Source: Candidatus Spongiisociaceae bacterium (GTDB lineage Bacteria > Actinomycetota > Acidimicrobiia > Spongiisociales > Spongiisociaceae). Taken from it: a stretch of DNA of 64,000 bases. The translations under genes were made by a program, and so were the position numbers. The stretch is from positions 256,001 through 320,000 of the forward strand of contig OZ253564.1 in the NCBI GenBank assembly GCA_965262915.1, read 5' to 3'. Below, piece after piece: positions 1-64,000 of the stretch. A model generated the notes under the pieces. That model did no database searches, was not told the DNA's origin, and saw only the letters and a list, made by a program, of their open reading frames with translations. Each line of letters opens with the position of its first letter. The first letter of the stretch is position 1.

Positions 1-906
1 CAGGCGATCATGAAACGCAGCGGCGTGCTGCTGACCAGGCAAATCGCCGACGAAGAGTCCTGGGATGAAGACGTACTGGAACGGCGGGCCGAGGAATTGG
101 CAGACCGGGCGCTAAGCCTCTGGCCATGGTCCGATCCTGATGCGCACCCGCACACACCACCAGGCAGCACATGGCGGATGCAATGGCGCACAGAGGGAGG
201 CGACTGGCATAAGGAAACTTATGCCAGTCAGATGGTGTTGAACGTCGCCGGAGCGCTACTCAGCCACGACTCTGACAACGCGGAACGTCTCCGTGGTGAG
301 ACACTCTCGCGGAACCTGCAGCTGGCCAGCCGATATCCACCGGGCAGCCAGGCCGGAACCATGACCATGCGAGCGGTGCCTGGCCACAAGTCCTACGTTC
401 TGTACCCCTACCGGCGTGACTTCTCCGCTAGCGCCGCCGCGTGTCGAGAGATGGGCGAGCGATGCGGGACTCTGGTCGAGGTGGAGTTCCAGGACACGCC
501 AATGATGAAGGCATTCTGGAGACGTCTCAAAGCAGAGACGGGAGGCCTACCCGGTCAGGATGACGAGTGGCGTAACTGGAGTCATTGGACAAGGGAGTTG
601 AACGCTCTGGGCGATATGGTCGGCGTCAGTCTGCGCCGCGAGTCGATTGGACTGTACCTGAGGGCTTCTCCGTACAAGAACCCGTCCGGCCGAGCCCAGC
701 GAATGCTCAAATACTCCCGAACCATCCGAGAGTCCATGTACGACCAGGAACTGGATGGGAATGAGATGTCCGAGAGCAAGAAGGGGAAGAGTGTGTCGGT
801 TCGCCGGGCATGGGACCGAGACGAACAAGAAGCCTGGCCCGAAGCCGCCCTATGGATCAAAGACCAAGCCGACCGCCTGCAAGCCATCGCACAAGCCTTC
901 CACTAG
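1..906 (+). CDS. C-terminal part (5' truncated by window) of a probable GmrSD-like DUF262/DUF1524 type IV restriction protein with extra C-terminal domain(s)
   Basis: Frame open from base 1; SGVLLTRQIADEESWDEDVLERRAEELADRALSLWPW resembles the DUF1524 tail; the final ~130 aa resemble DUF4268-type domains. Confidence 0.55.
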   Translation, partial: QAIMKRSGVLLTRQIADEESWDEDVLERRAEELADRALSLWPWSDPDAHPHTPPGSTWRMQWRTEGGDWHKETYASQMVLNVAGALLSHDSDNAERLRGETLSRNLQLASRYPPGSQAGTMTMRAVPGHKSYVLYPYRRDFSASAAACREMGERCGTLVEVEFQDTPMMKAFWRRLKAETGGLPGQDDEWRNWSHWTRELNALGDMVGVSLRRESIGLYLRASPYKNPSGRAQRMLKYSRTIRESMYDQELDGNEMSESKKGKSVSVRRAWDRDEQEAWPEAALWIKDQADRLQAIAQAFH

Positions 907-1155
907 GCCCTCGCCTCACACGGTAGGCCACGCCGCCTGACATCTGCCAACCAGGCCAGCCCTACCCACAATCGCGCACTTGCCTCCAGGGGGTGAGGGA
1001 TCTCAGTGATCGAGAGTGGGGAGTTTTGCTGATCGTCAACATATGTTTCTCGTGCGAACGCCCGACAGGTGCAGACGAACGGACGCAACATCAGACATCA
1101 TGGCTTGCCGGCGTTCTGTTGATCAACGACCGATGGTGAATCCGTGGTCGCGGGA

Positions 1156-2265
1156 CTAGAAGGGAACCTCCTCCGAATAGTCGCCCATGGTTGCTGCCGT
1201 GCTCGTTCCCACGACTGTTAGCTCACCGTCCACCCGCGCTTCTAGTGAACGCATTGTGTTTCGCGCTGCAACGATCAGATCCTCGTAGGTTAGAACTTCT
1301 ATCCGGCTCAGGTGACTGTTGTAGGTGCGGATAGCCTCGCGAAATTCGGCAGGTGTCACGTCCGATTGCCGGTTGTGCCCTGGATACCCAACAATGACGG
1401 ACGCAAAGGCCCTTCGACACTCAATATCGTGCTCACCGCCGATCAAATGACGTTGCTCGTCGACGGACCGAAGATAATTCGCCGCCTGACCAACAGCGGA
1501 GTTCACCTCCGGACCAACTATGCAGTGCTGCCGGTGTCGACGCACTGCTCCTGGCACATTGGCCTTCTTGAGTTCAATCACGTGAAGAACCCCATCAGCC
1601 CGGAGGAGTGGTATATCGAACTGATCAAGGAGGGTCAGGTGCCTCCGATCAACCCGGGATACGTAGTTACCTCCGAGGAGCCACCAATTGTCCTCAAGGA
1701 CCGCCTGCAGTTGGGGTTCAGTCGACGCAGGATCACGAACGAGACGCTCGAACTGTTCGGTGACCTCCCGCTGTCGGCGAAGGTTGAATGCCATGCCCAA
1801 TAACTCAACACCTTCGATTTCGTCGAGTGTCGAGACCAACTCGACCTGCTTCGTCAACTGCTCTGCCAGCGCAGCAATGATGTCGGGGCCAACGCGACCT
1901 TGACGTATCTGCTTGATGAGCACGCCTAGGGCACCATCGGCTGAGACCAGCGAGTACTCACCGACCCCCGAGAGCTCGGCAGTCAGAAACTTCCGTAGTG
2001 CATGAACCTCGGCGTCGCGACAGGACCACCGGCGCTCTTCCGTTTCCGTCCAGTCGTTCCCAGACCGATGCCAGTCCCGACCGTGGAATTCGACGTGGCT
2101 AATGGTTTCTCGCGTCCTTCCGAACCAGAGCAGGGAGGCGGTCCTCCAAGTCTTCGGACCCTCCTTCAAGTAGGCAGTCTCGATACGCTGTAGCCCTGGG
2201 ACGGAGAAGCTGTCCCGGACGCGCACGCGTAGACTTTCGGGTTCGTTCACGCCACTATCTGACAC
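1156..2265 (-). CDS. sduA: Shedu anti-phage nuclease (DUF4263)
   Basis: EPQLQAVLEDNWWLLG...FDI...VIELKK...AVGQAANY...IEVLTYEDL: PD-(D/E)xK with QxxxY, the DUF4263 pattern. Confidence 0.85.
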   Translation of the reverse strand: MSDSGVNEPESLRVRVRDSFSVPGLQRIETAYLKEGPKTWRTASLLWFGRTRETISHVEFHGRDWHRSGNDWTETEERRWSCRDAEVHALRKFLTAELSGVGEYSLVSADGALGVLIKQIRQGRVGPDIIAALAEQLTKQVELVSTLDEIEGVELLGMAFNLRRQREVTEQFERLVRDPASTEPQLQAVLEDNWWLLGGNYVSRVDRRHLTLLDQFDIPLLRADGVLHVIELKKANVPGAVRRHRQHCIVGPEVNSAVGQAANYLRSVDEQRHLIGGEHDIECRRAFASVIVGYPGHNRQSDVTPAEFREAIRTYNSHLSRIEVLTYEDLIVAARNTMRSLEARVDGELTVVGTSTAATMGDYSEEVPF

Positions 2266-2934
2266 GTCTGCCCTTCATAGCCAGCGATCATCGTCACATG
2301 TCTTCTCGACGCTGCCTTCGGTCTTCGCCCTGAGAACTGAACACGAGCGATATCGGAAACCCATGCCATAGTAGCCCCTGGGTTCAGCCTTCCTCGGCGA
2401 TATGCCACACCAGCAACGAATCGGAGGTTGCTACGAACGTGGGCCACGTTGACCGTCACCGCCTGCGAGGATCCTTGAAGTCCCCCCCTTGGTCTCGGCT
2501 TGGTCCTTCTTGGACGGCTGCGAAGTGCCAGGTCGTGGGTGGTGGAGATGTTCCCGTACGGGTGGTTGGTTGGCTCGTAGGGCTTGTTCGTTCGAGGCGA
2601 GCGGTTGCGGCCGTGCCGCTGGGGATGTCGGTCGGGGCGGTCTTGCGGGGAGGCGCTGGATCGGGTTTAGGGCAGTCCCCGGACCCGCATGGTTGGCCGG
2701 GTTTGCGTGGTGATGGGTGATCACCGGTGCTGGTGTGCTAACGGTTCGGGTTGTTGGTCGGACTCAGTTTCGGTCTGCCTAGGTCGCGTACCTGATCCCA
2801 TTCTGGATTGGAGCCTGTAGCGTGTGGAGTAGTGTCAGGCACGGGTTTGGGGTGGAACACCACGGGATCCGAGACCGAGAAGGGTTGGGCCGGGGGGCGA
2901 TTCTGGTCCGTGTGGGTAGCAGCGAGAGTGTGAG

Positions 2935-5900
2935 GTGGTTGTGCCGCTGGAGGGGTGGGCTGGCCCGGTTGGCGATCTGGGTCGTTATGTCTCGGAGGAG
3001 TCAGGCCGTTCGCTTGAGGGTTATAGCGTCCAGCCGAATTGGGTTGATGAGCATGCCAACGAGGAGCAGGATACGGCGCGGGGTGGTTACCAGAGTCGGC
3101 AACTGTTTGAGTTGGTTCAGAACAGCGCTGATGCGCTTTGGGCGGACGCGGGGGCTGGAGTTCGTGACCCTGCGTCGTTGGGGGTTTCTGGGCGTATCGG
3201 GGTGCGTCTGACAGCACAGTATTTGTATTGCGCTGATAACGGTGACCCGATCGACGCCGATGGTGTGAAGGCTCTGATGTTCTCTCGGCTGTCGCCGAAG
3301 CGGGGAACGGACCAGATCGGTACGTTCGGTGTCGGGTTCAAGGCTGTTCTTGGTGTTAGTGACTCACCGGAGTTCTTCAGCCGATCGGGCTCGTTCCGCT
3401 TTGATCGTGCCAGTTCGCAGGAGCGGATCAGAACGGTTGTCCCTGGTGCTACACGCTGTCCGGTGCTGCGGCTGCCGGAGCCGATCGATCCTGGCGACTA
3501 TTGGGAACAGGACGGTGTGCTGTCTGATCTGATGGGGTGGGCGGTGAACATTGTGCGGTTACCGCTCCGGTGTGGAGCCCGGGAGGATCTCCGCAGGCAG
3601 ATGGAGAAGTTCCCCGCGGAGTTCCTTCTGTTCGTGGCGCATGTCGGGTCGCTGACACTGACCGACGATTCCGGCTCGGTTGACCGTGTCCTGGAGTTGG
3701 AGAGCGTTGGCGATAGCTATCTGCTCGCCGAGGGTGATACGTCCAGCGAGTGGAGACTTTTCGAACGTGCCCACCGGCTGGGCAAAGACGCCTTTGCTGA
3801 CCGGCGTCCCGGCGACGAACGGGAGTCGGTTCCCCTCTGGTGGGCTGCACCGGTGGACCGGCTTCACCGGCGTGGTAGGTTCTGGGCGTTCTTTCCGACC
3901 CACACCGATAGCCTTGTCCCGGGAATCCTCAACGCTCCTTGGAAAACCAACGAGGACCGTCAGAATCTTCTCCCGGGTCCTTACAACGACGAGTTGATCG
4001 CCGCGTCCGCAGAGCTGATAGCTGACAAGTTGCTCCTGATAAGAACTGTGGAGGATCCCGCACGTCACTTGGACGTGCTGCCACGCGGTGAGGAGTGGCG
4101 TGACTCCCGTCACGAGAAGATGCTTCGAAAGCGAATACATGCGGTTCTGCACGGGCGACGGGTGGTCCCAGATCAGAGCGGCACACTCCGCCGCGTTGGG
4201 GATATTTCCTACCCGCCAGAGGTGCTGACTCCACGTGATGGGCTCGTTGCGGAGCCGCTCGAGCGGTGGGCGGCCTATGAGGGACGACCGAACGGCTGGC
4301 TGCATCACAAAGCGCTAAGCCGGACTAGGCGAGCGGCTGTCGACCGCCTGTTCCGTGCCCCTCACCAACCGGCTTCGAGGGTCTCACGGGCGCCAAGAGC
4401 GTCGCTCGCCACCTGGCTCGAAGCCCTCGTCAGCGAGGCTGGACGGGGAGACGCAGTCGCCGCGTCGATGGCGGCGATCCACACCGCGGCGTGCATCCCG
4501 GACACCATTCGAATACGCGCCGATCTCGGTAGGATTGTGTTGACAGAGTCCGGTCGCTGGCGCACACCAGATCCGCTATCGGTGTTCCTCCCGCTTGAGT
4601 CTTCGGGTGTCGTCGAGGCCGCCGATCCGGACTCGACGGTCAACTCGGAGTTGATAGCAGACCGGGAGACCCTTAGGGCGTTGCAGGCGCTGGGCCTCAG
4701 GCCACCTTCGCCCAAAGCGCGGTTCCGGGCTATCGCAAAGCGTGCACTCCGCAGCTTGTCTCGAAATGCCGACCTCCACACCGAGTTCTGGAAGGCATCC
4801 CGCGCTGTCGATCCGATCGACGCCGCAAAGGCGATCCGGGAACACTATTGGTGGCGCGACGCCGTGCGTGTCCGGACCCGAGCTGGCGGATGGCAGCAGC
4901 TTCGGGCCGTTCTGATGCCCGGTGGCATTGTTCCTGGCGACGGAACCCGCGACAACGAAGTGACCGTCGATTGCGAGTTCCATGACCTCGACAGGGAGCT
5001 ACTCAGCGCCGTCGGGGTGACCAGTACGCCCGTCGAAGGATACGACAAGGGACTGGAGAGGTCCCCGTTCAAGCAGTACGAGAAGCTGAGCGAGAAGAAG
5101 TACAGGCGCCGTACCGATCTGCCAGCTTGCCCGAGACGCGGCTACTTGGAGTTCACAAGCTACAACAACATCGGGCCATTGATGATCCTTCGGGACCTGT
5201 CTGAGGAGGGTGCTGCCGCCTATACAGATGCTTTGCTGAGTTTGGATGCCTGCTATCAGCCGTGGGTGATGTGGCATACAGGCACCAACCGCTGGCACTA
5301 CCCGGAATCTGCGTGCGAGTCACTCCCGATCTGGTACCTCCGCAGCTTCGGACAGATCCAGACACCCACGGGAATTGTGGCGTTGAGCGACGCGTTCGGA
5401 CCGCACCCCGCGAGCCCCGCAGCTCTAAACGCCTTGTTGCAGCATCGGAACGCCGACAAGATCAAGGCGGCTTTCGATCTGTCCGATCCAGCACCCGAGC
5501 TGTTCGGCGAAGGGCACCCGACCCTGCTGGTCGATGTCTGGCCCGGGCTACGCGAGTACCTGTCCCCGCATCGTAGGAACGCTCAACTGGTTCCATGCGA
5601 GCGAATCCTCGTCGGCGGGGACGATCGACCCTGTGCCTTCCATACGCCCGACATTTACCTCGTTGGAAACGTCGATGACGACGAACGCGGCGCTCTCGAA
5701 CTCGTTACCCAAGAACTGGATCTCAGGCTGGGATACGTTGAGATCGAGGCGATCCTGAACCGTCGTACTCCAGCCGAAGTCGAAGAGAGACGCACCGCGG
5801 TTAGGCAGCACCCAACCCATGCCGGGCGCCTAGTTGCGGCGGTGGGCGAACAGGCCCTTCGTTCCGGTCTGCCTCGATCACTTCTGGACGTTCTGGAAGA

Positions 5901-7407
5901 AGACCAGGCGACGCTCTCGCCGGTTGAGGTAGCAGAAGCCGCGATCGCGACCTACCACACCGACGCCCTGAGACACTTCAAGTGGGCTCTGGATCATCTA
6001 GGACCACCAGCACAATGGGCTGGATCCCCAAAAACTGTGGACTTCGTCCAATCGCTCGGGTTCCCCGACGAATGGGCAGGACAGCGCAAGAGACGACGCT
6101 CCGCGTTCCTAGACGTCGAGGGTCCCCGGTCACTTCCCGAGTTGCATGACTACCAAACCAGCGTGGCCAACAATATTCGTGTCATGCTCCGCTCGGCCAG
6201 TTCCGGAGGTATCGAGCGACGCGGGATGGTCAGCCTACCGACCGGGTCGGGCAAGACCAGGGTTGCGGTACAGGCCATCGTCGAGGCCATGCGATGCGAC
6301 GGGTTCCGCGGTGGTGTTCTCTGGGTCGCTGATCGTGATGAACTGTGCGAGCAAGCGGTTGAAGCGTGGGCGCATGTGTGGAGGAGTGAAGGAATCGACG
6401 GTGGCCAGCTTAGAATAACCCGGCTGTGGAGTGGACAGCCCAGGCCGTCGCCGACCACTGATGGCCACGTCATTGTTGCCACGATCCAAACGCTCAACTC
6501 CCGGCTCTCGAACCGGCCAGCAGAATACCGATTCCTAAAGGACTTCAAACTCGTGGTCTTCGACGAAGCACACCGATCGATCGCACCCACCTCCACATCG
6601 GTCATGGGAGAGATCGGACTGACCCACCGACGAAAAGAGGACGAACCCTTCCTCATCGGCCTAACGGCGACACCGTACCGCGGATACGACGAGGCCGAGA
6701 CCGCCAGACTCGCCAGCCGCTACAGCACCACCAGGCTCGACTCCGGCGCCTTCACCTATGACGATCCGCAGAAAGTCATCCACCAACTGCAGGACAGAGA
6801 AGTGCTCGCCAAAGTCGACCAAGAGGTAATCGAAGGCGACACGATTCGACTCAGCCCCGACGAGTGGGAACAGATCTTACGATTCGTTCCAGGCACACAC
6901 CGCCGGGAACTCCTGACGGCCTTTCTACCTCAAAGCGTGGAGAACCGCATCGCGCACAACACCCAACGCACCCGCCGCATCCTCGACGCGTACAAGAACC
7001 ACATCGGCGAGGACTGGCCAACGCTCATATTCGCCACCTCCGTCGAACACGCGCACACACTCGCAGCACTCCTCAACCGTGAGAGAATCACCGCCCGAGC
7101 AGTAAGCGCAACCACCGAACCCGCAACCCGGCGCAGGGTGGTCGGAGCATTCAGAAACGGCGAGATCAAAGCCCTCGTCAACTACGCCGTCTTCCAAGAA
7201 GGATTCGACGCGCCCGAGACCCGTGCCATCATCGTCGCCCGTCCCGTCTACAGCCCGAACCTCTACTTCCAAATGATCGGACGCGGCCTCCGCGGTCCAA
7301 AGAACCGAGGCAAAGACCGATGCCTCATCCTCAACGTTCAAGACAACATCGAAGACTTCGGTCACGCCCTCGCCTTCTCAGACCTTGACTGGCTATGGGA
7401 CCGGTGA
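2935..7407 (+). CDS. Sacsin/NOV-like GHKL ATPase fused to a C-terminal SF2 (ResIII-like DEAH) helicase, 1490 aa
   Basis: ELVQNSADA, DNG, IGTFGVGFKAV (GHKL); LPTGSGKT, DEAH, LTATP, QMIGRGLRG (SF2). Confidence 0.85.
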   Translation: MVVPLEGWAGPVGDLGRYVSEESGRSLEGYSVQPNWVDEHANEEQDTARGGYQSRQLFELVQNSADALWADAGAGVRDPASLGVSGRIGVRLTAQYLYCADNGDPIDADGVKALMFSRLSPKRGTDQIGTFGVGFKAVLGVSDSPEFFSRSGSFRFDRASSQERIRTVVPGATRCPVLRLPEPIDPGDYWEQDGVLSDLMGWAVNIVRLPLRCGAREDLRRQMEKFPAEFLLFVAHVGSLTLTDDSGSVDRVLELESVGDSYLLAEGDTSSEWRLFERAHRLGKDAFADRRPGDERESVPLWWAAPVDRLHRRGRFWAFFPTHTDSLVPGILNAPWKTNEDRQNLLPGPYNDELIAASAELIADKLLLIRTVEDPARHLDVLPRGEEWRDSRHEKMLRKRIHAVLHGRRVVPDQSGTLRRVGDISYPPEVLTPRDGLVAEPLERWAAYEGRPNGWLHHKALSRTRRAAVDRLFRAPHQPASRVSRAPRASLATWLEALVSEAGRGDAVAASMAAIHTAACIPDTIRIRADLGRIVLTESGRWRTPDPLSVFLPLESSGVVEAADPDSTVNSELIADRETLRALQALGLRPPSPKARFRAIAKRALRSLSRNADLHTEFWKASRAVDPIDAAKAIREHYWWRDAVRVRTRAGGWQQLRAVLMPGGIVPGDGTRDNEVTVDCEFHDLDRELLSAVGVTSTPVEGYDKGLERSPFKQYEKLSEKKYRRRTDLPACPRRGYLEFTSYNNIGPLMILRDLSEEGAAAYTDALLSLDACYQPWVMWHTGTNRWHYPESACESLPIWYLRSFGQIQTPTGIVALSDAFGPHPASPAALNALLQHRNADKIKAAFDLSDPAPELFGEGHPTLLVDVWPGLREYLSPHRRNAQLVPCERILVGGDDRPCAFHTPDIYLVGNVDDDERGALELVTQELDLRLGYVEIEAILNRRTPAEVEERRTAVRQHPTHAGRLVAAVGEQALRSGLPRSLLDVLEEDQATLSPVEVAEAAIATYHTDALRHFKWALDHLGPPAQWAGSPKTVDFVQSLGFPDEWAGQRKRRRSAFLDVEGPRSLPELHDYQTSVANNIRVMLRSASSGGIERRGMVSLPTGSGKTRVAVQAIVEAMRCDGFRGGVLWVADRDELCEQAVEAWAHVWRSEGIDGGQLRITRLWSGQPRPSPTTDGHVIVATIQTLNSRLSNRPAEYRFLKDFKLVVFDEAHRSIAPTSTSVMGEIGLTHRRKEDEPFLIGLTATPYRGYDEAETARLASRYSTTRLDSGAFTYDDPQKVIHQLQDREVLAKVDQEVIEGDTIRLSPDEWEQILRFVPGTHRRELLTAFLPQSVENRIAHNTQRTRRILDAYKNHIGEDWPTLIFATSVEHAHTLAALLNRERITARAVSATTEPATRRRVVGAFRNGEIKALVNYAVFQEGFDAPETRAIIVARPVYSPNLYFQMIGRGLRGPKNRGKDRCLILNVQDNIEDFGHALAFSDLDWLWDR

Positions 7408-8799
7408 ACACCGATCAGCGACCAATCTGAGCCGGTCCCTTTTCAGATACCCGCCCCCACCCCACGATTCCGCGAAGCCTCATGAATATGCGACGGCAGC
7501 ACAACCCGGCCCGAAGCCCGAACCAGGGACGATCGTCGACATCATCCGGAACCGACACGAAACGGTTAACCGGCAGTGGGACAACCCGGAGACAGCCATA
7601 GCAAACCCGTAGGCTACCCAGCGCACAACAAGCGCCAACCGACCACCGGTAGGCCTCGACCGACCGTCCGCCAACCAGGAATCGATGCTCCGAACAGCGA
7701 ACTTCCTCGAACCTACTATGATCGGCCCGTGGACCGGTGCCCGAAAGTCGGGACAGCCCTCGGTCACCAGCTTCTACTCAGACCCGCGATTTCCCCGCCC
7801 AATGCGCGCTGCCGAAACGCCTATCGAGGCCACGACCACCCCTGGGCACAGGGGGACTGGGACCCCGTATCCCAGCGACCAATGCGGAAGTCCGGGAACA
7901 GTCAGCGTAGCCACCAGTCCCCCGATCGGGACGCGGACCGATCCTGGACCGCTACGACACCGACTCGGCGGAAAACAGCGACTGTCGTAGCAGGCTACGG
8001 CCCAGCGGCTCCAGTGGATGGGCGGACGCCGTAGTCTGGGGCGGGCCAGACGGTTGTGCGGGCCAAGGAGATACCTCTGTATCACGGGGGTGGGATACTA
8101 CGGTACCTGGAGGGGGATACCGGGGTTCCGCATTTCTAATGCAAACGTGCCTCCGTTTTAAACCCAGGTTGACACCCCCCTTCTCACCCCCGCCAGCACC
8201 CATCCCCAACATACCCACATACCCCCCGAACAGATACACCGGTACACCCCCCGCACGCACCGCCCACCCCGGCACCAAACCCCCGAACCGCCCCACCCAG
8301 CCCAAACACCCGACAACCCGAACCGCCGAACCAAACCCCACCCACCACCACCTCTCGCCGAACACACCGTCACCGTCAGCAAACCCCCAGGTCAGCCCGC
8401 GAATACCAGCCCCGGCACACAGCCCACCCAGCCCAAACACCCGTCCTCCCGAGGCAAGAACCCGCCCCCTCCGGGTCTGGGCAAACCGGGCCCGCCATAC
8501 CCGACCCGGTCTCTGAACACGCCCACACCCCCCCACCCACATCCCCGAAGCCCCCGGTTGCCCGCTACGCGGCGAGGGGGAACCCGGCTCTGGTGGCTTC
8601 CCGCCCAGGGGTACCCGGGTAACCTCAGGGTCGGGAAGGGAGGTGATACGCCCCGTCGGCCTGGCCGGCGGCTGGTACCGCGGCCGCGAAACCCCAGGTC
8701 AGAGACACACGCACGGTTACTCGCACGGTTTGGGGGTGTAAACGCACGGTTTGGCCGGCGCCATCACGTGGGGTACCGCTGTCACCCTCGAGGGCGGTA

Positions 8800-9464
8800 C
8801 CCCAGAACAACGCGTCTTGTCGATGCCCACAGCTTGGACCTCGCCTATCCGGTCGGTGTCGGCTTCCAACAGGGCTTCGCCCCAGCGGCCGACCTCGTTG
8901 TTCACCGTATGCCACCCACAACCAAGTTCTTCGGCGACCTCGTCGACCGGGCGACCCCGCCGACCGGGCGACCCCGCCGACCGACCCCGATGGTCACCCA
9001 CCTCGCCGCTCGGGATGTCAACAACGCCCGTTGGGGACCAATCGTGGGGTCTTGCTCGATGAACGATCTGACCCCACAGTCGGGATTCGGACATGTCCAA
9101 CGGCGTTTCCGCCATCGCAGCCGCACAGACCGGCCGAACGCCGGTAAATCCGCCAACACCACCGTCCGATAGCCCTTGGATCACACCGGGCCACCACAGG
9201 CCTCACAGGACGGCCGGGGCTTGCGGGAACGGATCACCACCTCCAAAGGTGCACCCTCTCGCCCGAGTCGTTGATCCCCACCAGGTCAACGTCGCCTAGG
9301 CCTACCAGCAGCTCGCACATGCGCGCAGGGATCAGCTTCCACAGGGGTCCTCCTGCCTCGGATGTCGCTTATCAACAGCCGATTATGGAGGACCCCTCCT
9401 CATTTCTGGTGGATTCCGATCCCCCCTGGCAGATCCCCTACTCCCCACCCATTCGCGAAGAGCC
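8800..9464 (-). pseudogene. Truncated, frameshifted ISL3 (left end and 5' transposase)
   Basis: Homologous to 17072-17580; left IR GGCTCTTCGCGAATGG ends at 9464; internal 17-bp tandem duplication near 8945-8982. Confidence 0.85.
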
Positions 9465-9670
9465 CGTTTGGTGGGCCAGATGCAGTCGCTGGGGTTCGAT
9501 CTTCGGCAGGAGGCGATTCTCGAGACTCTGACCCAGGATGTTCACAAGTCCAGCGACATCGAGGGGGAACGGCTCGACCTGGAACAGGTCCGTTCCTCTG
9601 TCGGGCGCCACCTCGGTATGGACATCGGTGGTCTTCGCTATGCTGAGGACAAGGTTGAGGGCGTGGTGGG
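9465..9670 (+). pseudogene. Fic-family (DUF4172) gene fragment
   Basis: RLVGQMQSLGFDLRQEAILETLTQDVHKSSDIEGERLDLEQVRSSVGRHLG is typical of the DUF4172-Fic N-terminus; cut by ISL3 and IS3 remnants. Confidence 0.7.
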
Positions 9671-9682
9671 CGATCCGTCATG

Positions 9683-9812
9683 TGTGGTTGACCGATCTCA
9701 TCCACCAAGTCGACCAACGGTCACGCGGCACGTATGGGGCGCTGCGGATCCACGCGGAGTTGAGGTTGGGCTATGGGGGATCACGGTTGGGCACAACGCG
9801 GCGGCGATGCTG
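9683..9812 (+). pseudogene. IS3-family OrfB fragment
   Basis: WLTDLIHQVDQRSRGTYGALRIHAELRLG, HTH_21-like YG-x-R motif. Confidence 0.6.
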
Positions 9813-10160
9813 ACGAGAAGGGCCGGGCCCCCAAGAGCTGGGCGCCATCCACTATGAGTGAATCTTTGATAACCGTCAACACTGTCATCGGGCCAGCACT
9901 GTCGGACGCTAAGGTAGACACCGACGGAGGAAGGCCTACGAGAGCGTCACCACCATGAAGCGGCGGACCACGGTGTCACAGCGTTACGTGAGGTGTCAGG
10001 CATTGCACGAGGGGTTCGGGATAATTGGTCAAGCACTGAAGCCGAGCTGCAGCGAGTGCAAAGTCCGTGACCGTAAGACGGTGCATCGGCTAACCGCCGC
10101 CGTACCCAGTCCGATGGATGAACGACTCCAGTACGGTAATCTAACCTTCGGCGTCAGAGG

Positions 10161-11042
10161 GTGCGCGGTGTGACCTCGTCAAGTGTGGATCTGCCCCGTT
10201 CAAACAGGTCTAACTCTCCGTTCCGGTATCCAGGCGGTAAGTTCTATGCACGCCGTCTTATTCTGAGGGAGATACCACCTCATCGTGACTATTGTGAACC
10301 ATTCGCAGGCGGTGCTAGCGTATTCTTTGCAAAACCGACGTCTGGTGGAACGTCTATTCTCAACGACCGTGATACCGACGTGATTAATACCCTAGTACAC
10401 ATTCGCGACGATGTAGAAGGACTGATCAAACTTCTCGATGGGGTAGAAGCTACCAAAGCTAACCATACGTACTACAAGAATCATTATACACCGGGTACCG
10501 ACCTAGAGAGGGCCTTCCGATGGTACTACTTGAACCGGACATCCTATAGTGGGATCATGCGACCCGAGAATTGCTACTGGGGCTTTGGGAATAAGTATTC
10601 GATGCGGCCTGAGAACTGGCCCCCACATTTACGTACTGTGTCAGATAAACTGCAGAATGTCATCCTGACTTGTTGTGATTTTGAAGAGGTCATCAACGCA
10701 CTACCCGATGGATGCTTCGTTTTCGTTGATCCTCCCTACTATTCAGCCGACCAGCAGAAGTTCTACAATGTAGTCTTTGAGCATAACGACCACGCGCGAC
10801 TAGCAGAATGCTTGAAGCGTAATTCGGATCGACTTCTGTTCCTCCTCACCTATGACAACGATCCGGATATCCGGGGTATGTACAGATGGGCTGATTCGAT
10901 CAAAGGTCGGCAATGGAATTACACCATCAATCGTACAGATGACCAACGCAATGGATTGAAAAGACGGGATGGATTCCGTAGAGGCAGAGAAAAAGGTAGC
11001 GAACTGTTTATTAGTAATTACGATGTGCACCCCTTACTCTGA
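10161..11042 (+). CDS. D12-class N6-adenine DNA methyltransferase (Dam-like)
   Basis: SPFRYPGGK, EPFAGGASV, FVDPPYY; visibly lower GC than neighbours. Confidence 0.92.
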   Translation: MRGVTSSSVDLPRSNRSNSPFRYPGGKFYARRLILREIPPHRDYCEPFAGGASVFFAKPTSGGTSILNDRDTDVINTLVHIRDDVEGLIKLLDGVEATKANHTYYKNHYTPGTDLERAFRWYYLNRTSYSGIMRPENCYWGFGNKYSMRPENWPPHLRTVSDKLQNVILTCCDFEEVINALPDGCFVFVDPPYYSADQQKFYNVVFEHNDHARLAECLKRNSDRLLFLLTYDNDPDIRGMYRWADSIKGRQWNYTINRTDDQRNGLKRRDGFRRGREKGSELFISNYDVHPLL

Positions 11043-11159
11043 TGCATTATCATTGAACAATGATAATGCCGACTATTTAGAGCCACTGTATCCCACCGGA
11101 CCAATTACTAGACTCCCATCTCTTGATCTGACATGATCTACTCTGGGTACCAGCCCGAC

Positions 11160-11260
11160 AAGCCTCCAACGGCAGAATCGAAGCCGCCAACAACCTGCTG
11201 CGAGTGCTACGACGAACTGCTCATGGGTTCACCAACCCCACCGGCTTCGCCGCCGGGAAG
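11160..11260 (+). pseudogene. ISL3 transposase C-terminal remnant
   Basis: Translates ASNGRIEAANNLLRVLRRTAHGFTNP, matching the ISL3 C-terminal TNGPTEALNN...GFRN motif. Confidence 0.7.
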
Positions 11261-11344
11261 CATGCTCTCGGCATGATGATCCCGCCCGGTGCCAGCAACC
11301 CTCAATTCCACGCCTACGCGAAGGGCCAAGTAGATTCGGCATCG

Positions 11345-11896
11345 ATGCCAACGCACCTACCTACTCGGCCTGACCTCGACGCGATGTTTCGTCATGACCT
11401 CGGCGCCTCATCCGTGATCGACAGCGAGCCTCGCGAGAAGCCACTTCTGGCGACGATGACCGGCTTGCTCGGTCTGATGATCCAGGCCTACCTCTGGCAC
11501 GCTACGGCTCCGACCGAACGTGAAGTGGGAGTGCACAAGATTCAGATCACACTGCCAGGCTTGCCACGCGGCGCTAGGATCCACATCCCTTATGAGCCTG
11601 GTCGACTGGTCTTGTTCTGCGGGTTCGCGGCGCAGTTCGACACATGGATCCTGTGGGACGCTGAGCTATTCATGGTATATGAGGGAATCTCCTACTCGCG
11701 CAATCTCGGCGTGTCCGTCGAGGCACTGACAGAGGCTGTTGCGAGCGGTGTCTCGGTATCCACGAAGAACGTACGCCGGACCATAATCGGACCTGTACAG
11801 GCGAGCATCGTCGCCTGTCGCAGGTCTTTTCTGGTACAAGCCATCGAAACACGATTCCGGCTCGGCATCCAGAGGTCACTCACGGGAGATGACTGA
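11345..11896 (+). CDS. Hypothetical protein, possibly methylase-associated X1 (MTaX1)-like; first gene of the helicase/ATPase operon
   Basis: Start moved to ATG 11345 because the ORF-track N-terminus is ISL3-derived; KIQI...GF...WILWDA...YSRN pattern; stop overlaps helicase start. Confidence 0.5.
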   Translation: MPTHLPTRPDLDAMFRHDLGASSVIDSEPREKPLLATMTGLLGLMIQAYLWHATAPTEREVGVHKIQITLPGLPRGARIHIPYEPGRLVLFCGFAAQFDTWILWDAELFMVYEGISYSRNLGVSVEALTEAVASGVSVSTKNVRRTIIGPVQASIVACRRSFLVQAIETRFRLGIQRSLTGDD

Positions 11897-14012
11897 AATG
11901 GGTTTTCGGGATTGGGAACCCACGGCCGAGTACTTCACCGATAGCCAGGATGTGGCAACTGGTTTCTATCGGCCTTGCATGCGGGACGCGGTTCGCTATG
12001 ACCGTATTACGGGCTACTTCAGTAGTGCTATATATCTCATCGTATGGGCGGAGATCGTTGGCTTTGCTGTTCGCGGTGGCCAGATCCGGGTCATCTGCTC
12101 CCCTCTGCTCAGTACTTTTGACGCGAAATCTATCGCGGACGCCTACCGGGCTTTGACTAACGACGAGCTCGCCAAGAGCCTCTTGTCGGAGTACCACAGC
12201 CTCCTTCAACACCCCTACCTTGCCGAACCTGCCAAGGTGCTCGCGGGACTGATTGTCGACGGCGTAGTCGATATCCGTATCGCACAGGTGTCTCCACATG
12301 CGAAGGCATCGTCAAGGGCGATGTTCCACGACAAGACTGGACTGTTCTTCGACGAAAACGAGGATGGAATCGGATTCCGTGGTGGGATCAACGAGACGTA
12401 TCTCGGTTTCGCAGTAGGGGGGAATGTCGACTCGATCACTGTGTGGACCTCCTGGGCAGGTGGCCGAGAGGCCGACCTCATCTCGTCGAACACCGAGAGG
12501 TTCGGAAGACTGTGGCGAGGTGAGGCACGGGGCGTGGACGTCCGTAAGGTTCCCGACATCGCTTTGGAGGAGTTCAGCCGCACCGCTTCCGAGAGCGACT
12601 CGTGGCAGATCAAGGCGGAAGCGCTCGCAGCTCAGGAGCACATAGCTCACCAACCCGCGCCAGTGGCACGATTCACCCTACGGCCGCACCAGCAGAAGGC
12701 AATTGAGGCGTGGGAGACGGCCGGTCGAGTCGGCCTTCTCAAACACGCCACCGCAAGCGGGAAGACCTTCACGGCGATCGCGGCCATCCGGCGCGAGCTA
12801 CGTGACGGATGGCGTCCCGTTGTTCTTGTCCCGAGTGTCGTTCTGCTCGATCAATGGACAAGCGAGCTTCGTGAGCATCTGAGTGATCTACGTGTTCGCG
12901 TACACCCTTGCGGCGCCGGTCACAGCGACTGGAGAAGTCTACTGGGGGCCTGGCTGGGACCAACTGAAGAGAACCGAGTCGTTGTTAGCACTGTCGCGAC
13001 AGCGGCCTCGCCAAAGTTCCTTGGTCACCTCAGAAGGGCGTCCGACCGCTTGTTCCTCGTTGCCGACGAAGCTCACCGGCTAGGTGCACCGCAGGCAATG
13101 CAGCTGCTCAAGGTTGCGGCAGTAGCTCGGCTGGGTCTAAGTGCGACGCCAGAACGAGCTGGCGACCCGCACGGCACCCGCGCATTGCTTGAGTACTTTG
13201 GTGGGATAGTCGATACTTTCACGCTACAAGACGCGTTGAACGCCGACCCTCCGATCCTGACTCAGTACGCGTACGAGCCCTGGGTCGTTCGGCTCTCGGA
13301 TGACGAACAGGATGAGTGGGATGAACTCTCGAGGCGGATTTCACGTCTGATCGCGCGATGCGCGGGACCTGATGAGTTGTCGCACCAAGCGCTGCAGCAG
13401 CCGCAGGTGAAACGACTGCTGATACGGCGAGCACGGGTGATCAAAAAGGCGAGGGCTAAGATACCTCTTGCTCGATCCGTGGTCGGGGAACATTACCGTG
13501 AGGGCCAACGCTGGTTGGTCTACTGCGAGGATCAGGACCAGCTTCGCGACGTAGTCGCCGAACTACTCGACGCCAATCTTCCAGTTACTGAGTACCATTC
13601 CGCCATGAGCGGGGACCGCGCAGCTACCTTGGGCAACTTCGCCACCAACGGTGGCGTGGTCGTTTCGATCCGTTGCCTCGACGAGGGTGTTGACATACCT
13701 GTAGCGACCCACGCGTTGATTCTCGCATCATCCCGCAACCCGCGCGAGTTCATCCAGAGAAGGGGTCGGGTTCTGCGCAGAGCAGAGGGCAAGGCGTACG
13801 CTCAGATATACGACACGATCGTCGTGCCTACACCCCCGTTAGAGCCCAGCGGCCGATCTATGATTCTTGGCGAACTCGCTCGGGCCGCCGAGTTCGCAAA
13901 CAGCGCCTTTACCAGGGCGGGCCTCGGCGAGTTGGACCACGCGTTCGTCGAGGCTGGCGGTAACCTCGCCGATCCAGACGTCTCTGGAGGATTCGAGTCC
14001 GACGATGACTAG
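11889..14012 (+). CDS. PLD(HKD)-like nuclease domain fused to SF2 DEAH helicase
   Basis: YDRITGYFSS, MFHDKTGLFFD...FRGGINET; ATASGKT, DEAH, LSATP, LDEGVDIP, QRRGRVLR. Confidence 0.85.
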   Translation: MTEMGFRDWEPTAEYFTDSQDVATGFYRPCMRDAVRYDRITGYFSSAIYLIVWAEIVGFAVRGGQIRVICSPLLSTFDAKSIADAYRALTNDELAKSLLSEYHSLLQHPYLAEPAKVLAGLIVDGVVDIRIAQVSPHAKASSRAMFHDKTGLFFDENEDGIGFRGGINETYLGFAVGGNVDSITVWTSWAGGREADLISSNTERFGRLWRGEARGVDVRKVPDIALEEFSRTASESDSWQIKAEALAAQEHIAHQPAPVARFTLRPHQQKAIEAWETAGRVGLLKHATASGKTFTAIAAIRRELRDGWRPVVLVPSVVLLDQWTSELREHLSDLRVRVHPCGAGHSDWRSLLGAWLGPTEENRVVVSTVATAASPKFLGHLRRASDRLFLVADEAHRLGAPQAMQLLKVAAVARLGLSATPERAGDPHGTRALLEYFGGIVDTFTLQDALNADPPILTQYAYEPWVVRLSDDEQDEWDELSRRISRLIARCAGPDELSHQALQQPQVKRLLIRRARVIKKARAKIPLARSVVGEHYREGQRWLVYCEDQDQLRDVVAELLDANLPVTEYHSAMSGDRAATLGNFATNGGVVVSIRCLDEGVDIPVATHALILASSRNPREFIQRRGRVLRRAEGKAYAQIYDTIVVPTPPLEPSGRSMILGELARAAEFANSAFTRAGLGELDHAFVEAGGNLADPDVSGGFESDDD

Positions 14013-14041
14013 CCCTGACACAGATGACTAGCCCTGACACA
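14004..14041 (+). repeat. Perfect 19-bp tandem duplication GATGACTAGCCCTGACACA x2
   Basis: Read directly: 14004-14022 and 14023-14041, spanning the helicase stop codon. Confidence 0.95.
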
Positions 14042-14087
14042 TCGGTAGGCCACATACAACGCCAAATGCTACTCTGGCACGGAGGAT

Positions 14088-14273
14088 TTGATGCACGAAC
14101 AGTTGCAGGACACCGTTGAAGCTCTCCGGGCCGCTGAGTACCCTGAGTTGGATGCTGGACTCGTTGCGGAGATCTTGACGATCGAGCGAGCGCACCTCGA
14201 TCGGCGTTCGAGAGTCCTCGTCCGACTCGAGCAGGCTATCGACGCTTTTCTTCACAAAGCCGAGGCACAGTGA
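14088..14273 (+). CDS. Small helical protein of the ATPase operon
   Basis: GGAGG RBS; GTGA overlap with the ATPase start. Confidence 0.7.
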   Translation: MMHEQLQDTVEALRAAEYPELDAGLVAEILTIERAHLDRRSRVLVRLEQAIDAFLHKAEAQ

Positions 14274-16201
14274 GACTCCACCGGCTCGGATACTCGAACT
14301 TTGGGCCGTTCAAGGGCGACCAAGCCATCGAATTGCCTGACCAAGACGGAGTCGTAGTGATCTACGGAGACAACAACCTTGGAAAGACTACGATCCTCAA
14401 TTCCGTTCGGTGGCTCTTCGTCAACAAGTTCATCGAGCGGACTGGCCAGACTCGGGACGACCGAGAGTTGGTGAATCGAGAGGCCATCGCGGAGGCTGGC
14501 GGAGAACCAGTCACCGCCAAGGTCTCGGCGACGGTCACCTGGAGAGGCGACAAATACACATTGACTCGGACCGCAACTCTTGAAGGCGACAAGCTCAAGC
14601 CTGGCCTTGACGTGATACGAGGCTCAGACGCTCTAGGTGCTGAGGAAGCGCTAGCGACTCTGCGGCAGATGATCCCCGAAGAAATACAGCAGTTCTTTCT
14701 CTTCGATGCCGAGGCCCTCAATCGGTATGAGGACCTCTTGCACGACTCGACTGCAGGCGCGGAACTGAAAAACGCGATCGAGCGGATACTCGGTGTACCG
14801 GTCCTGAAGAACGCCATTCAGGACCTCGGTTCGCTCACCGAGAAACACACTAAGGTCATCTCAAGACTGGAAACGCGGGACGCCAAGGCCAAAGCGGCCG
14901 CTAAGTCTCTCTCTCAACTGACTGGTATTCTTGGCAAATGTCGTGAGGACATCGCCAAAATCAAATCCCGCATCCATAAGCTTGAGAACACACGGAGTGA
15001 CATCGAGCAGCAGATGGCCGCCACTGAGAAAGCACGTGCTTTGCTGGATAACCACCGCCGCGCGGCCAGAGATCATAAGAGGGCGGAGGAAGAGTTCGAC
15101 GCTGCCCGCGAAAAGTTCAGGGAGGCGGCTCCACAGGCGTGGACCGCTGTGCTCACGCCAAAGCTTAGGACGATGTTGGACGAGCTAAACGCGGAGCGTG
15201 AGGAGATCGAGTTTGCGCAACGTGCTTTTGACCGAGCGCAGCTACTGATCCAACTTCGGACGGAGCTCAATGAAACGGGTCAGTGCCCATGCTGCGGCCA
15301 TCCAGCGCACCGTGCGGATGTAGAAGAGATCCACTCTGCTCACGATCAGAGCACCACCCTCGCAGTCATTAGGTCTCGCATCGAATCAATTGAGCGAATC
15401 CTTGATCCCGCTGCCGTCGTACGCTTGGACGAACGAAACAGGGTACTGCAGGCGGCGGCTATAAAGGTTAACGACCTCGCGTCTGACCTAGCCGACGCTG
15501 GGGAGCAGATCGAAGGGCTTGACGACCCGCGCCTCGCCGACCTTCCAACACAACTGATGAACACCAAGATGCAGCTAAACAATCGCCGGGCGGACCTCCG
15601 AGGTGCTGAAGCGTTGAAAAGCGAGGATACCGACAATGCCACCCGCTTGGCAGCAGTGATCGCAGAGCGCGGTGGAGAGGCCGGCGCGGCCGCAACGAAG
15701 AAACAGCATCTTCTCACAAGCCTTCAGCACATGTTCTCGGCCGCTATCGACAACTACCGCGAAGATCTCAAACAACGCGTAGAGCGGGAGGCGACAGACG
15801 TGTTCCTGTCGATGCGATCTGACCCGGACTTCGTCCGCCTCTCAATCAACGAGGACTACGGATTGTCGATTGTCCACAAGGACGGTGAATTCGAACCACA
15901 ACGCTCGGCAGGATACGAGCATATTGTCGCTCTCTCGCTCGTAGCCGCCCTCCAGAGGTGTGCTCCGGTACAAGGCCCGATCATTATGGACATGCCCTTC
16001 GCTCGACTCGACCCGAACCACAAGCTCGGTACCCTCAAGGCTCTTCCAACCGTCGCCCAGCAGGTGGTTGTTATCGTTCATGAAGGCGAGATCAATCACG
16101 GCGAAGCACAGAACACGTTGAAGTCGGCGCTGGTCTGCGAGAGACGGCTCACCCGTCGGTCTGCCCGGCACACCGACATACTCGAGTTAGGATCTCCCTG
16201 A
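14270..16201 (+). CDS. SMC/Rad50-like ABC ATPase, DndD-related, with Cys zinc hook
   Basis: GDNNLGKTT, FFLFDAE, coiled coil with CPCCGH, SAGYE signature, IIMDMPFARLD Walker B/D-loop. Confidence 0.88.
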   Translation: MRLHRLGYSNFGPFKGDQAIELPDQDGVVVIYGDNNLGKTTILNSVRWLFVNKFIERTGQTRDDRELVNREAIAEAGGEPVTAKVSATVTWRGDKYTLTRTATLEGDKLKPGLDVIRGSDALGAEEALATLRQMIPEEIQQFFLFDAEALNRYEDLLHDSTAGAELKNAIERILGVPVLKNAIQDLGSLTEKHTKVISRLETRDAKAKAAAKSLSQLTGILGKCREDIAKIKSRIHKLENTRSDIEQQMAATEKARALLDNHRRAARDHKRAEEEFDAAREKFREAAPQAWTAVLTPKLRTMLDELNAEREEIEFAQRAFDRAQLLIQLRTELNETGQCPCCGHPAHRADVEEIHSAHDQSTTLAVIRSRIESIERILDPAAVVRLDERNRVLQAAAIKVNDLASDLADAGEQIEGLDDPRLADLPTQLMNTKMQLNNRRADLRGAEALKSEDTDNATRLAAVIAERGGEAGAAATKKQHLLTSLQHMFSAAIDNYREDLKQRVEREATDVFLSMRSDPDFVRLSINEDYGLSIVHKDGEFEPQRSAGYEHIVALSLVAALQRCAPVQGPIIMDMPFARLDPNHKLGTLKALPTVAQQVVVIVHEGEINHGEAQNTLKSALVCERRLTRRSARHTDILELGSP

Positions 16202-16202
16202 G

Positions 16203-16580
16203 ATGGAGAAGACAACCGTAGCATTGACCCCCGATGGCACTGAGGCCTCCCGGCAAATGGACAGCTTCAACATGCCTGAGAAAGCAGACCTCGTGAGATT
16301 GGGGTTTGCCTACGCGGTCACCCGCGGATTCGATCTTGATCGTCCAGACAACTTTGGTGTACCGGGCGGCAAGGACAACTACACCGCCAACACAGGGACT
16401 CTCGATCCTGATCGGAAGATCGAAGGGCTAGTTGTAGCTGTCTATGGTGAACGCGACGAACCATACTTGGCTGTCGAAACCCTCGCCAACAAGGGGCTTC
16501 TGGCCATCGCCGAGGCACTAGATTCCGGTGAAATTGGCACCATCTCGGATCTCCTCCCAGAAAGTGATCCACTCCCGTAG
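16203..16580 (+). CDS. Small DndE-like protein
   Basis: 125 aa directly after the DndD-like ATPase; DLVRLGFAYAV, GTLDPD, LANKGL pattern. Confidence 0.5.
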   Translation: MEKTTVALTPDGTEASRQMDSFNMPEKADLVRLGFAYAVTRGFDLDRPDNFGVPGGKDNYTANTGTLDPDRKIEGLVVAVYGERDEPYLAVETLANKGLLAIAEALDSGEIGTISDLLPESDPLP

Positions 16581-16663
16581 TTCGACGGTGCCCATGAGTG
16601 CCTTTCCATAGACCTTCTCAGCGTCGCAAGGTTCGGCGCTCACAGTGCCCTCAAGAAAATCGA

Positions 16664-16925
16664 GGCTGCGCGCAAACGTGGGTTTTGGCTGTGCTGGTCG
16701 GTGTGTGGGTCATGATGTTACGAGGATTGCTCGGGCTGCAAAGTTATCGGGGTTGGTGAACCCGTGAGCGACGCGTCGTAGGACTCGGGTGGAGGTTGTT
16801 GATCCCTTCGATGGGTCCGTTGGATGCTCGCCTGTTGCCGTGGTAGGCCAGGATTTCTTCTCCCCAGGCGATGATGGTGTCCACAATGTTGTGGTATTCG
16901 CGGTGTCTGTCCGGTGGCGAAGAGC
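16664..16925 (-). pseudogene. Remnant of a different ISL3 (3' end)
   Basis: EYHNIVDTIIAWGEEILAYH...SNGPIEGINNL; terminal GGCTG end at 16664. Confidence 0.7.
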
Positions 16926-17071
16926 CGCTAAAGGGCCTCAACCTCAAAGCGGCTCTTCGGAAATGAGTGGGGAGTAGGGGATCTGCCAGGGGGAGTTGGA
17001 ATCCACCAGAAGTGAGGAGGGGTCCTCCATAATCGGGTGTTGGTAATGACATCCGAGGCAGGAGGACCCCT

Positions 17072-18370
17072 GTGGAAGCTGATCCTACGCGCATGTGCGA
17101 GAAGTTGGTAGGCCTAGGTGAGGTTGATCTGGTAGGGATCAACGACCCGGGCGAGGAGGCACCGTTGGAGGTGGTGATCCGGTCCCGCAAGCCCCGGCCG
17201 TTGTGTGAGTCCTGTGGCGGGTCGGTGTGGTCGAAGGGCTATCGGAGCGTGGTGTTGGTGGATTTACCGGCGTTCGGCCGGCCTGTGCGGCTGCGGTGGC
17301 GGAAACGGCGCTGGACATGTCCGAACCCGGACTGTGCGCTCAGATCGTTCATCGAACAAGACCCCAAGATTGGTCCCCAACGGGCGTTGTTGACATCCCG
17401 AGCGGCCCGGTGGGTGACCATCCAGGTGGGTGGGCGGGGCCGTTCGGTCGACGAGGTCGCCGCAGAACTTGGTTGTGATTGGCATACGGTGAACAAAGAG
17501 GTTGGCTGCTGGGGCGAAGCGCTGCTGGAAGCAGACACCGATCGGGTCGGGACCGTCGAAGCTGTGGGAGTGGACGAGACGTTGTTCTGGCGTCGGGGCC
17601 GTTGGCGTACCAAAGTCTGGTGCACCTCTGTCGTCGACGTTGGCGGCCACCAGCTGATCGACATAGTCCCTGGTAGAACAGCAGAAAGCGCCGCAGCCTG
17701 GTTCCGGTCACAACCCACCGAATGGTGTGAGGCTATCCGCTGGGCGGTGTTGGACATGTCCGGTTCGTATCGGAAGGCGTATGACAGGGTGCTACCGCAC
17801 GCGCTGCAGGTAGCGGACCCGTTCCACGTCATACGCCTCGCCAACCAGCGACTCGACGAGGTACGACGAAGAGTCCAAAACGAAACCCTCGGGCATCGAG
17901 GCCGCAAGGACGACCCGCTGTATCGGATACGCCGCCTCCTAACCGCCGCGCATGAGAGGATCAGCGACCGCGGTCAAACACGGCTGCGTGGTCTCCTCGA
18001 TGCTGGTGACCCCTACGGGGAAGTGCGCACAGCCTGGCACGCGAAAGAGACGGTACGAGGCATCTACGGGATCGAGAGTCCGGTCCTTGCTCTCCGATAC
18101 ACCCTCCAGCTCGCAGACGACCTCCAACACGAATCCTGCCCACCCGAGATCAACAAGCTAGGTCGCACCATCGCCCGCTGGACCCCCCAGATCACCAACT
18201 GGCACATCTCGAAGGTAACCAACGGACCCACCGAAGCCCTCAACAACCTCATCAAACGGATCAAACGAGCAGCGTTCGGGTTCCGCAACTTCGCGAACTA
18301 CCGAATCCGGGCCCTTCTCTACGCGGGGAAACCCAACTGGGACCTACTCCCATCGGTCACTCCCCACTGA
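17072..18370 (+). CDS. ISL3-family transposase
   Basis: Zn-finger Cys pairs, GVDET, LDMS, DPFHV, TNGPTEALNN, GFRN. Confidence 0.95.
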   Translation: MEADPTRMCEKLVGLGEVDLVGINDPGEEAPLEVVIRSRKPRPLCESCGGSVWSKGYRSVVLVDLPAFGRPVRLRWRKRRWTCPNPDCALRSFIEQDPKIGPQRALLTSRAARWVTIQVGGRGRSVDEVAAELGCDWHTVNKEVGCWGEALLEADTDRVGTVEAVGVDETLFWRRGRWRTKVWCTSVVDVGGHQLIDIVPGRTAESAAAWFRSQPTEWCEAIRWAVLDMSGSYRKAYDRVLPHALQVADPFHVIRLANQRLDEVRRRVQNETLGHRGRKDDPLYRIRRLLTAAHERISDRGQTRLRGLLDAGDPYGEVRTAWHAKETVRGIYGIESPVLALRYTLQLADDLQHESCPPEINKLGRTIARWTPQITNWHISKVTNGPTEALNNLIKRIKRAAFGFRNFANYRIRALLYAGKPNWDLLPSVTPH

Positions 18371-18389
18371 AATCCACTCATACTTAGAA

Positions 18390-18565
18390 GGTTCCTGGGC
18401 TGGGACGGGTCTGACCCAACTGAAATCTGGCTTTGTGCCTTTTCATCGATCTGTCGGCCTGTTCCCAGCTTGGGGGTGTAACCCCCTGGGCCGGGGCGGA
18501 TGTGACCTTATAGGAGCTTTGATCTTCCTCCACCGTGAGTGGCCTGTCCACCGCTTGCCGGGTCC
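18390..18565 (+). ncRNA. Predicted bridge RNA of IS110 A1
   Basis: Target loop ACTGAAATC (18419-18427) and TCATCGAT (18443-18450); donor loop ATAGGAGC (18510-18517) and TGAGTGG (18536-18542) match the flanks and own ends; RNA ends approximate. Confidence 0.8.
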
Positions 18566-18607
18566 GGGGATCGGAAATGATTCTATCCCGCAGAGGAGGA
18601 AGGTGTC

Positions 18608-19837
18608 ATGGGAGAAGATGGTCGGGTTGTGTTCGGTGGGGTTGACACCCATCGTGATACCCATGTTGCGGCGGTGGTTGATGGCGCCGGTCGGGTCCTG
18701 GGAACGGCACCGTTCGGGGCTGATCCGGTCGGATATGAGCAGATGACCAGGTGGTCCGGAACCCACGGGCACCTGCTCCGGGTAGGAGTGGAGGGCACCG
18801 GCAGCTACGGCGCCGGCCTAGCCCGCTATCTGATGGCGGCGGGCATCGAGGTGGTAGAAGTGAACCGGCCGAACCGGCAGCTACGCCGCCAGCGGGGCGG
18901 CAAGACCGACAGTGTCGACGCCGAGGCGGCAGCTCGGGCAGCGGCCTCGGGGCAAGCTACCGCAGTTCCCAAATCTGGTGACGGACCGGTTGAGTGCATA
19001 CGGATGTTGTTGATGGCCCGCCGCTCGGCTACCAAGGCCCGCACCCAGGCCGCTAACCAGATACATTCTGTGACCGTTACCGCACCTGAGCCGCTAAAAC
19101 GCCAGCTCAGAGGTCTCAAGCTCAAGGCTCGGGTTCGGGTCTGTGCCCGCTGGCGTCCCGGTGAAGCACAGACCACAGCCGCGTACGCGAAGATGGCTCT
19201 ACGCTACCTGGCCCGCCGATACCAATCCCTCGACACAGAAATCGCAGAACTCAAGATCGAGATCCGTCGCCTCTGCGCCGAGGCTAACCCGGCTCTGTTA
19301 GCCGCCACCGGTGTGGGCCCTGACAGCGCTGCTGCGCTGCTAGTCGCTGCCGGCGACAACCCCGGGCGGATGAAATCGGAACGGTCCTTCGCTGCGCTCT
19401 GCGGCGCCAGCCCCGTCCAGGCATCATCGGGACAGACCATCCGGCACCGTCTCAACCGGGGCGGCAACCGCCAAGCCAACAGCGCACTCTGGCGGATCGC
19501 TACCACCCGGATACGCCACGACGCTGCCACCAAAGAATACGTGGCACGGCGCCAAGGGGAAGGAAAGAACCGAAAAGAGATCATCCGCTGCCTCAAGCGG
19601 CACATCGCCCGAGAGGTCTACCGCCTCTTGACCAACCCGCCACCAACCCCGAACTGCGCCCGGCTCCGCCGCCGACGTCAACACGCCAACATCACCGTCA
19701 CCCAGGCCGCCCAACAGCTCGGAACCCACCCCAGCCGCATCTCCGCACTCGAACGCGGCCGAGACCACAACCACCAACTCGCCAGCCGATACCAGACCTG
19801 GCTCCTAACCCACCAACCGGCCCCATCACCGACTTGA
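18608..19837 (+). CDS. IS110 DEDD recombinase with C-terminal XRE-like HTH
   Basis: GVDTH, GVEGTG, KTDSVDA, SSG, RLNRGGNRQAN; tail ITVTQAAQQLGTHPSRISALERG. Confidence 0.93.
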   Translation: MGEDGRVVFGGVDTHRDTHVAAVVDGAGRVLGTAPFGADPVGYEQMTRWSGTHGHLLRVGVEGTGSYGAGLARYLMAAGIEVVEVNRPNRQLRRQRGGKTDSVDAEAAARAAASGQATAVPKSGDGPVECIRMLLMARRSATKARTQAANQIHSVTVTAPEPLKRQLRGLKLKARVRVCARWRPGEAQTTAAYAKMALRYLARRYQSLDTEIAELKIEIRRLCAEANPALLAATGVGPDSAAALLVAAGDNPGRMKSERSFAALCGASPVQASSGQTIRHRLNRGGNRQANSALWRIATTRIRHDAATKEYVARRQGEGKNRKEIIRCLKRHIAREVYRLLTNPPPTPNCARLRRRRQHANITVTQAAQQLGTHPSRISALERGRDHNHQLASRYQTWLLTHQPAPSPT

Positions 19838-19861
19838 CAACCATAGGAGCATCGATGAGCC

Positions 19862-20595
19862 CTCAAAGCTCGGGTCAAGATCTGCGCGCGGTTCCGACCC
19901 GGCACAGACCACACCACCACCGCCCACGCGAAGGGTGCTCTGCGGCACCTGGTCCGCAGATACCAGACGCTCACTGCTGAGATCACCGAACTCGACACAC
20001 AGATCACAGATCTCTGCGCGAAAGCGAACCCGGCGCTTTTGGCAGCTCGCGGGGTCGGCCCTGACACAGCAGCGGCTCTCCTCGTGGCGGCAGGCGACAA
20101 CCCCCAGCGCATGAACTCAGCCACAGCCTTCGCTGCCCTAATGTGGTTCCAGCCCCGTCCCCGCATCATCGGGGAGAACAGTCCGGCATCGTCTCAACCG
20201 GGGAGGCAACCGCAAAACCAACAACGCTCTGTGGCCGATGCGCTACCACCCGGATACACAACGACGCCCGCACCCAAGCCTATGTAGCCAAACGAGAAGC
20301 GAAGGCAAGAACCGTAAAGAGATCATCCGCTGCCTCAAGTGGCACATCGCCCGAGAAGTCTACCGGCTGCTGCCCAACCCGCCCCCAACCCCGAACTGCG
20401 CCCGCCTACACGCCCGCCGCCGGGCAAGCCAACATCACTATCACCCAGGCCGCCCAACACCTCGGAACCCGCCCGGCCCGTATCTCAGAACTCGAACTCG
20501 GACGCAACCACAACCACCAGCTAGCAACCCAATACCAGAACTGGCTCCGCACCCGCCAACCGGCCCCGTCCCCGATTTGACAACCATAGGAGCAT
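19862..20595 (+). pseudogene. Degenerate IS110 clade A copy A3 (3' half, frameshifted), interrupted by the ISL3 at 16951
   Basis: Coding sequence continues from 16927-16950 (LKGLNLKA/RVKICAR); right end TTGACAACCATAGGAGCAT again followed by CGATGAGCC (20596-20604). Confidence 0.85.
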
Positions 20596-21128
20596 CGATG
20601 AGCCCCATTAGTTACACTGGCCAGAGTTAGCGTTCTCATAAACAGCTATCTACCTGGGATAACAGGAAAACGGGCCCACAACTGTCGGTAAATGGGGATT
20701 ACAAACTTGTCTAGTCAAGTATGTAATCCCCTTCCTTTGCTCAGTCGTTCCGTCGGGTGTGTTCGACCAGACCTGCCGCGAATGAGCCTTCGGCGGCGGC
20801 GTCGGGGCCTGCCGACATTCGGCTGCTCGTGGACATACTCGGATACACCACCCCAGAAGAAGTAGAGGAAACCACCACATCCGTCTTCGGGAACGAACCC
20901 CTACCAGAAGGCTGCGTAGCCACCATCGCAACCCTGTTGACGTGACAGCACGCCCAGCATCCCGCGGTGCTCACAGTCGCGCTCCGGAACAGCTTGACAG
21001 CACCGAATGGTGGCCGGGGCCCCCGGTAGTGGCTCTGGACCGTGGTCGGGTTGCGGGCGGCGGCGTTGCGTGTGTACCAGTTGGGTGGAGTTCCCTGATA
21101 GGCCTAGGCGTTTGGCGCCTGTCCGGCT

Positions 21129-21480
21129 GTGTCAACCGATTTGCACGAATCGATCTCAGCGCTCGAAGTTCGTTGCCACCCGGAACAGATCGCCGGGGCG
21201 CTTGCTCTCGGACCCACCAGCCTCCGCGTGACTGAGCCCACCGCGGGAATGGTGGATCTCCAAGCTGGCATGAACGTGTGCTTCACTGGAACAGCCGTGA
21301 TCCATGGTGCCCCAGCAAACCGGCACCTGTTGGAGAAGATTGCCACACTGGTTGGGATGCGGTCGCTAAGTCCGTGACTAAGAAATGTGACCTACTCGTG
21401 GCTGCTGATCCCCTGTCGCAGTCCGGCAAAGCCCGAACCGCGCGGCAGCGAGGCATCCCGATCATCAGCGTTGAGACTTC
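21129..21480 (+). pseudogene. BRCT-domain gene fragment (frameshifted)
   Basis: GMNVCFTG...SVTKKCDLLVAADPLSQSGKARTARQRGIPII across two frames. Confidence 0.65.
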
Positions 21481-21926
21481 CTCAACGCAACGTGACACCT
21501 ACACCAGGGCACGACTGGCAGTCCGCCTGCGAAACCGCGGCGCTTCCCTGTCATGGGGGTCGATGAGCGTCGTCCTCTACGGGCAGGTCCCGGTCGAACT
21601 CTCTGAGCAACGTCCCGGGTCAGCTGCCGAGGACCTTGAGACAGCCGTCATCAACACCAACCTATGGGGCCGCCCGGCGGCGCTGGGTCACTCGCTCTGA
21701 GTGAGCTCGTAGTCAAGCCGCACGCTAGTGACACCGGTCGTAACACCGGCCAGGGTCAGCCTCCTCGAATCTACCTATCTACCAGGCACAATAGGCGGAG
21801 ATCGCTCGGTTGGGAGGGAAAGGTATATAATTCCCCAACGAATCGGTAGTTCAGGCTAAACCGAGGCTGATTGCACCGTCGAGCCTTCATCCGCCGGTCT
21901 TCGGCTAGAGAGAAACCTCGTGGTGC

Positions 21927-22271
21927 CTAGGTGTTCAGCCGTTTGGCTTCCGCACGGACATGCGGCGGTACCCGAGAGCGTGTGATGATCGACAAGGCGT
22001 CTCGGGCTCGGCCGGCCCGGATAATCCGCCGCGCGTTGCTCACGCGACTCCGGGTCGCTCTGGTTCTGTAGCCCCTGTCGTCTGCGAGTTGTGCCACGAT
22101 GTCGGCCGCTTCCACAGACTCGTCCGAGAACAACTCGTAGTACGCGACGAAACACTCTTTGCCGACAGATCGAAGAGCGCCACGAAGCTGGTAGTCGTTC
22201 ACCAAGACGATCAGCGTCGCCGGATCAGCTCGACCGTGGCGTACATGGCCAGTCCCACCGCGAGCGCCCAT
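21927..22271 (-). CDS. Hypothetical small basic protein (start uncertain)
   Basis: Protein-like C-terminal 85 aa LRSVGKECFVAYY...SRVSNARRII. Confidence 0.4.
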   Translation of the reverse strand: MGARGGTGHVRHGRADPATLIVLVNDYQLRGALRSVGKECFVAYYELFSDESVEAADIVAQLADDRGYRTRATRSRVSNARRIIRAGRARDALSIITRSRVPPHVRAEAKRLNT

Positions 22272-22849
22272 AGCGCGTACGCTCCCGGCACGGACGCCTG
22301 TAATCCGACACCGAGGCCGAGGTAGCCCAGGATGACAGCGGCCAAGTACAGCCCGGCGACTTGGCGGCCTTCACTACTTGGGGCTGATCGCTCGGCTGAG
22401 CGACAGGCGGATGACCCGCAAACCCACCAGCACGGTAACAAGAGCGGCGCCGCCGGCCCACCACCCCACTTCTTCCCACACCAGCCAGCCGGTCGCGGCA
22501 AGCATCACGATCACGAGTATCCGCTTCATGGCATGGGCACCCGAGCAGCACTACGCATCCGCCGAGACCATACCCATCGTGAAGCAGTGTTGCAATAGGA
22601 ACGCGTAGGCTGGGAGGTCCGCAGATCCAGAGCCGGATCATCTGGTGCGGCATGTGCCGTCGCTTGCAGGGGCGGTGGAGGCCTTCCGCCAGTCCCTAGC
22701 CCCACTCGTCGAAGCAGAAGGCGACACCGGGCCTGTCACCGACCTCCAACCGGTGACGGCTGTGGTCGGGACGCGGTGGGATGGAGGCGCGCCGGTGCGG
22801 TGGAAGACCCGACGCGTCCATCCGGGCATTGCTACCTGGTGTGGGGAGC

Positions 22850-23460
22850 GGTGGCCCCTGGCCGAGGATCCGCTGGCCGGGGTGCCGCCCCGCCGACTGA
22901 GAGCCGATAACACGAGGGCGATCCCGCTCGGGGATCTCGAGGAGTTGTAGCGCCGCCGTCTGGTGCCGCTCCTGGAGAAGACGCTGCGGCGGATGCTGTA
23001 CGAAACCGGGGCCAAAGCGTCGGAGGTGCTAGCCCTCGACGTGGAGGACCTTGACCGTACGAGCTGGCGGGCCCGGATCCGTTCCTGACGCGACAATACG
23101 GACGTGGTCGTGTGGGCGGCGCCCACCGCCCGCCTACTTGGCCCCTACCTCGCCGACGGCACCACCGCCCGCTGTTACTGACCCGATGGAAGACCCGCAC
23201 CGTCCCCCCACGGCGTCCCCTGTACGAACCGACCGGCCAAGCCCGACACGCCTGCCGGACCGCCGCGGCCGACTTCCGCAAACGCACCGCCGAGTGGACC
23301 CTCCACCAGCTCCGCTCTCACCCATCTAGCTGAAGCCGGAGCCTACGCGGGCATGCTGCAGGCGAGAAGCCGGAACCAGGATCTACGTACTGCGTCGGTG
23401 TACACCCGACCCGGCATCGAAGCAGTCGCGCAACTGACCCCAGATCAGTTCGACCACCGG
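22850..23460 (+). pseudogene. Tyrosine recombinase pseudogene, paralogue of 59778-60698
   Basis: EKTLRRMLYETGAKASEVLALDVEDL and WTLHQLR remnants with stops and frameshifts; next to the tRNA-Ser(GGA) 3' end. Confidence 0.8.
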
Positions 23461-23680
23461 TCTAGCTGACCAGAACGCCACTTCCAACTGGCGAGCCGCG
23501 CCTAGATGTAATCGGGCCCGGGTCGGAAACGACGGGCGATGGACCCCGCAACGCACGGGGTCGTTCATCGCGATTCGATGTGATTAGCATGACCGCCGCC
23601 GTCCAAACACGAAGTTACAGGGGAAGTGATAACCAGTTATCCAAACTGGCCATCTAGCTGGGTATATGTACAATCTAAGG

Positions 23681-23770
23681 CGGAGGGAGTGGGATTCGAA
23701 CCCACGAGGCGCGGTATACGCCAACACGCTTTCCAGGCGTGCGCACTAGGCCAGACTATGCGATCCCTCC
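23681..23770 (-). tRNA. tRNA-Ser(GGA)
   Basis: GGAGGGA/TCCCTCC acceptor stem, CACGC-CTGGAAA-GCGTG anticodon arm, long variable arm, GGTTCGAATCC; CCA not encoded. Confidence 0.97.
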
Positions 23771-23884
23771 AGAGTGGTGGATTGTAGGGTGTGTGCTCAA
23801 GAACGGGACTGGCGTTGGCCCGGCTCCGCTGCGGAGAGTGAGCTCGGGCAGCGGGCCAACGGTTCCCGCTAGACTCTCGGGGCG

Positions 23885-24157
23885 GCCGTGCTACGTGGGG
23901 CGCTAGGGGTGTCCTGTAGCCCGAAACCCTCTACATGCGGGGCGGAATGCCTGTCGAAGGGTGTCGGGGTCCCGTAGGTATGCGGTCGGCACGTGGTGTT
24001 GACGGCCGGGTCCTACGCAGCGGGACCTTCGTGAACCGGGTCAGATCCGGGAGGAAGCAGCCCTAAGCGAAGTGTTCCGGGTGCCGTAGGGTTGCCGGGC
24101 CCGAACCGGCGACCGGCTCGCGCCACGAGATCCGCATCCGACGGTGGGCTGCACGGC
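23885..24157 (+). ncRNA. ffs: Signal recognition particle RNA, large (Alu-domain, Bacillus-type) form
   Basis: Helix-8 motif TCAGATCCGGGAGGAAGCAGC; 5' GCCGTGC pairs with 3' GCACGGC; 5' segment resembles the B. subtilis scRNA Alu domain. Confidence 0.88.
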
Positions 24158-24190
24158 TGCCCGAATCCTTGCCCGAGCGTCGGTAGGTGT

Positions 24191-24655
24191 ATGTCCTGGA
24201 CCCGATTGATGGAGGCCGCTCTCGCCGAGGCGGCGCGAGCGCCGGTTCATGGCGACGTTCCGGTGGGAGCCGTGCTCGTCGATCGCCGGGGCCGGCAGGT
24301 GGCGTCGGACCACAACCGCCGGGAGGAGTTGGCCGACCCCACCGCCCACGCCGAGATGCTGGTCCTCTCGGCGGGCGCTCGCAGGGAACGGAACTGGCGC
24401 CTCGAAGGTCACACCCTGATGGTCACCCTGGAGCCGTGCGCGATGTGCGCGGGCGCTGCGGTCCAGGCCCGCCTGGAGCGGATCGTCTACGGGGCGGCCG
24501 ACCTCAAGGCCGGGGCCGCATGGAGCCTCTACAACATTCCCCAGGATCGGCGGTTCAACCACCGGATCGAGTTGGTGGCCGGAGTACTCGAGGAGGAATG
24601 CTCGGCGATCTTGACCTCGTTCTTCGCCGGTTTGCGAGAAGGCCGGACCGGTTGA
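24191..24655 (+). CDS. tadA: tRNA adenosine(34) deaminase
   Basis: VPVGAV, AHAE, TLEPCAMCAGA; next to ffs and tRNA-Ser. Confidence 0.95.
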   Translation: MSWTRLMEAALAEAARAPVHGDVPVGAVLVDRRGRQVASDHNRREELADPTAHAEMLVLSAGARRERNWRLEGHTLMVTLEPCAMCAGAAVQARLERIVYGAADLKAGAAWSLYNIPQDRRFNHRIELVAGVLEEECSAILTSFFAGLREGRTG

Positions 24656-24749
24656 GACACCCTGTCGCCGACGGCAGCCCCCCACAGGCTGACCGGGCTC
24701 GCTGACCGCGCGCCGGCGCCTAGGGCCCGCGGTACAATCCGAGACCCTC

Positions 24750-24839
24750 GGAGGGGTCGCATAGTCTGGCCTAGTGCGCGGCACTCGAAATGCCGTAGGG
24801 GGTTGCACCTCCTCGTGGGTTCGAATCCCACCCCCTCCG
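24750..24839 (+). tRNA. tRNA-Ser(CGA)
   Basis: GGAGGGG/CCCCTCC stem, CGGCA-CTCGAAA-TGCCG anticodon arm, T-loop. Confidence 0.97.
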
Positions 24840-24849
24840 CCCAGGCTTG

Positions 24850-26498
24850 TATGTTCCCGGTGACGAGACGCAACCGATCTGCAGCGCCGCTACGGGACCC
24901 TGTAGCACCAGGGTCGGCAGCCCGTCATGTAACCCGGCCGGCCGGCCGGTGTCGGCCCTCGTGTTCCCGGTCACGCGCCGGGAGCTGGTCTCGGTGGACG
25001 GTGACCCGGGTGGCTGGTTTCGGTTGATCACCGTCGCTGCCTCGTCGGAGGCCGTGCCGTCGCCGTTGGTGTTGTAGGCGAGGACCTGCACATGATGCCG
25101 TACATCCTGAACCAGACCACCCAACCTGCGCGAGAGCGTCGACGGGCCGGGGATCGTTACTTGCCGTGACCCGTCGTACCGTTGGCCACCGGACCTCCAC
25201 CGCACCTTGTACCCCTCAATCGGAGCGCCGCCGTCATCGCCGGGCACCGTCCAAGAAATCGACAGATATCCATCTTCGTCGGAAGCCAGCTCGATCTCCG
25301 GCGCTGCCGGCACGCACCCGCCGTCCCGCCACGGGTTTCTGGTCGGCCCGTCACCGAACATGGAGGCGGTCGCGTTGGCATTGTCGCAGTAGCCGCCGAA
25401 GGCGTTGCGAAGGTGGTAGACAACGGTTGCCTGTACCTCTTCGTGCAGGTTGAGTCGGAGCCGCTTGAACCCCTCTATGTCTGTCCATAGCTGTTCCAGG
25501 TTCGGAGTACCTGACGTGGAGTAGGTTTCGTCAAACCATTCCGGTGTGTTGCCGGCAAGGGCGCTGTTAACGATCTCGAGCGCTTTGTCTGTATGGGGTG
25601 TCGTGTCGCATTCTCCCCAGTAGCCCGGTGTAGCCAGGTCACCCATCGATCGTATGGTCATCAGGTCTGCTAGGAACTCGTATTTGTCGCAGAACCAGGG
25701 TGGTTCTTCCCGCTGTAGGGTATCGAGGTAGATGAGGGCGATTGCGATTCCCTTCGCCTTGTCTGGATGATTGTCCAGAACATAGTTGTCGATAGAATAT
25801 ACGTGCGCGAGTTCATGAACTACTACATGTTCGCTCGTGGGATCGTAGAATTCTACGAAATCGGTGGTGCAAACGTTGAGTCCTGATATGGGATCGGGAC
25901 TACGACACTTGCCTTTGAAAGAGCCGCTATTGCCGCTGCCGATCTCATCAACAAAGATGAGTGAGTTGTTGTCCGCAACGTATTGCCAGGTCTGTTGGAT
26001 CCACGGAGCGTCTTCTCCGTACCTTGCGACAAGCGCTTCAACGGTCATGCGAAGGATATCCAGGCTCGTAGCCGGAATAGCCTTGGCCTCATTGGAGGGC
26101 TCACTATCACCGTCATCGTTTACTCTCATGACTCTGACGGTGTACTCAACGCCGGTTTCCAATCCAGTGATGCGGTAGAACAGGTCCTTCCGCAATGTGC
26201 TTATCGCTTTGTAACCTTCCGAACCTGTCGAGATAGCCTGCCGGGACTCGCTGTAGTCTAGGAAATCAGACTTCCACTGTACCTTGTATTGGTAGTCGGT
26301 CGCAGAACCCGCCTCTTTCAGAGGGTCCAGCCACGACACGTATATCTTGCCACCACCGATCGCTGTTGCCCTTACATCTTGCGGTGGCTGATCGGATACG
26401 TGAGCGGCCGCCACACCTGAGGTCGGCGCGACTGCTGCTGCGATGAGTATGACGACTGCCGCGATGTTCCTGATGGTGTTCCTCAGCACAATCGTCAC
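24850..26498 (-). CDS. Secreted protein with two fibronectin type III domains flanking an HExxH zinc-protease-like region; 3' end probably truncated
   Basis: Signal peptide; Fn3 W...Y..QWKS...ITGLETGVEYTVRV and a second Fn3; VVHELAH; ORF runs into the tRNA antisense. Confidence 0.75.
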
Positions 26499-26672
26499 CC
26501 CTTAGTCCGACGATCCCTGGACGTGAGAAGACATCTAGATCCAGAGTAAGGCTCATCGCGTTCTAGTGGAGCATGACGGCGACCGGCAGGTCTCGAAGCC
26601 TTCCACACCCTCCGCTCCAGAGTCCGATCGCGGGCATCGGACCCTTCTCACGGAGCCGACGACCGGACAGGT

Positions 26673-27200
26673 TCAGGCGCAGATAGGTTCCCGGGCGTTG
26701 GCTTCCCACCGGGCGTTGAAGCGCATCGGCGCCTCCCCGTCGGCGATCCGGCCCCTTGCTTCCCACCACAGGTTGGCCCACTCGTCTGGGTCGTTGACTA
26801 CCTGCCCGGGATGGAAGGAACTGCGGGCGACGAAGGCGGGGAAGGCGGAGCGGCCGGTGGGCCGGCCGATCGGCTGGTATCGGCGGTCGAAACTCCAGCG
26901 GATGTCGTCACCGTGGTTGTCGAGCGAGCCGTACTCGGTCATCTTGTGCAACAACACCGCGCCTCCCGCCCGCACCTAGATGGGGAGAACCCGGTCGTCG
27001 TCGATGATCGTCTCGGGAATATAGATCTCGGCAGGGAAGGTCCTGCCCGGACAGTGAAGGGTCATCTCTCCGCGATGGCTACCGCGTTCGACGGTCAGGC
27101 ACCCACTCTCGATAGTGGCGTCGGTGGCGGCCGGCCAAACGGTCAGCATGTCGGTGCCGTCCGCCTCCGCGTCGACGAACCGCCGAGTCCTGGTGCCACA
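26673..27200 (-). pseudogene. PhyH-family dioxygenase pseudogene (third paralogue)
   Basis: Near-identical to the C-terminal halves of the two genes downstream; in-frame stop at 26976-26978; 5' half missing. Confidence 0.85.
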
Positions 27201-27386
27201 GCGTCTCCTGATCTGGCTGCGGTGACCGCTGGAGACTCCAGGCGAGCACGGTAGCGGGATATGCCGTAGATGCTTGGACAGCGGCAACCTCGCCGTAGGG
27301 CAGGGCACGCTAGCGGCGGCGTAGGCTACGCATAGTCCGGTCCACATAGCACGTTCGCAGTTCTGACCTCATCGAAAGGAGCGGCC

Positions 27387-28157
27387 ATGAGACTGATGGG
27401 GAAGGTCGCGCTCATCACGGGCACAGCAAGCGGTATAGGACGGGCCACCGCCCTTCGGTTCTCCACAGAAGGCGCCAAGATCGTCGCCGCCGACATCTCG
27501 GAGGCGAACCGCTCCACCGTCGAGGCGATCCGAAGCAACGGGGGCCATGCCACCGCCGTGCAGGTCGACGTATCCGACGACGCCGACGTCGCCCGTGCCG
27601 TGCAGACCGCGGAGACGACCTACGGACGGCTCGACATCGCTTTCAACAATGCCGGCATCATGCTCGCCGAGGATGCCGACGCGCTGTCCACCACCGAAGA
27701 GACCATCGACAGGACCCTGGCCGTCAATCTCAAAGGCGTCCTATATGGCTGCAAGCACGCCATCGGTGCCATGCGCCGTGCGGGCGGCGGCTCCATCATC
27801 AACACCGCCTCTTTCGTCGCTTCCCTAGGCGCGGCCACTCCCCAGATCGCCTACACCGCGTCGAAGGGCGCCGTCCTGTCGCTCACCCGCGAGCTCGCCG
27901 TGGTACACGCCCGAGAGAACATCCGCGTCAACGCCCTGTCCCCCGGACCGCTTCGGACCGAACTGCTCATGTCCTACCTCGATACCGAAGAGAAGAGGCA
28001 GCGCCGGCTCGTGCACGTGCCCATGGGCAGGTTCGGCGAAGCAAACGAGATAGCCGCAGCCGCTCTGTTCCTGGCGTCGGACGACTCCTCCTTCATGACC
28101 GGCGCCAACCTGCTGGTCGATGGCGGGATCACCGCCGCCTACGTCACCCCGGAGTGA
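27387..28157 (+). CDS. SDR-family oxidoreductase
   Basis: TGTASGIG, NNAG, YTASKG. Confidence 0.95.
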   Translation: MRLMGKVALITGTASGIGRATALRFSTEGAKIVAADISEANRSTVEAIRSNGGHATAVQVDVSDDADVARAVQTAETTYGRLDIAFNNAGIMLAEDADALSTTEETIDRTLAVNLKGVLYGCKHAIGAMRRAGGGSIINTASFVASLGAATPQIAYTASKGAVLSLTRELAVVHARENIRVNALSPGPLRTELLMSYLDTEEKRQRRLVHVPMGRFGEANEIAAAALFLASDDSSFMTGANLLVDGGITAAYVTPE

Positions 28158-28252
28158 GGTTCACCCACGTTGCCGGCTGTGCGCGGTGATCATCGGGCTC
28201 GTCGCGGGAGCACGCTGGTCCCCGGGCTGCTACGAAACGGGTAGCCCCTGTA

Positions 28253-29242
28253 TCAGGCGCAGATGGGTTGCCGTGCGTTGGCTTCCCACCTGGCGTTGAG
28301 GTGCATCGGCACCTCGCCCCCGGCGATGCGGTCCCGCGCCTGCCACCAGAGATCGGCCCATTCCTCGGGGTCGGTGACGACCTGCTCGGGGTGGGCGATG
28401 CTGCGGGCGACGAAGCCGGGGAAGACCGAGCGGCCGGTGGGCTGGCCGATCGGCTGGTAGCGGAGGTCGAAGCTCCAGCGGATGTCGTCGCTGCGGTTGT
28501 CCAGCGACCCGTGCTCGGTCATCTTGTGCAGCAGCACCGCGCCTCCGGCCGGCACCTCCATGGGCATGACCCGGTCCCCGTCGATGATCGACTCGGGGAT
28601 GAAGATCTCGGCAGGGAAGATCTTGCCGGGACAGTGAAGGGTCATGTCTTCGTGGTGGCTCCCGCGTTCGACGATCAGGCACCCGTTCTCGATGGTGGCG
28701 TCCGTGAGGGCCAGCCAAACGGTCAGCATGTCGGTGCCGTCGGCCGCCGCGTCGATGACGGCGGAGTCCTGGTGCCACAACGTCGCGGCGATGTTGGCGT
28801 CGAGCGCCGTCCCGGGCAGATGGCGGGCGGGCGGTTTTATGCGGGTGTGCTGCACCGGATTGGAGTAGATCTCGGGTCCGATCACCGACTCGACGATGTC
28901 GAGCAGGCGGCGGTTGGTGAGCAGGCCGAACACCTCCCGCCCGGCATTCATGGTGTGTGACGAGTCGAGTTCGTCGAGCAGCGGGAGGGAGATGTCGAGG
29001 TGCTGGTACAGGTCGTACATGTCGTCCAACTGCTGCATGGCCTCTATGTACTTCTCGGAGAAGGTGGTTCCGGCGAGCGGCCGGATCTTACCTTGCTCCA
29101 CCAGCTCGGCCGATACCCGGTCGACGATCTCCCGGTACTCGGCCTCGATGCCTTCCAGGTCCGCTTCGGTGAGCACGTCCTCGACGACCAGGAACCCGTC
29201 TTCGTGGAACCGGTCGAGTTGCTCGACTGTCAGTCCGGCCAT
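28253..29242 (-). CDS. Phytanoyl-CoA dioxygenase (PhyH) family Fe/2OG dioxygenase
   Basis: FHEDGFLVV, WHQD, ENGCL, EHGS. Confidence 0.92.
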   Translation of the reverse strand: MAGLTVEQLDRFHEDGFLVVEDVLTEADLEGIEAEYREIVDRVSAELVEQGKIRPLAGTTFSEKYIEAMQQLDDMYDLYQHLDISLPLLDELDSSHTMNAGREVFGLLTNRRLLDIVESVIGPEIYSNPVQHTRIKPPARHLPGTALDANIAATLWHQDSAVIDAAADGTDMLTVWLALTDATIENGCLIVERGSHHEDMTLHCPGKIFPAEIFIPESIIDGDRVMPMEVPAGGAVLLHKMTEHGSLDNRSDDIRWSFDLRYQPIGQPTGRSVFPGFVARSIAHPEQVVTDPEEWADLWWQARDRIAGGEVPMHLNARWEANARQPICA

Positions 29243-29327
29243 CCTCACCTTCGCCTGCCGGTAGGCACGACTCTATATCCGTGCCGGCCCGAAACGGGGT
29301 CCGGAATCGGGATCGAAGCGTCCTTTT

Positions 29328-30317
29328 TCAGGCGCAGACCGGATGCAGGGCGTTGGCATCCCATCTGGCGTTGAATTGCCACGGCACCTCTCCGCTGACG
29401 ATGCGGTCCCGGGCTTCCCACCACAACTCGCCCCATCCTTCGTGGTCGGTGACCACCTGCTCGGGGTGGGCCTTGCTGCGGGCTACGAATCCGGGGAAGA
29501 CCGAGCGGCCGGTGGGCTGGCCGATCGGCTGGTAGCGGAGGTCGAAGCTCCAGCGGATGTCGTCGCTGCGGTTGTCCAGCGAGCCGTGCTCGGTGTGCTT
29601 GTGCAGCAACACCGCCCCTCCCGCCTTCACCTCCAAGGGAACTACCCGGTCCCAGTCGATGATGGACTCGGGAATATAGGTGGTGGCGGACGCGGCGGTT
29701 CCGGGACAGTGCGGGGTCAGGTTCTCGTGATGGCTCCCCCGTTCGACGATCAGGCACCCGTTCTCGATGGTGGCGTCGGTGACGGCGAGCCAAACGGTCA
29801 GCATGTCGGTACCGTCGGCCTCGGGGTTGATCACTCCCGCATCCTGGTGCCAGGTCGTGGCGGCGATGTTCGAGTCGGTGACCGCGGCGGGCAAGTAGCG
29901 GGCGGGGGGTTTGATGCGGGTGTGCTGCACCGGATTGGAGTAGATCTCGGGTCCGATCACCGACTCGACGATATCGAGCAGGCGCGGGATGGTGAGCAGG
30001 CGGAACACCTCCGGACCGGCGTTCATCGTATGCGAATGATCGAGTTCCTTGAGCATCGGCAGGCATATGTCGAGATGCTGGTAGATGGCGTACATGTCAT
30101 CGATCTGCTGTATCGATTCGATGTAGCGTTCCGAGAAGGTCCCGCCCTCTAACGGCCGGATCCTTCCCTCCTCGACCAGGGCGGCGGTCACCCGGTCGAT
30201 GATGGCGAGGTACTCGGCCTCGACCGCGCCCAGGTCCGCTTCGGCGAGCACGTTCTCGACGACCAGATACCCGTCTTGGTGGAACCGGTCGAGTTGCTCG
30301 GCGGTGAGGCCGGCCAT
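29328..30317 (-). CDS. PhyH-family Fe/2OG dioxygenase (tandem paralogue)
   Basis: FHQDGYLVV, WHQD, ENGCL, EHGS. Confidence 0.92.
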   Translation of the reverse strand: MAGLTAEQLDRFHQDGYLVVENVLAEADLGAVEAEYLAIIDRVTAALVEEGRIRPLEGGTFSERYIESIQQIDDMYAIYQHLDICLPMLKELDHSHTMNAGPEVFRLLTIPRLLDIVESVIGPEIYSNPVQHTRIKPPARYLPAAVTDSNIAATTWHQDAGVINPEADGTDMLTVWLAVTDATIENGCLIVERGSHHENLTPHCPGTAASATTYIPESIIDWDRVVPLEVKAGGAVLLHKHTEHGSLDNRSDDIRWSFDLRYQPIGQPTGRSVFPGFVARSKAHPEQVVTDHEGWGELWWEARDRIVSGEVPWQFNARWDANALHPVCA

Positions 30318-30454
30318 CTGTCACCTCCCTGTGTCCCGCTGGAGAGCAGGCTATACGCCGCGCGGGCGGATTGCAGGCGATATTCGGAGGTCGGGACGGT
30401 GCTTCCGGAGCGCCGATTGAAGCCACCGATCGGAGGTCTACGATACTCCCCAGG

Positions 30455-30543
30455 GGAGGGATGGCCGAGCGGACGAAGGCGTCGGTCTTGAAAACCGATG
30501 GGCCCGGTAACGGGTCTCGTGGGTTCGAATCCCACTCCCTCCG
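30455..30543 (+). tRNA. tRNA-Ser(TGA)
   Basis: GGAGGGA/TCCCTCC stem, TCGGT-CTTGAAA-ACCGA anticodon arm, T-loop. Confidence 0.97.
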
Positions 30544-31321
30544 CCTATAATTGTACATTGTGCCTGGTAAAGGGCTAGATAGTCCTTCTGGTTATCACTT
30601 TTGCTGTACTTCGGTGTTCTTGCTATGCCTTTATGGGCGATCGGGTCGAGCCGGCGCGGCGTTCGGTAGGTAGTTGCGTGCGGTAACAACGACGACACCC
30701 CGATTGGGTTGAGCAGTGCAGCTATGCGTGGGGTGCCCGGCTGGGCCGGTCGAAGTCGTGGGCGGATACTAGCGGGCTTGGCCGGTTCCCAGACGACTGC
30801 TTCTGTTGCAAGGGGGAGTTGAACGAACGCTCGGACGCAACCGGGCTCCACAAGCGGCTGGTGGTATGGCAGTGGAGTCCGTTCTTGTGGTGTACCGGGG
30901 GGGCGGCGACTCCGAAGCCGGTTACATGCGTCGGTGGGGAGGCTTTCCGGGAAGGTCTGTGCCGTAGGGGGGAGGGAGGCCTGTGGGAGAAGAGCTGGGC
31001 GTCACTCTGTCGTCGAGCGGAGCATAGTGAAGGTGGGAACCGATGCGGGGTTGTCCACTCCCGCTGTGCCGAACCGTTCCGGGAAACCCGGAACGGTTCA
31101 TGGACGCCCATTAGACACACTCATACTGAAGGTGCCCTGTTTTGAGGGGGGCTGCTGCGATGATGAGGAGTGTTCCCCTGTGACCGGGGGGCGGGTCTGA
31201 CCCGACTAGACACCGGCACTTGTGTTGCCTTGCTGGGGATCTGTCGGCCTGTCCCCCGGTCAGGGGCGGGGTTCGGCTTCGAAGCGGATGTGACGTGATA
31301 GACACCCCAGGAGCGTAAATG

Positions 31322-32542
31322 TCAAGCTGCGGCTCGGTCGAGCATGGTTCGGTGTGCCCAGGCGGTGTGTTCGTCGTAGGGGGTTCGGTGTTTGAGGCAG
31401 CCGTGGAGGATGCCGACGAGCCGGTTGGCGAGGGCTCGTAGTGCTTGGTGGTGGAGGTCGCCGGCTGCTTTTCGTTGGTCGTAGAAGGCTCGCGCTCCTG
31501 GACTGTTGTTGAGGGAACAGAATGCCCATTGGTCGAGAGCGTCGTAGAGTCGCCGGTTGCGGACCTGGCGGGCAACGACGGCGTGTTTGCGGCCTGATGC
31601 GATGGTGACGGGCGACGTGCCGGCGTAGTTTCTGCGAGACTTGGCGCTGGTGTAGCGGTGGGGGTCATCCCCGAACTCACCGAGCGCCCGGGCGCCGAGC
31701 ACGGTACCGAGTCCTGGCTGGGAGTGGTAGATGACGGCGTCCGGGTGTTCTTCAAAATGGGTCTCGAGGGTTTCTTCGAGGTCGGCGATCTGGCGGTTGG
31801 TTTCCGCGATGATCTTGACCAGCGAAGCAACGATCGTCCCGAAGGCGTCCGCGACCGGCCCGGGTGCGGTGAGGTGGGCACCTCTGAGGCCTTTCTGTAT
31901 GCGGTGGGCAACCTTGTCGAGGTTGCGTTTCCGTCCGCCTCTCTGTACCGCTGCTCTGATCTGGGGAAGTGTCAGGCGGGCGCCCCGGGTGGGGGTGGGT
32001 GCCCGACCGAGTATGGCTAGGGCGTCGCGATGGGCCAGGTCATCGAACGTTTCCAGGGCTGCAGGGTAGTACTCGCGCAGCGCGTTGCGCATCTGGTTGG
32101 TGTGGCGGGTCCGCGCCCAGATCAGGTTCTGATGGGCACGGGCCATGATCTTGATGCCGTCCGCGTCTGGGCTGTCCCCGGCTACCGGACGGTGGTTGTG
32201 ACGGTCGGTTCGTACCAGATCGGCTAACACCTTGGCGTCTCCTCGGTCTGATTTGGCTCCACCCTGGCGGTGACGGTCCCGGTAACGGGAAACTGCCATC
32301 GGGTTGATCGCATACACCTGATAACCCGCCCCGACCAGAGCACCGACCCACAGACCACGGTCGGTCTCGATCCCTACCACCACCTCGGCCGCATCCGATG
32401 CGTGTTTGGCGACCATCTCGTGCAAGCGGGCCACACCCGCCAGGCCCTCCGGTAGACGGGAGAACCCCAGGCGGGCTCCCTCCTCGTCCAGCAGATACAC
32501 ATCGTGATGTCCCTCAGCCCAGTCGTTACCCACAAAGATCAT
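31322..32542 (-). CDS. IS110 recombinase, clade B
   Basis: GNDWA, GIETD, KSDRGDA, ASG. Confidence 0.95.
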   Translation of the reverse strand: MIFVGNDWAEGHHDVYLLDEEGARLGFSRLPEGLAGVARLHEMVAKHASDAAEVVVGIETDRGLWVGALVGAGYQVYAINPMAVSRYRDRHRQGGAKSDRGDAKVLADLVRTDRHNHRPVAGDSPDADGIKIMARAHQNLIWARTRHTNQMRNALREYYPAALETFDDLAHRDALAILGRAPTPTRGARLTLPQIRAAVQRGGRKRNLDKVAHRIQKGLRGAHLTAPGPVADAFGTIVASLVKIIAETNRQIADLEETLETHFEEHPDAVIYHSQPGLGTVLGARALGEFGDDPHRYTSAKSRRNYAGTSPVTIASGRKHAVVARQVRNRRLYDALDQWAFCSLNNSPGARAFYDQRKAAGDLHHQALRALANRLVGILHGCLKHRTPYDEHTAWAHRTMLDRAAA

Positions 32543-32589
32543 CCTTCGCCCCTTCCTTGCGCGGGTCCACTCTCTGCTGAGCTGTGGAG

Positions 32590-32770
32590 AACGCCTGGCG
32601 GCGACCTAGCAGATCAGTGCTCTGTGGCACGCCACCCCCTCAGCGCTACAAGCAGCCCTCACTCACCGGCCGGGGCACGATCTATCAGCAGGAATCAACG
32701 TTCCAGGAGCCTGGAGTACTCACCGGCCAGCCAGCTCAACCACCACACCCTCCCAGAAACACCGGCAGAA
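32590..32770 (-). ncRNA. Predicted bridge RNA of B1
   Basis: Minus-strand guides AGGCTCCT (32705-32712) and TGATAG (32682-32687) match the insertion site AGGCTCCTATCA; RNA ends approximate. Confidence 0.75.
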
Positions 32771-32882
32771 GTGGTGGACCCCCATTAGGAGCCTTGTGGA
32801 AGGTCCGCACCGTGAGTGTACTGTCCGCCGCTTCTTGCCAGGAACCCGTTTTGGTAAACGGTAGTCCACGGGGAGGTGGTTC

Positions 32883-34112
32883 ATGTCGGAGGATCGGGTT
32901 GATGTTTTCGGTGGGGTTGACACCCATCGGGACACGCATGTCGCGGCGGTGGTCGATGGCGTCGGTCGGGTGGTCGGCTCCGAGCCGTTCGGGGCCGACC
33001 ACACCGGATATAGGCGGATGGCGGCGTGGATGCAAGCGAAGGGGCAGCTGGTCCGAGTCGGGGTGGAAGGAACGGGTAGCTACGGCGCGGGGCTCGCCCG
33101 TTACCTGACCGAGGCGAACATCGAGGTGGTCGAGGTCATGCGTCCCAACCGGCAACTACGCCGCCGGAAGGGCGGCAAGACCGACAGCGTCGACGCCGAG
33201 GCGGCAGCCCGGGCGGCCGCCTCAGGTGAAGCAACCGCAGTTCCCAAATCCGGTGTGGGACCGGTCGAGTGTCTCCGGATGCTGCTGGCCGCCCGCCGCT
33301 CCGCGACCAAGGCCCGCACCCAGGCCGCCAACCAGATCCACGCCCTGGTGGTCACCGCCCCAGAGCCGATAAGACACCAACTGGCGGGCAAGAAACTCAG
33401 AGCACAGGTCAAGGTGTGCGCCCGCTGGCGTCCCGGCGAAGCACAGACCACCGTCGCGTACGCGAAAAGGGCGCTGCGCCACCTGGCCCGCCGATACCAG
33501 ACCCTCGAGGTCGAGATCACACAACTCAAGCGCGAGATCAGAGGTCTATGCGCCCAGGCCAACCCGGCGCTGCTGGGCGCCCCAGGCGTCGGCCCTGACA
33601 CAGCCGCCGCGCTGCTGGTCGCTGCCGGCGACAACCACGGGCGAATGAAATCGGAAAGGTCGTTCGCAGCGTTATGCGGATCCAGCCCCGTGCAGGCATC
33701 ATCAGGCCAGACAGTGCGGCATCGTCTCAACCGGGGAGGCAACCGCAAAGCCAACAACGCTCTGTGGCGGATAGCCACCACCCGGATACACAACGATGCC
33801 CGCACCCAAGCCTATGTAGCCAAACGAGAAACCGAAGGCAAGAACCGCAAAGAGATCATCCGCTGCCTCAAGCGGCACATCGCCCGAGAAATCTACCGGC
33901 TCATCACCAACCCGCCCCCAACCCCGGACTACACCCGCCTGCGCGCCCTACGCCAACAAGGAGGCATCACCATCACCCAGGCCGCCGAAGAACTCCGAAC
34001 CCGCCCGGCCCGTATCTCAGAACTAGAACTCGGCCGCAACCACAACCACCAGCTAGCAACCCAATACCAGAGGTGGCTCCGAACCCGCCAACCGGCCCCG
34101 TCCCCGATTTGA
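32883..34112 (+). CDS. IS110 recombinase, clade A, with C-terminal HTH
   Basis: Same motifs as 18608-19837; same 409 aa length. Confidence 0.93.
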   Translation: MSEDRVDVFGGVDTHRDTHVAAVVDGVGRVVGSEPFGADHTGYRRMAAWMQAKGQLVRVGVEGTGSYGAGLARYLTEANIEVVEVMRPNRQLRRRKGGKTDSVDAEAAARAAASGEATAVPKSGVGPVECLRMLLAARRSATKARTQAANQIHALVVTAPEPIRHQLAGKKLRAQVKVCARWRPGEAQTTVAYAKRALRHLARRYQTLEVEITQLKREIRGLCAQANPALLGAPGVGPDTAAALLVAAGDNHGRMKSERSFAALCGSSPVQASSGQTVRHRLNRGGNRKANNALWRIATTRIHNDARTQAYVAKRETEGKNRKEIIRCLKRHIAREIYRLITNPPPTPDYTRLRALRQQGGITITQAAEELRTRPARISELELGRNHNHQLATQYQRWLRTRQPAPSPI

Positions 34113-34127
34113 CAACCATAGGAGCAT

Positions 34128-35608
34128 CCCCAGGCGCGTAATTGTCAAGCTGCGGCTTGGTTGATGGTGGTTCGGTGTGCCCAGGCGGTGTGTTCGTTGT
34201 GGGGGGTTTGGTGTTTGAGGCAGCCGTGGAGGATGCCTACGAGTCGGTTGGCTAGGGCTCGTAGTGCTTGGTGGTGGAGGTCGCCTGCTGCTCGTTTCTG
34301 GTCGTAGAAGGCTCGGGCTCCTGGGCTTGGGGTTAGGGAACAGAACGCCCATTGGTCCAGGGCGTTGGGGAGACGCCGCTTTTCGGACGTGGCGGGCGAC
34401 GACGGCGTGTTTGCGGCCTGACGCGATGGTGATGGGCGACGTTCCGGCGTAGTTTCTGCGAGACTTGGCGCTGGTGTAACGGTGGGGGTCGAACCTCGAA
34501 CTCACCGAGCGCCCGGGCGCCGAGCACAGTACCGAGTCCTGGCTGGGAGAGGTAGATCACGGCGTCCGGGTGCTGCTCAAAACGGGTCTGGAGGGTCGCT
34601 TCGAGTTCGGTGATCTGGCGGTTGGTTTCCACAATGATCCTCACCAATGACGCGACCGTCGCCCCGTAGGCGTCCTCGACCCGCCCAGCTGCTCTGAGAT
34701 GGGCGCCTCGTAAACCCGCTTGGATACGGCGGGCGGTCGCATCGAGGTTGCGTTGCCGTCCACCTCTTTTGAGCGCAGCCCGGATCTGGGTGATGGTCAG
34801 GCGGGCCCCTGTGCTGGGGGTGGGTGCCCGACCCAACACGGCTAGGATGTCGCGATCTGCCAGGTCCCCGAAGGTTTCAAGGGCTGCCGGATAGTATTCA
34901 CGTAGCGCGTTGCGGACCCCGTTGGTGTGGCGCACCCGAGCCCAGATCAGGTTCTGATGCGCTCGTGCTGTGATCTTGATGCCTTCCGCCCCGGGGCTGT
35001 CGCCAGCCACTGGACGATGATTGTGACGGTCGGTGCGTACCAGATCCGCTAACACCTTGGCGTCCCCGCGGTCGGACTTGGCTCCGCCCAGGCTGTGACG
35101 GTCCCGGTAACGGGACACCGCCACCGGATTGATTGCATACACCCGATAGCCGGCTGCGACCAGCGCGGCGACCCAAAGGCCGCGATCGGTTTCGATCCCT
35201 ACCACCACCTCTCCAGCATCCGATACGTGCTTGGCGACCATCTCATGCAACCTGGCTACACCTTCCAGGCCTTCTGGTAGACGCCGGGCAGCAAGTTTGG
35301 TTCCACCCTCGTCCATCAGACACACATCGTGATGTGCCTCAGCCCAGTCATCTCCCACAAAGATCATCCCTTATCCTCCCTTGCTCGGGCCTGCTCTTGC
35401 TGAGCTGTGGAGGAAACGCCTGGCGGCGACCTAGCAGATCAGTGCTCTGTGGCACGCCACCCCCTCAGCGCTACAAGCGGCCTCACCAACCGGCCGGGGT
35501 ACGATCTATGTTCAGGAATCAGCGTTCCAGGAGCATTCGGTACTCACCGGCCGGCAGCTCAACCACCACACCCTCCCAGAAACACCAGAAGAAGTGGTGG
35601 ACCCACAT
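34128..35608 (-). mobile_element. IS110 clade B, copy B2; recombinase 34145-35367 frameshifted near 34490
   Basis: Homologous to B1; left junction CCCACATTAGGAGCAT; last bases of its right end stranded at 31115-31117. Confidence 0.88.
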
Positions 35609-36086
35609 TAGGAGCATCCGGGGCGGTTCATTCATGTGAGGTGGTCTGCGTTGCCCAGGGTCGAGGCCGCCATCGCCTAGGCTCGGCCCTACCGGGACTG
35701 CGGGTTTCGGGTCCGGCATCCAGTACTACCCATGGGCGTTCGCGATGGCGCAAAACGCCAGGTCAAAGGGAAGCGTGCGCGGAATCATGCGCGCATGGGT
35801 CGAAACGCGCACGCCCCGCGGCTGCGTTTGGGTCTGCATTGACCGAGCAGGCGTTCGGCGGCCTTGTCGAATCCAAAGGGAGGTCACTTTTTGAAACAGC
35901 GGGGCGGGGGCGGCAAGGCAAATGATATCTCACCTTGAACAATACTTTGTTTAATTACGTATTTGTAATTACAAAAATGTATGGTTGCGCACAGAAGATA
36001 GTCTCGACTAAACTCTAGCCCAAAGAGATCGGAGACTTGACATATCCTGATACCTGTGCTATTAGAAGGAGAGGAGGTGCCCGCCG

Positions 36087-36329
36087 ATGTCGGAAAAATC
36101 AGAAGCACATCGTAATTACGAAGTTTTCGCCAGACTGTTGCCTGACTTGGCGGAGACCCATGCTGATAAGTGCGCTCTGTTGCACGATGGTGAGTTGGTC
36201 GAGATTTTTGATACCAACGCTGATGCACGATTTGCAGGGAGGACACGATTCGGCAGAGGTAAATTCTCGGTACAACGGATAACTGCTCGTCCGGCTGACC
36301 TGGGATGGTTCTCCCATGTATCGGCATAG
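36087..36329 (+). CDS. Small hypothetical protein (DUF5678-like) paired with an aspartyl protease
   Basis: GAGGAGG RBS; LLPDLAETHADKCALLHDGELV; overlaps next gene. Confidence 0.6.
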   Translation: MSEKSEAHRNYEVFARLLPDLAETHADKCALLHDGELVEIFDTNADARFAGRTRFGRGKFSVQRITARPADLGWFSHVSA

Positions 36330-36726
36330 CGGGACGTGGACGGAACGAGACGGCGCTATTATAGAGGTAGGACTCTTCGTCGGGGAATGGAGGGCCTTCG
36401 AGGATATACCCCGATTCCAGGCGATGATTGATACAGGGGCCGAGGAAACCTGCATCTCGAGAACAGCAGCCGCCTTGCTGGGGATACGCGACGAACCGAT
36501 AAGCATTCGTCGCGTATCCACGCCCGGCGGAGCGGCCGAACTCAATGTCTACGAAGTCAATCTGGTGTTTTTCTTAGACCCGTCATATCTCCAAATGCGC
36601 GAACAGGAAGTGGTAGAAACCAAATCTGACGCGGATCAGTGGGATGTCCTGCTAGGGCGGGATATCCTCAAGGACGCGATCTTCTTTATGGACTTTTCCG
36701 GTCGATTCACCCTTGCCTATGCCTGA
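36316..36726 (+). CDS. Retropepsin-like aspartyl protease
   Basis: AMIDTGAEETCIS and DVLLGRDIL. Confidence 0.85.
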   Translation: MYRHSGTWTERDGAIIEVGLFVGEWRAFEDIPRFQAMIDTGAEETCISRTAAALLGIRDEPISIRRVSTPGGAAELNVYEVNLVFFLDPSYLQMREQEVVETKSDADQWDVLLGRDILKDAIFFMDFSGRFTLAYA

Positions 36727-37105
36727 GTCTTCGTCTGACCCTAGGTCTAATTCGCGACGTAGTTCCCTGCGACTTGGCCCGAGCCCAGGGGAGCAACCCA
36801 GCAACAGTTGGGCGAGCGGATGGGCATCTCTCCCCAGGCAGTCCATCACTACTGGACATCCCGGTAGCACCCAGCCTGTTGCCCTGCTGGGTGGCTCTGA
36901 TGTGTGATGATCGGAACTGGTTGTTCACCTGGGGTCGGCAGCGCTCAGCCAGCCTATTACTGAGATAGCCCCCTGTGGGGTGTGATATCATCGCGGTGGT
37001 TGGATGCCAGCAGACCGCCTAGTCTTCCGATGACGATTCTGCTCACCGCCACCGACTTTCCAACCGCAGACTGTGACCGTTGATAAGCGGCTCTTCGGAA
37101 ATGAG

Positions 37106-37303
37106 ATGCTTCTATGTGTCTATCAGGTCACATCCGCTTCGAAGCCGAACCCCGCCCCGGACCGGGGGACAGGCCGACAGATCCCCAGCAAGGCAACACA
37201 CGCGCCGGTGTCTAGTCGGGTCAGACCCGCCCCCCGGTCACAGGGGACCACCCCGATCATCGCAGCAGCCCCCAAGAAAACAGGGCACCCTCCAGTATGA
37301 GTG
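37106..37303 (-). mobile_element. 198-bp transposase-less clade A IS110 derivative next to a 17-bp ISL3 IRL stub (37089-37105)
   Basis: Reverse complement of 31118-31305, then TAGAAGCAT (right-end-like). Confidence 0.8.
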
Positions 37304-37419
37304 ATTTTCGCTGGTCGCCATCAGGGACTCTGGTCGTGGGCGGCGCCCCGGTGCTGGTGTGAGCCGCAGTCGGCGCCGCGGCGGCAGTGGTGGGCGCCGC
37401 GGCCGTTCTGGCCGGTCGA

Positions 37420-40200
37420 TCACAAATGGGTGACGTTGTATTCGATTCCGAGCTGGCGTAGGCCTTCTTTGACAGTCAGGTCGAGAGTGTTTTGCTTGAT
37501 GCCCTCGGGGTGGGAGGCGTTGATGGTGAGGGTGACTGTGACGGAGGCTCCGGTGGCTACAAGCGGTGAGACGGCAACCTTGACGACGTCGCGGATCCTG
37601 TCGGCGGGGACCTGGCTTGCGGTGACGACCACGCTGGTTGGGTCACCAGTCGGGTGAGTCTCTTCATGGTCGCTGGGGTGTGTGCTCTTTGATCCGGCGT
37701 GAGTTTCTGTGGTGGTGGAGGTCTCGCTGTTGGAACTTGGCTGGTCTTTAGGTGTGTGGTCGCGGATCAATTTGGTGATGGCGGCGGCTCGAACTAGCCA
37801 GGTGCCGAGTTGGAACTGGATCTCTGAGGGGTCGATGTCGGTGTTGAAGCGACGCACGGCGTCTGCTGCGTACCAGGTGGCTCCTGATGCGAGCCCGAAG
37901 ATGCCGTTGGTGGCGCCGCGGGCGAGGCAGTCTCTGAGCACGTCGGTGCTGGCGAGTTTGGGCAGGCGAGGCAGGCGGTAGAAGTAACTGAGCAGTTTGT
38001 GCAGCTCGACGGCTTCGTTGTCGGGGCCGATCAGGCCGTAGCGTTCCGATAGCAGCGCGGCCGGCGCCAGCTTAGCGAGCGCCAGCCGTTGGCCGGTGGT
38101 GAGGTGTTCGATGACGCGCTTGGTGATCGTGTCGCTGCCTCGGGCGGGGCCGAGATCGACAAGGTTGAAGCGGATGCCGCCGTTGCCGTTGGGGCCGAGT
38201 GTTGCCAGGTGCCGGTAGGCCATGACGACGAGTCGTGGGAGGCTGGCTTCGGCGTCTCTGAGACGCGCCGCGAGCTGTTCCTTCTGTTCTTGGTTGAACC
38301 GCTTGAGCCGCGTGTGGTCGTTGGTGATGTCTCTCATGGCGGCGAGAGTGCGGGCGGTCTGACGCGCCCTGGATATGCCGACGCTGTCGGCGGCGACGAC
38401 GACTAGAGCGTTCTTGTTGACTCGGGCAGAACTGCCCCGGTTGTTGAGGATCTCTTCGGCGGACGCGCGCCCGTCTCCGTCGATGGCTAGTTCTGCGCTG
38501 AGAATGGCCAGAGTGAGGCGGGGTTCGTCCGCGACGTCCATCGTCTCCGCGACATTCGTGTTGACGCGAAACGGCTCCAGCGTGGGAGCCGCGACAGCGG
38601 TGGCTTCTCGGAACAGTTGCAGGATGCGGCCGTCACTGACGGCTCCTTCCCGCTCGACTATGACCTTGTTGAGGTTCGGTTCGGTTGTGAACCGGTAGCG
38701 GTCGCCTTCTTGGCGCATGTACCAAAGCGACCCGGCGAGCGCGTCGCGCACGTCTTCGATGATGCCCCGCGAGAGACCCGGCCGGCCGACGCCGATGAGC
38801 ATTTGAGCTGCGGAGGCTCCTAGGACCCGGTCGGAGCCGAAGCTGTGCAGGAACGCCGACGTGGCGAGCCCTACCGCAGCGCGGTGCCGAGCAATGTCGC
38901 CTCCGCGTCGGCGGTCCTCTTCGACAGCTTTGGAGTCGCCTCGGATGATGTCGGCGTTCAGCGCCGACTTGTAGGACTCCCCGGCGAAGCGGATGATCTC
39001 GGCCCGCACACCGGCGTCGTCGAGGGGCACGTCGCCGCAGCAGATGAGCGTTCCGGCGTGTTGGCGCAGCGTCAGGGCCTTCACGGTGTGAGCCAGCGTC
39101 CGGAGCGCCCCGCGGGTTCGCTGGAAACCCGACAGCGACCCCCAGCGGTTGGTCAGGATGTCGATCAGTTCGGGATGGAAGGGGTAGGAACTGACGATTC
39201 GGCTCCTGTAGGCGGGGTCGCGGTAGGACTGTGGCACAACGTCGCCCAGCTGTTCGTAGTAGGCGCCGTAGGCGTCGGCCACGGCCTGCCGCTCCGCTAG
39301 TTCACCGACTGCCTCGAACAGACGCGTGTGCAGGATCGGGAAGATGTCGTCGCCCTCGACGGGAGTGACGATGTTCTCGGTGCGTCCCACCACTTTGGAG
39401 AGCCGCTCGAACATCTCTTCTCCGGAGAGGGACGAGTAGTCCTCAAGCCGTGACGAGGTCAGGGTGGCCACGATCGCCGCACCGGGAACGTTCGCGGCGG
39501 CCGTGCAGAGTTCCTTGATGACGGTGAGGGTGGTTCCGGCCAGGTTCCCGTCGCCGACTCTCACCGACAGCGCCTTGTTGAGGTACTCGAGGGTCTCGTC
39601 GAGCAGAACGAGGCACGGCGCGGAGTTCTGTAGCAGCCGCACGATCTCAGGGGTGGAAGTCCCGAGCAGCCTCTCGTCTTGGTCGCGTATCTGGGCGTGC
39701 GCCGAGGAGCCGCCAAGCTGCCACGCCAGATGCCCGAGCAGCGAGTGAACCCGCGTTCCGTCGGGCATCTGTTCTGGAGTGACGCCGAGAGCGGAGCCGT
39801 CGAGCACAGCCACATTCGCCTTTGGGAGCGTCGCGGCCTTGAGTGCGCCGACGACTTGTCGGCCCAGCGGCGTGCGGGCCACCTGGTGCGGATCGCGGAA
39901 GAGGTGGTAGGCCGCGAGGAGAGTGTGGGTCTTGCCTCCCCCGAACTCGGTCTGCATCCGGTGAACCGCAGCAGACGAGGTGTCGCCGGCGAGGCGGTTG
40001 CCGATCTCGACGAGAGCGGCCTGCAGGGGCTCTGTGAGGTAGGTTTTGTCTGCGAAGATCTTGGGGTCGAGATAGTCCTTGGGGCCTAGGCCGCGGGCGG
40101 CGAGTCCCAGGTCGGCGGCGAATAGCGACTCGTCGAAGGAGCCGTCGCTGATGTCGGTGTGCGGCCGGGCGACTTCAAGCCATGGTCTCAGGTCGGTCAT
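37420..40200 (-). CDS. DUF499 AAA+ ATPase
   Basis: FAADL, QTEFGGGKTHTLL, LLDE, SYPFHPEL, FQRTRGALR, EPNLN. Confidence 0.92.
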   Translation of the reverse strand: MTDLRPWLEVARPHTDISDGSFDESLFAADLGLAARGLGPKDYLDPKIFADKTYLTEPLQAALVEIGNRLAGDTSSAAVHRMQTEFGGGKTHTLLAAYHLFRDPHQVARTPLGRQVVGALKAATLPKANVAVLDGSALGVTPEQMPDGTRVHSLLGHLAWQLGGSSAHAQIRDQDERLLGTSTPEIVRLLQNSAPCLVLLDETLEYLNKALSVRVGDGNLAGTTLTVIKELCTAAANVPGAAIVATLTSSRLEDYSSLSGEEMFERLSKVVGRTENIVTPVEGDDIFPILHTRLFEAVGELAERQAVADAYGAYYEQLGDVVPQSYRDPAYRSRIVSSYPFHPELIDILTNRWGSLSGFQRTRGALRTLAHTVKALTLRQHAGTLICCGDVPLDDAGVRAEIIRFAGESYKSALNADIIRGDSKAVEEDRRRGGDIARHRAAVGLATSAFLHSFGSDRVLGASAAQMLIGVGRPGLSRGIIEDVRDALAGSLWYMRQEGDRYRFTTEPNLNKVIVEREGAVSDGRILQLFREATAVAAPTLEPFRVNTNVAETMDVADEPRLTLAILSAELAIDGDGRASAEEILNNRGSSARVNKNALVVVAADSVGISRARQTARTLAAMRDITNDHTRLKRFNQEQKEQLAARLRDAEASLPRLVVMAYRHLATLGPNGNGGIRFNLVDLGPARGSDTITKRVIEHLTTGQRLALAKLAPAALLSERYGLIGPDNEAVELHKLLSYFYRLPRLPKLASTDVLRDCLARGATNGIFGLASGATWYAADAVRRFNTDIDPSEIQFQLGTWLVRAAAITKLIRDHTPKDQPSSNSETSTTTETHAGSKSTHPSDHEETHPTGDPTSVVVTASQVPADRIRDVVKVAVSPLVATGASVTVTLTINASHPEGIKQNTLDLTVKEGLRQLGIEYNVTHL

Positions 40201-40216
40201 GGGTCGGGCGCCTTCC

Positions 40217-42871
40217 TCATTGGGTGAACAGTTCGCCTTGGGCGGTAGCTTTGCCTGCTTGGGCGGTCGCTTGGCGCGTGAGGCGCTCTTGGCTGGTTGT
40301 TAGCGACTGGTACATGGTGCGCTCTCGGTCGCCCTCGGGCAGCAGTTCGCTCAAGACGCGTGCGAGATCCCAGAATCCGGGAGCGTCGCCGTAGCCGGAC
40401 GCGGCTAGGAGGTCCACGACGTCGGCTGGCCGCCCGGCGTCCCACAGTTGTGCGGCGATGTGCAGCAAGTCGATGATCGGGGCGTCGGGCCTGACACGGA
40501 TGTTTCTTCGCTGGTGCGGTCCGAGCAGGGAGAACTTCTTGCCGGAACGGTGGATCATCCCCCCTGGGTGGGTCGCGTCGTCGAGGCCGACGGAGAAGGC
40601 TCGGGAGAGTTTGATCGCTTCGTCGTCGGGTATGGGAACCGTAAGGTACGCCCAACGCCAGCTCACATAGAGCAGTGACCACTCGTCGAGCATACCGAGG
40701 GCCTCGGGACTCAGCAGTCGTCCCATGGCGTGGCGGGCGACGGTCTTGCGGGCGAGTTCCATCAGATCGCCGACGGACACTTCTGTGCCGTCGAGCCGGA
40801 TCACGCTGCGGTGGCGTGCGAACACCTCGAAGGCCGGCCCGACCGCGGACACGAAGTAGTCGGCGCCGTGCAGGCCCATGTCCTCAAAGGAGTCGAGCCG
40901 CTCATGCACGACCCGGTCGAGTTCCGCGTCGACCTCGTCGTAGAAGGCGTCGCCGGCTTTCCGCAGCGGGCGGCACACGAGCACGACGGAGCTGCCCAGC
41001 GCTGCCCTGACATGAGCGACCGGGCGGCCCACCATCTCGGAGCGGATCGGCCACGACGTTGTGACGCCCAGCCCGGCGACGCGCAACGCCAGCAGCAGCT
41101 TCTCCCAAGCCTTGACGTTGGTGTGGGCAAAGACGATGGCCACGACGCCGTCGGGTTTCACGACGCGGGCCACCTCGGAGAGGGCGTTGCCGAGGCGCCG
41201 GTCGAAGTCCTCTTCGGTTATGTGGCCGCTCATGCCCGGGCGGCACCGGTTCTGCACGACCTCTTGGGCTTTGGGCGTCCAGGGCGTGGCGAAATGCTCG
41301 GGGTACAGGTGCCCGACGCTTCGCTTGAGCCACATATAGAAGAAGTCCGACAGGTCGGAGTACATGACCGAGAAGTAGTAGGGCGGGTCGATGAGCACGG
41401 CGTCGAACTCGCCGTCTGCGAAGGGCATCGCCTGGGCGTTGCCGCGCAGCACTGTCGCGGGCCCGTCACCTGCCTGTGCGCAATGTTCGATGACCTTGCA
41501 GATCGCGGCGACAGCGCCGTTCCAGGATCCTGAGCCGGTGCGGAACGGGTAGTTCTCGCAGAAGTCCCAACGCATCTGCACCGTCTGGCCGGGAAATGTC
41601 CCTCGAATCTTCTCGCCGCCCGTCTGCCAGCTGGAGAAGGCGGAGTTGCGGTCGGCGACCTTGTCGAGAGCGAAGGCCAGATAGGTCGCGACCGCCCTGG
41701 CCCGGTGGGGGTCCATGCCCTCGTCCAGCATGGCGGCATGCGCGTCGCGGATAGCAGCGGCGAGCGTCGCGAACAGCACGAGCTGGCGGTCGGTGAACAC
41801 CGACCGCCACGTCCGGTAACCGTAGGGCAGGAACTGCAGATTCCTGTAGCCGATCTGGTCGACCGCTTCGTCGGGGAGGCGGGAGGTGCCGTCGTCGAAC
41901 TCGGCGCTCTCGAGGGCAGCGGCCTCGGCGCCGGCGAGCACCGGCCCCTCCAGTTCGACGGAGGTCGGGCTGCGATAGGTTCGGATGCGGCCGTTGATGT
42001 CGCACACGGCGTAGAGCCTGTAGCCGAAACCGTTGTCGCGGCCGTGCTGTTTGACGTCTTGCTGGGGTGCTGTGATGCCCGTGATGGGGCAGGTGACGCT
42101 GCCCGCGGACTCGAAGCCCTCCTTGAGGGTCGGATCGTTGGGCAGTTCGCCCTGGTGCACGTCGATGTTGACGCCTTCGGGCCCGGCGGATGTGGTCACC
42201 CAGGCGTTGCGCCGGGCCGACGCGAGGAGACGGGAACTGAGAATAGGGATCTCGGCATCGAGGTTCGGATCCGGGCTCGGCATAGTCCGCACCCAGAAGT
42301 AGTACGGCGCCGGGCCGCTCTGACCCTCTGCGATGGGGTACAGGCGGTCGACGGTTCGGCGTGTTCGCTCCGCCGTCCAGTCCGCCCATCGTTGCACGTC
42401 CACGGCGAGGGCGTTGCGGCCCCTTGTGTCGTTGTCCCGGTACCGTTGCGGGTAGTCGAGGCACGCCAACTCGATGAGGTACGCGACGGGGTTGAGGTCC
42501 ATCGCTGTCGTGTCGCATCCGAGTCGCAGCGCCTCCAGCGGGATCGCGCCGCCGCCGGCGAAGCAGTCAAGCACCTTCGGGCCGCCCGGCGCTGTGGCCC
42601 TGATGCGCTCGCGCAGCCACTTGATCCCTTGATTGTTGGGGAGCTCCTTGGTGGCCATGGCCTGCGCGATCTGCTTCTCGGCCTCGGCTGCGTCGCCGCT
42701 GCTGTCGATCAGAGACGCGGCTGCCACGGCTCTGGCCATGGGCAGGGGCCGACGTGCCCACCAGGTGTGCATCGTGGAGATGTGCCCGTCGTGGGTTCGC
42801 TTGTCGGTGTCGGACGCGTCGTTGATCGCCGGCAGCGGCAGCGTCTCCTCGATCAGCCTCTTTGTGGTCAT
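40217..42871 (-). CDS. DUF1156 adenine DNA methyltransferase
   Basis: MHTWWARRPL, DCFAGGGAIPLEA, IDPPYY, YSDLSDFFY. Confidence 0.92.
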   Translation of the reverse strand: MTTKRLIEETLPLPAINDASDTDKRTHDGHISTMHTWWARRPLPMARAVAAASLIDSSGDAAEAEKQIAQAMATKELPNNQGIKWLRERIRATAPGGPKVLDCFAGGGAIPLEALRLGCDTTAMDLNPVAYLIELACLDYPQRYRDNDTRGRNALAVDVQRWADWTAERTRRTVDRLYPIAEGQSGPAPYYFWVRTMPSPDPNLDAEIPILSSRLLASARRNAWVTTSAGPEGVNIDVHQGELPNDPTLKEGFESAGSVTCPITGITAPQQDVKQHGRDNGFGYRLYAVCDINGRIRTYRSPTSVELEGPVLAGAEAAALESAEFDDGTSRLPDEAVDQIGYRNLQFLPYGYRTWRSVFTDRQLVLFATLAAAIRDAHAAMLDEGMDPHRARAVATYLAFALDKVADRNSAFSSWQTGGEKIRGTFPGQTVQMRWDFCENYPFRTGSGSWNGAVAAICKVIEHCAQAGDGPATVLRGNAQAMPFADGEFDAVLIDPPYYFSVMYSDLSDFFYMWLKRSVGHLYPEHFATPWTPKAQEVVQNRCRPGMSGHITEEDFDRRLGNALSEVARVVKPDGVVAIVFAHTNVKAWEKLLLALRVAGLGVTTSWPIRSEMVGRPVAHVRAALGSSVVLVCRPLRKAGDAFYDEVDAELDRVVHERLDSFEDMGLHGADYFVSAVGPAFEVFARHRSVIRLDGTEVSVGDLMELARKTVARHAMGRLLSPEALGMLDEWSLLYVSWRWAYLTVPIPDDEAIKLSRAFSVGLDDATHPGGMIHRSGKKFSLLGPHQRRNIRVRPDAPIIDLLHIAAQLWDAGRPADVVDLLAASGYGDAPGFWDLARVLSELLPEGDRERTMYQSLTTSQERLTRQATAQAGKATAQGELFTQ

Positions 42872-45800
42872 GGCCGGGCCTCGGATGCGTCGATGACTGG
42901 CTGTGGGGCCACCCGGTAACGCACATCGAGGGTGGACGCCCAGGCATCCGCGAGGGACTTGACCGGGTTCTGGACGCGGTACAGGCGCGGTCGCGGGCTG
43001 GCGCAGTCCAACACGACGTATAGCCAGTAGCCGTCCCCGAGCTCGATTGCCTTGGCAAACTCAGACCAGGTCAACTCGACCGATCCGACGCCGGCTCGTC
43101 CTTTGACCTCGATGCGGCGCCGCTGAACGCCCTTCACCGACACCAGATCGAATCCGACGTTGTCGGATTCGACGGATTGCACCTGCGCGCCGCGCACCTC
43201 GGTCTCGTACCTCACAACGACTCCAACAGCGACCTGCTCGATCTCGCGGTTCGAGTGCATGGCGGCTCCACCGCCAGGGGTCTGTTGATTCTGGTCGGGG
43301 CGACCCGAGGCGTCTGTGGGCAGCAACAGTGCCCTTGCGAAGATCCGCACCGGTCCCCGTCTGACGTTGCGGGCTCGTCGTACCTCGCTCAGCCGGCGGT
43401 TGCGTCGTGTCTCGATCTCCTCTCGGGTCAGTTCAGCCTGACGCAGCCGCCCCTTGGACCCAATAGCGCCCCTTTGGACTTCGGCGTCAAGACCAAACAG
43501 GGTTTCCTGCTGCCGGCTCAACATCACCCTGAACGCATTGGTGAGGTACTCCTCGGCGATGGCGGTAGTGCGTTCGCGCTCTGATCGCGCCCTCTGGTAA
43601 CGACGCTCGAACTCGTGGCCTCGCGCCCATCCGGTAACGACCTCATCGCCCGGGGCCTGCACATGCGGTGTCTCGCCCGTGTGATCGATCAGGTCATAGA
43701 GCAGGATCCGCTCCGAAGCCAGAGTCCCGCCGAGCGGCTCGGTGATCGAGGCGAACGCCCGGTGCACGACCTCGCCGTTGCCGTCGATGCTGTCTCCAGT
43801 GACGAAGTACACGACTGTGGGAGAAGCGATGTCGGATGCGCAGAACGCGGCTCCGGCTTCGACATCGGCGCGGGTCTGTTCGACGACCGCGTCGAGGGCG
43901 GCGTCGAACAGCGGGTGCCCAGGGCCGCACAACTCCGCTTCGGGCGTGGCCGTTGCGGCGGCGTCGCCGGGACGCAGAGCGACAGCCCGGTCAAAGGTGA
44001 GCCGTTCGTAAGTTGGGAAGATCTCGCGAGTGGCGCCAGCCAGCCGCGAGGCGGCTACGAGTTGATCAGGCGTGCGGGTAACTCGAAGGGTGTGGTCGAG
44101 TCTGTGGGCCACGTGTCCGCCGAGGAAGTCCACTGCGTCACGGAAGAACCGCTCGACGTAGCCCGCGGGCAGACGCCGATCAGTGGCTCGCGCCGCGGAG
44201 TCCGCTTGCGCCTGCCAGTTCAGGTGGTGCGTAGCCAGCGCCTTGGCGGTCAGCGTCCGGAACTTCTCCTCTATCTGCGGGTCGATGGTGTCGCCGCCGA
44301 GTTCGTCGATTGCCTGCTGTTGGGTGACTTCCCCCGCGAGGACCTTCTCGATCAGAACGGCGAGGTGCGTACCTGCGAAGATCTCTCCGATCACGTCGAA
44401 CACGCTCTCGCCGAGTGTCTCGGCCATGTTCTCCAGCTTGCGTAGCAACGTCGCCAGCACGGCGCCCTCGCGGGTGTTCATCGCCACGAGGTTGTAGATG
44501 TGCACGTCGCGTGTCTGCCCGATGCGGTGTATGCGGCCCATCCGCTGTTCGAGACGGTTCGGGTTCCATGGGATGTCGTAGTTGACCATCAAGTGGCAGA
44601 ACTGCAGGTTGATGCCTTCTCCCGCTGCTTCTGTGGCGACCATGATCTGTGCCTGTTCGCGGAACTGCTTCTCCGCGGCGATGCGGTTTCGCAGCCTCAG
44701 CCCGCCGTGGATGACCGCCACCTCAAAGCCCTCAACGTCGAGCCTCTCGGTAAGAAAGTCAAGGGTGTCTTTGTGTTCGGTGAAGATGAGCAGCTTGACG
44801 GAACGGTCCTGACGGAGGCCTAGCTTGTCGAGGACACTGAGCAACTCGTTCAGTTTGATTTCGGTGCCTGCCGCCTCGGTCTGCTCGGCCTGTGCCAGCA
44901 GGGGCCGCAACACTTCGAGTTCGTCCCGCAACTCCTCCACCGTGCTGGGCAGCCATTCCTCGAGGGCTCGCTCCTCCAAGTCCCACCTCTCTTGCTCGGC
45001 GAGGTCGGCCAGTGCCTCCGAGTCGCCTCCATAAACCTGTAAAATGAAGTCCCTGAGGTTCCGCACGTATGTCTCGGGATCATCCAGCGCCCGCTCGAGG
45101 CGGGCGATACGACGTTGCAGGGTCCGCTTGATTGCCCGCACCGACGACGCCAGACGGCGCTGCATGATTGTGAGCGCGAATCCGGCCACCCCTCGAGTCG
45201 CGTTGCCGCGGATGCGGGCCAGTTCCGTGGACACGAATCGGGTCACCGCCTCATACAAATCCAGCTCAGCACCGGACAACGAATAACTGACTGTGTGGGG
45301 ATGGCGAGGCTTGAACAGCTTGTTGCCCGCCATGTCCACCATCTGCTCTTTGGGGACCTTCCGATAGTGCTGAGGGCTCAAGTCGATCGGGCCGGTCGGG
45401 CAGACATCTCCGTAGGCGTCACGGTCCACGAGGCGCAGCAGCCCCCACAGCGACGAGTTGCGCCCCGAATGCGGGGTAGCCGTCAGACAGATCAACCGGT
45501 GCGTTCTCTCAGCCACCTGCTCCGCTGCTTGGTAGCGGTCGCTGCGCTTGTTCACCCGCCCATCAGCGCCCACCTGCAGCGTGTAGCCGTGAGCCTCGTC
45601 CAGAATCGCCAGGTCCCAGCGCTTGTCAGCTGCACAGAATGCGGCCAAGACCTCCTCGCGCTTGAGCCAATCACGCGACACGATCACGAAGTCGTGCAGA
45701 TCCCAGGGATTTTGGGTCGGGTTCGCGTCGAACGTCGAAGCATCGAACTGTACGCAGTGGATATCGAAGCGCTCAGCTAGCTCGCGCTGCCACTGAGGGC

Positions 45801-46302
45801 GAAGATTCGCAGGCGTCACGATAAGCACCCGATCCGCGGCGCGGCGCAGCATCAACTCCTTGATGAACAGACCGGCCATGATCGTCTTGCCCGAGCCCGG
45901 GTCGTCTGCCAGCAGAAAGCGCAGAACGGGCTCCTCCAAGAACACCCCATAGACAGCGTCAAGTTGATGAGGCAGCGGAGATATCCGCGACACCGCCAAC
46001 CCCGGCATATCGTGACGGAAGGCGTTCTCGATCCGCCACGCCTCAACACCGAGACGGAACCGGCGCGGGTCGCCGTCAAACAACGGGCCCGTCGCCGAGC
46101 CGATGATCTCGATCCCGGCAAGCTCGTCCTCAGGAAGCGTCACCTCCCCGAAACCGCCCGACAGGCCGCGGAACACGAACTCCCAGAACGGGCCCTGCCG
46201 AACGCTGACCAGCGTCACAGCAGCCTCATCACCCGGAAAACGCACACGCGCGTCGGGCGTTAGCCGCAAGGGGTCAAACATCCCCAGAGTATGACATAGC
46301 AC
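42868..46302 (-). CDS. SNF2-family helicase with C-terminal DUF3883 nuclease
   Basis: LLADDPGSGKT, DEAH, TATPH, GEGINLQ, EQRMGRIHRIGQ; GFDL...IEVKG...YWLYVV. Confidence 0.92.
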   Translation of the reverse strand: MLCHTLGMFDPLRLTPDARVRFPGDEAAVTLVSVRQGPFWEFVFRGLSGGFGEVTLPEDELAGIEIIGSATGPLFDGDPRRFRLGVEAWRIENAFRHDMPGLAVSRISPLPHQLDAVYGVFLEEPVLRFLLADDPGSGKTIMAGLFIKELMLRRAADRVLIVTPANLRPQWQRELAERFDIHCVQFDASTFDANPTQNPWDLHDFVIVSRDWLKREEVLAAFCAADKRWDLAILDEAHGYTLQVGADGRVNKRSDRYQAAEQVAERTHRLICLTATPHSGRNSSLWGLLRLVDRDAYGDVCPTGPIDLSPQHYRKVPKEQMVDMAGNKLFKPRHPHTVSYSLSGAELDLYEAVTRFVSTELARIRGNATRGVAGFALTIMQRRLASSVRAIKRTLQRRIARLERALDDPETYVRNLRDFILQVYGGDSEALADLAEQERWDLEERALEEWLPSTVEELRDELEVLRPLLAQAEQTEAAGTEIKLNELLSVLDKLGLRQDRSVKLLIFTEHKDTLDFLTERLDVEGFEVAVIHGGLRLRNRIAAEKQFREQAQIMVATEAAGEGINLQFCHLMVNYDIPWNPNRLEQRMGRIHRIGQTRDVHIYNLVAMNTREGAVLATLLRKLENMAETLGESVFDVIGEIFAGTHLAVLIEKVLAGEVTQQQAIDELGGDTIDPQIEEKFRTLTAKALATHHLNWQAQADSAARATDRRLPAGYVERFFRDAVDFLGGHVAHRLDHTLRVTRTPDQLVAASRLAGATREIFPTYERLTFDRAVALRPGDAAATATPEAELCGPGHPLFDAALDAVVEQTRADVEAGAAFCASDIASPTVVYFVTGDSIDGNGEVVHRAFASITEPLGGTLASERILLYDLIDHTGETPHVQAPGDEVVTGWARGHEFERRYQRARSERERTTAIAEEYLTNAFRVMLSRQQETLFGLDAEVQRGAIGSKGRLRQAELTREEIETRRNRRLSEVRRARNVRRGPVRIFARALLLPTDASGRPDQNQQTPGGGAAMHSNREIEQVAVGVVVRYETEVRGAQVQSVESDNVGFDLVSVKGVQRRRIEVKGRAGVGSVELTWSEFAKAIELGDGYWLYVVLDCASPRPRLYRVQNPVKSLADAWASTLDVRYRVAPQPVIDASEARP

Positions 46303-46770
46303 CCTCCGGTCCCCGTCGCCTGTATGCCGAAGCGTTGTCCGTCAGTTCGTATCCCATGATCGAACACGAGCAAGACGGATCGTGGGCTAGGCGTCCTTGC
46401 GGACATCCTTCACCTTAACGTCCGGACTTGCGATTTCCTGGGGGCGGCGGAGGCCTCTTTCGGAAGGCCGAATCAGGTGCCCTCCGATGGACCGTGGTAC
46501 TAAACGTGGGACTCCACCACTTGGCTGCCGCCTGCCACAGCCGATCACCTGGCTGTTCGCCGCTGTGGGCAGCGGAGGACCCGACCCTTCCGCTGCGGGG
46601 CTCAGGAGGTGATAGAGAGGTAGGACCGGGCGTCTTACAGCGACCAGCGCCATAGCGCCCCGTCCAGGTCTGTACCGGCGTGGTGATGATCCCGTGTTCG
46701 GTGTGTAGTCCGCCCGGCGGCGGGCCCTATAGTGCCCGAGGGCGTCCCATGCGACTGAACGGAGTGGCCA

Positions 46771-47928
46771 GTGAAGAACCGACCACCAAACGTCTTCGTG
46801 AGTTCGACCATGTACGACCTCAACCATCTCCGCTCGCAGCTTCGCCGATTCATAGAGGGACTCGGTTGGATCGCCGTGATGGCCGAGCACGGCTCGTTCG
46901 CGATCGACGCGAACCAGACGACGGTCAACAACAGCCTGAGGAACGTCCGCGAGAACGCCGATATCTTCGTGATGGTTGTCGGCGCGCGGTACGGTTCGGT
47001 CGACCCCGATACCGACAAGTCCGTAACCAACCTCGAATTCCTTGAAGCCCGAGCACGGGGCGTACCCACGTACGTCTTCGTCGACAGCGCCGTTCTTGCA
47101 CAGTTGAGTGTGTGGCGGAGCAACCCCGACGCCGACTACTCAGGCGTCGTCGACACGCCGCGCGTGCTCGAGTTCATAGATTCGTTCCGCGGGAGTGGCG
47201 ACGTCTGGACATTCCCATTCGCTATCACCGAGGACATCGTGGACACCTTGCGCAAGCAGTTCGCATACCTCGTGCAAGACGCCCTCGCTCTCCGTCAGAT
47301 GGCACATGGCCACGACCGTCTCCTAGAGGAGCTCGCCGGCGATGCTCTGCTAGTGGCGCTTCGACGCGACCCACAATGGGAACTCAGGCTCTTTGGAACA
47401 GTCCTCGAAGCAGAGCTGGACCGTCGAGCACCGCTACGCCGCGAGATCGAGTACCGGTTCGCTCAAGCCGACGTGACCCACATCAACCTAGACGATTTCG
47501 GACCGTGGGCACAGGATAGACTGCACGAACTCGGTGGGTACACGAGCACAGCGACGGCCATCGTCAACGACTACCTCCCACAGGCGATAGGGGATAAGGG
47601 GGTGCCAGGAGACCCGATCGAGACCGCCGCCGCTGCGCGTCGCCTCGCCCAGGTCTGGGAGGACAGCGCCCGCTGGACATTGCGCTGCCGCGCGGTTCGC
47701 GTCGACCCTGGTGCGGAACGTGTCGTTGATCTGCTGTCAACCATGAACGCCAACGTGCTCGACGAGATCTGGGAGTTTGGGCACAGAATCACCCCATTCT
47801 TCGATGAAGGCATCCCGGAATACACGGGTGACGGCCCCCGAGTCTTCGAGATACCTCTTACGCTCACCGTTGATGTCGACGAATTCACCGAGGAACTAGC
47901 CCGGTTCCGGCAAAGTCTGGTCCCATAG
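46771..47928 (+). CDS. DUF4062 (TIR-like) domain protein
   Basis: VFVSSTMYDL, VGARYGS, SVTNLEFLEA. Confidence 0.85.
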   Translation: MKNRPPNVFVSSTMYDLNHLRSQLRRFIEGLGWIAVMAEHGSFAIDANQTTVNNSLRNVRENADIFVMVVGARYGSVDPDTDKSVTNLEFLEARARGVPTYVFVDSAVLAQLSVWRSNPDADYSGVVDTPRVLEFIDSFRGSGDVWTFPFAITEDIVDTLRKQFAYLVQDALALRQMAHGHDRLLEELAGDALLVALRRDPQWELRLFGTVLEAELDRRAPLRREIEYRFAQADVTHINLDDFGPWAQDRLHELGGYTSTATAIVNDYLPQAIGDKGVPGDPIETAAAARRLAQVWEDSARWTLRCRAVRVDPGAERVVDLLSTMNANVLDEIWEFGHRITPFFDEGIPEYTGDGPRVFEIPLTLTVDVDEFTEELARFRQSLVP

Positions 47929-48279
47929 CCGCCAGGCCCCCTCCCACAGCTTTCCAACGGTTCCCTGTCTGGGTTTCTTTGTGCAAACCGGCGTCCGTGG
48001 GGTGGCCTCAGGTCGTGGGCGGGTTCTCCCGGCCCGCAGGGCGGCTCCTAGGCCTTTGGGTTGTATTGGTTAACGATCCTAGGGCCGGTTTCTGAGTGTT
48101 ACAGCCCGAAACCCTTCGAGGGGTTTCGGGGCCACGGTGTGCTGTGGGGAACCGGTTACCTGACTGTTCATCGGGCGGCAACGGAGCACCCTTCCGCTGT
48201 GGACCTTTTGGGAAGGGATGCGGAGCCGTGGAACCAACCGCCGGTCCTCAACAAACCGCAAAGCGGCCTATTCCCTCCG

Positions 48280-48753
48280 TTATGGATTGACGAACCAGCC
48301 TTCGACGATGCCCCAGTCCTCCGCTCCGAAGTTCTGGCCAGGACCAGTTGTGGGCGGTATGTCGCATATCTTCGATCCGTTGGTTGACCACACTACGGTG
48401 CCATCAGTATCTCGGCAGTGACGCTCCTTCTCTGACACCTGCGGCACGGCGGCCCATTCGTCAACGGCGAAGTCCTCCGGGCCGAATAGCTCGCCTTCTG
48501 ATGTCTTTGGGTGACGATCGCACACCCGTCCCCCGGTCGTCGATAGTTCGATGGAGCCGTTCAAGGTGGCGCATTGAACTTCTGCGGGTGACGGCTCGAA
48601 CACCCCTGTGTGGCGTATCAACACGTATAGGATTCCGACGAGAACGACAAGTATCCCGAGGAGTACCAGCGTTGTGCCGGTGCCGAGTGTGATAGTGGTG
48701 GGACTGTCGGGTTGCTTGTCGAGCATCAGGTTGGGCGTAAGGTCGTCGGCCAT
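48280..48753 (-). CDS. Single-pass membrane protein with Cys-containing external part
   Basis: Hydrophobic TLVLLGILVVLVGILYVLI; repeated C-x-C...FG(P/A)ED unit. Confidence 0.6.
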   Translation of the reverse strand: MADDLTPNLMLDKQPDSPTTITLGTGTTLVLLGILVVLVGILYVLIRHTGVFEPSPAEVQCATLNGSIELSTTGGRVCDRHPKTSEGELFGPEDFAVDEWAAVPQVSEKERHCRDTDGTVVWSTNGSKICDIPPTTGPGQNFGAEDWGIVEGWFVNP

Positions 48754-48891
48754 GTTTCATGGTCCCTTCGGTTGTGAGCCTACACGATAGGCATGGCTGG
48801 TGAGAGGGTCACAACGTGCTGGGAAGCTGGTACCTGGCTGCTTGCCGGGCGGTAGTTAACGGACAACCCCACCGCCGCTCGGCGACGGTTG

Positions 48892-49341
48892 CTATGGGGT
48901 CGTTAGCGACCTGATCAAGTCGCGTGCTGCTGCCGCTCCCTCTTTGTAGACCGTTTCCTGGGCATCATCGAGGCTCGTTTTACCTTCGCCGGCTTGGTGG
49001 AGTTGATGGGCGAGAAGCTGGGCTTGGGCGGAGTACCAGTCCAGGGCTGCGTCTATGGCTTCTTCGCGGGTGTGGTGGTTGCCTAGGCCGACGCGTTGCC
49101 CAGAGACAGCGTGGGTAGCTTCTCCCCAGATATCCCATCCCCGAGACCTTCCCCGCTTTTTCATTGTCGCAACTGGGGATAGTCCAATGCCGGGCAATCC
49201 GAGTAACGGCCCGACGGGGTAGACCTTCTGTCCCTGCTTCTTCATAGTGATGTCAAGCTGATGCCACAACTCGAACTGACGCCGCCTCCTGCGTCGTAAG
49301 GTCAGCATCTCGGCATAGTCCGGTATATCTGAGTCGGCCAC
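48892..49341 (-). CDS. Hypothetical protein
   Basis: AGGAGG RBS; 149-aa ORF. Confidence 0.55.
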   Translation of the reverse strand: MADSDIPDYAEMLTLRRRRRRQFELWHQLDITMKKQGQKVYPVGPLLGLPGIGLSPVATMKKRGRSRGWDIWGEATHAVSGQRVGLGNHHTREEAIDAALDWYSAQAQLLAHQLHQAGEGKTSLDDAQETVYKEGAAAARDLIRSLTTP

Positions 49342-49460
49342 GACGAACCTCCTTTACGGTCGAAGGATCCTGCGAAGCAGAACACGCCGCGAGGTTCCAG
49401 ACGATGGTGTGGACGATACCGAGGATGAGGCGGGGCGTTTACGCTGGACAGTCACCCTCT

Positions 49461-49859
49461 CTAGGTGTCGTAGACGGTGCTGATGGCGGTTTCGTGCTGA
49501 GGACACCAGAAGAAAGCCAGGTGGAAGGCGTCCACCAGATCCCAGGCCTGGATCCTCAGATTGGGGGGAGCCTCCTCATCCTGTGACAGGATGATCAACT
49601 CGAATAGCAGCGCCCTGGCATGGTTCAGGGGATAGTCAGGCTGCGCGGCCTCCCGCCTGTCGAGCTCCTCACAGATGACGCGGGCAGCTTGAGCCACATC
49701 GAAAAGAGTCAGGTCAGTGCCCCCAGTCCGGTTGATGTCAGCAATGATCTCCTCCACCAGAGCATTACGGGCCAACGGGTCCTGTTTCCAGGCGTCCGGA
49801 TCACCGCAGCTGGTGAGGGTGAGGACGCCGACCAGGACCAGGGTGATTAGTCGGAACAT
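49461..49859 (-). CDS. Putative lipoprotein
   Basis: Signal peptide with lipobox LTSC. Confidence 0.65.
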   Translation of the reverse strand: MFRLITLVLVGVLTLTSCGDPDAWKQDPLARNALVEEIIADINRTGGTDLTLFDVAQAARVICEELDRREAAQPDYPLNHARALLFELIILSQDEEAPPNLRIQAWDLVDAFHLAFFWCPQHETAISTVYDT

Positions 49860-50069
49860 GCGTAGCAGGTTACCCCCCAGCGTTCCAGGTCCCGTCGGTC
49901 CACACAGTTACCAAACGCTCTGACTGCGTAGAGGAACAGAAACCACACCAGTGAGTCCGTCCGTTGCCCTCCCCATGCCGACCAGCACCAACACCCGAGG
50001 TTGAGGCTCAGGATCCCACGATTCGTACCACCATCAGAGCGGCTCAAACGGTTGAGTTTACAGCAAAGC

Positions 50070-51506
50070 GGCTCATCGATTTCAGTGGGGAGTGACCGAT
50101 GCGAGGAGGTCCCAGTTGGGTTTCCCCGCGTAGAGGAGGGCCCGGATTCGGTAGTTCGCGAAGTTGGGTAACCCGAACGCGATGCGTTTGATCCGTTTGA
50201 TGAGGTTGTTGAGGGCTTCGGTGGCATCTGTTGGTTACCTTGGGTGATGTGCCAGTTGGTGATCTGGGGGGTCCAGCGGGCGATGGTGCGACCTAGCTTG
50301 TTGATCTCCGGTGGGCAGGATTCGTCCTGGAGGTCGTCTGCGAGCTGGAGGGTGTATCGGAGAGCAAGGACCGGACTTTCGATCCCGTAGATGCCCCGTA
50401 CCGTTTCCTTCGCGTGCCAGGCGGTGCGTACCTCCCCGTAGGGGTCACCGGCATCGAGGAGACCACGCAGCCGGGTTTGACCGCGGTCGCTGATCCTCTC
50501 GGAAGCGGCGGTTAGGAGCCGCCGTATCCGATACAGCGGGTCATCCTTGCGGCCTCTGTGTCCCAGGGTTTCGTTCTGGACTCTTCGTCGTAGGTCGTCG
50601 AGTCGCTGGTTGGCCAAGCGGATGACGTGGAAGGGGTCTGCTACCTGCACAGCGTTGGGGAGCACCCGGTTATACGCCTTCCGATAAGGCCCTGACATGT
50701 CCGACACCGCCCAGCGGATCCCGTCGAGCCACTCGGGGGGCTGGGATCGGAACCAGGCTGCGGCGCTATCAGCCGTTCTACCACCGACTATGTCGAACCG
50801 GCTGGTGGCCCCCCACGTCGACGACAGAAGTGCACCAAACCTTGGTTCGCCACCGGCCTTTCCGCCAGAACAACGACTCTTGTCGATGCCCACAGCTCCG
50901 ACCTCGCCTATCCGATCGGTGTCGGCCCCCAGGAGGGCTTCGCCCCAGCGGACGACCTCGTTGTTCACCGTATGCCAATCACAACCAAGCTCCGCGGCGA
51001 CCTCGTCGACCGGACGGCCCCGCCCACCCACCCCGACGGTCACCCACCGGGCCGCTCGGGATGTCAACAACGCCCGTTGGGGACCAATCGTGGGGTCTTG
51101 CTCGATGAACGACCTGATCGCACAGTCGGTGTTCGGGCACGTCCACCGCCGTTTCCGCCACCGCAGCCGAACCGGACGGCCGAACGCCGGTAAATCCACC
51201 AACACAACCGTTCTGTGACCCTTCGACCACACCGGGCCGCCACAGGACTCACACAACGGGCGGGCCTTGCGGGACCCGATCACCACCCCAAGCGGTGCAC
51301 CCTCGCCCGGGTCGTTGATCCCTACCAGATCAACGTCGCCCAGGCCTACCAACTTCTCGCACATGCGCGTAGGATCAGCTTCCACAGGGGTCCTCCTGCC
51401 TCGGATGTCATTGCTGAAGTCCGATTATGGAGGACCCCCCATCACTTCTGGTGGATTACCACTCCCCCTAGCAGATCCCCGACTCCCCACTCATTTCCGA
51501 AGAGCC
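50070..51506 (-). mobile_element. ISL3 copy with frameshifted transposase
   Basis: Both IRs present; several frameshifts; flanks AGCAAAGC/CACAAAGC only partly match. Confidence 0.9.
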
Positions 51507-51991
51507 CACAAAGCCTCAACCTCGGCGACCGCTGCCATCGCGTCGCTCACCATGTAAGACTCCCCGAGTGCTACGACCCATGAGTCCTTCAGCGCGGTCC
51601 GCCGAGCTGGGTCTCTCACTCGGTCAATGAGAGTTTCCACCAAATCCTCAGCCTCGAAGAAGACCTTAAAGCAGTCCTTGATGCGCTGCTCTGCGGCAGG
51701 AAGGACAATAACCGCCGAACGCCGTACCGTCGGGTCAGGATGGTGGTGGACAGCGCTCGCCACCCCGGTACGGAACGAAATAGCGGCCGCATAGTCCGGG
51801 AAGGCAGCGCCGCTCACCGCGTCCCATGCTGACCTCAGAGCGGCCCTCTCATCCCCATCAGACACCGAGCGGATGGCGAGGTTCATCAATATCGTCGCCT
51901 CGCCAAGGGCGGAAAGGGAGTTGTCAAGTCTCTGGTGGGCGGCCCGTAGTCGGGCTCGTAGTTGACGGCGCCGTTTTCGCTTTTCGAACAA
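51507..51991 (-). CDS. Hypothetical helical protein, 3' end cut by ISL3
   Basis: AGGAGG RBS; ORF runs into the IS left IR. Confidence 0.55.
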
Positions 51992-52359
51992 GCCGAACTT
52001 CCTCCTAGGGGGACTGCTCCTACACGGCGACCAACTGCCGTCTCAACTCGGATGGACACCGGCCCTCAAGGTCCAGAGACTCCATAGACCTGACCGTGCT
52101 GACGTTGTCCGATAATAGACATTATGACAACCCGGCCCGGGGGCGTTTCCCCAGGTAGATGGTGGTTTCCAGCGGTCGGTGGCCGGTGGTGTGCATTAAC
52201 ACGGTCGAATATGCGACGGTTAATACTGGTCACCGATGGCCAGCGGAGACCAGGCTGGTAGAGGAGCTCCCGGCGTTTCGGGACGTCGGCCGCATGTGGT
52301 GACCTGCCGGGGACGGCCCGTGTTGTCACTGATCCACAACGGGGTACCGTGAACCCCCT

Positions 52360-52524
52360 ATGAGCAGAGTCCTCCCCCCAGGGCGCCCACCACGCACGTA
52401 TCCTCCCGGCCGCTACTGCGCCACCGACAGCTGCACGGCGCGCCTGTCCATCTACAACCCGACCGACCACTGCTGCCTCCACTCCCTCCGACACCCACTC
52501 AAACGGAACCGCCGAGGCTGGTGA
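52360..52524 (+). CDS. 54-aa putative zinc-binding protein (not in ORF track)
   Basis: MSRVLPPGRPPRTYPPGRYCATDSCTARLSIYNPTDHCCLHSLRHPLKRNRRGW; C-x4-C...C-x2-H. Confidence 0.55.
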   Translation: MSRVLPPGRPPRTYPPGRYCATDSCTARLSIYNPTDHCCLHSLRHPLKRNRRGW

Positions 52525-52643
52525 GACCATCGGGCGGGTAGCCGCTGTCGGCGGCGGGTCGAGCCTCCCGAGTCCTTTCAGAGGTCGGGAGTACGGCAGG
52601 CGCCCACGAACCTAAGGAGGGGTCTCTGGAATATTTGGACGGT

Positions 52644-54052
52644 GGTCTCAATCGGTGAACGCAACGGATGGCTGTCTTGTAGCTTAGAGTTGAGGTAGTG
52701 AAGCGGCGTGTCAGTCCCCGTTGTTTCGGCCGTGTGAGGTTTAGAGGAGTGTTTCGTCGCGATATCTCCGTGGAGGCTCCTTGTGGTCGTGGGTCGTCTC
52801 AATGACCAACGCCGTGGGCATCGGAGTGTTCAAGATGTTTGTTTGGTTACGGCTGTTAATGCTTGGTGGGGTGTTTGCCAGCCGAGGATCTGGCGTGGTC
52901 GGTTGTTTAGTTCTGCTGCTACCTGGTCGTACGCTCTCTGGTCGAGCTTGTAGAAGTTGGTTGACTTGGGGAAATACTGGCGGAGCAGCCCGTTGGTGTT
53001 CTCGTTGGTTCCGCGCTGCCAGGGACTGTTGGGGTCGCAGAGGTAGACTTCGATACCGGCCTTCTCCCGGAGGGTCTTATGGCCGGCGGTCTCCTTGCCC
53101 TGATCCCACGTCAACGTTCTACGCAGGAGTGGGCGGGAAGGCTTCGAGCTGGGCGGCTATCGCGTTGTTCAGTGCCTCAGCGGTGCGGCTCCCTGGGAGG
53201 GCAGCCAGTATCAGGTACCGGGTCTTGGGTTCCACCAGGGTAGCCACGGCGGTTACTCGGTTCCCCACCAGTAGATCTCCTTCCCAATGCCCAGCCTCCT
53301 CACGGGTTTCAACTACGCCGGGTCGGGCTGAGATCAAGACAGGATCCCTGATCACACCCTGGCCTCTCCCTCGACGATGCCCTGTCCGTGGTGTTCGAGC
53401 AGCACGGCGGGTGCGAAGGCATCGCCACAGTTCTTTGCGGAGCACACCACGATGATGGGCGTACACAGACCGGTAGATCGTCTCGTGGCATACCCACATC
53501 GACGGGTCAGTCGGGTACTGGGTACGAAGCCACCCCGAGATCTGCTCGGGTGACTACCGAACTGCCAGTTTGCTCTCCACGAGGATCCGCAGGCGGCTGT
53601 TAGCGGCGAGTTTGGGCACCTTCGGACGTTTCGCTCGTTCACGGACTCGATCCTCAGCGTCAACAGCCCGATAGGCACCCCGCCCACCGTTGGTGTTCAC
53701 TTCACGACAGATCGTCGAGGGCGCGCGGTCAAGCCGCCTGGCTATCGACCGCAACGACTCACCCGCTACCAGCCCCCGAGATATCTCTTCTCGGTCCATC
53801 AGCGACATCCGTGCCGAAGACCAAGCAGGCGGCCCCACAGGCCGCCGGAACCCGTGACGGGCCACATAGTCCCGCACCGTGCTCAACGGCCGCCCGACCG
53901 ACGCCGCTATCTCCCTCAAAGTCTGACCAGCCTCGTACCGATCCCAAATCTCTGTCTGTTCCACAGTATTCATATGACGGCCCATCACAACACCTCCTAC
54001 CCATCCCGACTGGTATTTCCAGACCTAGGTGTTGCGTTGACCCTCTGAGGCC
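52644..54052 (-). mobile_element. IS30-family element; transposase broken by stops and a frameshift
   Basis: GHWEGDL, TWDQGKE, SPWQRGTNENTNGLLRQY; IRs GGTCTCAATCGGTGAACGCAAC / GGCCTCAGAGGGTCAACGCAAC. Confidence 0.88.
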
Positions 54053-54510
54053 ACAGTCCATTTTCTACGGTAACCCCAAGACGCACACACCGCTGTCGCC
54101 GCCGCGGCCCTCCCCGACAACGTCGCCGCCCTGTTGGAGCGGCTACTCAACCGGACCGTCCCGTCCCAGGACCCCGGGACGGGACCTGCAGCTGGCGAAC
54201 ACGGCCGGCTGCCCCCACCTGAGCAACCGTTCACCGCTACCGCCCACCCGCCCACACCGACACCCACCAGCCGACCAGTAGGGGAGCAGTACTGTCCGAA
54301 TGTCCCAGGGCGTCGGGGTTCGGTATCCCCCGATCTGATATAGAATTACAACCATGTTAGTATTAAAGGCGCCGTTTAGGAGTATCTTGGGCGACTTCAC
54401 CGACTATCTGTTTAGGGGAGTCGGAGCTCTTGTCTGCCTCTGATCATCATCGTTGTTGCTCGCTTCGTATGACCTCGGACCCTTACCCGACCCGAAAGGA
54501 ACAACCCACC

Positions 54511-54693
54511 ATGCTGCCCAACCGTGCGGACCGCGTCCTGTTGGATCTCACACGCATCATCGACTCATGTGAAGCTGCGATCGAATACACAGAGAGCGGA
54601 GACGACCCTGATGTCGCAGTTGAGGTCGAGAGGATCAAACGCCACCTCGACGACGCCATCAATGTACTACGCCAAGACGATCTTATCGCTTAA
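54511..54693 (+). CDS. Small acidic helical protein
   Basis: AAAGGA RBS then ATG; 60 aa. Confidence 0.55.
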   Translation: MLPNRADRVLLDLTRIIDSCEAAIEYTESGDDPDVAVEVERIKRHLDDAINVLRQDDLIA

Positions 54694-54716
54694 CCCATTG
54701 CAAAGGAGAAACAGAA

Positions 54717-54905
54717 ATGGAACCCATCGCCGAACGTGACCTGAAGAACATCTTGAACGAAATCGCCGGAGCAGCAGGGAAAGCCCAACGGCAGATCAAG
54801 AGGCGTCGCTACCCGTACGCTGCTCGGCTCATCGCAGACGAGATGGCCTACAACGTGAAAGGCGCTGTCGCCATCGTGGACCGGTACATCAAACCCGTCG
54901 TTTAG
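54717..54905 (+). CDS. Small basic helical protein
   Basis: AAAGGAG RBS; 62 aa. Confidence 0.55.
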   Translation: MEPIAERDLKNILNEIAGAAGKAQRQIKRRRYPYAARLIADEMAYNVKGAVAIVDRYIKPVV

Positions 54906-54959
54906 CCATCATTTGCGATGTGGCTCATCGGATTGAGACCTAATTGCGGCTGTGCCAGA

Positions 54960-55090
54960 AAAGAGCGTGGGGTTTCCCTGTCCGTTTGTCGAGCCGCTTG
55001 GGTTTTGAGCATGGCCAGGATGATGTTGCATCGGCGTCGGGCGACGCAGATGACAACTACGGTTGAGGCCCCGCTGGAATCGGTGAATAG
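54960..55090 (-). pseudogene. IS110 recombinase C-terminal remnant (third type)
   Basis: VICVARRRCNIILAMLKT. Confidence 0.55.
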
Positions 55091-55357
55091 CAAAACCGCC
55101 GATCCGGGAGGGGTCTCGATATCTGATCTTATGTCCGTGCGACTGCCACCTGGGGGGGTGTTCGCGTGTTGGGTGTGCTGGTAGATTCATCCCGGGAGTG
55201 GTCTCGGTGTCGCCATTGTGGGTGTAAATGCGGACGCACATCGCGTTATCCGCCCCCGTCTCCCATAGCTACGAGCGTGATGATCTGCTCAGCTAGCGAC
55301 AGTTGACTCCCAACGGAGTTAGGTTCTCACTTCATCACAGAGCGCTTGTAATAAACT

Positions 55358-56790
55358 GGCTCTTCGGAAATGAGTGGGGAGTAGGGGATCTGCCAGGGGG
55401 AGTTGGAATCCACCAGAAGTGAGGAGGGGTCCTCCATAATCGGGTGTTGGTAATGACATCCGAGGCAGGAGGACCCCTGTGGAAGCTGATCCTACGCGCA
55501 TGTGCGAGAAGTTGGTAGGCCTAGGTGAGGTTGATCTGGTAGGGATCAACGACCCGGGCGAGGAGGCACCGTTGGAGGTGGTGATCCGGTCCCGCAAGCC
55601 CCGGCCGTTGTGTGAGTCCTGTGGCGGGTCGGTGTGGTCGAAGGGCTATCGGACGGTTGTGTTGGTGGATTTACCGGCGTTCGGCCGGCCTGTGCGGCTG
55701 CGGTGGCGGAAACGGCGCTGGACATGTCCGAACCCCGACTGTGCGCTCAGATCGTTCATCGAACAAGACCCCAAGATTGGTCCCCAACGGGCGTTGTTGA
55801 CATCCCGAGCGGCCCGGTGGGTGACCATCCAGGTGGGTGGGCGGGGCCGTTCGGTCGACGAGGTCGCCGCAGAACTTGGTTGTGATTGGCATACGGTGAA
55901 CAAAGAGGTTGGCCGCTGGGGCGAAGCGCTGCTGGAAGCAGACACCGATCGGGTCGGGACCGTCGAAGCTGTGGGAGTGGACGAGACGTTGTTCTGGCGT
56001 CGGGGCCGTTGGCGTACCAAAGTCTGGTGCACCTCTGTCGTCGACGTTGGCGGCCACCAGCTGATCGACATAGTCCCTGGTAGAACAGCAGAAAGCGCCG
56101 CAGCCTGGTTCCGGTCACAACCCACCGAATGGTGTGAGGCTATCCGCTGGGCGGTGTTGGACATGTCCGGTTCGTATCGGAAGGCGTATGACAGGGTGCT
56201 GCCGCACGCGCTGCAGGTAGCGGACCCGTTCCACGTCATCCGCCTCGCCAACCAGCGTCTCGACGAGGTACGACGAAGAGTCCAAAACGAAACCCTCGGG
56301 CATCGAGGCCGCAAGGATGACCCGCTGTATCGGATACGGCGGCTCCTAACCGCTGCGCATGAGAGGATCAGCGACCGGGGTCAAATACGGCTGCGTGGTC
56401 TCCTCGATGCTGGTGACCCCTACGGGGAAGTGCGCACAGCCTGGCACGCGAAAGAGACGGTACGAGGCATCTACGGGATCGAGAGTCCGGTCCTTGCTCT
56501 CCGATACACCCTCCAGCTCGCAGACGACCTCCAACACGAATCCTGCCCACCCGAGATCAACAAGCTGGGTCGTACCATCGCCCGCTGGACCCCCCAGATC
56601 ACCAACTGGCACATCTCGAAGGTAACCAACGGACCCACCGAAGCCCTCAACAACCTCATCAAACGGATCAAACGAGCAGCGTTCGGGTTCCGCAACTTCG
56701 CGAACTACCGAATCCGCGCCCTTCTCTACGCGGGGAAACCCAACTGGGACCTACTCCCATCGGTCACTCCCCACTGAAATCCGATGAGCC
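55358..56790 (+). mobile_element. Intact ISL3 with 8-bp TSD AATAAACT
   Basis: TSD at 55350-55357 and 56791-56798; near-identical to the 16951 copy. Confidence 0.96.
55479..56777 (+). CDS. ISL3-family transposase
   Basis: Three substitutions relative to 17072-18370 in the supplied translations. Confidence 0.95.
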   Translation: MEADPTRMCEKLVGLGEVDLVGINDPGEEAPLEVVIRSRKPRPLCESCGGSVWSKGYRTVVLVDLPAFGRPVRLRWRKRRWTCPNPDCALRSFIEQDPKIGPQRALLTSRAARWVTIQVGGRGRSVDEVAAELGCDWHTVNKEVGRWGEALLEADTDRVGTVEAVGVDETLFWRRGRWRTKVWCTSVVDVGGHQLIDIVPGRTAESAAAWFRSQPTEWCEAIRWAVLDMSGSYRKAYDRVLPHALQVADPFHVIRLANQRLDEVRRRVQNETLGHRGRKDDPLYRIRRLLTAAHERISDRGQIRLRGLLDAGDPYGEVRTAWHAKETVRGIYGIESPVLALRYTLQLADDLQHESCPPEINKLGRTIARWTPQITNWHISKVTNGPTEALNNLIKRIKRAAFGFRNFANYRIRALLYAGKPNWDLLPSVTPH

Positions 56791-57305
56791 AATAAACTGT
56801 ATATACGATCAAAGGCAGCTGATGTCAGAATCACGTGAGTTCCGTTAAGTCGATAGTAGATACCTGGTATCATTGACTTACCGATACTCCATCTCGTCTC
56901 CGACGTGGGAAAACGTGACCAAACTGGTTCCGATTCCATTATCTGCCTATACCGGCGAACCGTATCTACGCACGTGTTATCGCGAAGTGTATCTAAATCT
57001 CCGCCCGTATGAGCAACTGCATTCCTGATACAGACTAGGGCACTGAACTCATCTTGTGGTAGAGAAGGACGATTCGTCCAAGGCTTAGGACCTAATGTAC
57101 TTTCAACAATAGCAAAAGAAATCATGAGGAAGGCAGCCGCGTGAAAATGAGTCCACATCTCTTGGAGGTTATCTTCAGTCTCTGAACTGAGATTAAGGAA
57201 TTGAGGTAGACGATCTATCTCGCGTTGCGTTGCATCCCTTAGTGTTGCAAACATATCAGTTATGAGCTGACCGTCGTCCCAGCCAGATGGCATCGGAACT
57301 CCCAT
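56791..57305 (-). CDS. HEPN-like protein; native C-terminus (55319-55357) displaced by ISL3
   Basis: IVE...IRNAVAH (Rx4H); low GC; removing the IS restores RIYSLLQALCDEVRT-stop. Confidence 0.65.
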
Positions 57306-57531
57306 CGGTACCTCCTCACGCAATCGTCACTGGATAATGTGGTCTTGGACTAAACCATACACAGCATGAACTTGGGAGGGTTGAACTGCGGCGGTGGCTT
57401 GCGGACTGTAACAGTCGACCCGCCGCCCGCCTCGAGGCGTATCACGAACGATGCGGGCCTGACTGGGGATGGTAAGGATCCCTGACGGCGGGCGGCGGCT
57501 CCTCACGTCCAGCGATGGTGGTGGCAGGGAG

Positions 57532-57852
57532 CTATGGCGCGAGGTCGGCTGCGAACTGTGGGATGCTTATTGTGATGGTGGACCACAGCAGGTCGTAGTC
57601 CACATTGTTGTAGTCGTGAGCGATGAGGTTACGCAGGTCTTTGGCCAATCGGAGCGGCAGATGGGGGCGGGCACTGTGGAACTGTTCCGACAGGTTGGCA
57701 GCGGCTTCGCCGATTATCTCAAGCTGACGTTCGGCGGCGCTGCGGGTCTGCCAGCTGCGGTCGAAGGTCGCTCGTCCAGACGCGACTATCTCGGCGAGGT
57801 GGCCGCAGGCCTCCAGGATGTCGTTGATGCGTTGGTCGTCGCTTCTGGTCAC
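57532..57852 (-). CDS. HepT-like (DUF86) HEPN toxin
   Basis: LEIIGEAA, LRNLIAHDY. Confidence 0.9.
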   Translation of the reverse strand: MTRSDDQRINDILEACGHLAEIVASGRATFDRSWQTRSAAERQLEIIGEAAANLSEQFHSARPHLPLRLAKDLRNLIAHDYNNVDYDLLWSTITISIPQFAADLAP

Positions 57853-58139
57853 AGCCCGATAGCGTCTTCGAGGACACCGCTATGCCTGTCTTTGAGGCCT
57901 CCCGCGGAGAGCACATCAACATGGCGTCCTAGCAGGTCTTGGAGTTCGTTGCGGAGACCGGCGAGGTCGAACAGTGTGGCCCCGGGGGCGAAGGTTGCGA
58001 GGAAGTCGTAGTCGCTGTCGGTGGTGTCGTCACCGCGGGCGACCGAGCCGACGAGGGCGATGGAGTCTACTTTGTGGCGTGCCGCGACGGCCCGGATAGC
58101 TTCGCGGTGGGTTACGAGGACATCGTCACGCAGGCTCAC
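57849..58139 (-). CDS. MNT nucleotidyltransferase antitoxin
   Basis: GSVARGDDTTDSDYDFL; GTGA overlap with toxin. Confidence 0.9.
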   Translation of the reverse strand: MSLRDDVLVTHREAIRAVAARHKVDSIALVGSVARGDDTTDSDYDFLATFAPGATLFDLAGLRNELQDLLGRHVDVLSAGGLKDRHSGVLEDAIGL

Positions 58140-58657
58140 AGGGCTGATGATAGAGCCTGTTCACAGTTGACGATACGGCCGTTCCGAGTTGGTCCACGAG
58201 CGGGGTAGCAACGGTGCTCGAATACGTCTACCCCGAACTTGCAGGTCGACGGCGGCTTGTAAGACCTTATCGTGTCTGACCTCAATCGGGCCGGGCTCGC
58301 GACAATAGACTCACCTCATGTGACGGGTACTCACGATGGTTAAATGCTTGCCAAACAATCAAGCGAAATGGGCGCCCGAGTCCGCGCATTCGTCACTGAA
58401 ACCGATTCGGTGTGACGGTTGCTGAGCGAGGCCGACCGGCCGACTCGGGGGGCCAGCACCCCTGTCCTCAGCGGCTTGGACCGTTTTGCAGGTATGGGGG
58501 CATTATCTGCCGTCGGAGCCCTACCGACACCGCCCCCACCTGGGGTTCCCCAACTGCTGGGAATGCACGAAGCGGTCGGATTATCTGCCGTCGGCGGTTC
58601 TGTCACACCCCGCCCCCTGCATTGAAGGGTGACAAAGCCGACCAAGGAGCACCGGGA

Positions 58658-59509
58658 ATGGCCGAAACCAAGACCGTTTACCTGCCGGATCGGGGGCCGG
58701 TGGCCGTCTCCCTCGACGAGTGGGAGTACCTCGTCGGTGGGATCGGACACAAGGTGGACTCCTTCACCATCGACCCGCCGCTACGGGACCAGCAGTCGGG
58801 GCAGGGCGAACCCGCCGAGTTCGTCGTCGACGTGTACCACCAGGACGGCCGCTACCTGATGGTCGGGCACCACTTCGGCTCCGTCTGGAGCGTCCGCCAC
58901 GAAACCATGCGGCTGGTGCGCAGCGATTGGATTACCTGCAGGACTTCCTGAAGAAGTATGTGAAAGTAGATGAGTTTCTGTAGCCCGGTTGGTGTAGGAG
59001 AGGGGTGAAATGCCAGACGATATATACCGCGGGCGGGTAGCCATGCAGCGAAGGCTCGATGAGCTATTCCCTCGCGGGCTGAGCCTGGAGGTTTTGGACA
59101 CGGAGTTGGTTCCGGGTGTGCCGGTCCAGACGGGCATACAGGCCCCGTGTGGGCGGGTGTTCTGTTCTGCGATGGTGATGCTGGGTGAGCCGTTGCCTAC
59201 GTTGTGGCTGCTGCGGTTCGACTTCACCACGCGCATCGACCCTGACCCTTGGGTGGAGCTTGGCAGGCCCTGGGAGGCGTGGATGGACGGGTATTTCACG
59301 ATGCTCGCCAGCAGACGTACCGTTCTGACACGTATCGATTCAAGGTTCTGGACCAAGACGGAGATCCGGTCGGCTGGACGGCGTATGTTGATGCGGACCC
59401 GTCGGAGAATGGGCCGCTGCAGCGGGCTGTTAAACCCCGGTATCGGCGCTATGCCACCGAGCGGTGGGAGCAGGAGTTGTTTCCGGAGGGGCTGGCGATC
59501 GATGGTTAG
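58658..59509 (+). pseudogene. Two hypothetical genes (58658-58983, 59010-59509), each apparently frameshifted
   Basis: RBS-led starts; protein-like sequence switches frame near 58915 and 59315. Confidence 0.4.
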
Positions 59510-59777
59510 GGCGGCAGGAGTGGATTTTATGCCGGATCCCACGACGACGCAATCGAGGCTGTCGGGGCGGTGATCGACGAACTGGCAGCCACCGCCACCG
59601 AGCTGCGCCGCGAGCTGTCGCAGCAGCTCCTCGCCGCCCGCCTCCCCGTACCCCTCGGCTGAAGCCCAGCCGCCGCGACCGCCCCTTACCCGGGCGGTCG
59701 CCCGCGTCCAGGCCCCGGATCCGGAGCGGGTCGCATTGCCCCGCCCTGAGCGGGCAGCGTGGGATACTCCGGAGGGT

Positions 59778-60698
59778 ATGAACCTCGTCCACTTCCCCCA
59801 GGCGCAGGAAGGCCACCCCACCCGGCACGTCCCGCCGGTCGGGGCGGCGGTAGACGCCTTTTTCGTTCACCGGGACCTGGCCCCGAACAGCCGCCGCGCC
59901 TACCGGGCCGCTCTCGAGCCGCTGGTGGAGGCTGTCGGAGCCGACCAGCCCCTAGCGGCGCTCACCCCCGCAGCCGTGGCTGGGGTGTTCACCGATCGGT
60001 GGGGTGGTGCTGCGCCGGCGACGTGGAACACTCGGCGGGCGGCGGTGCGGGCGTTCGTGTCCTGGTGCGAGGACAGATGGACGCTCGGCGTTGACCCGCT
60101 CGCCGGCGTCGGCCCACGCCGCCAGCACACCGACCACACCCGAGCGGTCCCCTACCGGGACCTCGACGAGTTGTGGCGCCGACGGAACGTGCCGCTTCGG
60201 GAGAAGACCCTGTGGAGGATGCTGTACGAGACCGCGGCTCGGGCGTCGGAGGTGCTGGCCCTCGACGTGGAGGACCTGGACCGGCCGCAGCGGCGGGCGC
60301 GGGTCGTTTCCAAAGGCGGCAGCACCGACATGATCTACTGGGCGACCCCCACCGCGCGGCTACTCGCCCGCTACCTCGCAGGGAGGAACATCGGGCCGCT
60401 GTTCCTCACCACAGCCCGCTCCCGCACCCCCACCCACCGCCGAGACCTCCACACCCCGACCGGCCAAGCCCGGCTCAGCTACCGCACCGCCGCCGCCCTC
60501 TTCGGCCGACACTCCGGAGGGTGGACCCTCCACCAGCTGCGCCACTCGTCTCTTACCCATCTGGCAGAGAGCGGAGCGTCGGCGGTCATGCTCCAAGCCA
60601 AAAGCTGCCACCGGGACCTACGCACCCTCAGCCTCTACACCCGGCCCGGTCCCGAAGCCGTCGCCCGCCTCACCGACGACCAGTTCGACAGGCGCTGA
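59778..60698 (+). CDS. Tyrosine recombinase (Xer/TnpI-like)
   Basis: LYETAARASE, SKGG, HQLRHS, H...Y; GGAGG RBS. Confidence 0.92.
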   Translation: MNLVHFPQAQEGHPTRHVPPVGAAVDAFFVHRDLAPNSRRAYRAALEPLVEAVGADQPLAALTPAAVAGVFTDRWGGAAPATWNTRRAAVRAFVSWCEDRWTLGVDPLAGVGPRRQHTDHTRAVPYRDLDELWRRRNVPLREKTLWRMLYETAARASEVLALDVEDLDRPQRRARVVSKGGSTDMIYWATPTARLLARYLAGRNIGPLFLTTARSRTPTHRRDLHTPTGQARLSYRTAAALFGRHSGGWTLHQLRHSSLTHLAESGASAVMLQAKSCHRDLRTLSLYTRPGPEAVARLTDDQFDRR

Positions 60699-60758
60699 GC
60701 GAGGCGTCACCCACCTTCTTCGGGCCACCGTCGGCTACGTCACCGCAGAGCGGAGGGG

Positions 60759-61440
60759 CTAGCCGGCTCGCTGCCTGTAGTTGTCGATCATTTGCTGGCT
60801 GATATCGCTTTCATCGCAGAGCGGCGACTCCCCGCCGGGACGGCTGTGGGCGCTCCGTCCCCCGCATCGGCGGCCCGCCCGGTCTGTGGAGTACGGACAC
60901 GGGCAGCTACCAGAGTACGCGTTGATCGACTCGCGGATCAGTACCTGTTTGATCGCCGTATCCGACAGCGTCGGCGCGACTGTTGTGGTGGTGGCAGGAT
61001 CGATGTAAGTGGCGCATTGGTCCTCCCACGCGGTTTGTGTACCTCTACCCCATACTCCGTCGGCGGTGACTCCAAGCCCTTCCTGCACTGCTCGGATATC
61101 GCCTGCGCGTGCGTCCGGGCTGCAGAACCAGGGGATGTTGAGAAACGCGGCAAGGCGTTCCTCCCCGCCGCGCAGAAAGGTAGCCATGTCGGCGCGAGTC
61201 GCTCCGTCGGGAAAGACACGGGCGACCACCGTCGCGATCTGGTGTTCGGGGATCACCGAGTCGGGTCTGAAGGTACCGTCGTCGTATCCGACGAACCAAC
61301 CCTGGGAAGCGGCATACTCGATGTCCGCATATCGCGGATGGCTGGTTTGGACATCTGAGAACCGCCCGGCAGCGGCAAGCACCGCTGCGGCCACCGCGAC
61401 GGCCACAGCAGCGGTACACAAGACTGAGAGGCTTCTACGC
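60759..61440 (-). CDS. Secreted SLH + peptidoglycan-binding + Cys-rich domain protein (start uncertain)
   Basis: FSDV...GYDDGTFRPD; ADGVWGRGT; YSGSCPCPY...CGGRSA. Confidence 0.75.
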
Positions 61441-61851
61441 ACTGGACCCGACCTCCGATAGGCGCAGACAGGGATGCTACCGAAGAACGCAGTCGCCGGA
61501 CTGATGGACTTGAGAGTCTTACGATCCCGCCACCCCGGACAACCCAAACCGCTTCGCCGGCAGCTCCCTCTTTAGCCTGAATTCACCGATGGGGAGGGCG
61601 CAGCGGACATGGAGATATGGTGGAAATGCCTCCTGATCTGCGGCGATAGCTATTGGTAAGGATGGTTCGGTCCTGGGAAGAGGAGCAACTTCCTGTGAGT
61701 GGTGGATCCCGGAGATCGCCCTGGTCAGGATTGGTTTTCGGAATATGAATCGGTGGATTCAGGTTTAGCATGTGCACTCACCAGCCGGCCCCCGGGTCGG
61801 GTGGGGGTTCAGGTGACAGGTGCTTGGGCCGGGTGTGGCGGGATCGGGGTG

Positions 61852-62464
61852 TGGTTCCATCCCCGGATGCTCGATAAGGGAACCCCCGACTGGTGGCTGC
61901 CCTGGGACTGACCCTCGCCGCCGAGTCGCCCACCGGACGGTGACGCCGGTAGCATCGGCGTAACCCTGACGAGGTACCACCCGGATGACCCAGCCGACCG
62001 CACCATCGCTGCCTCCTGCACCCGCCGGTAGGAAGGTCGTTCGTCGGCGGATGCCTCTGACCGCAGCGGAGTTACCGCCGCTCATGTCGGTCCCGCCCAT
62101 TGTCGACACCGACCCGTACCGGTTCCCTTTGCTGCAGTTCATCTGTGATTGGAACGTGGCGGCGGACAGGGAGGCGCTGGTCGCGGAGACCCCTGTCTAC
62201 GAGGGGGACGACCCGCTGTTGTTGCCGGCGATCGCTGTGGTCGTTCACGCTCTGGCAGACCGGGCCGGGGTGCCCCTGCCGGGCTGGGTGCTCGGCCATC
62301 GCGCTCGGGCCGACGTGATGCTGTTCGGGTGGCCGTTCAATGGATGCTACGCCCGGTGGGTCCGGCTGCGTTCCCCCGCCGCCTGCTACCACCATCGGGT
62401 CTGGTTCCATCCCCGGACGCTTGACAAGGGAACCCCCGACTGGTGGCTGCCCTGGGACTGACCC
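61852..62464 (+). repeat. 63-bp direct repeat (61852-61914 and 62402-62464, 3 mismatches)
   Basis: Both copies encode WFHPRxLDKGTPDWWLPWD-stop. Confidence 0.9.
61985..62461 (+). CDS. Hypothetical protein, likely partner of the downstream NTase
   Basis: GAGG RBS; overlaps a DUF6036-like fragment. Confidence 0.6.
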   Translation: MTQPTAPSLPPAPAGRKVVRRRMPLTAAELPPLMSVPPIVDTDPYRFPLLQFICDWNVAADREALVAETPVYEGDDPLLLPAIAVVVHALADRAGVPLPGWVLGHRARADVMLFGWPFNGCYARWVRLRSPAACYHHRVWFHPRTLDKGTPDWWLPWD

Positions 62465-62676
62465 CCGACCCCGAGAAGGAGCTGACCGCCCGGCGGATCG
62501 GTGGCCTTCTCTCCCAGGTGGACGACGGCCTCGGCGGGCTCCGCTTGGCCGCTCCGGTGGAGATCGTGGTCGTGGGTGGGGCCGCGGTGGCGATGCAGTG
62601 GAACCCCCGACGGGTCACCTACGACGTTGATGTGGTTTCCGAGGGTATTCCAGCGGCGGAAGTATACCACCTTTGA
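62458..62676 (+). pseudogene. Truncated DUF6036/AbiEii-like nucleotidyltransferase
   Basis: IVVVGGAAVAM...RVTYDVDVV then abrupt switch to low-GC DNA. Confidence 0.65.
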
Positions 62677-62924
62677 GACCCTCCGATACCTCATATCACA
62701 GTAAAATGGTTCCCATGCGAAGATACTTTCACTGCTATTCCACAATGCGGAACAGTTTTGTATCGTGGAATAGCGTTAAGTGATTGTGTCAGTAGTATGA
62801 TGGAGTGAGGGTGCCGGAGGGGGCTGTGCGTCCTTCGCTTTAAGACCCTCACTCCCCCCGGCACTCCCGACTTACAGGAAGGGAGAAGGCTGGCAGTCCC
62901 GTTTTGGGCTGTCCAGCCGTTGCC

Positions 62925-64000
62925 ATGTTCAATAATCGAGTTATTGCTACTTCACTAGCTGCTATTCTAATTGTTCTCGCCGCTAGCCCGGCGTTCGGCC
63001 AGTCCGGGCCGATGCCGGAGAACTGGTACAGGAACACCGACCCGCATGATCTGGTCGGTGACTACAAACGCAATCTTCCTCGCAGTGTCACAGTTGATGT
63101 GTGGGATGTGTGGGTGTGTGATCCGGTGGCAGCACCGTTGTACGTTGAGGCGTTTCCTTCATTGACCGACCGTTTCGGGTACACATCTAGGATGGTGGCT
63201 GACTGGCTGAACTACGAGTCATCCATTGACAATTATTTTCATTGGCTGTCTGACGGCAAATATGATCTGCTGTTCATGGATGCAGGGTTTGTTTCACCGG
63301 ACCTGTCGGATCGTTCGTTCTCAGAGTACAGCGATTTCCGTGTGCGGCACAGAGCATGCGAGGATGCTGTTGTGTCAGCGGCTGGGGAAAGCGAAGCTGA
63401 TGGTGGTTTGATTGTGGACACAACCCGTACCTTCGGCACCGTTTCCGGGACCGCTACCGCAGGCAAAAGCAATTGTGCGGGGGAGAACGGTTGTGTGCCG
63501 TATACCGACCCTAACAGTCACCGATTCGTTTTTGTGGATGGTAGCGTGTGGGTAGATGCGTATATTCATGAGATAGGCCATTCGATTAACTGGTCTCATT
63601 CGTACTTCGCTGTTACAGGTGTGGAACATCCATCTGAGTATACGAACCCTATGGATGTGATGAGCGGAAGTACTGGCTGGTTGGGGACAATAGCGATTAA
63701 CCGTTACGCTGCCGGTTGGATTGATCCTGACGATGTGAAAGTGTGGACGTTGGGCGACAGAACCGCAACGTTCCGTCTCAACCCTGTACGTGTGTCAGGT
63801 GGCTATCAAATGTTGGTGATTCGGGATGGGCACAACACATCGTATTACACGTTTGGGGCGAGGGTAAGAGCCGGATACGATAGGCACATACCTCAAGAGG
63901 GTGTGGAGTGGTATATCGTTGACGAGTCGAAGTATGTCGAGTGCGGCTGGACGTGGTGTTCTGGTGCGCGGCGGCAAATCACGACCATTGGGAAACCCCG
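62925..64000 (+). CDS. Secreted zinc metalloprotease (M6/M11-like), runs off the window; absent from ORF track
   Basis: Signal peptide MFNNRVIATSLAAILIVLAASPAFG; HEIGHSINWSHS; YTNPMDVMS; NRYAAGWI. Confidence 0.8.
   Translation, partial: MFNNRVIATSLAAILIVLAASPAFGQSGPMPENWYRNTDPHDLVGDYKRNLPRSVTVDVWDVWVCDPVAAPLYVEAFPSLTDRFGYTSRMVADWLNYESSIDNYFHWLSDGKYDLLFMDAGFVSPDLSDRSFSEYSDFRVRHRACEDAVVSAAGESEADGGLIVDTTRTFGTVSGTATAGKSNCAGENGCVPYTDPNSHRFVFVDGSVWVDAYIHEIGHSINWSHSYFAVTGVEHPSEYTNPMDVMSGSTGWLGTIAINRYAAGWIDPDDVKVWTLGDRTATFRLNPVRVSGGYQMLVIRDGHNTSYYTFGARVRAGYDRHIPQEGVEWYIVDESKYVECGWTWCSGARRQITTIGKP

Follow-up and report, generated by a model that had tools for sequence, protein, structure and literature searches.

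An IS110-group insertion sequence whose predicted bridge RNA matches its insertion site in the right end of an ISL3-family element

How does one insertion sequence come to lie precisely within the terminal inverted repeat of another, unrelated one? The question is raised by a 64,000-nucleotide stretch of a Candidatus Spongiisociaceae genome (the window), in which all features described here are on the plus strand and in which A1, a 1478-bp insertion sequence of the IS110 group (18375..19852), interrupts an ISL3-family element within its right inverted repeat, 9 bp short of the tip of the repeat and 4 nt past the stop codon of the ISL3 transposase gene. The body of the host element (16951..18374; Pfam, BLAST) begins with a left inverted repeat from 16951 (GGCTCTTCGGAAATGAGTGGGGAG) and holds an open reading frame for a 432-aa transposase (17072-18370) with the Pfam domains DDE_Tnp_ISL3 (PF01610, 9.1e-58), Zn_ribbon_ISL3 and HTH_Tnp_ISL3. 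The inner part of its right inverted repeat ends ...CCCCACTGAAATC, and the outer 9 bp, CGATGAGCC (19853..19861), are severed from the remainder by A1. Its transposase domains, terminal inverted repeats (~25 bp, imperfect) and 8-bp duplications are those of the ISL3 family, to which BLAST yields 61 matches in the genome.

The limits of A1 were set by comparing the filled site with an empty one. An unoccupied ISL3 copy (55358..56790), 98.8% identical to the occupied one, carries the target CTGAAATCCGATGAGCC at 56774-56790, the only intact occurrence in the window (chance expectation 0.01), and insertion of A1 splits this sequence into CTGAAATC at 18367-18374 and CGATGAGCC at 19853-19861. An earlier note on this DNA had recognized the split site and its intact counterpart, and had let the left half begin at 18369, which we correct to 18367. 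The limits 18376-19853 are equally valid, because the junctions have one C in common; this single C stands in place of any multi-bp target duplication. Exactly one C lies between the halves in 17 of 18 empty-site candidates of the A1 type in the genome, and across seven loop types the single C is retained in 53 of 61 candidates.

A1 and the anatomy of its left end are established directly. A1 starts with CACTCAT... and finishes with ...GGAGCAT, and is thus devoid of terminal inverted repeats; its left end is long, with 233 nt, and only 15 nt follow the stop codon in its short right end. The recombinase gene in between (18608..19837, 409 aa) encodes PF01548 (DEDD_Tnp_IS110; 2e-24, profile positions 2-149 of 155), PF02371 (Transposase_20; 3.8e-19) and HTH_31 (2.8e-07). 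When compared with solved transposase chains, the protein matches ISCro4 (2.4e-13) and IS621 (1.5e-10) with the ...P-x-SG motif aligned; both matches stop at aa 346, and the C-terminal HTH_31 (aa 351-386) falls outside the cover of the solved IS621 and ISCro4 proteins and of relatives at ~55% identity. Recombinase domains, end anatomy, a two-loop left end, and matches of target and donor guides jointly classify A1 as a member of the IS110 group.

We consider it very probable that A1 finds its insertion site by means of a bridge RNA predicted to be encoded in the 233-nt left end. The target-binding loop of this RNA (18403..18464; RNAalifold on 20 left ends, pair counts) comprises a basal stem (18403-18415/18453-18464), an internal loop and a GGC/GCC cap hairpin (18429-18431/18437-18439). 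Flanked by the scaffold sequences GGGTCTGACCC (18407-18417) and ATCTGTCGGCCTGT (18449-18462), and exactly where the earlier note had placed them, lie a left target guide, ACTGAAATC (18419..18427), which has the same sense as the left flank at 18366-18374, and a right target guide, TCATCG (18443..18448), which is the reverse complement of CGATGA at 19853-19858. The two jointly spell ACTGAAATC-C-GATGA and fit the flanks at 9 of 10 positions on the left and 6 of 6 on the right; the base that follows the 9-nt left guide (ACUGAAAUC) is a U, opposite the common C. The donor-binding loop (18494..18556), delineated by sequence reading, conserved columns and pair counts, refers to A1 itself: its left guide ATAGGAGC (18510-18517) recurs in the right end at 19843-19850, its right guide GTGAGTGG (18535-18542) complements the left-end start (T)CACTCAT with a G-T wobble at each end, and the joined ends addressed by these guides read ATAGGAGC..C..ACTCAT.

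Comparison of the 20 left ends is consistent with this architecture. The donor-guide columns are invariant or nearly so, the target-guide columns are variable, and the RNAalifold consensus presents the first loop as stem, internal loop and cap. RNAalifold unaided did not recover the second loop from these left ends; its basal stem was set by hand and then scored by pair counts (80.9% paired, 5 pairs altered on both sides). In the two-loop structure 90% of cells are paired, versus 39-52% with the partners slid, 10 pairs carry compensatory changes, and none of 500 shuffles matches any of these measures. Folded as a single sequence, the whole A1 left end shows no unusual stability (z = -1.49), and a scan of 16900-20700 against Rfam 15 at E up to 1 yields no family. 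In one study, two RNA-library runs gave contigs that span 18282-18516 and 18367-18559; they cannot prove transcription, strand or ends, and may be DNA. A promoter-like motif, TTGACA-17-CATACT, exists only across joined A1 ends, with TTGACA at 19834-19839 in the short right end (19834..19852) and CATACT at 18379-18384 in the left end; at the left junction of integrated A1, GTCACT stands in place of TTGACA. Contigs placed on the A1 region have no reported end-to-end joints.

Across the whole genome, 16 of the 17 copies with an A1-type loop occupy the ISL3-family right-end site, the remaining one (genome position 3665109) lying at a site unlike its guides. Both A1-type elements in another Acidimicrobiia genome (loci L083 and L087) likewise have matching flanks, and a remnant is present in G007. 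Elements with this loop are thus not found mostly at unrelated sites, the outcome that the earlier note had named as speaking against its reading. The count of ISL3 right ends that it had proposed gives 16 occupied among 47 in the genome. Occupancy follows the left half of the site, with 16 of 32 ends carrying ACTGAAATC occupied versus 0 of 15 variant ends, a contrast that overstates independence because the ISL3 copies are related; one occupied end that now reads CTGAGATC is counted in the 32. At 5 of the 16 occupied sites the right half is CGAAGA, with one mismatch to the right guide. Orientation is the same in all 16, A1 being co-directional with the ISL3 transposase gene. The A1-type copies form two subfamilies with ~80% DNA identity, recombinases 78% identical in protein, and identical guides.

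Such a distribution could in principle have arisen if ISL3::A1 moved as one composite, with a new 8-bp duplication at each move, and the earlier note had offered riding on ISL3 as one of two possibilities for A1. The composite in the window is indeed bracketed, as that note had seen, by the 8-bp duplication CTCAAAGC (16943..16950, also part of a remnant described below, and again at 19862-19869), which marks only the insertion of ISL3 and is no sign of riding. Composites with different duplications, for which the note had suggested to look, do exist elsewhere: in 10 of 13 full-length composites the duplications are perfect and all different, and the composites at 468030 and 2152731 are alike in both parts (IS110 98.6%, ISL3 97.0%). 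However, an earlier insertion of ISL3 explains the bracketing duplications, and the two parts are uncoupled. Over the 78 pairs among the 13 composites, IS110 and ISL3 identities correlate with r = 0.19 and many pairs are discordant: the IS110 copies at 3995418 and 4456815 are 100% identical, yet their ISL3 hosts are only 93.9% identical; in the 15 pairs of six A1b copies, IS110 identities of 99.25-100% accompany host identities of 88.3-98.6%; and ISL3 hosts that are 98.0-98.8% identical contain IS110 copies that are only 80.6-80.8% identical. In the ISL3 tree, occupied copies are scattered among free ones, and the split repeat leaves merely 9 bp at the outer end. Hitch-hiking, in which the copies of the two parts would share their history, is largely refuted as the main mode of spread, and we rate it as very improbable.

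Equally improbable, in our estimation, is a scenario of few old insertions that spread by ISL3 duplication, the IS110 copies being subsequently homogenised by gene conversion and thus made to look young. Recombination among copies is likely in a genome so packed with repeats, matching duplications are missing in 3 of 13 composites, which points to rearrangement, and the A1-type copy at the foreign site 3665109 could be a conversion product. Yet conversion would have to bring the 1.5-kb IS110 parts to 99.3-100% identity beside 1.4-kb ISL3 parts left at 88-94%, two diverged IS110 subfamilies occur within the same young ISL3 clade, and guides are also paired with their own sites elsewhere in ten other loop types. 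What we observe is repeated, independent and site-specific insertion of A1-type elements into ISL3 right ends.

The neighbours of A1 bear on what directs this insertion. A2 (31117..34127; recombinase gene 32883-34112), a paralogous IS110 element with its left end interrupted at ~31303-32787 by X, another IS110-family element, has the same scaffold as A1 (31193-31252) with the guides TAGACACC (31207-31214) and CTGGGG (31233-31238), and is flanked by ...TTAGACAC on its left and CCCCAGG on its right. The recombinases of A1 and A2, both of 409 aa, are 77% identical (316/408), helix-turn-helix included. They are close paralogues, and with a common scaffold and differing guides that each fit their own flanks, the two elements constitute the natural retargeting pair proposed in the earlier note. 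A3 (19862..20595; BLAST, frame-shifted protein matches) is a decayed IS110 remnant of the same clade as A1, aligning to A1 positions 745-1476 with 77% identity and retaining a short left piece at ~16926-16950; it was interrupted when ISL3 inserted into its recombinase gene. Past its right end stands an orphan CGATGAGCC (20596..20604; sequence read), which is the right-repeat tip of an older ISL3 copy that has lost its body. A3 is thus a second insertion at the same kind of site, again as had been proposed. The 24-mer CAACCATAGGAGCATCGATGAGCC occurs twice in the window (0.00 expected).

The pairing of guides with flanks extends well beyond A1 and A2. One genome alone holds 34 left-end scaffolds with 11 guide types, each located at the place that its guides indicate, and for 13 loop types from the genome and its relatives, identity to the own flanks is 7-9 of 10 for the left guide and 5-6 of 6 for the right guide, versus averages of 5.06 and 2.75 for mismatched guide/flank pairings. 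The observed own-flank total was reached by none of 100,000 permutations over the 13 loop types, a figure that overstates independence because the loop types are related. The match between loop and flank is beyond chance, and the two covary. The register of the left guide relative to the scaffold differs by one nucleotide among paralogues, and the common C, opposite U in A1, is opposite C in some loop types. That the recombinase itself reads the ISL3 repeat, for example through the C-terminal HTH_31 that this clade possesses beyond the IS621/ISCro4 cover, loop identity being a by-product, is the least probable alternative, for A1 and A2 are 77% identical including the helix-turn-helix and yet use unrelated sites that track their loops, A1b, 78% identical to A1 and thus as distant as A2, yet keeps guides and site, and 13 loop types covary with their flanks.

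If A1 is guided by its bridge RNA, as we suggest, a DEDD/serine recombinase together with this RNA would join A1, in circular form, to the end of ISL3, with crossover at the single common C, and A1 would land in one orientation only, co-directional with the ISL3 transposase gene. The bridge RNA, the circular intermediate and the chemistry are inferred here by analogy with the published IS621 mechanism. An occupied ISL3 would keep its transposase gene intact while its right end would no longer be contiguous, and ISL3 would therefore probably be immobile until A1 leaves. Immobilisation, the second possibility of the earlier note, is hence plausible: a split repeat would lead to it, and it agrees with the more frequent breakage of frames in occupied ISL3 copies (3 of 13 occupied copies, versus 15 of 24 free ones, have an open frame of 420 aa or longer), for which the age of the copies accounts equally well. 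A1 would gain a harmless place to land that is present in many copies and spreads together with ISL3, and read-through transcription from the ISL3 gene may be a further gain.

It is tempting to speculate, albeit tentatively, that transposons in this genome parasitise one another in an RNA-guided web, with guides and targets co-evolving. Read in this manner, (i) A1-type elements target the right ends of ISL3, (ii) A2 targets the tip of the right end of X, (iii) X targets the donor-guide-coding ATAGGAGC within the A-clade bridge-RNA gene as well as the right end that matches it, (iv) one lineage targets the right end of the A clade, between TTGACAAC and CATAGGA, and (v) another targets a coding motif in the gene of a distant IS110 recombinase. 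An ISL3 subfamily ending ...CTGAAACG rather than ...CTGAAATC has 0 of 8 ends occupied and might represent an escape variant, and the lone A1-type copy in a paralogue's type of site might reflect action in trans, with a bridge RNA working on the ends of a relative. Such a web, in which IS110 lineages target one another as well as other insertion sequences, would be of greater interest than A1 alone, and if the arms-race reading is true, guide/target co-evolution of mobile elements becomes testable from sequence data alone. Irrespective of its merits, the loop types provide a clean natural retargeting series of guide-to-site pairs for bridge recombinases, from little-studied sponge-associated Acidimicrobiia, including tolerated mismatches and a register shift of one nucleotide not foreseen by the IS621 rules. 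A bridge-RNA element can evidently specialise on the end of an unrelated transposon and fill half of the matching ends of one genome, and the occupied ISL3 copies are probably frozen, which would amount to transposon-on-transposon interference via a programmable RNA.

The mechanism itself is not new: A1 is clearly a natural case of the bridge-RNA mechanism described in 2024. For IS621 of E. coli, a member of the IS110 group with structures including 8wt6, Durrant et al. 2024 (PMC11208160) report a bridge RNA whose loop matches the bottom strand with 8-9 nt of its 5' side and the top strand with 4-7 nt of its 3' side; the guide geometry of A1 is the same, which counts for bridge-RNA targeting. 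The two elements further share (i) a recombinase with DEDD and Transposase_20 domains, (ii) a long left end with a two-loop RNA, predicted in the case of A1, (iii) a second loop that matches the element's own ends, and (iv) paralogues that differ naturally in their target guides. The sigma-70-type promoter that IS621 completes only across its joined ends would have a candidate counterpart in the TTGACA-17-CATACT motif of A1. The two differ in target (the end of another insertion sequence for A1, a REP element for IS621), in crossover overlap (apparently a single C versus the dinucleotide CT) and in the core position of the left guide, which is a U (wobble) in A1, unlike the Watson-Crick match of IS621. 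Moreover, the A1 recombinase has ~60 extra C-terminal residues with a helix-turn-helix, the A1 left end matches no Rfam family and, unlike IS621, A1 is known from sequence alone.

IS4321 and IS5075 reportedly insert, in a site- and orientation-specific manner, inside the terminal inverted repeat of Tn21. Like A1, they are DEDD-family elements lodged in a terminal inverted repeat that belongs to a different transposable element; they belong, however, to a different group (IS1111), their victim is a Tn3-family transposon rather than an ISL3-family insertion sequence, and their host is a proteobacterial plasmid rather than the genome of a sponge-associated member of the Acidimicrobiia. IS1111 elements, according to PMC11208160 and PMC11187229, have their guide RNA in the right end and possess subterminal inverted repeats. 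ISPpu9, ISPpu10 and other REP-targeting IS110 elements resemble A1 in that a multi-copy, selectively neutral repeat is chosen by a bridge RNA. In contrast to their REP targets, the landing repeat of A1 is itself mobile, and the supply of sites therefore hangs on the activity of another transposon, the end of which A1, unlike ISPpu9 and ISPpu10 at REP, probably disables upon insertion.

An ISL3-family element begins at window position 16951 with GGCTCTTCGGAAATGAGTGGGGAG on the plus strand of the source genome, a single contig of 5,055,038 bases, encodes a transposase of 432 residues (17072-18370, plus strand; Pfam DDE_Tnp_ISL3, 9.1e-58) and has a copy of the 8-bp duplication CTCAAAGC on either side (16943-16950 and 19862-19869). 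A1, a 1478-bp IS110-group element, divides the right inverted repeat of this ISL3 element into an inner part (...CCCCACTGAAATC, last base 18374) and an outer part, CGATGAGCC (19853-19861). An empty ISL3 copy, 98.8% identical to the occupied one, retains the intact CTGAAATCCGATGAGCC at 56774-56790, and comparison of the filled with the empty site leaves one C that can be assigned to either side, so that the limits of A1 are 18375-19852 or 18376-19853. The ISL3 element itself lies within the recombinase gene of A3, an older, decayed IS110 element of the same clade (77% identity to positions 745-1476 of A1), and CGATGAGCC recurs after the right end of A3, at 20596-20604. Read from this nesting, an old ISL3 element, now a 9-bp tip, would have received A3, which in turn received the younger ISL3 element, itself then the target of A1. 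Directly next to the truncated left piece of A3 lies part of another, different transposase of the ISL3 family (16745-16925, minus strand; PF01610, 4.2e-05).

The 409-residue product of A1 contains the Pfam domains DEDD_Tnp_IS110 and Transposase_20 and aligns with the solved transposases of ISCro4 and IS621 as far as residue 346. It carries an extra C-terminal helix-turn-helix (HTH_31/HTH_3) in residues 351-386 (19658-19765), which is likewise present in A2, a paralogous IS110 element with different guides, and is a feature of the recombinases of this clade; the similarity of IS621, ISCro4 and relatives (about 55% identical) to these recombinases, in contrast, ends near residue 346. The ends of A1, 233 nt on the left and 15 nt past the stop codon on the right, are not inverted repeats. 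Only when they are joined does TTGACA (19834-19839) stand 17 nt from CATACT (18379-18384), GTCACT taking the place of TTGACA at the integrated junction; this is the junction-promoter layout given for IS110 circles in PMC11208160. All testable sequence-level features that define the IS110 group are present in A1.

When 20 left ends representing different loop types in the source genome and in relatives were aligned, a conserved scaffold emerged that is interrupted by two variable blocks, and these coincide exactly with the positions that the earlier note had assigned to the guides of A1. Two further blocks, ATAGGAG(C) and GTGAGTG, are conserved. Around the variable blocks RNAalifold predicted a large internal loop, closed by a basal stem and topped by a GGC/GCC cap, and it did not recover a donor loop from the 20 left ends; the basal stem of the second loop was specified by hand, added to the RNAalifold structure and then tested by pair counts. 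In the resulting two-loop structure 90% of 520 cells pair, a share that falls to 39-52% if the partners are displaced by 1-3 columns; 10 pairs are changed on both sides, and none of 500 shuffles matched any of the pair-count measures. The fold of the single left end reaches a z of only -1.49, and we therefore rely on the alignment. A search of Rfam release 15 returned no family in 16900-20700 at E values up to 1.

In the first, target-binding loop of this putative bridge RNA, the left guide of A1, ACTGAAATC (18419-18427), occupies the 5' side and is the same as the left flank, and the right guide, TCATCG (18443-18448), occupies the 3' side and is the reverse complement of CGATGA in the right flank. 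In the second, donor-binding loop, the left guide ATAGGAGC (18510-18517) is the same as the right end of the element, and the right guide GTGAGTGG (18535-18542) can pair with the first bases of the left end, two of the pairs being G-T wobbles. The geometry published for IS621 (PMC11208160) is the same.

The genome contains 34 left-end scaffolds of 11 loop types, and in every type the flanks track the loops. For a formal test we used the 13 loop types for which both ends were found, that is, 42 uninterrupted elements from the genome and from loci fetched from relatives. Identity of guides to their own flanks is 7-9 of 10 positions on the left and 5-6 of 6 on the right, and other pairings average 5.06 and 2.75, respectively. 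A chance match of guides and flanks is ruled out, as 0 of 100,000 permutations reached the observed total, a figure that overstates independence since the loop types are mutually related; the signal is plain despite this relatedness. Exactly one C separates the two halves in 53 of 61 empty-site candidates from seven types (17 of 18 for the A1 type), and, judged from these sites, the crossover overlap thus appears to be this single C. With the loops placed on the common scaffold, the crossover C faces a C in some types (e.g., the ACGCGAAAAC type), and in A1 and two others it faces the base after this position, which is a U.

The guides of A1 occur in 17 elements of the genome, which fall into two subfamilies: A1a, with 8 copies 93-100% identical to A1, and A1b, with 9 copies of about 80% DNA identity to A1 and recombinases of 78% protein identity. 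Sixteen of the 17 reside at the same position in ISL3-family right ends, in one orientation throughout; the preponderance of unrelated sites that the earlier note had named as counter-evidence is thus not what the genome holds. The 47 ISL3-family right ends comprise (i) 23 with ACTGAAATC and CGATGA, 11 of them occupied, one of these with a left half that now reads CTGAGATC, (ii) 9 with ACTGAAATC and CGAAGA, one mismatch to the right guide, with 5 occupied, (iii) 8 of a variant ending in ...CTGAAACG or CTAAAACG, and (iv) 7 other variants, neither of the last two groups containing an occupied end. Where occupied ends read ...CTGAAATC|CGATGAGCC, the ...CTGAAACG/CTAAAACG|CGATGAGCC subfamily has two positions beside the crossover changed (genome positions 179705, 480775, 540785, 677242, 1144289, 1603289, 1721703 and 3228657). 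Occupancy is 0 of 8 for these ...AAACG ends versus 16 of 32 for matching ends, a contrast that is suggestive only, because the eight belong to one ISL3 clade and are not independent.

The sole A1-type copy away from ISL3 ends (genome positions 3663633-3665110) lies in a degenerate site, ...CAAAGAACCC-C|...|CACCGCC, which resembles the site of the AAAAGAACAC-type paralogue and not its own guides. It may possibly have been guided in trans by the RNA of that paralogue, or have arisen by gene conversion.

How the composites came about can be judged from the 13 that contain a full-length ISL3 element. Pairwise identities of their IS110 and ISL3 parts are uncoupled (r = 0.19, 78 pairs): identity among six A1b copies is 99.25-100%, and among their ISL3 hosts 88.3-98.6% (15 pairs), and A1 and two A1b copies share only 80.6-80.8% identity, yet their hosts share 98.0-98.8%. 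Occupied copies are dispersed among free ones in the ISL3 tree, and perfect 8-bp duplications surround 10 of the 13 composites, no two alike. Hence the composites arose by repeated IS110 insertion into ISL3 copies already present. Hitch-hiking, the suggestion of the earlier note that A1 rides on ISL3, predicts that the two parts travel together; co-duplication fits a single pair (468030 and 2152731 in the genome; 98.6% and 97.0%), and the suggestion is rejected by the uncoupled identities, the discordant pairs and the scatter of occupied copies in the tree. Open frames of at least 420 residues are found in 3 of 13 occupied versus 15 of 24 free ISL3 copies, counts in which age and immobilisation are inseparable because 10 of the free copies form one recent, identical clade. 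From its position, A1 would be expected to immobilise ISL3, and expression may read through from ISL3 into A1.

The sequencing data comprise contigs of four runs, in which neither a joint spanning A1 nor the junction of a circle is reported. In one study, two metatranscriptome-library runs yielded one contig covering 18367-18559 and another covering 18282-18516, both of which contain the ISL3/A1 junction and the left end and stop short of the recombinase gene. Their cover fits a left-end RNA and also ISL3 read-through, contigs of this kind proving neither, and stretches left uncovered in the RNA-library runs are uninformative. One X1 contig, running from ...AAATCC into GATGAGCC, simply represents an empty ISL3 end located at another place in the same data set.

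Related elements are found in metagenome-derived Acidimicrobiia genomes, some of them Candidatus Spongiisociaceae. Another Acidimicrobiia chromosome contains two elements with the same guides and flanks (loci L083 and L087; 96% and 78% protein identity). A pattern search across 29 family genomes recovered the exact 18-mer of the junction from the source genome only; one-mismatch matches in five other genomes belong to an AAATT-type paralogue with the guide AACTGAAATT. The same-genus genome G007 contains a remnant of an A1-type insertion (L042:1470-1570), in which the inner part of the ISL3 right repeat is followed by left-end positions 1-53, up to the guide-coding ACTGAAATC, and then directly by GATGAGCC. 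The remnant has the appearance of a deletion that runs from the guide-coding copy of the left half-site to the true right junction.

A2 (31117-34127) lies 4 nt away from where the right end of one copy of X terminates. X is a different IS110-family element with a 406-residue DEDD frame, and a further copy of it (31303-32787, limits about ±2; minus strand; frame at 31322-32542 with PF01548 and PF02371) is found inside the left end of A2, exactly within the ATAG|GAGC that codes for the donor guide, and has a TAG on each side. Of 13 X-family BLAST matches in the genome, 3 occupy that position of A-clade left ends (the clade of A1, A2 and A3), 1 is located within the right end of an A-clade element, and about 8, forming an 85% subfamily, lie in CTGACAC heptad repeats; the X/left-end junction recurs in two other genomes (L055 and L059). 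An A-clade element with the guides TTGACAAAC and CATAGAAA is found inside the right end (TTGACAAC|C) of another A-clade element (L054:1560-1760, minus strand; L092; source genome near 4427098) and is aimed at the termini of its relatives. A further paralogue, with the guides AAAAGAACAC and CAACGCAA, lies within the sequence coding for a conserved C-terminal motif in a distant recombinase of the IS110 family (genome positions 715372, 1292074 and 1730357, with fragments 32% identical to A1 directly upstream). Taken together with the off-site A1-type copy, these insertions suggest that transposons are linked in a network of RNA-guided insertion, a tentative reading that we consider rather unlikely.

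In a 197-bp miniature element (37100-37320, minus strand), an A2-type left end whose target loop is intact is joined to 10 bp of right end (ATAGAAGCAT). Beyond this right end stands CTCATTTCCGAAGAGCC, an ISL3 left-repeat tip, and the guides of the miniature element do not match its flanks. Two paralogues occupy adjoining sites of one repeat, ...GCGCGAAAA-C-GTGGGT..GGGGTGAAAT-C-CTTGGAA.GGGGGTGAGGCCCAGCTGG (genome positions 541943, 2009343 and 2806495 and their flanks), which probably forms one end of a further repeat element.

Word searches of the main texts of a limited set of papers found no IS110-group element aimed at ISL3 ends; neither do the passages of PMC2770080 on IS110 and ISL3 describe one, and the text of 10.64898/2026.08.14.744561 contains neither 'ISL3' nor 'inverted repeat'. 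Natural reprogramming among relatives is stated in PMC11187229. For A1, the anatomy of the element, the covarying match of guides and sites and the repeated independent insertions are shown, and the RNA, the circular intermediate and the chemistry would, by analogy, be those of IS621. IS4321 and IS5075, of the IS1111 group, reportedly target the inverted repeat of another transposon (Partridge and Hall 2003). A1, aimed at ISL3 ends, is a fresh example of this already known kind of system.

What the first reader, a model, noticed from the sequence alone, without database searches (positions are those of the whole stretch)
31101..35630. Two IS110 clades whose bridge RNAs are programmed against each other
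Seen: A2 sits in TAGACA|CCCCAG, the right end of clade B, and its target loop carries TAGACACC (31207-31214) and CTGGGG (31233-31238, complement of CCCCAG). B1 sits in AGGCTC-CT-ATCA (minus strand), and its loop carries AGGCTCCT (32705-32712) and TGATAG (32682-32687). B2 abuts ATGCTCCT, the clade A right end, and its loop carries ATGCTCCT (35529-35536) and ACATAG (35506-35511); B2's other flank fits its guide less well. B1 and B2 share a scaffold but differ at the guide positions in the way their targets differ. Established: IS110 (IS621) bridge RNAs use target- and donor-binding loops for specificity. Inference: each clade has been reprogrammed to insert into cis-essential parts of the other, an RNA-guided IS-versus-IS conflict or mutual safe-harbour use. 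I do not know of a description of this reciprocal case.
Basis: partly seen in the sequence, partly recalled or inferred. Interest (0 to 1): 0.93.

Follow-up and report, generated by a model that had tools for sequence, protein, structure and literature searches.

The report
Two IS110 families inserting into each other
Three RNA-guided insertion sequences from two families sit nested inside one another, and each one's guide loop reads the exact spot of the other family where it landed, so these jumping genes use each other's working parts as landing sites.

Summary
Window 31113-35618 holds B2 (minus strand, decayed). A2 (plus strand) is inserted 5 nt from B2's right terminus. B1 (minus strand, intact) is inserted into A2 between its target-binding loop and its transposase gene.

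Both families are multi-copy in this 5.05 Mb genome: 31 A transposase-length matches and 11 full B copies. The variable loop positions track the flanks. B: 9.6 of 11 non-core positions match cognate flanks against 5.7 for non-cognate; 0 of 20,000 shuffles reach the observed value. A: only the identity permutation of 40,320 does.

B1's site is the DNA encoding A's donor-binding loop, which mirrors A's right end. B2-type elements sit in A right ends. Both B programmes recur in five congeneric genomes. The A2-type programme recurs once in this genome and once in one congener.

Three qualifications apply. Only sublineages are involved, since most programmes of both families aim elsewhere. Only A2's left guide is derived; its right guide is ancestral. 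Conflict versus safe-harbour use is unresolved.

This is a new variant of a known kind.

The parts
31113..31117 (-). B2 right-end stub: the last 5 nt of B2, cut off from its body by A2
   Evidence: Identical to the terminal 5 nt of every family-B right end. The body resumes at 34129.
31118..34128 (+). A2, an IS110-family element of family A. It is 3,010 nt with B1 inside and about 1,521 nt without it. One junction C is shared with the target.
   Evidence: Ends set by comparison with 31 transposase-length A matches and 33 A left ends.
31119..31299 (+). [quoted passage not shown]
   Evidence: 93% and 89% identical to two solo left ends in this genome. The consensus fold of intact relatives gives a stem / internal loop / hairpin module.
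31202..31214 (+). A2 left target guide segment (13-nt loop side)
   Evidence: Reads as the top strand of the B right-end stub plus the next bases of B, 10 of 12 in register. The strand logic is that of IS621.
31232..31238 (+). A2 right target guide (7 nt)
   Evidence: Its reverse complement matches the bases after A2's right end at 6 of 7. The same 7 nt are present in 9 left ends of the subclade.
31300..32786 (-). B1, a complete family-B element (1,487 nt), with its CT core repeated at 32787-32788
   Evidence: 99.1% and 98.5% identical to genome copies at 3638542 and 4420442. Ends from 11 aligned copies.
31322..32542 (-). B1 transposase, 406 aa, intact
   Evidence: Pfam DEDD_Tnp_IS110 at 4.4e-35 and Transposase_20 at 2.5e-09.
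32703..32714 (-). B1 left target guide segment
   Evidence: Unpaired 5' side of the first internal loop in the consensus fold. Matches the left flank at 6 of 6 non-core positions.
32682..32690 (-). B1 right target guide segment
   Evidence: 3' side of the same loop. Its reverse complement matches core plus right flank at 4 of 5 non-core positions.
32787..32882 (+). Rest of A2's donor-binding-loop module (right donor guide at about 32810-32818) and the transposase leader
   Evidence: Collinear with uninterrupted A copies. Carries the reverse complement of the A left-end start.
32883..34112 (+). A2 transposase, 409 aa, intact
   Evidence: Pfam DEDD_Tnp_IS110 at 3.4e-26 and Transposase_20 at 3.6e-19, plus a weak C-terminal HTH below the curated cut-off.
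34109..34128 (+). A2 right end: a consensus -35 hexamer (34109-34114) through to the terminus
   Evidence: Conserved in the family-A right ends listed. Coordinates.
34129..35609 (-). B2 body, a family-B element with a decayed transposase gene
   Evidence: 82.6-85.9% identical to the other full copies. The longest ORF, 34333-35367, is 344 aa and lacks the Transposase_20 domain.
35527..35538 (-). B2 left target guide segment
   Evidence: Matches the left flank, the last bases of an A right end, at 6 of 6 non-core positions by my reading. Coordinates.
35506..35514 (-). B2 right target guide segment
   Evidence: Predicts the interior of the right end of the A subclade that includes genome copy 962960. 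The same guide has a fully fitting flank in G002 (L028).
35610..35618 (+). Last 9 nt of an A-family right end. The first two are B2's core; the rest of that A copy is gone.
   Evidence: Identical to the terminus of the family-A right ends listed. Coordinates.
35619..35630 (+). Right half of the target of that vanished A copy
   Evidence: The same 12 nt follow the right end of genome copy 962960, whose right guide fits them.
37122..37303 (-). A3, a solo A left end with the same target loop as A2
   Evidence: 93% identical to the A2 left end with identical guide segments. It is followed by a 6-nt B right-end stub at 37116-37121.

Best explanation
The region is a three-deep nest of IS110-family insertion sequences from two families. 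Each element carries a bridge RNA gene in its left end, upstream of a DEDD transposase gene.

In each RNA, the first internal loop holds a left guide that reads like the top strand of the left flank. It also holds a right guide that is the reverse complement of the right flank.

The inferred order of events:
1. A B sublineage whose loop reads the last dozen bases of A-family right ends inserted B2 into an A copy. Most of that A copy was later lost.
2. An A sublineage whose loop reads the B right end inserted A2 5 nt from B2's terminus.
3. A B sublineage whose loop reads the DNA of A's donor-binding loop inserted B1 there. That segment resembles A's right end because it is the guide for it.

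Each hit separates the host element's -35 box and inner donor-recognition bases from its terminus, or splits its bridge RNA. The hit copy is therefore probably immobilised in cis.

My preferred evolutionary reading is this. Ends of other mobile elements are abundant, harmless to the cell, sequence-constrained and travel between genomes, so guide programmes that drift onto them persist (safe harbour and hitch-hiking). Mutual inactivation is then a by-product.

Shown here: the anatomy, the guide/flank covariation, and the recurrence in this genome and in congeners. Inferred: transcription and folding of the RNAs, RNA-guided recombination by these particular proteins, loss of mobility of the hit copies, and the order of events.
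For: Family membership: Pfam DEDD_Tnp_IS110 and Transposase_20 for the A2 and B1 proteins.

Copy numbers and ends.

Guide logic: left guide in sense and right guide in antisense, with the core included in both. IS621 is described this way in the passages I read of PMC11208160 section 7.

Covariation:
- B family: 20 insertions from six genomes score 9.6 of 11 for cognate flanks against 5.7 for 356 non-cognate pairs; 0 of 20,000 permutations reach the observed value.
- The right guide follows single-base differences between flanks in the heptamer-repeat class.
- A family: 28 of 30 copies with both ends match the right flank at 5 or more of 7; the programme-level permutation gives 1 of 40,320.
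- 16 exact empty sites of the commonest A programme, plus one one-base-shorter variant, fix the insertion point.

Structure: two stem / internal-loop modules, with the variable positions unpaired.

B into A:
- B1 and the copies at 3638542 and 4420442 lie at the same site in two A subclades.
- 10 of 13 left ends of the A2 subclade, across six genomes, carry a B right end, a B stub or a B remnant at that site.
- L002 in G006 shows the whole arrangement.
- B2, the fragment at 4018484 and L028 in G002 sit in A right ends.

A into B: A2 in B2 with both junctions; L066 in G007, where the inserted copy carries an A2-type left guide; a remnant at genome 341689.

Donor-loop assignment: the segment cut by B1 repeats 8 nt of the A right end. 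The one position that varies in the right end varies with it in copies 642094 and 2009260.

Age: B1 is 98.5-99.1% identical to two other copies, whereas B2 is at most 85.9% identical to any other and has a broken frame.
Against: - Only one A-into-B insertion shows both junctions. L066 and the 341689 remnant show the left junction only, and L068 is doubtful.
- The A2-type loop was found in 2 of the 29 family genomes searched.
- A2's right guide is ancestral to its subclade, so half of the match to B was there beforehand.
- A3 has the A2 loop but lies in a flank that fits another programme, 5-6 of 12-13.
- Copies at 3665077 and 4462393 are also discordant. So insertion can be guided by an RNA other than the element's own, or flanks have been reshuffled.
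- B2's right-end flank fits 1 of 5 and is unique sequence.
- Two 3-nt blocks in the presumed donor loop of B1, B2 and one other copy depart from the family consensus and do not fit their own left end. These copies may not be able to move themselves.
- Many target sites are empty: 14 for the B1 type, 32 for the B2 type and 18 intact B right ends. Occupancy is low.
- There is no RNA or activity evidence.
- Short-read contigs bridge only 2 of the 5 junctions by the tool's 31-letter rule.
Confidence: 0.82

Rival explanations
1. Arms race. Selection favours guide programmes because they disable a competing IS family. They aim at sequences the competitor cannot change without breaking its own guide-donor match: its right end and the loop that reads it.
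For: All three target sites lie in cis-essential segments: two right ends, between the -35 box and the terminus, and one donor-binding loop. The hits are reciprocal and stacked in one locus. B lineages with these programmes persist across species.
Against: Most target sites are unoccupied. Other programmes of both families aim at an ISL3 end, heptamer repeats and hairpin-like repeats, which fits a general preference for repeats. A benefit to the attacker was not tested, and no test here separates this reading from safe-harbour use.
Confidence: 0.25
2. Functional composite. The A2-subclade left end plus a B1-type element is an inherited unit. It still moves, with the two halves of A's bridge RNA made separately.
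For: 10 of 13 left ends of this subclade in six genomes carry B or B remains at the same site. G005 and G006 share the same flank, so at least that case looks inherited. IS621 bridge RNA works in trans (passage of PMC11208160 section 8).
Against: The three B1-type copies in this genome are 98.5-99.1% alike while their A hosts are about 72% alike, so there were fresh insertions into different hosts. B1 cuts inside the left donor guide rather than between the two modules.
Confidence: 0.06
3. Chance or non-RNA causes. The nesting reflects a recombination hot spot or homologous exchange among repeats, and the loop/flank matches are coincidental.
For: Some junctions are clearly secondary rearrangements: B2's right flank, the A3 scar, and L021 in G001 with one flank from an A right end and the other from an A donor loop.
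Against: The permutation results, single-base covariation, fixed orientation in every instance, and exact empty sites.
Confidence: 0.03
4. Assembly artefact. The order of the 1.5 kb repeats in the nest was mis-joined.
For: B1 has two near-identical copies elsewhere. Three of the five junctions are not bridged by listed short-read contigs.
Against: The genome is one contig. Contigs from runs X15 and X16, one sample that may be the source of the assembly, cross the flank/stub/A2 junction and the B2/flank junction without differences. The same junction types occur in other genomes.
Confidence: 0.03

Closest known systems
IS621 and other IS110-family elements with bridge RNAs (Durrant et al. 2024, PMC11208160; I read passages of sections 4-8 and figure legends)
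   Same: A DEDD transposase and a left-end non-coding RNA with two internal loops. [quoted passage not shown] The target is often a repeat, and loop and flank covary.
   Different: Here the targets are parts of another IS110 family. Family A shares only a single C between target and ends rather than a clear dinucleotide. The register of its left guide differs by one base between subclades.
[quoted passage not shown] I saw these only as reference-list entries; the details are recalled.
   Same: A DEDD-transposase IS that specifically lands in the cis-acting end of another mobile element. The commonest A programme here does the same with an ISL3-family end.
   Different: Those cases run one way and the host is a different kind of element. 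Here two related RNA-guided families hit each other, and one target is the DNA of a guide loop.
Expanded IS110 loci and half-match recombination (preprints 10.64898/2026.08.14.744561, abstract and section 8 plus search passages; 10.64898/2026.08.31.748434, abstract and outline only)
   Same: Repeated insertion into already occupied IS110 loci, with no target immunity. Boundaries inside loci resemble one donor half. This could explain B2's odd right flank and how A2's ancestral right guide first met the B end.
   Different: Those papers describe growth of a locus by its own recombination system. In the parts I read they do not describe a second family whose target loop is set on the first, or the reverse.
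Natural reprogramming between close relatives, ISEc11 versus ISXne4 (Siddiquee et al. 2024, PMC11187229; passage of section 10)
   Same: Near-identical scaffolds with changed guide segments and correspondingly changed targets.
   Different: Here about 9 (family A) and at least 5 (family B) programmes coexist in one genus, several of them in one genome.

Membership tests
IS110 family (IS110 group, bridge-RNA type) | Transposase with an N-terminal DEDD (RuvC-like) domain and a C-terminal Transposase_20 domain | tested here: met
   both domains are above the curated cut-offs in A2 (409 aa) and B1 (406 aa). B2's 344-aa ORF has only the first domain.
IS110 family (IS110 group, bridge-RNA type) | [quoted passage not shown] | tested here: met
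   The A left end runs about 285 nt to the start codon and the B left end about 245 nt. The guide loops lie there.
IS110 family (IS110 group, bridge-RNA type) | An RNA with two stem / internal-loop modules: a target-binding loop followed by a donor-binding loop | tested here: inconclusive
   B: the consensus fold of 9 sequences gives both modules, but only 3 of 64 pairs show changes on both sides. A: the first module is predicted. The second was not recovered by the fold, and rests on sequence mirroring of the ends and one covarying position. No Rfam family matched.
IS110 family (IS110 group, bridge-RNA type) | Left guide equals the top strand of the left flank; right guide equals the reverse complement of the right flank; both covary with the flanks | tested here: met
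   The rule is as stated in PMC11208160 section 7.
IS110 family (IS110 group, bridge-RNA type) | A core dinucleotide shared by target and donor and present at both junctions | tested here: inconclusive
   B: CT is at both junctions of all 11 copies, so the feature is met. A: occupied and empty sites share only one C. A dinucleotide core would need a mismatched first base.
IS110 family (IS110 group, bridge-RNA type) | The right end carries a -35 box, so that joining the ends in a circle would make a promoter | tested here: inconclusive
   By reading, both families have a consensus -35 hexamer placed so that a 17-nt spacer ends 3 nt before (B) or 3 nt after (A) the junction, followed by a -10-like hexamer. 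No circle was observed and no joined sequence was scanned.
IS110 family (IS110 group, bridge-RNA type) | Scarless excision to a circular intermediate, and RNA-dependent recombination | not testable with these tools
   Needs circle PCR, long reads or assays.

The most novel reading that the evidence does not exclude
Two RNA-guided transposon families are in a guide-encoded arms race. Lineages gain by retargeting their bridge RNA onto the rival's right end, and onto the DNA of the rival's donor-binding loop. The rival cannot mutate this pair of sequences independently without losing mobility. That makes them an evolutionarily stable weak point, and it explains why B could hop between the two sites with two or three guide changes.
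Probability: 0.25. Interest if true: 0.85.

Novelty: new variant of a known kind. Interest (0 to 1): 0.64.

Why it matters
Bridge-RNA recombinases are being developed as genome-writing tools, and little is known about how their guides are retargeted in nature.

This genus offers a natural series. About 14 programmes sit on two scaffolds. One case shows only one of the two guides changed. Two sister targets are related because a guide loop mirrors the end it recognises. Some copies have flanks that fit another copy's RNA, which points to guiding in trans.

It also shows that RNA-guided transposons can specialise on one another. That is a form of transposon-on-transposon ecology not reported in the papers found by my four literature searches.

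Tried and rejected
- Rfam: the scan of 30000-38000 at E up to 1 found no bridge-RNA family. It gave only tRNA-Ser, two Ms_AS-4 matches and sub-threshold noise.
- Family A fold: my consensus fold did not recover the donor-loop module, so I did not claim it as folded.
- Pattern hits: L062, L063 and L065 lie in unrelated sequence and were dropped. L061 is an A right end in a non-B flank and was used only to show the ancestral target. L068 has four extra bases between the repeat and the stub, so I count it as doubtful.
- Reads: Logan contigs of X15, X16, X19 and X1 are short. They bridge two junctions. The remaining two junctions were not among the listed pieces. Parts without cover say nothing.
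- Habitat labels of low-share runs were not used.
- B2's right flank: I considered that it was made by a half-match deletion against a sequence resembling a B left end (12 of the first 13 nt by my reading). I could not test this.
- A3 scar: I considered that the scar beside A3 is a hybrid empty site left after excision. This is untested.
- Transposase tree: the tree of B transposase ORFs used 23 rows. These were all full-length G000 copies plus 12 loci chosen because they had been fetched, not an exhaustive set. It groups the B1-type copies of G000 with that of G006 at only 84/83 and leaves the window's B2 unresolved, so I make no claim about the order of retargeting.
- Unpublished genome: G039 is flagged unpublished.


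Full report
ANATOMY. The window is G000:C1:256001-320000 of a single-contig 5.05 Mb genome.

Downstream of a tRNA-Ser gene (30455-30545) and 570 nt of sequence unique in the genome lies a nest of three IS110-family elements. Reading the plus strand:
- 31113-31117: the last 5 nt of B2.
- 31118/31119 onward: A2. Its left end runs to 31299.
- 31300-32786: B1, inverted, with its CT core repeated at 32787-32788.
- 32787 onward: A2 again, with its transposase gene at 32883-34112. A2 ends at 34127, followed by a C at 34128 that is shared with the target.
- 34129-35609: B2's body, inverted, with its core at 35610-35611.
- 35612-35618: the last 7 nt of an A-family right end.
- 35619-35630: 12 nt that also follow the right end of the A copy at genome 962960.

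Both intact proteins have the DEDD_Tnp_IS110 and Transposase_20 domains. B2's longest ORF is 344 aa and has only the first domain.

TWO MULTI-COPY FAMILIES. BLAST of the parts against the genome gives 31 transposase-length matches for family A. For family B it gives 11 full copies plus fragments.

Aligned copies fix the ends. All 11 B copies begin and end identically and have CT on both sides. The family-A right ends listed share the same terminal bases followed by C. The exceptions there are rows whose alignment stopped short of the end, so that the projected end point was off. A left ends begin with a conserved heptamer preceded by C.

Sixteen exact empty sites for the commonest A programme, plus one one-base-shorter variant, show that target and element share just that one C.

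GUIDE LOGIC AND COVARIATION. In both families the left end contains a conserved scaffold with two short variable segments.

The first segment reads like the top strand of the left flank up to and including the core. The second is the reverse complement of the core plus the right flank. [quoted passage not shown]

Consensus folds place the variable segments on the two sides of an internal loop closed by conserved stems. A second such module follows (for B, 9 sequences; for the first module of A, 9 sequences).

For B, I compared 20 insertions from G000 and five congeners. Cognate guide and flank agree at 9.6 of 11 non-core positions on average, against 5.7 for 356 non-cognate pairs. None of 20,000 permutations of 19 distinct combinations reaches the observed 182 of 209. 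Within the class that sits in heptamer repeats, the right guide follows single-base differences between flanks.

For A, 28 of 30 copies with both ends match the right flank at 5 or more of 7. Among 8 programmes, only the identity permutation of 40,320 reaches the observed 104 of 112.

B AIMED AT A. Two B programmes are set on family A.

The B1 type (B1 and the copies at 3638542 and 4420442, 98.5-99.1% alike) always lies at one site between A's target loop and its transposase gene, in antisense orientation. Its hosts belong to two A subclades whose transposase regions are about 72% alike.

That site is the left side of A's second loop module. It repeats 8 nt of A's right end. The one position that varies among right ends varies with it in copies 642094 and 2009260. 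The opposite side of the module carries the reverse complement of A's left-end start. I therefore read it as the donor-binding loop. B1 cuts inside its left donor guide.

The B2 type (B2 and a fragment at 4018484) abuts the last bases of A right ends, each still followed by the target half that fits that A subclade.

The two B targets are thus sister sequences, because A's guide mirrors A's end. The two B programmes differ at only a few loop positions.

In congeners:
- L002 (G006) is a B1-type copy in the donor loop of an A element that has yet another target loop.
- 10 of 13 left ends of the A2 subclade, in six genomes, carry a B right end, a 6-nt B stub or a B left-end remnant at that site. 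Three are intact.
- G005 and G006 share the flank, so that case may be inherited.
- L028 (G002) is a B2-type copy whose two flanks both fit (6 of 6 and 5 of 5).
- L021 (G001) has an A right end on one side and an A donor-loop half on the other. This is what recombination between two B copies in one A element would leave.
- A tree of B transposase ORFs groups the G000 B1-type copies with L002 at 84/83 and L028 with L021 at 96/99. The window's B2 is unresolved.

A AIMED AT B. A2's left guide segment matches the B right-end stub and the following bases (10 of 12 in register). Its right guide matches the bases after A2's right end at 6 of 7.

The same loop is in A3, a solo left end at 37122-37303. 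In G007, a closely similar left guide (one base different) is in a left end inserted directly after a 5-nt B stub that itself lies in another A element's donor loop (L066). That contig ends before its right guide.

At genome 341689, a B stub in an A donor loop is followed by a 12-of-13 match to an A left-end start and then by unrelated sequence.

The pattern search found this loop in 2 of 29 genomes of the family.

The right guide is not new. Nine left ends of the subclade, in G000, G001, G002 and G007, have the same 7 nt, with left guides that fit a different repeated flank. An A right end in G007 is followed by a matching non-B sequence (L061). So the retargeting onto B changed the left guide only. 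A pre-existing right-half match may have been the entry point, which would fit the half-match activity reported for IS621 (abstract of 10.64898/2026.08.31.748434).

CONSEQUENCES AND ORDER. By reading, both families carry a consensus -35 hexamer in the right end. It is spaced so that joining the ends would complete a promoter, as described for IS110 circles (PMC11208160, passage).

A2 lies within that spacer of B2, 5 nt from the end. B2-type copies lie within the spacer of A, 9 nt from the end. B1 splits A2's RNA gene. Each hit should therefore disable the host copy in cis. This is inference.

B2 is the most diverged copy and is broken. A2 is intact. B1 is nearly identical to two other copies. 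The order was therefore B2, then A2, then B1.

WHAT DOES NOT FIT.
- A3 lies in a flank that fits another programme. Copies at 3665077 and 4462393 are likewise discordant. Guiding by another copy's RNA, or later exchange, must occur.
- B2's right flank is unique sequence that resembles a B left end rather than an A right end.
- B1, B2 and one other copy carry two 3-nt changes in the presumed donor loop that do not fit their own left end. A fourth copy has one of the two.
- The left guide of the commonest A programme is in a register one base off from the others.

WIDER PICTURE. Most programmes aim at other repeats:
- The commonest A programme (17 copies) sits in the end of an ISL3-family element, whose 432-aa transposase is at window 55479-56777.
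- Seven B copies sit in heptamer repeats.
- Other A programmes sit in hairpin-like or repeated motifs.

Many anti-A and anti-B target sites are empty. This favours a general drift of guides onto abundant, harmless, conserved repeats, with mutual hits as a special case. It does not exclude selection for disabling a rival.

ASSEMBLY. Contigs of runs X15 and X16 (one sample, possibly the source of the assembly) cross the flank/stub/A2 junction and the B2/flank junction without differences. The other three junctions were not bridged by listed pieces. Recurrence of the junction types in other genomes argues against an artefact.

LITERATURE. Four searches and reading of the items named under Closest known systems found four kinds of precedent:
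- RNA-guided targeting and natural reprogramming.
- IS1111-family elements that land in Tn21-type inverted repeats and attC sites (reference lists only).
- Repeated insertion into occupied IS110 loci.
- Half-match recombination.

They did not turn up reciprocal targeting between two IS110 families, or a guide-loop gene as target.

VERDICT. It is a new variant of a known kind, of moderate to high interest.

Noticed in passing
window 18408 region (occupied) and window 56773 (empty site); ISL3-type transposase at window 55479-56777: The commonest A programme (17 copies) is inserted at the very end of an ISL3-family element. 16 exact empty ends, plus one one-base-shorter variant, exist in the genome. 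This is another IS-in-IS specialisation, of the IS4321/Tn21 kind.
   Followed up: partly
genome 371390-372887, 737777-739274, 719800-721300, 1359833-1361329, 2093365-2094861, 1850586-1852083, 1873944-1875450: Seven B copies sit in tandem heptamer repeats. The right guide differs by single bases exactly as the repeat unit at the insertion point differs. Some arrays lie next to a shared conserved sequence, so they may belong to yet another repeated element.
   Followed up: partly
window 37105-37121 (minus strand), next to A3: After A3's donor-loop half comes a 6-nt B right-end stub, joined directly to an 11-nt near-copy of an A right end. It looks like a hybrid empty site, left when a composite between two A copies was excised or deleted.
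   Followed up: no
genome 4427098 (minus strand): An isolated fragment of an A-type target loop. Its two guides fit the interior of the A-family right end itself, which suggests an extinct A-against-A programme. Its right guide also fits the 11-nt piece beside A3.
   Followed up: no
window 32590-32650 and 35415-35475 (minus strand); genome copy at 719800-721300: Two 3-nt blocks in the presumed donor-binding loop of B1, B2 and one heptamer-class copy differ together from all other copies, including those of congeners. The copy at 3638542 has only one of the two blocks. B1 otherwise differs by about 1% from copies that carry the consensus blocks.
   Followed up: no
genome 3665077, 4462393; window 37304-37316: Three A left ends lie in flanks that fit another programme's guides better than their own. 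This suggests insertion guided in trans by another copy's RNA, or exchange between copies.
   Followed up: partly
window 31079-31100: A hairpin-like sequence just left of the nest resembles an empty target of the A programme of genome copy 962960. The right half of that same kind of target follows the A remnant at 35619-35630. The locus may have held that A copy before a deletion.
   Followed up: no
L021 (G001:C180): A B copy flanked on one side by an A right end and on the other by an A donor-loop half. This is the product expected if two B copies in one A element recombined and deleted A's interior.
   Followed up: partly
window 31640-31721 and 34464-34546 (plus strand): Rfam Ms_AS-4 (Actinobacteria sRNA) matches at 83.7 and 72.2 bits, above the gathering score. 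They lie antisense inside the B1 and B2 transposase genes, so this Rfam family seems to describe a conserved piece of an IS110-type gene.
   Followed up: no
window 33935-34050 (A2 transposase residues 352-388): A weak helix-turn-helix match (HTH_3, E = 1e-4, just below the curated cut-off) in a C-terminal extension of the A2 transposase.
   Followed up: no

Follow-up and report, generated by a model that had tools for sequence, protein, structure and literature searches.

Why should one bridge-RNA element lie exactly inside the donor guide of another, and could its own programme have brought it there? This question is raised by a window of 64,000 nucleotides from a Candidatus Spongiisociaceae bacterium (the whole stretch of DNA analysed here), in which an element of clade B, termed B1, interrupts an element of clade A, termed A2. 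Bridge RNAs are under development as genome-writing tools, and little is known about the targets for which they are programmed in nature. We consider it highly probable that B1 was directed by its own target loop into the left donor guide (LDG) of A2, with a CT core as the insertion point and a guide that mirrors the end of its own element as the landing site.

The pairing rules used below are those described for IS621. In the target loop and the donor loop alike, the left guide (LTG or LDG, respectively) pairs to the bottom strand of the left half-site and is therefore read like the top strand, whereas the right guide (RTG or RDG) pairs to the top strand of the right half-site. Handshake bases located 3' of each right guide bind the opposite partner once the strands have been exchanged (Hiraizumi 2024, PMC11208158).

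Clade A elements and their predicted guides

A1, A2 and B1 are IS110-family elements, each with a DEDD recombinase and a predicted 5' bridge RNA. The Pfam domains PF01548 (DEDD_Tnp_IS110) and PF02371 (Transposase_20) score above the cut-offs in all three proteins, and the recombinases, B1's included, match the structure chains of the IS621 and ISCro4 recombinases; that of A2 is related to the solved IS621 recombinase 8wt6 (E 7.8e-11). Both clades have the layout of the IS110 group, that is, a long non-coding left end (about 230–280 nt in A, about 245 nt in B), a short right end 15–20 nt past the stop codon, no terminal inverted repeats, and a short core at both junctions (CT for B; C, or NC, for A). 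The ends of A2 were set by aligning about 20 other A copies in differing flanks. The clade A features are as follows.

18376–19852, + strand: A1, intact clade A reference copy, within the terminal repeat of an ISL3-family element
18510–18517 and 19843–19850, + strand: the two copies of ATAGGAGC in A1, as LDG in the 5' non-coding region and in the right end, respectively
31119–34127, + strand: A2, with B1 inside it; ends ACTCATACTG... (left) and ...CAACCATAGGAGCAT (right); both junctions have one base in common, the C at 31118 and 34128
31190–31250, + strand: target-binding loop of A2, intact; LTG ACUAGACAC at 31205–31213, RTG GCUGGGGAU at 31232–31240
31284–31301, + strand: donor-binding loop of A2, 5' half; basal stem GCGGAUGUGAC, linker GUG, then ATAG, the first half of the LDG (31298–31301)
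32789–32831, + strand: donor-binding loop of A2, 3' half; GAGC, the second half of the LDG (32789–32792), and inner hairpin CCUUGUGGAAGG
32812–32820, + strand: RDG of A2 with handshake bases, GUGAGUGUA
32821–32831, + strand: 3' strand of the basal stem of the donor loop, CUGUCCGCCGC
32883–34112, + strand: recombinase ORF of A2, 409 aa, open, with both IS110 domains and a C-terminal helix-turn-helix
34118–34127, + strand: right end of A2, ATAGGAGCAT, the DNA copy of the motif
37105–37303, − strand: A2', a truncated A2-like copy in which left end and target loop are present and the donor loop extends as far as CCTGATAG; ACAC and then the right-end fragment ATAGAAGCATC come next

The first loop of clade A reads its surroundings closely. 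The LTG equals the element's own left flank at 8–9 of 9 positions in all 13 copies, with the flanks of other clades fitting worse. The RTG is the antisense of the right flank; the AU that comes after it is constant and agrees with the AT of the right end. In the second internal loop, ATAGGAGC forms the 5' side, which is the position held by the LTG in the first loop, and it copies the right end; we thus read it as the LDG. The first base of the motif covaries with the right end, with agreement in 33 of 33 intact elements (29 A/A, 4 G/G), which bears out the claim of a sequence-only reading of this DNA that the donor loop copies the element's own right end. That reading had also taken TGAGTG for the right donor guide, and the RDG is indeed antisense to the left end ACTCA(T), extended by 2–4 bases that differ between copies along with the left flank; in A2, the RDG read as its reverse complement fits the left junction, these flank bases included.

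The consensus fold of the clade A target loop runs stem, loop, hairpin, loop, stem. The second loop has its basal stem in four of four single-sequence folds, and its inner hairpin is weak and variable; consensus folding yields both loops in B and the first loop only in A. With these folds and guide positions, the left ends of both clades are predicted to encode bridge RNAs with two guide loops. No bridge-RNA family was found in the window at the Rfam gathering score, at which the hits were an SRP RNA, three tRNAs and two Ms_AS-4. The two Ms_AS-4 matches fall inside B1 and B2.

The 8-mer ATAGGAGC is unchanged even in relatives whose recombinase is about 50% identical (L050–L058). It is not rare in this genome, with 116 occurrences found and about 109 expected from composition; what stands out is where it is found, namely at one and the same position of 32 A-type loops and, as CATAGGAGCAT, in 32 right ends.

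B1 and the guides of clade B

The boundaries of B1 were derived from 11 full B copies in differing flanks, and two B copies elsewhere are 99% identical to it. B1 comprises the following features.

31302–32788, − strand: B1, 1487 bp including one copy of the CT core; right end at 31302, left end at 32786; CT core (AG on the + strand) at 31300–31301 and 32787–32788
31322–32542, − strand: recombinase ORF of B1, 406 aa, open; DEDD_Tnp_IS110 4.4e-35, Transposase_20 2.5e-9
32543–32786, − strand: predicted bridge RNA region of B1, with 5' hairpin, target-binding loop and donor-binding loop
32705–32713 and 32682–32690 (+ strand coordinates of the complement): LTG CAGGCUCCU and RTG UGCUGAUAG of B1

A consensus fold of nine B copies (−85 kcal/mol) runs stem, LTG, hairpin, RTG, stem, with both guides in one internal loop. 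The target loop of B1 reads AGGCUCCU and UGAUAG and fits the A2 site at 8/9 + 6/8 positions. Across three B subgroups (11 copies) the guides change with the flanks, own-group scores being highest and cross-group scores lower. The guides of B2, a second clade B element in the window, fit the right end of A at 8/9 + 6/8, and the B2alt comparison scores 8/9 + 3/8 by eye. In the group found in heptamer repeats, guides and sites agree at 5–7/9 + 7/8, with single-base switches (C/U and CUAG) that track the flank, and at locus L047 the host GAGCTTTG is paired with the B guide AAGCUCCU.

On the donor side, the guide version CAUGGGGUGG / CCAUUAG fits the ends of B. The right donor guide of B1 itself is a variant, CUGCUAG, which fits its left end CT-AATGG poorly, and B1 may itself be dependent on other copies.

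B1 inside the donor guide of A2

B1 splits the LDG of A2 as ATAG/GAGC and places TGAGTG (32813–32818) 1.5 kb away from the ATAG half. All positions given in the sequence-only reading for these motifs agree with the DNA, as does its observation that the guide is split while the recombinase ORF stays intact: an element of 1487 bp lies between the two halves, and the 409-aa frame is open. When B1 is removed in silico, the loop becomes GACGTGATAG/GAGCCTTG, which aligns with GACCTTATAGGAGCTTTG of A1 and with the same loop of 10 other A copies.

In the mechanism that we propose, the target loop of B1 would be set for AAGGCTC-CT-ATCA, which on the A strand is TGAT-AG-GAGCCTT, namely the clade A LDG with two flanking bases on each side. 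Guided by this loop, the B1 recombinase would insert the B1 circle at the CT core of the A2 donor-binding loop, and the result would be a half-loop of A2, together with its target loop, lying 1.5 kb from the right donor guide, the closing stem and the recombinase gene. Since the guide of A must mirror its own right end, the 8-mer occurs twice in every A element and is conserved, and a conserved, duplicated 8-mer offers clade B a multi-copy, host-neutral landing site. The B1-type lineage would read the copy in the RNA gene, and the sister B2-type lineage the copy in the right end. The motif had been described as a target that occurs twice per element, and it is a target both times, with B1-type guides fitting the loop copy, B2-type guides fitting the right-end copy, and a B element lying in an A right end in a relative (L063).

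According to Durrant 2024 (PMC11208160), bridge RNAs act in trans and are driven by a promoter that is restored at the circle junction. The corresponding promoter of clade A would consist of a TTGACA −35 box 13 nt from the tip of the right end (34109–34114 in A2) and CATACT or CATAAT at the left end, with a 17-nt spacer across the junction. A transcript started on a circle would therefore run through B1 before the remainder of A2. We infer that A2 can no longer make its own working bridge RNA and can move only with donor loop and recombinase from other A copies; the earlier expectation that the insertion should kill the RNA of A2 in cis is reasonable and partly supported.

The suggestion that this target is hard to escape holds in one part and fails in another. 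The 8-mer itself is frozen, even at about 50% recombinase identity. However, the guides of B1 read about 12–14 nt, four of which lie outside the 8-mer and are free of the right-end constraint, and none of the 25 loops that differ there is hit. A compensatory guide and end variant had been proposed at TAGAAGC (37108–37114, − strand), but these bases are part of the right-end fragment ACATAGAAGCATC... joined to the truncated copy A2', and this fragment is identical over 31 nt to positions 523813–523843 of the genome. The variant AUAGAAGC was found in none of the 32 A-type loops of the genome.

Recurrence of B elements in A loops

In this genome, the B junction, at which the loop sequence runs on into the ACAC that opens the B right end, is present in 5 of 7 TGATAG loops and in 0 of 25 others, which carry TAATAG, TTATAG, TCATAG or TTGTAG. 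Two perfect 12-mer sites, A542 and A545, are unoccupied, A542 being an intact TGATAGGAGCCT loop. The 14-mer junction TGATAGACACCCCA occurs 11 times in six of eight genomes of the genus (0 for the reversed control pattern), and 10 of the 11 lie in A-type donor loops. At least seven different hosts or flanks are represented among these 11 hits, along with B sequences that differ; the counts are inflated by copies related by descent, as G005b and G006 share a flank. The same configuration is found at L047, L048, L061 and L062 on named contigs. Some of these loci cannot be counted separately from the genus hits, because L061 and L062 share regions with the genus hits L019 and L013, and L047 lies on contig G002:C2. 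The recurrence in related bacteria indicates, at the level of sequence, that these elements home in on each other.

Some copies may have moved together. A3640::B1b and A4420::B1c are sister composites, each in a proper target site of its own. Their hosts share 14 differences from A542, and the composites differ from each other at 16 of 1464 positions in the host part and 11 of 1487 in the B part, so that both probably stem from one B insertion. If this composite moved as a unit, then an interrupted A is not immobile, which suggests that it may still be moved with help in trans.

Probable reciprocal targeting around A2

The surroundings of A2 contain a second clade B element, which is a sister lineage to B1 with guides set for the same motif at the right end of A.

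34128–35615, − strand: B2, about 84% identical to B1; truncated ORF of 344 aa with no Transposase_20 match; guides AUGCUCCU / AACAUAG

The first four bases of the right end of B2 (ACAC) stand at 31115–31118, on the other side of A2. A2 is lodged within a right end of clade B, which agrees with the prediction from the guides of A2. The reverse arrangement, B2 inserted in the right end of A2 with an odd right end longer by 3 nt (GAGCATCCCCAGG), was considered and rejected, because the flanks of A2 rebuild the standard B right-end junction and fit the guides of A2. Moreover, the clean junction of B in an A right end in the relative L063 has the form CATAG/ACACCCCAGG, and the guides of B2 fit a right end of the A963 type, whose usual right flank CCGGGGCGGTTCA adjoins the right side of B2. 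The region to the left of A2 was also considered as a B-like element. TGGACGCCCATTAG matches the B left end there at 13 of 14 positions, but blastn finds no further similarity to B, and the ORFs left of A2 have no Pfam match.

A2-type elements have guides that match the B right end, and they split the B left-donor sequence. A third IS110 element, C, hits the RDG of A in G002 and two MAGs; in this genome C is represented by one weak match of 99 nt only, and it plays no part in the window. We tentatively propose, at somewhat below even chances, a network of mutual RNA-guided targeting among bridge-RNA elements in sponge-associated Acidimicrobiia, in which target loops are set to the parts that other lineages cannot easily change, that is, donor guides and mirrored ends. 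Its members would be the B1 type, which splits the LDG of A; the B2 type, which splits the right end of A; C, which splits the RDG of A; and the A2 type, which splits the left-donor sequence of B.

RNA, circle and empty-site evidence

Twenty sequencing runs are listed as containing the stretch or part of it, two of them recorded as RNA, and contigs of X19, X20, X17 and X1 were compared with 30500–35700. The contigs of the two RNA libraries give no cover of the 5' region and ORF of A2, and thin cover, with many differences, of B-type ORF sequence. One contig from the RNA libraries, of depth 20.8, connects 31261 with 32807 and has an A715-like target loop at its loose end, so its source is an uninterrupted relative. 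No joint of A right end and A left end is listed among the contigs of X19, X20, X17 and X1. As to the empty site, the flanks 30560–31112 and 35616–36300 are adjacent in none of the eight genus genomes. In G001 the left flank belongs to a repeated element, and in G002 it continues into what, from its motif, we take to be the start of a group II intron reverse transcriptase.

Alternative explanations

The strongest alternative is that clade B merely uses a safe harbour, landing in the loop or right end of A because the sequence is conserved, multi-copy and without cost to the host, while the link between guide and end has no special role and no conflict exists. The largest B subgroup in this genome (seven full copies) is found in CAGGTG(C/T) heptamer arrays and not in A, clade A itself has the terminal repeat of the ISL3 element as its commonest site, and IS110/IS1111 members in the reference list of PMC11208160 target REP sequences, Tn21 ends and attC sites. 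Against this, three IS110 lineages or sublineages hit donor-recognition parts of A (LDG, right end and RDG), and A2-type elements are programmed for the B right end; such a mutual pattern is more than a neutral harbour predicts. We regard this explanation as rather unlikely, although whether the B hit is antagonism aimed at A or simply the use of a safe multi-copy site cannot be told from sequence.

Much less probable is a single old accident, in which B entered an A loop by chance and the composite was then copied by the machinery of A, so that recurrence would reflect descent. The two sister composites and the flank shared by G005b and G006 are of the kind expected in this case. Yet the B guides match their site and change with it across subgroups and hosts, the hosts are A lineages of about 72% identity that differ in target loops and flanks, and occupancy tracks two linker bases that are read by the RTG of B. 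Least credible of all is that ATAGGAGC is no RNA guide but a subterminal DNA repeat to which the recombinase binds, like those of the IS1111 group, so that B1 would split a protein-binding site: the motif is a direct copy of the A end and its invariance over deep divergence is unusual for a freely programmable guide, but it repeats the end directly rather than inverted, changes with that end in the GTAG lineage, sits in a loop arm that matches the LTG of the first loop with the same UGAC-NNN lead-in and CUGUC closing stem, and faces a guide antisense to the left end whose handshake bases track the left flank.

Significance and comparison with known systems

Under the preferred reading, guide-programmed insertion of B1 into the LDG of A2, one element is programmed for the guide of another, and precisely for the segment that must be identical to a second site in the same element. 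A self-referential guide of this kind would create a conserved, duplicated landing pad, and the programme of natural target loops would shift by small changes from one related site to another (loop copy, end copy, heptamer repeats). IS110 elements could thereby disable, or ride on, one another, which makes the arrangement a candidate for a natural check on how far an insertion sequence can spread through its genome. It also provides guides already paired with their targets in nature, on which rules of specificity can be examined, for example the weight of flanking bases and the choice of handshake bases. If the wider targeting network is real, it would represent a natural arms race or hyperparasitism with programmable recombination guides, in which a lineage could use the common 8-mer to switch from the copy in the RNA gene to that in the DNA end, or back.

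Full-text literature searches returned no published report of a guide-programmed insertion of one IS110 element into the guide of another; the supplementary target tables of Durrant 2024 or of a 2026 preprint (bioRxiv 10.64898/2026.08.14.744561) could list such cases. Expanded and tandem IS110 loci, presented in that preprint along with half-matched donor arms, share with the present locus repeated insertion into occupied loci and the lack of target immunity. There the outcome is tandem growth and cargo capture, whereas here one IS110 lineage inserts by guide into the guide loop of another. An IS110-family element is likewise known that homes to, and interrupts, a conserved stretch of a few bases with a function in a different mobile element; in that case the target is a DNA end bound by a DDE transposase, whereas here it is an RNA guide and targeting runs in both directions.

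A close comparison is with IS621 and the IS110 elements as described in PMC11208160 and PMC11208158. Like these, the elements studied here have a recombinase with DEDD and Tnp domains, an RNA in the long left end, two loops each arranged as stem, guide, hairpin, guide, stem, left guides in top-strand sense and right guides antisense, handshake bases, a CT core (in B) and a junction promoter. Clade A differs in that the base common to its junctions is a single C (or NC) rather than CT and in its C-terminal helix-turn-helix. A further difference is that the natural target here is the donor-guide segment in the bridge RNA gene of another element, or the end that this segment copies.

Elements of the window and the split guide

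The genome that holds the window (5.06 Mb, one contig) is rich in IS110-family elements, and its closest named relatives among public contigs are Acidimicrobiia MAGs, several of them sponge-derived. Three elements of the window, of clades A and B, encode recombinases that are distant kin of the solved IS621 and ISCro4 recombinases.

18376-19852: A1, clade A; recombinase with two IS110 domains
31119-34127: A2, clade A; recombinase with two IS110 domains
31302-32788, minus strand: B1, clade B; recombinase with two IS110 domains
17072-18375 and 19853-19861: ISL3-family element around A1; about 18 other sites of A copies in the genome belong to this set

The observation that B1 splits the donor guide of A2 is confirmed, and all of its coordinates agree with the window sequence. 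In A1 the motif ATAGGAGC is present at both 18510-18517 and 19843-19850. In A2 a complete 1487-bp B element lies between ATAG (31298-31301) and GAGC (32789-32792), the right guide TGAGTG stands at 32813-32818, and the recombinase ORF (409 aa) is uninterrupted.

Several remnants lie nearby. A1-type and 81%-type A copies are nearly all found in the ISL3-family terminal repeat, about 9 bp from the tip, with left flank ACTGAAATC and right flank CGATGAGCC or CGAAGAGCC; an apparently uninterrupted ISL3 end, CACTGAAATCCGATGAGCC, occurs near genome position 4176831. Just past the ISL3 end right of A1, a truncated A-type copy (19862-20605) corresponds to A1 positions 762-1503 at ~78% identity, so that the ISL3 element itself lies inside an older A element. 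The stretch 30560-31069, between a tRNA gene (30455-30543) and A2, is single-copy here and repeated in G001, one of eight genomes of the genus. It is probably the truncated 5' part of a group II intron, because in G002, another of these genomes, it is followed by the apparent beginning of a reverse transcriptase of the group II intron type. On the minus strand at 37105-37303, a truncated A2-like copy ends in CCTGATAG plus ACAC and abuts a fragment of a right end, ACATAGAAGCATCTCATTTCCGAAGAGCC, which has a second site at genome 523813-523843.

The clade A bridge RNA

The ends of clade A were set from ~20 copies with differing flanks, and alignment of the 5' regions of 12 copies revealed two homologous modules (guide arms in parentheses): GGGUCUGAC-NNN-(9 nt)-hairpin-(about 6 nt)GAU-CUGUCGG and GCGGAUGUGAC-NNN-(AUAGGAGC)-hairpin-(GUGAGUGnn)-CUGUCC. 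In 13/13 A copies, the 9-mer of module 1 agrees at 8-9 of 9 positions with the left flank of its own element, and it fits the flanks of other clades less well; the 3' arm of this module reads antisense to the right flank. In module 2, the 5' arm equals the A right end, and the 3' arm reads antisense to ACTCA, the left end, and to 2-4 further bases that track the left flank. Single-sequence folds recovered the second loop's closing stem in 4/4 cases, around a short and variable inner hairpin.

The proposal that ATAGGAGC is the left donor guide, copying the right end, is borne out both by its position in the module-2 5' arm and by covariation with the end: across the window's genome and the named MAG contigs, the first base of the guide is that of the right end in 33/33 intact elements (29 A/A, 4 G/G). 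The G/G elements are mutually related, and they therefore probably record one evolutionary change.

Clade B guides and the insertion in A2

The flanks divide the 11 full B copies into three groups. Their core is CT (AG on the window's plus strand). The fold of their 5' RNA shows a 5' hairpin plus two internal loops, both arms of the first loop covarying with the flanks.

Table. Clade B groups, target-loop arms and sites (slash, insertion junction)
B1, B1b, B1c (99% alike): all at TGATAG/GAGCCTT within an A donor loop; arms CAGGCUCCU and UGAUAG; site AAGGCTC-CT-ATCA; match 8/9 + 6/8
Heptamer group, seven copies: in CAGGTG(C/T) heptamer arrays; arms GGCACC and GUG(C/U)CAG; match 5-7/9 + 7/8
B2: adjoins the right end of A2; arms AAUGCUCCU and AACAUAG; site A right end; match 8/9 + 6/8

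Guide/site scores between groups are lower than within them. The single heptamer-group copy with flank AGCAC has the arm GUGCUAG, and at L047, a locus in a relative, the host loop GAGCTTTG is paired with the B guide AAGCUCCU. It is well supported that the insertion of B1 into the A left donor guide was RNA-guided by B1's own loop.

Two versions of the B donor loop, CUCAUGGGGUGG..CCAUUAGG and CUGAGGGGGUGG..CUGCUAGG, interchange among 99% identical copies. In B1 (32590-32650, minus-strand RNA) both arms are of the second version, the right arm misfits the B left end CT-AATGG, and the differences among B1, B1b and B1c are concentrated in the equivalent region. Within the recombinase genes of B1 and B2, but on the non-coding (plus) strand, the Rfam family Ms_AS-4 (Actinobacteria sRNA) scores 83.7 bits at 31640-31721 and 72.2 bits at 34464-34546; these matches are a conserved stretch of this transposase clade in antisense.

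Recurrence and escape

By pattern search, the window's genome has 32 A donor loops. ACAC, with which the B right end begins, follows 5/7 TGATAG loops and 0/25 others (TAATAG 16, TTATAG 6, TCATAG 1, TTGTAG 2), counts that are not a clean statistic as the copies share descent. The 14-mer junction occurs 11 times in 6/8 genus genomes (reversed control, 0). A-type loops hold ten of these junctions, with at least seven different left flanks or target loops by eye, and the B junction sequences also vary. Four loci among named contigs (L047, L048, L061, L062) have the same configuration; they are not all additional to the genus counts, since L061 and L062 share regions with the genus hits L019 and L013, and L047 is on contig G002:C2.

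The idea that this target is hard to escape holds in part. The 8-mer is frozen: it is unchanged in relatives of other orders at ~50% recombinase identity (L050-L058), a depth of conservation that fits a locked guide/end pair. However, B1's guides also cover TG before ATAG and CT after GAGC, positions free to vary, as the motif in the A right end is preceded by CC, AC or TC and followed by AT. Loops with other bases at these extra positions carry no insertion in the window's genome. A GTAG-variant loop in G007 (L066) is nonetheless followed by ACAC. The suggested compensatory end/guide variant at 37108-37114 did not hold up, being a G-to-A right-end variant whose matching guide occurs in 0/32 loops.

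The motif occurs twice per element, as noted, and two B lineages read this one 8-mer in its two contexts, because B1-type guides fit the loop copy, B2-type guides fit the right-end copy AACATAG/GAGCAT, and at L063 (G002) a B element lies cleanly in an A right end (junction AAACATAG/ACACCCCAGG). The two target loops differ by a few bases per arm. At L017 (G001:C180), a B element whose guides are B2-like is bordered by an A donor loop (CCTGATAG/ACAC) and, at its other end, by GAGCATCCGCGGCGGTTCA, the flank right of B2 in the window; recombination between the loop B and the right-end B of one A element would leave this arrangement.

Probable consequences for A2

B1 leaves the A2 ORF open. On one side of it stand the target loop and half of the split guide, on the other side the right guide, the stem that closes the loop, and the recombinase gene. 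Clade A has a putative circle-junction promoter (right-end TTGACA, 17-nt spacer, left-end CATACT or CATAAT), of the kind whose rebuilding at the circle junction is described in PMC11208160. Transcription from the A2 junction would need to cross 1.5 kb of antisense B1; since the guide halves are also separated, loss of A2's own bridge RNA is a sound inference from the sequence. Bridge RNAs function in trans (PMC11208160), and the ends are identical across all A copies. The sister composites A3640::B1b and A4420::B1c (A copies carrying B) occupy two different proper target sites and differ at 16/1464 host and 11/1487 B positions, which fits a single hit followed by movement of the composite. These functional and evolutionary readings of B1 in A2 are plausible.

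Reciprocal targeting

The flanks of A2, TTAGACA-C and C-CCCAGG (31111-31118 with 34128-34140), rejoin as TAGACACCCCAGG, a 13-mer found five times in the genome, four of them at B right ends. Because they rebuild a B junction and match A2's own guides (ACUAGACAC 8/9, GCUGGGGAU 8/9), A2 is placed within B2's right end, where it splits B's left-donor sequence. The junction ACAC/ACTCA recurs at genome 341691 (region 341679-341702) and twice in G007 (L066, L068); A2-type elements are programmed for, and inserted in, the B right-end junction TAG/ACA-C/CCCAGG. One G007 case is a three-level nest of A loop, B remnant and A2-type element.

A third IS110 lineage, C (357 aa), occupies A's right donor guide in G002 and two MAGs and is absent from the window's genome.

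L065 (G002:C2:3127500-3136000), 2687-4060, minus strand: element C, core TC; also at L037, L044 and L063

It interrupts an A963-type bridge RNA at the right donor guide (CCCTGA/.../GAGTGTTTTGTCC), a site matched by its own loop guide GAACACUC, and a B element additionally occupies the right end of the C-bearing A copy at L065. Downstream of the match at L046, an A-type left end interrupts another A's right end (GATTTGACAACC/ACTCATACTGG); the inserted element has the target guide CAUUGACAAAC, and this is clade A targeting clade A.

Comparison with known systems

An IS110 element programmed against the guide loop of another was not found in full-text literature searches. Known IS110-family targets include REP, Tn21 ends and attC (PMC11208160), and tandem growth of IS110 loci has been described (bioRxiv 10.64898/2026.08.14.744561). 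The clade A guide layout is the one published for IS621, whose left guides bind the bottom strand and whose right guides bind the top strand; once strands have been exchanged, the handshake bases on the 3' side of the right guides base-pair with the partner DNA (PMC11208158).
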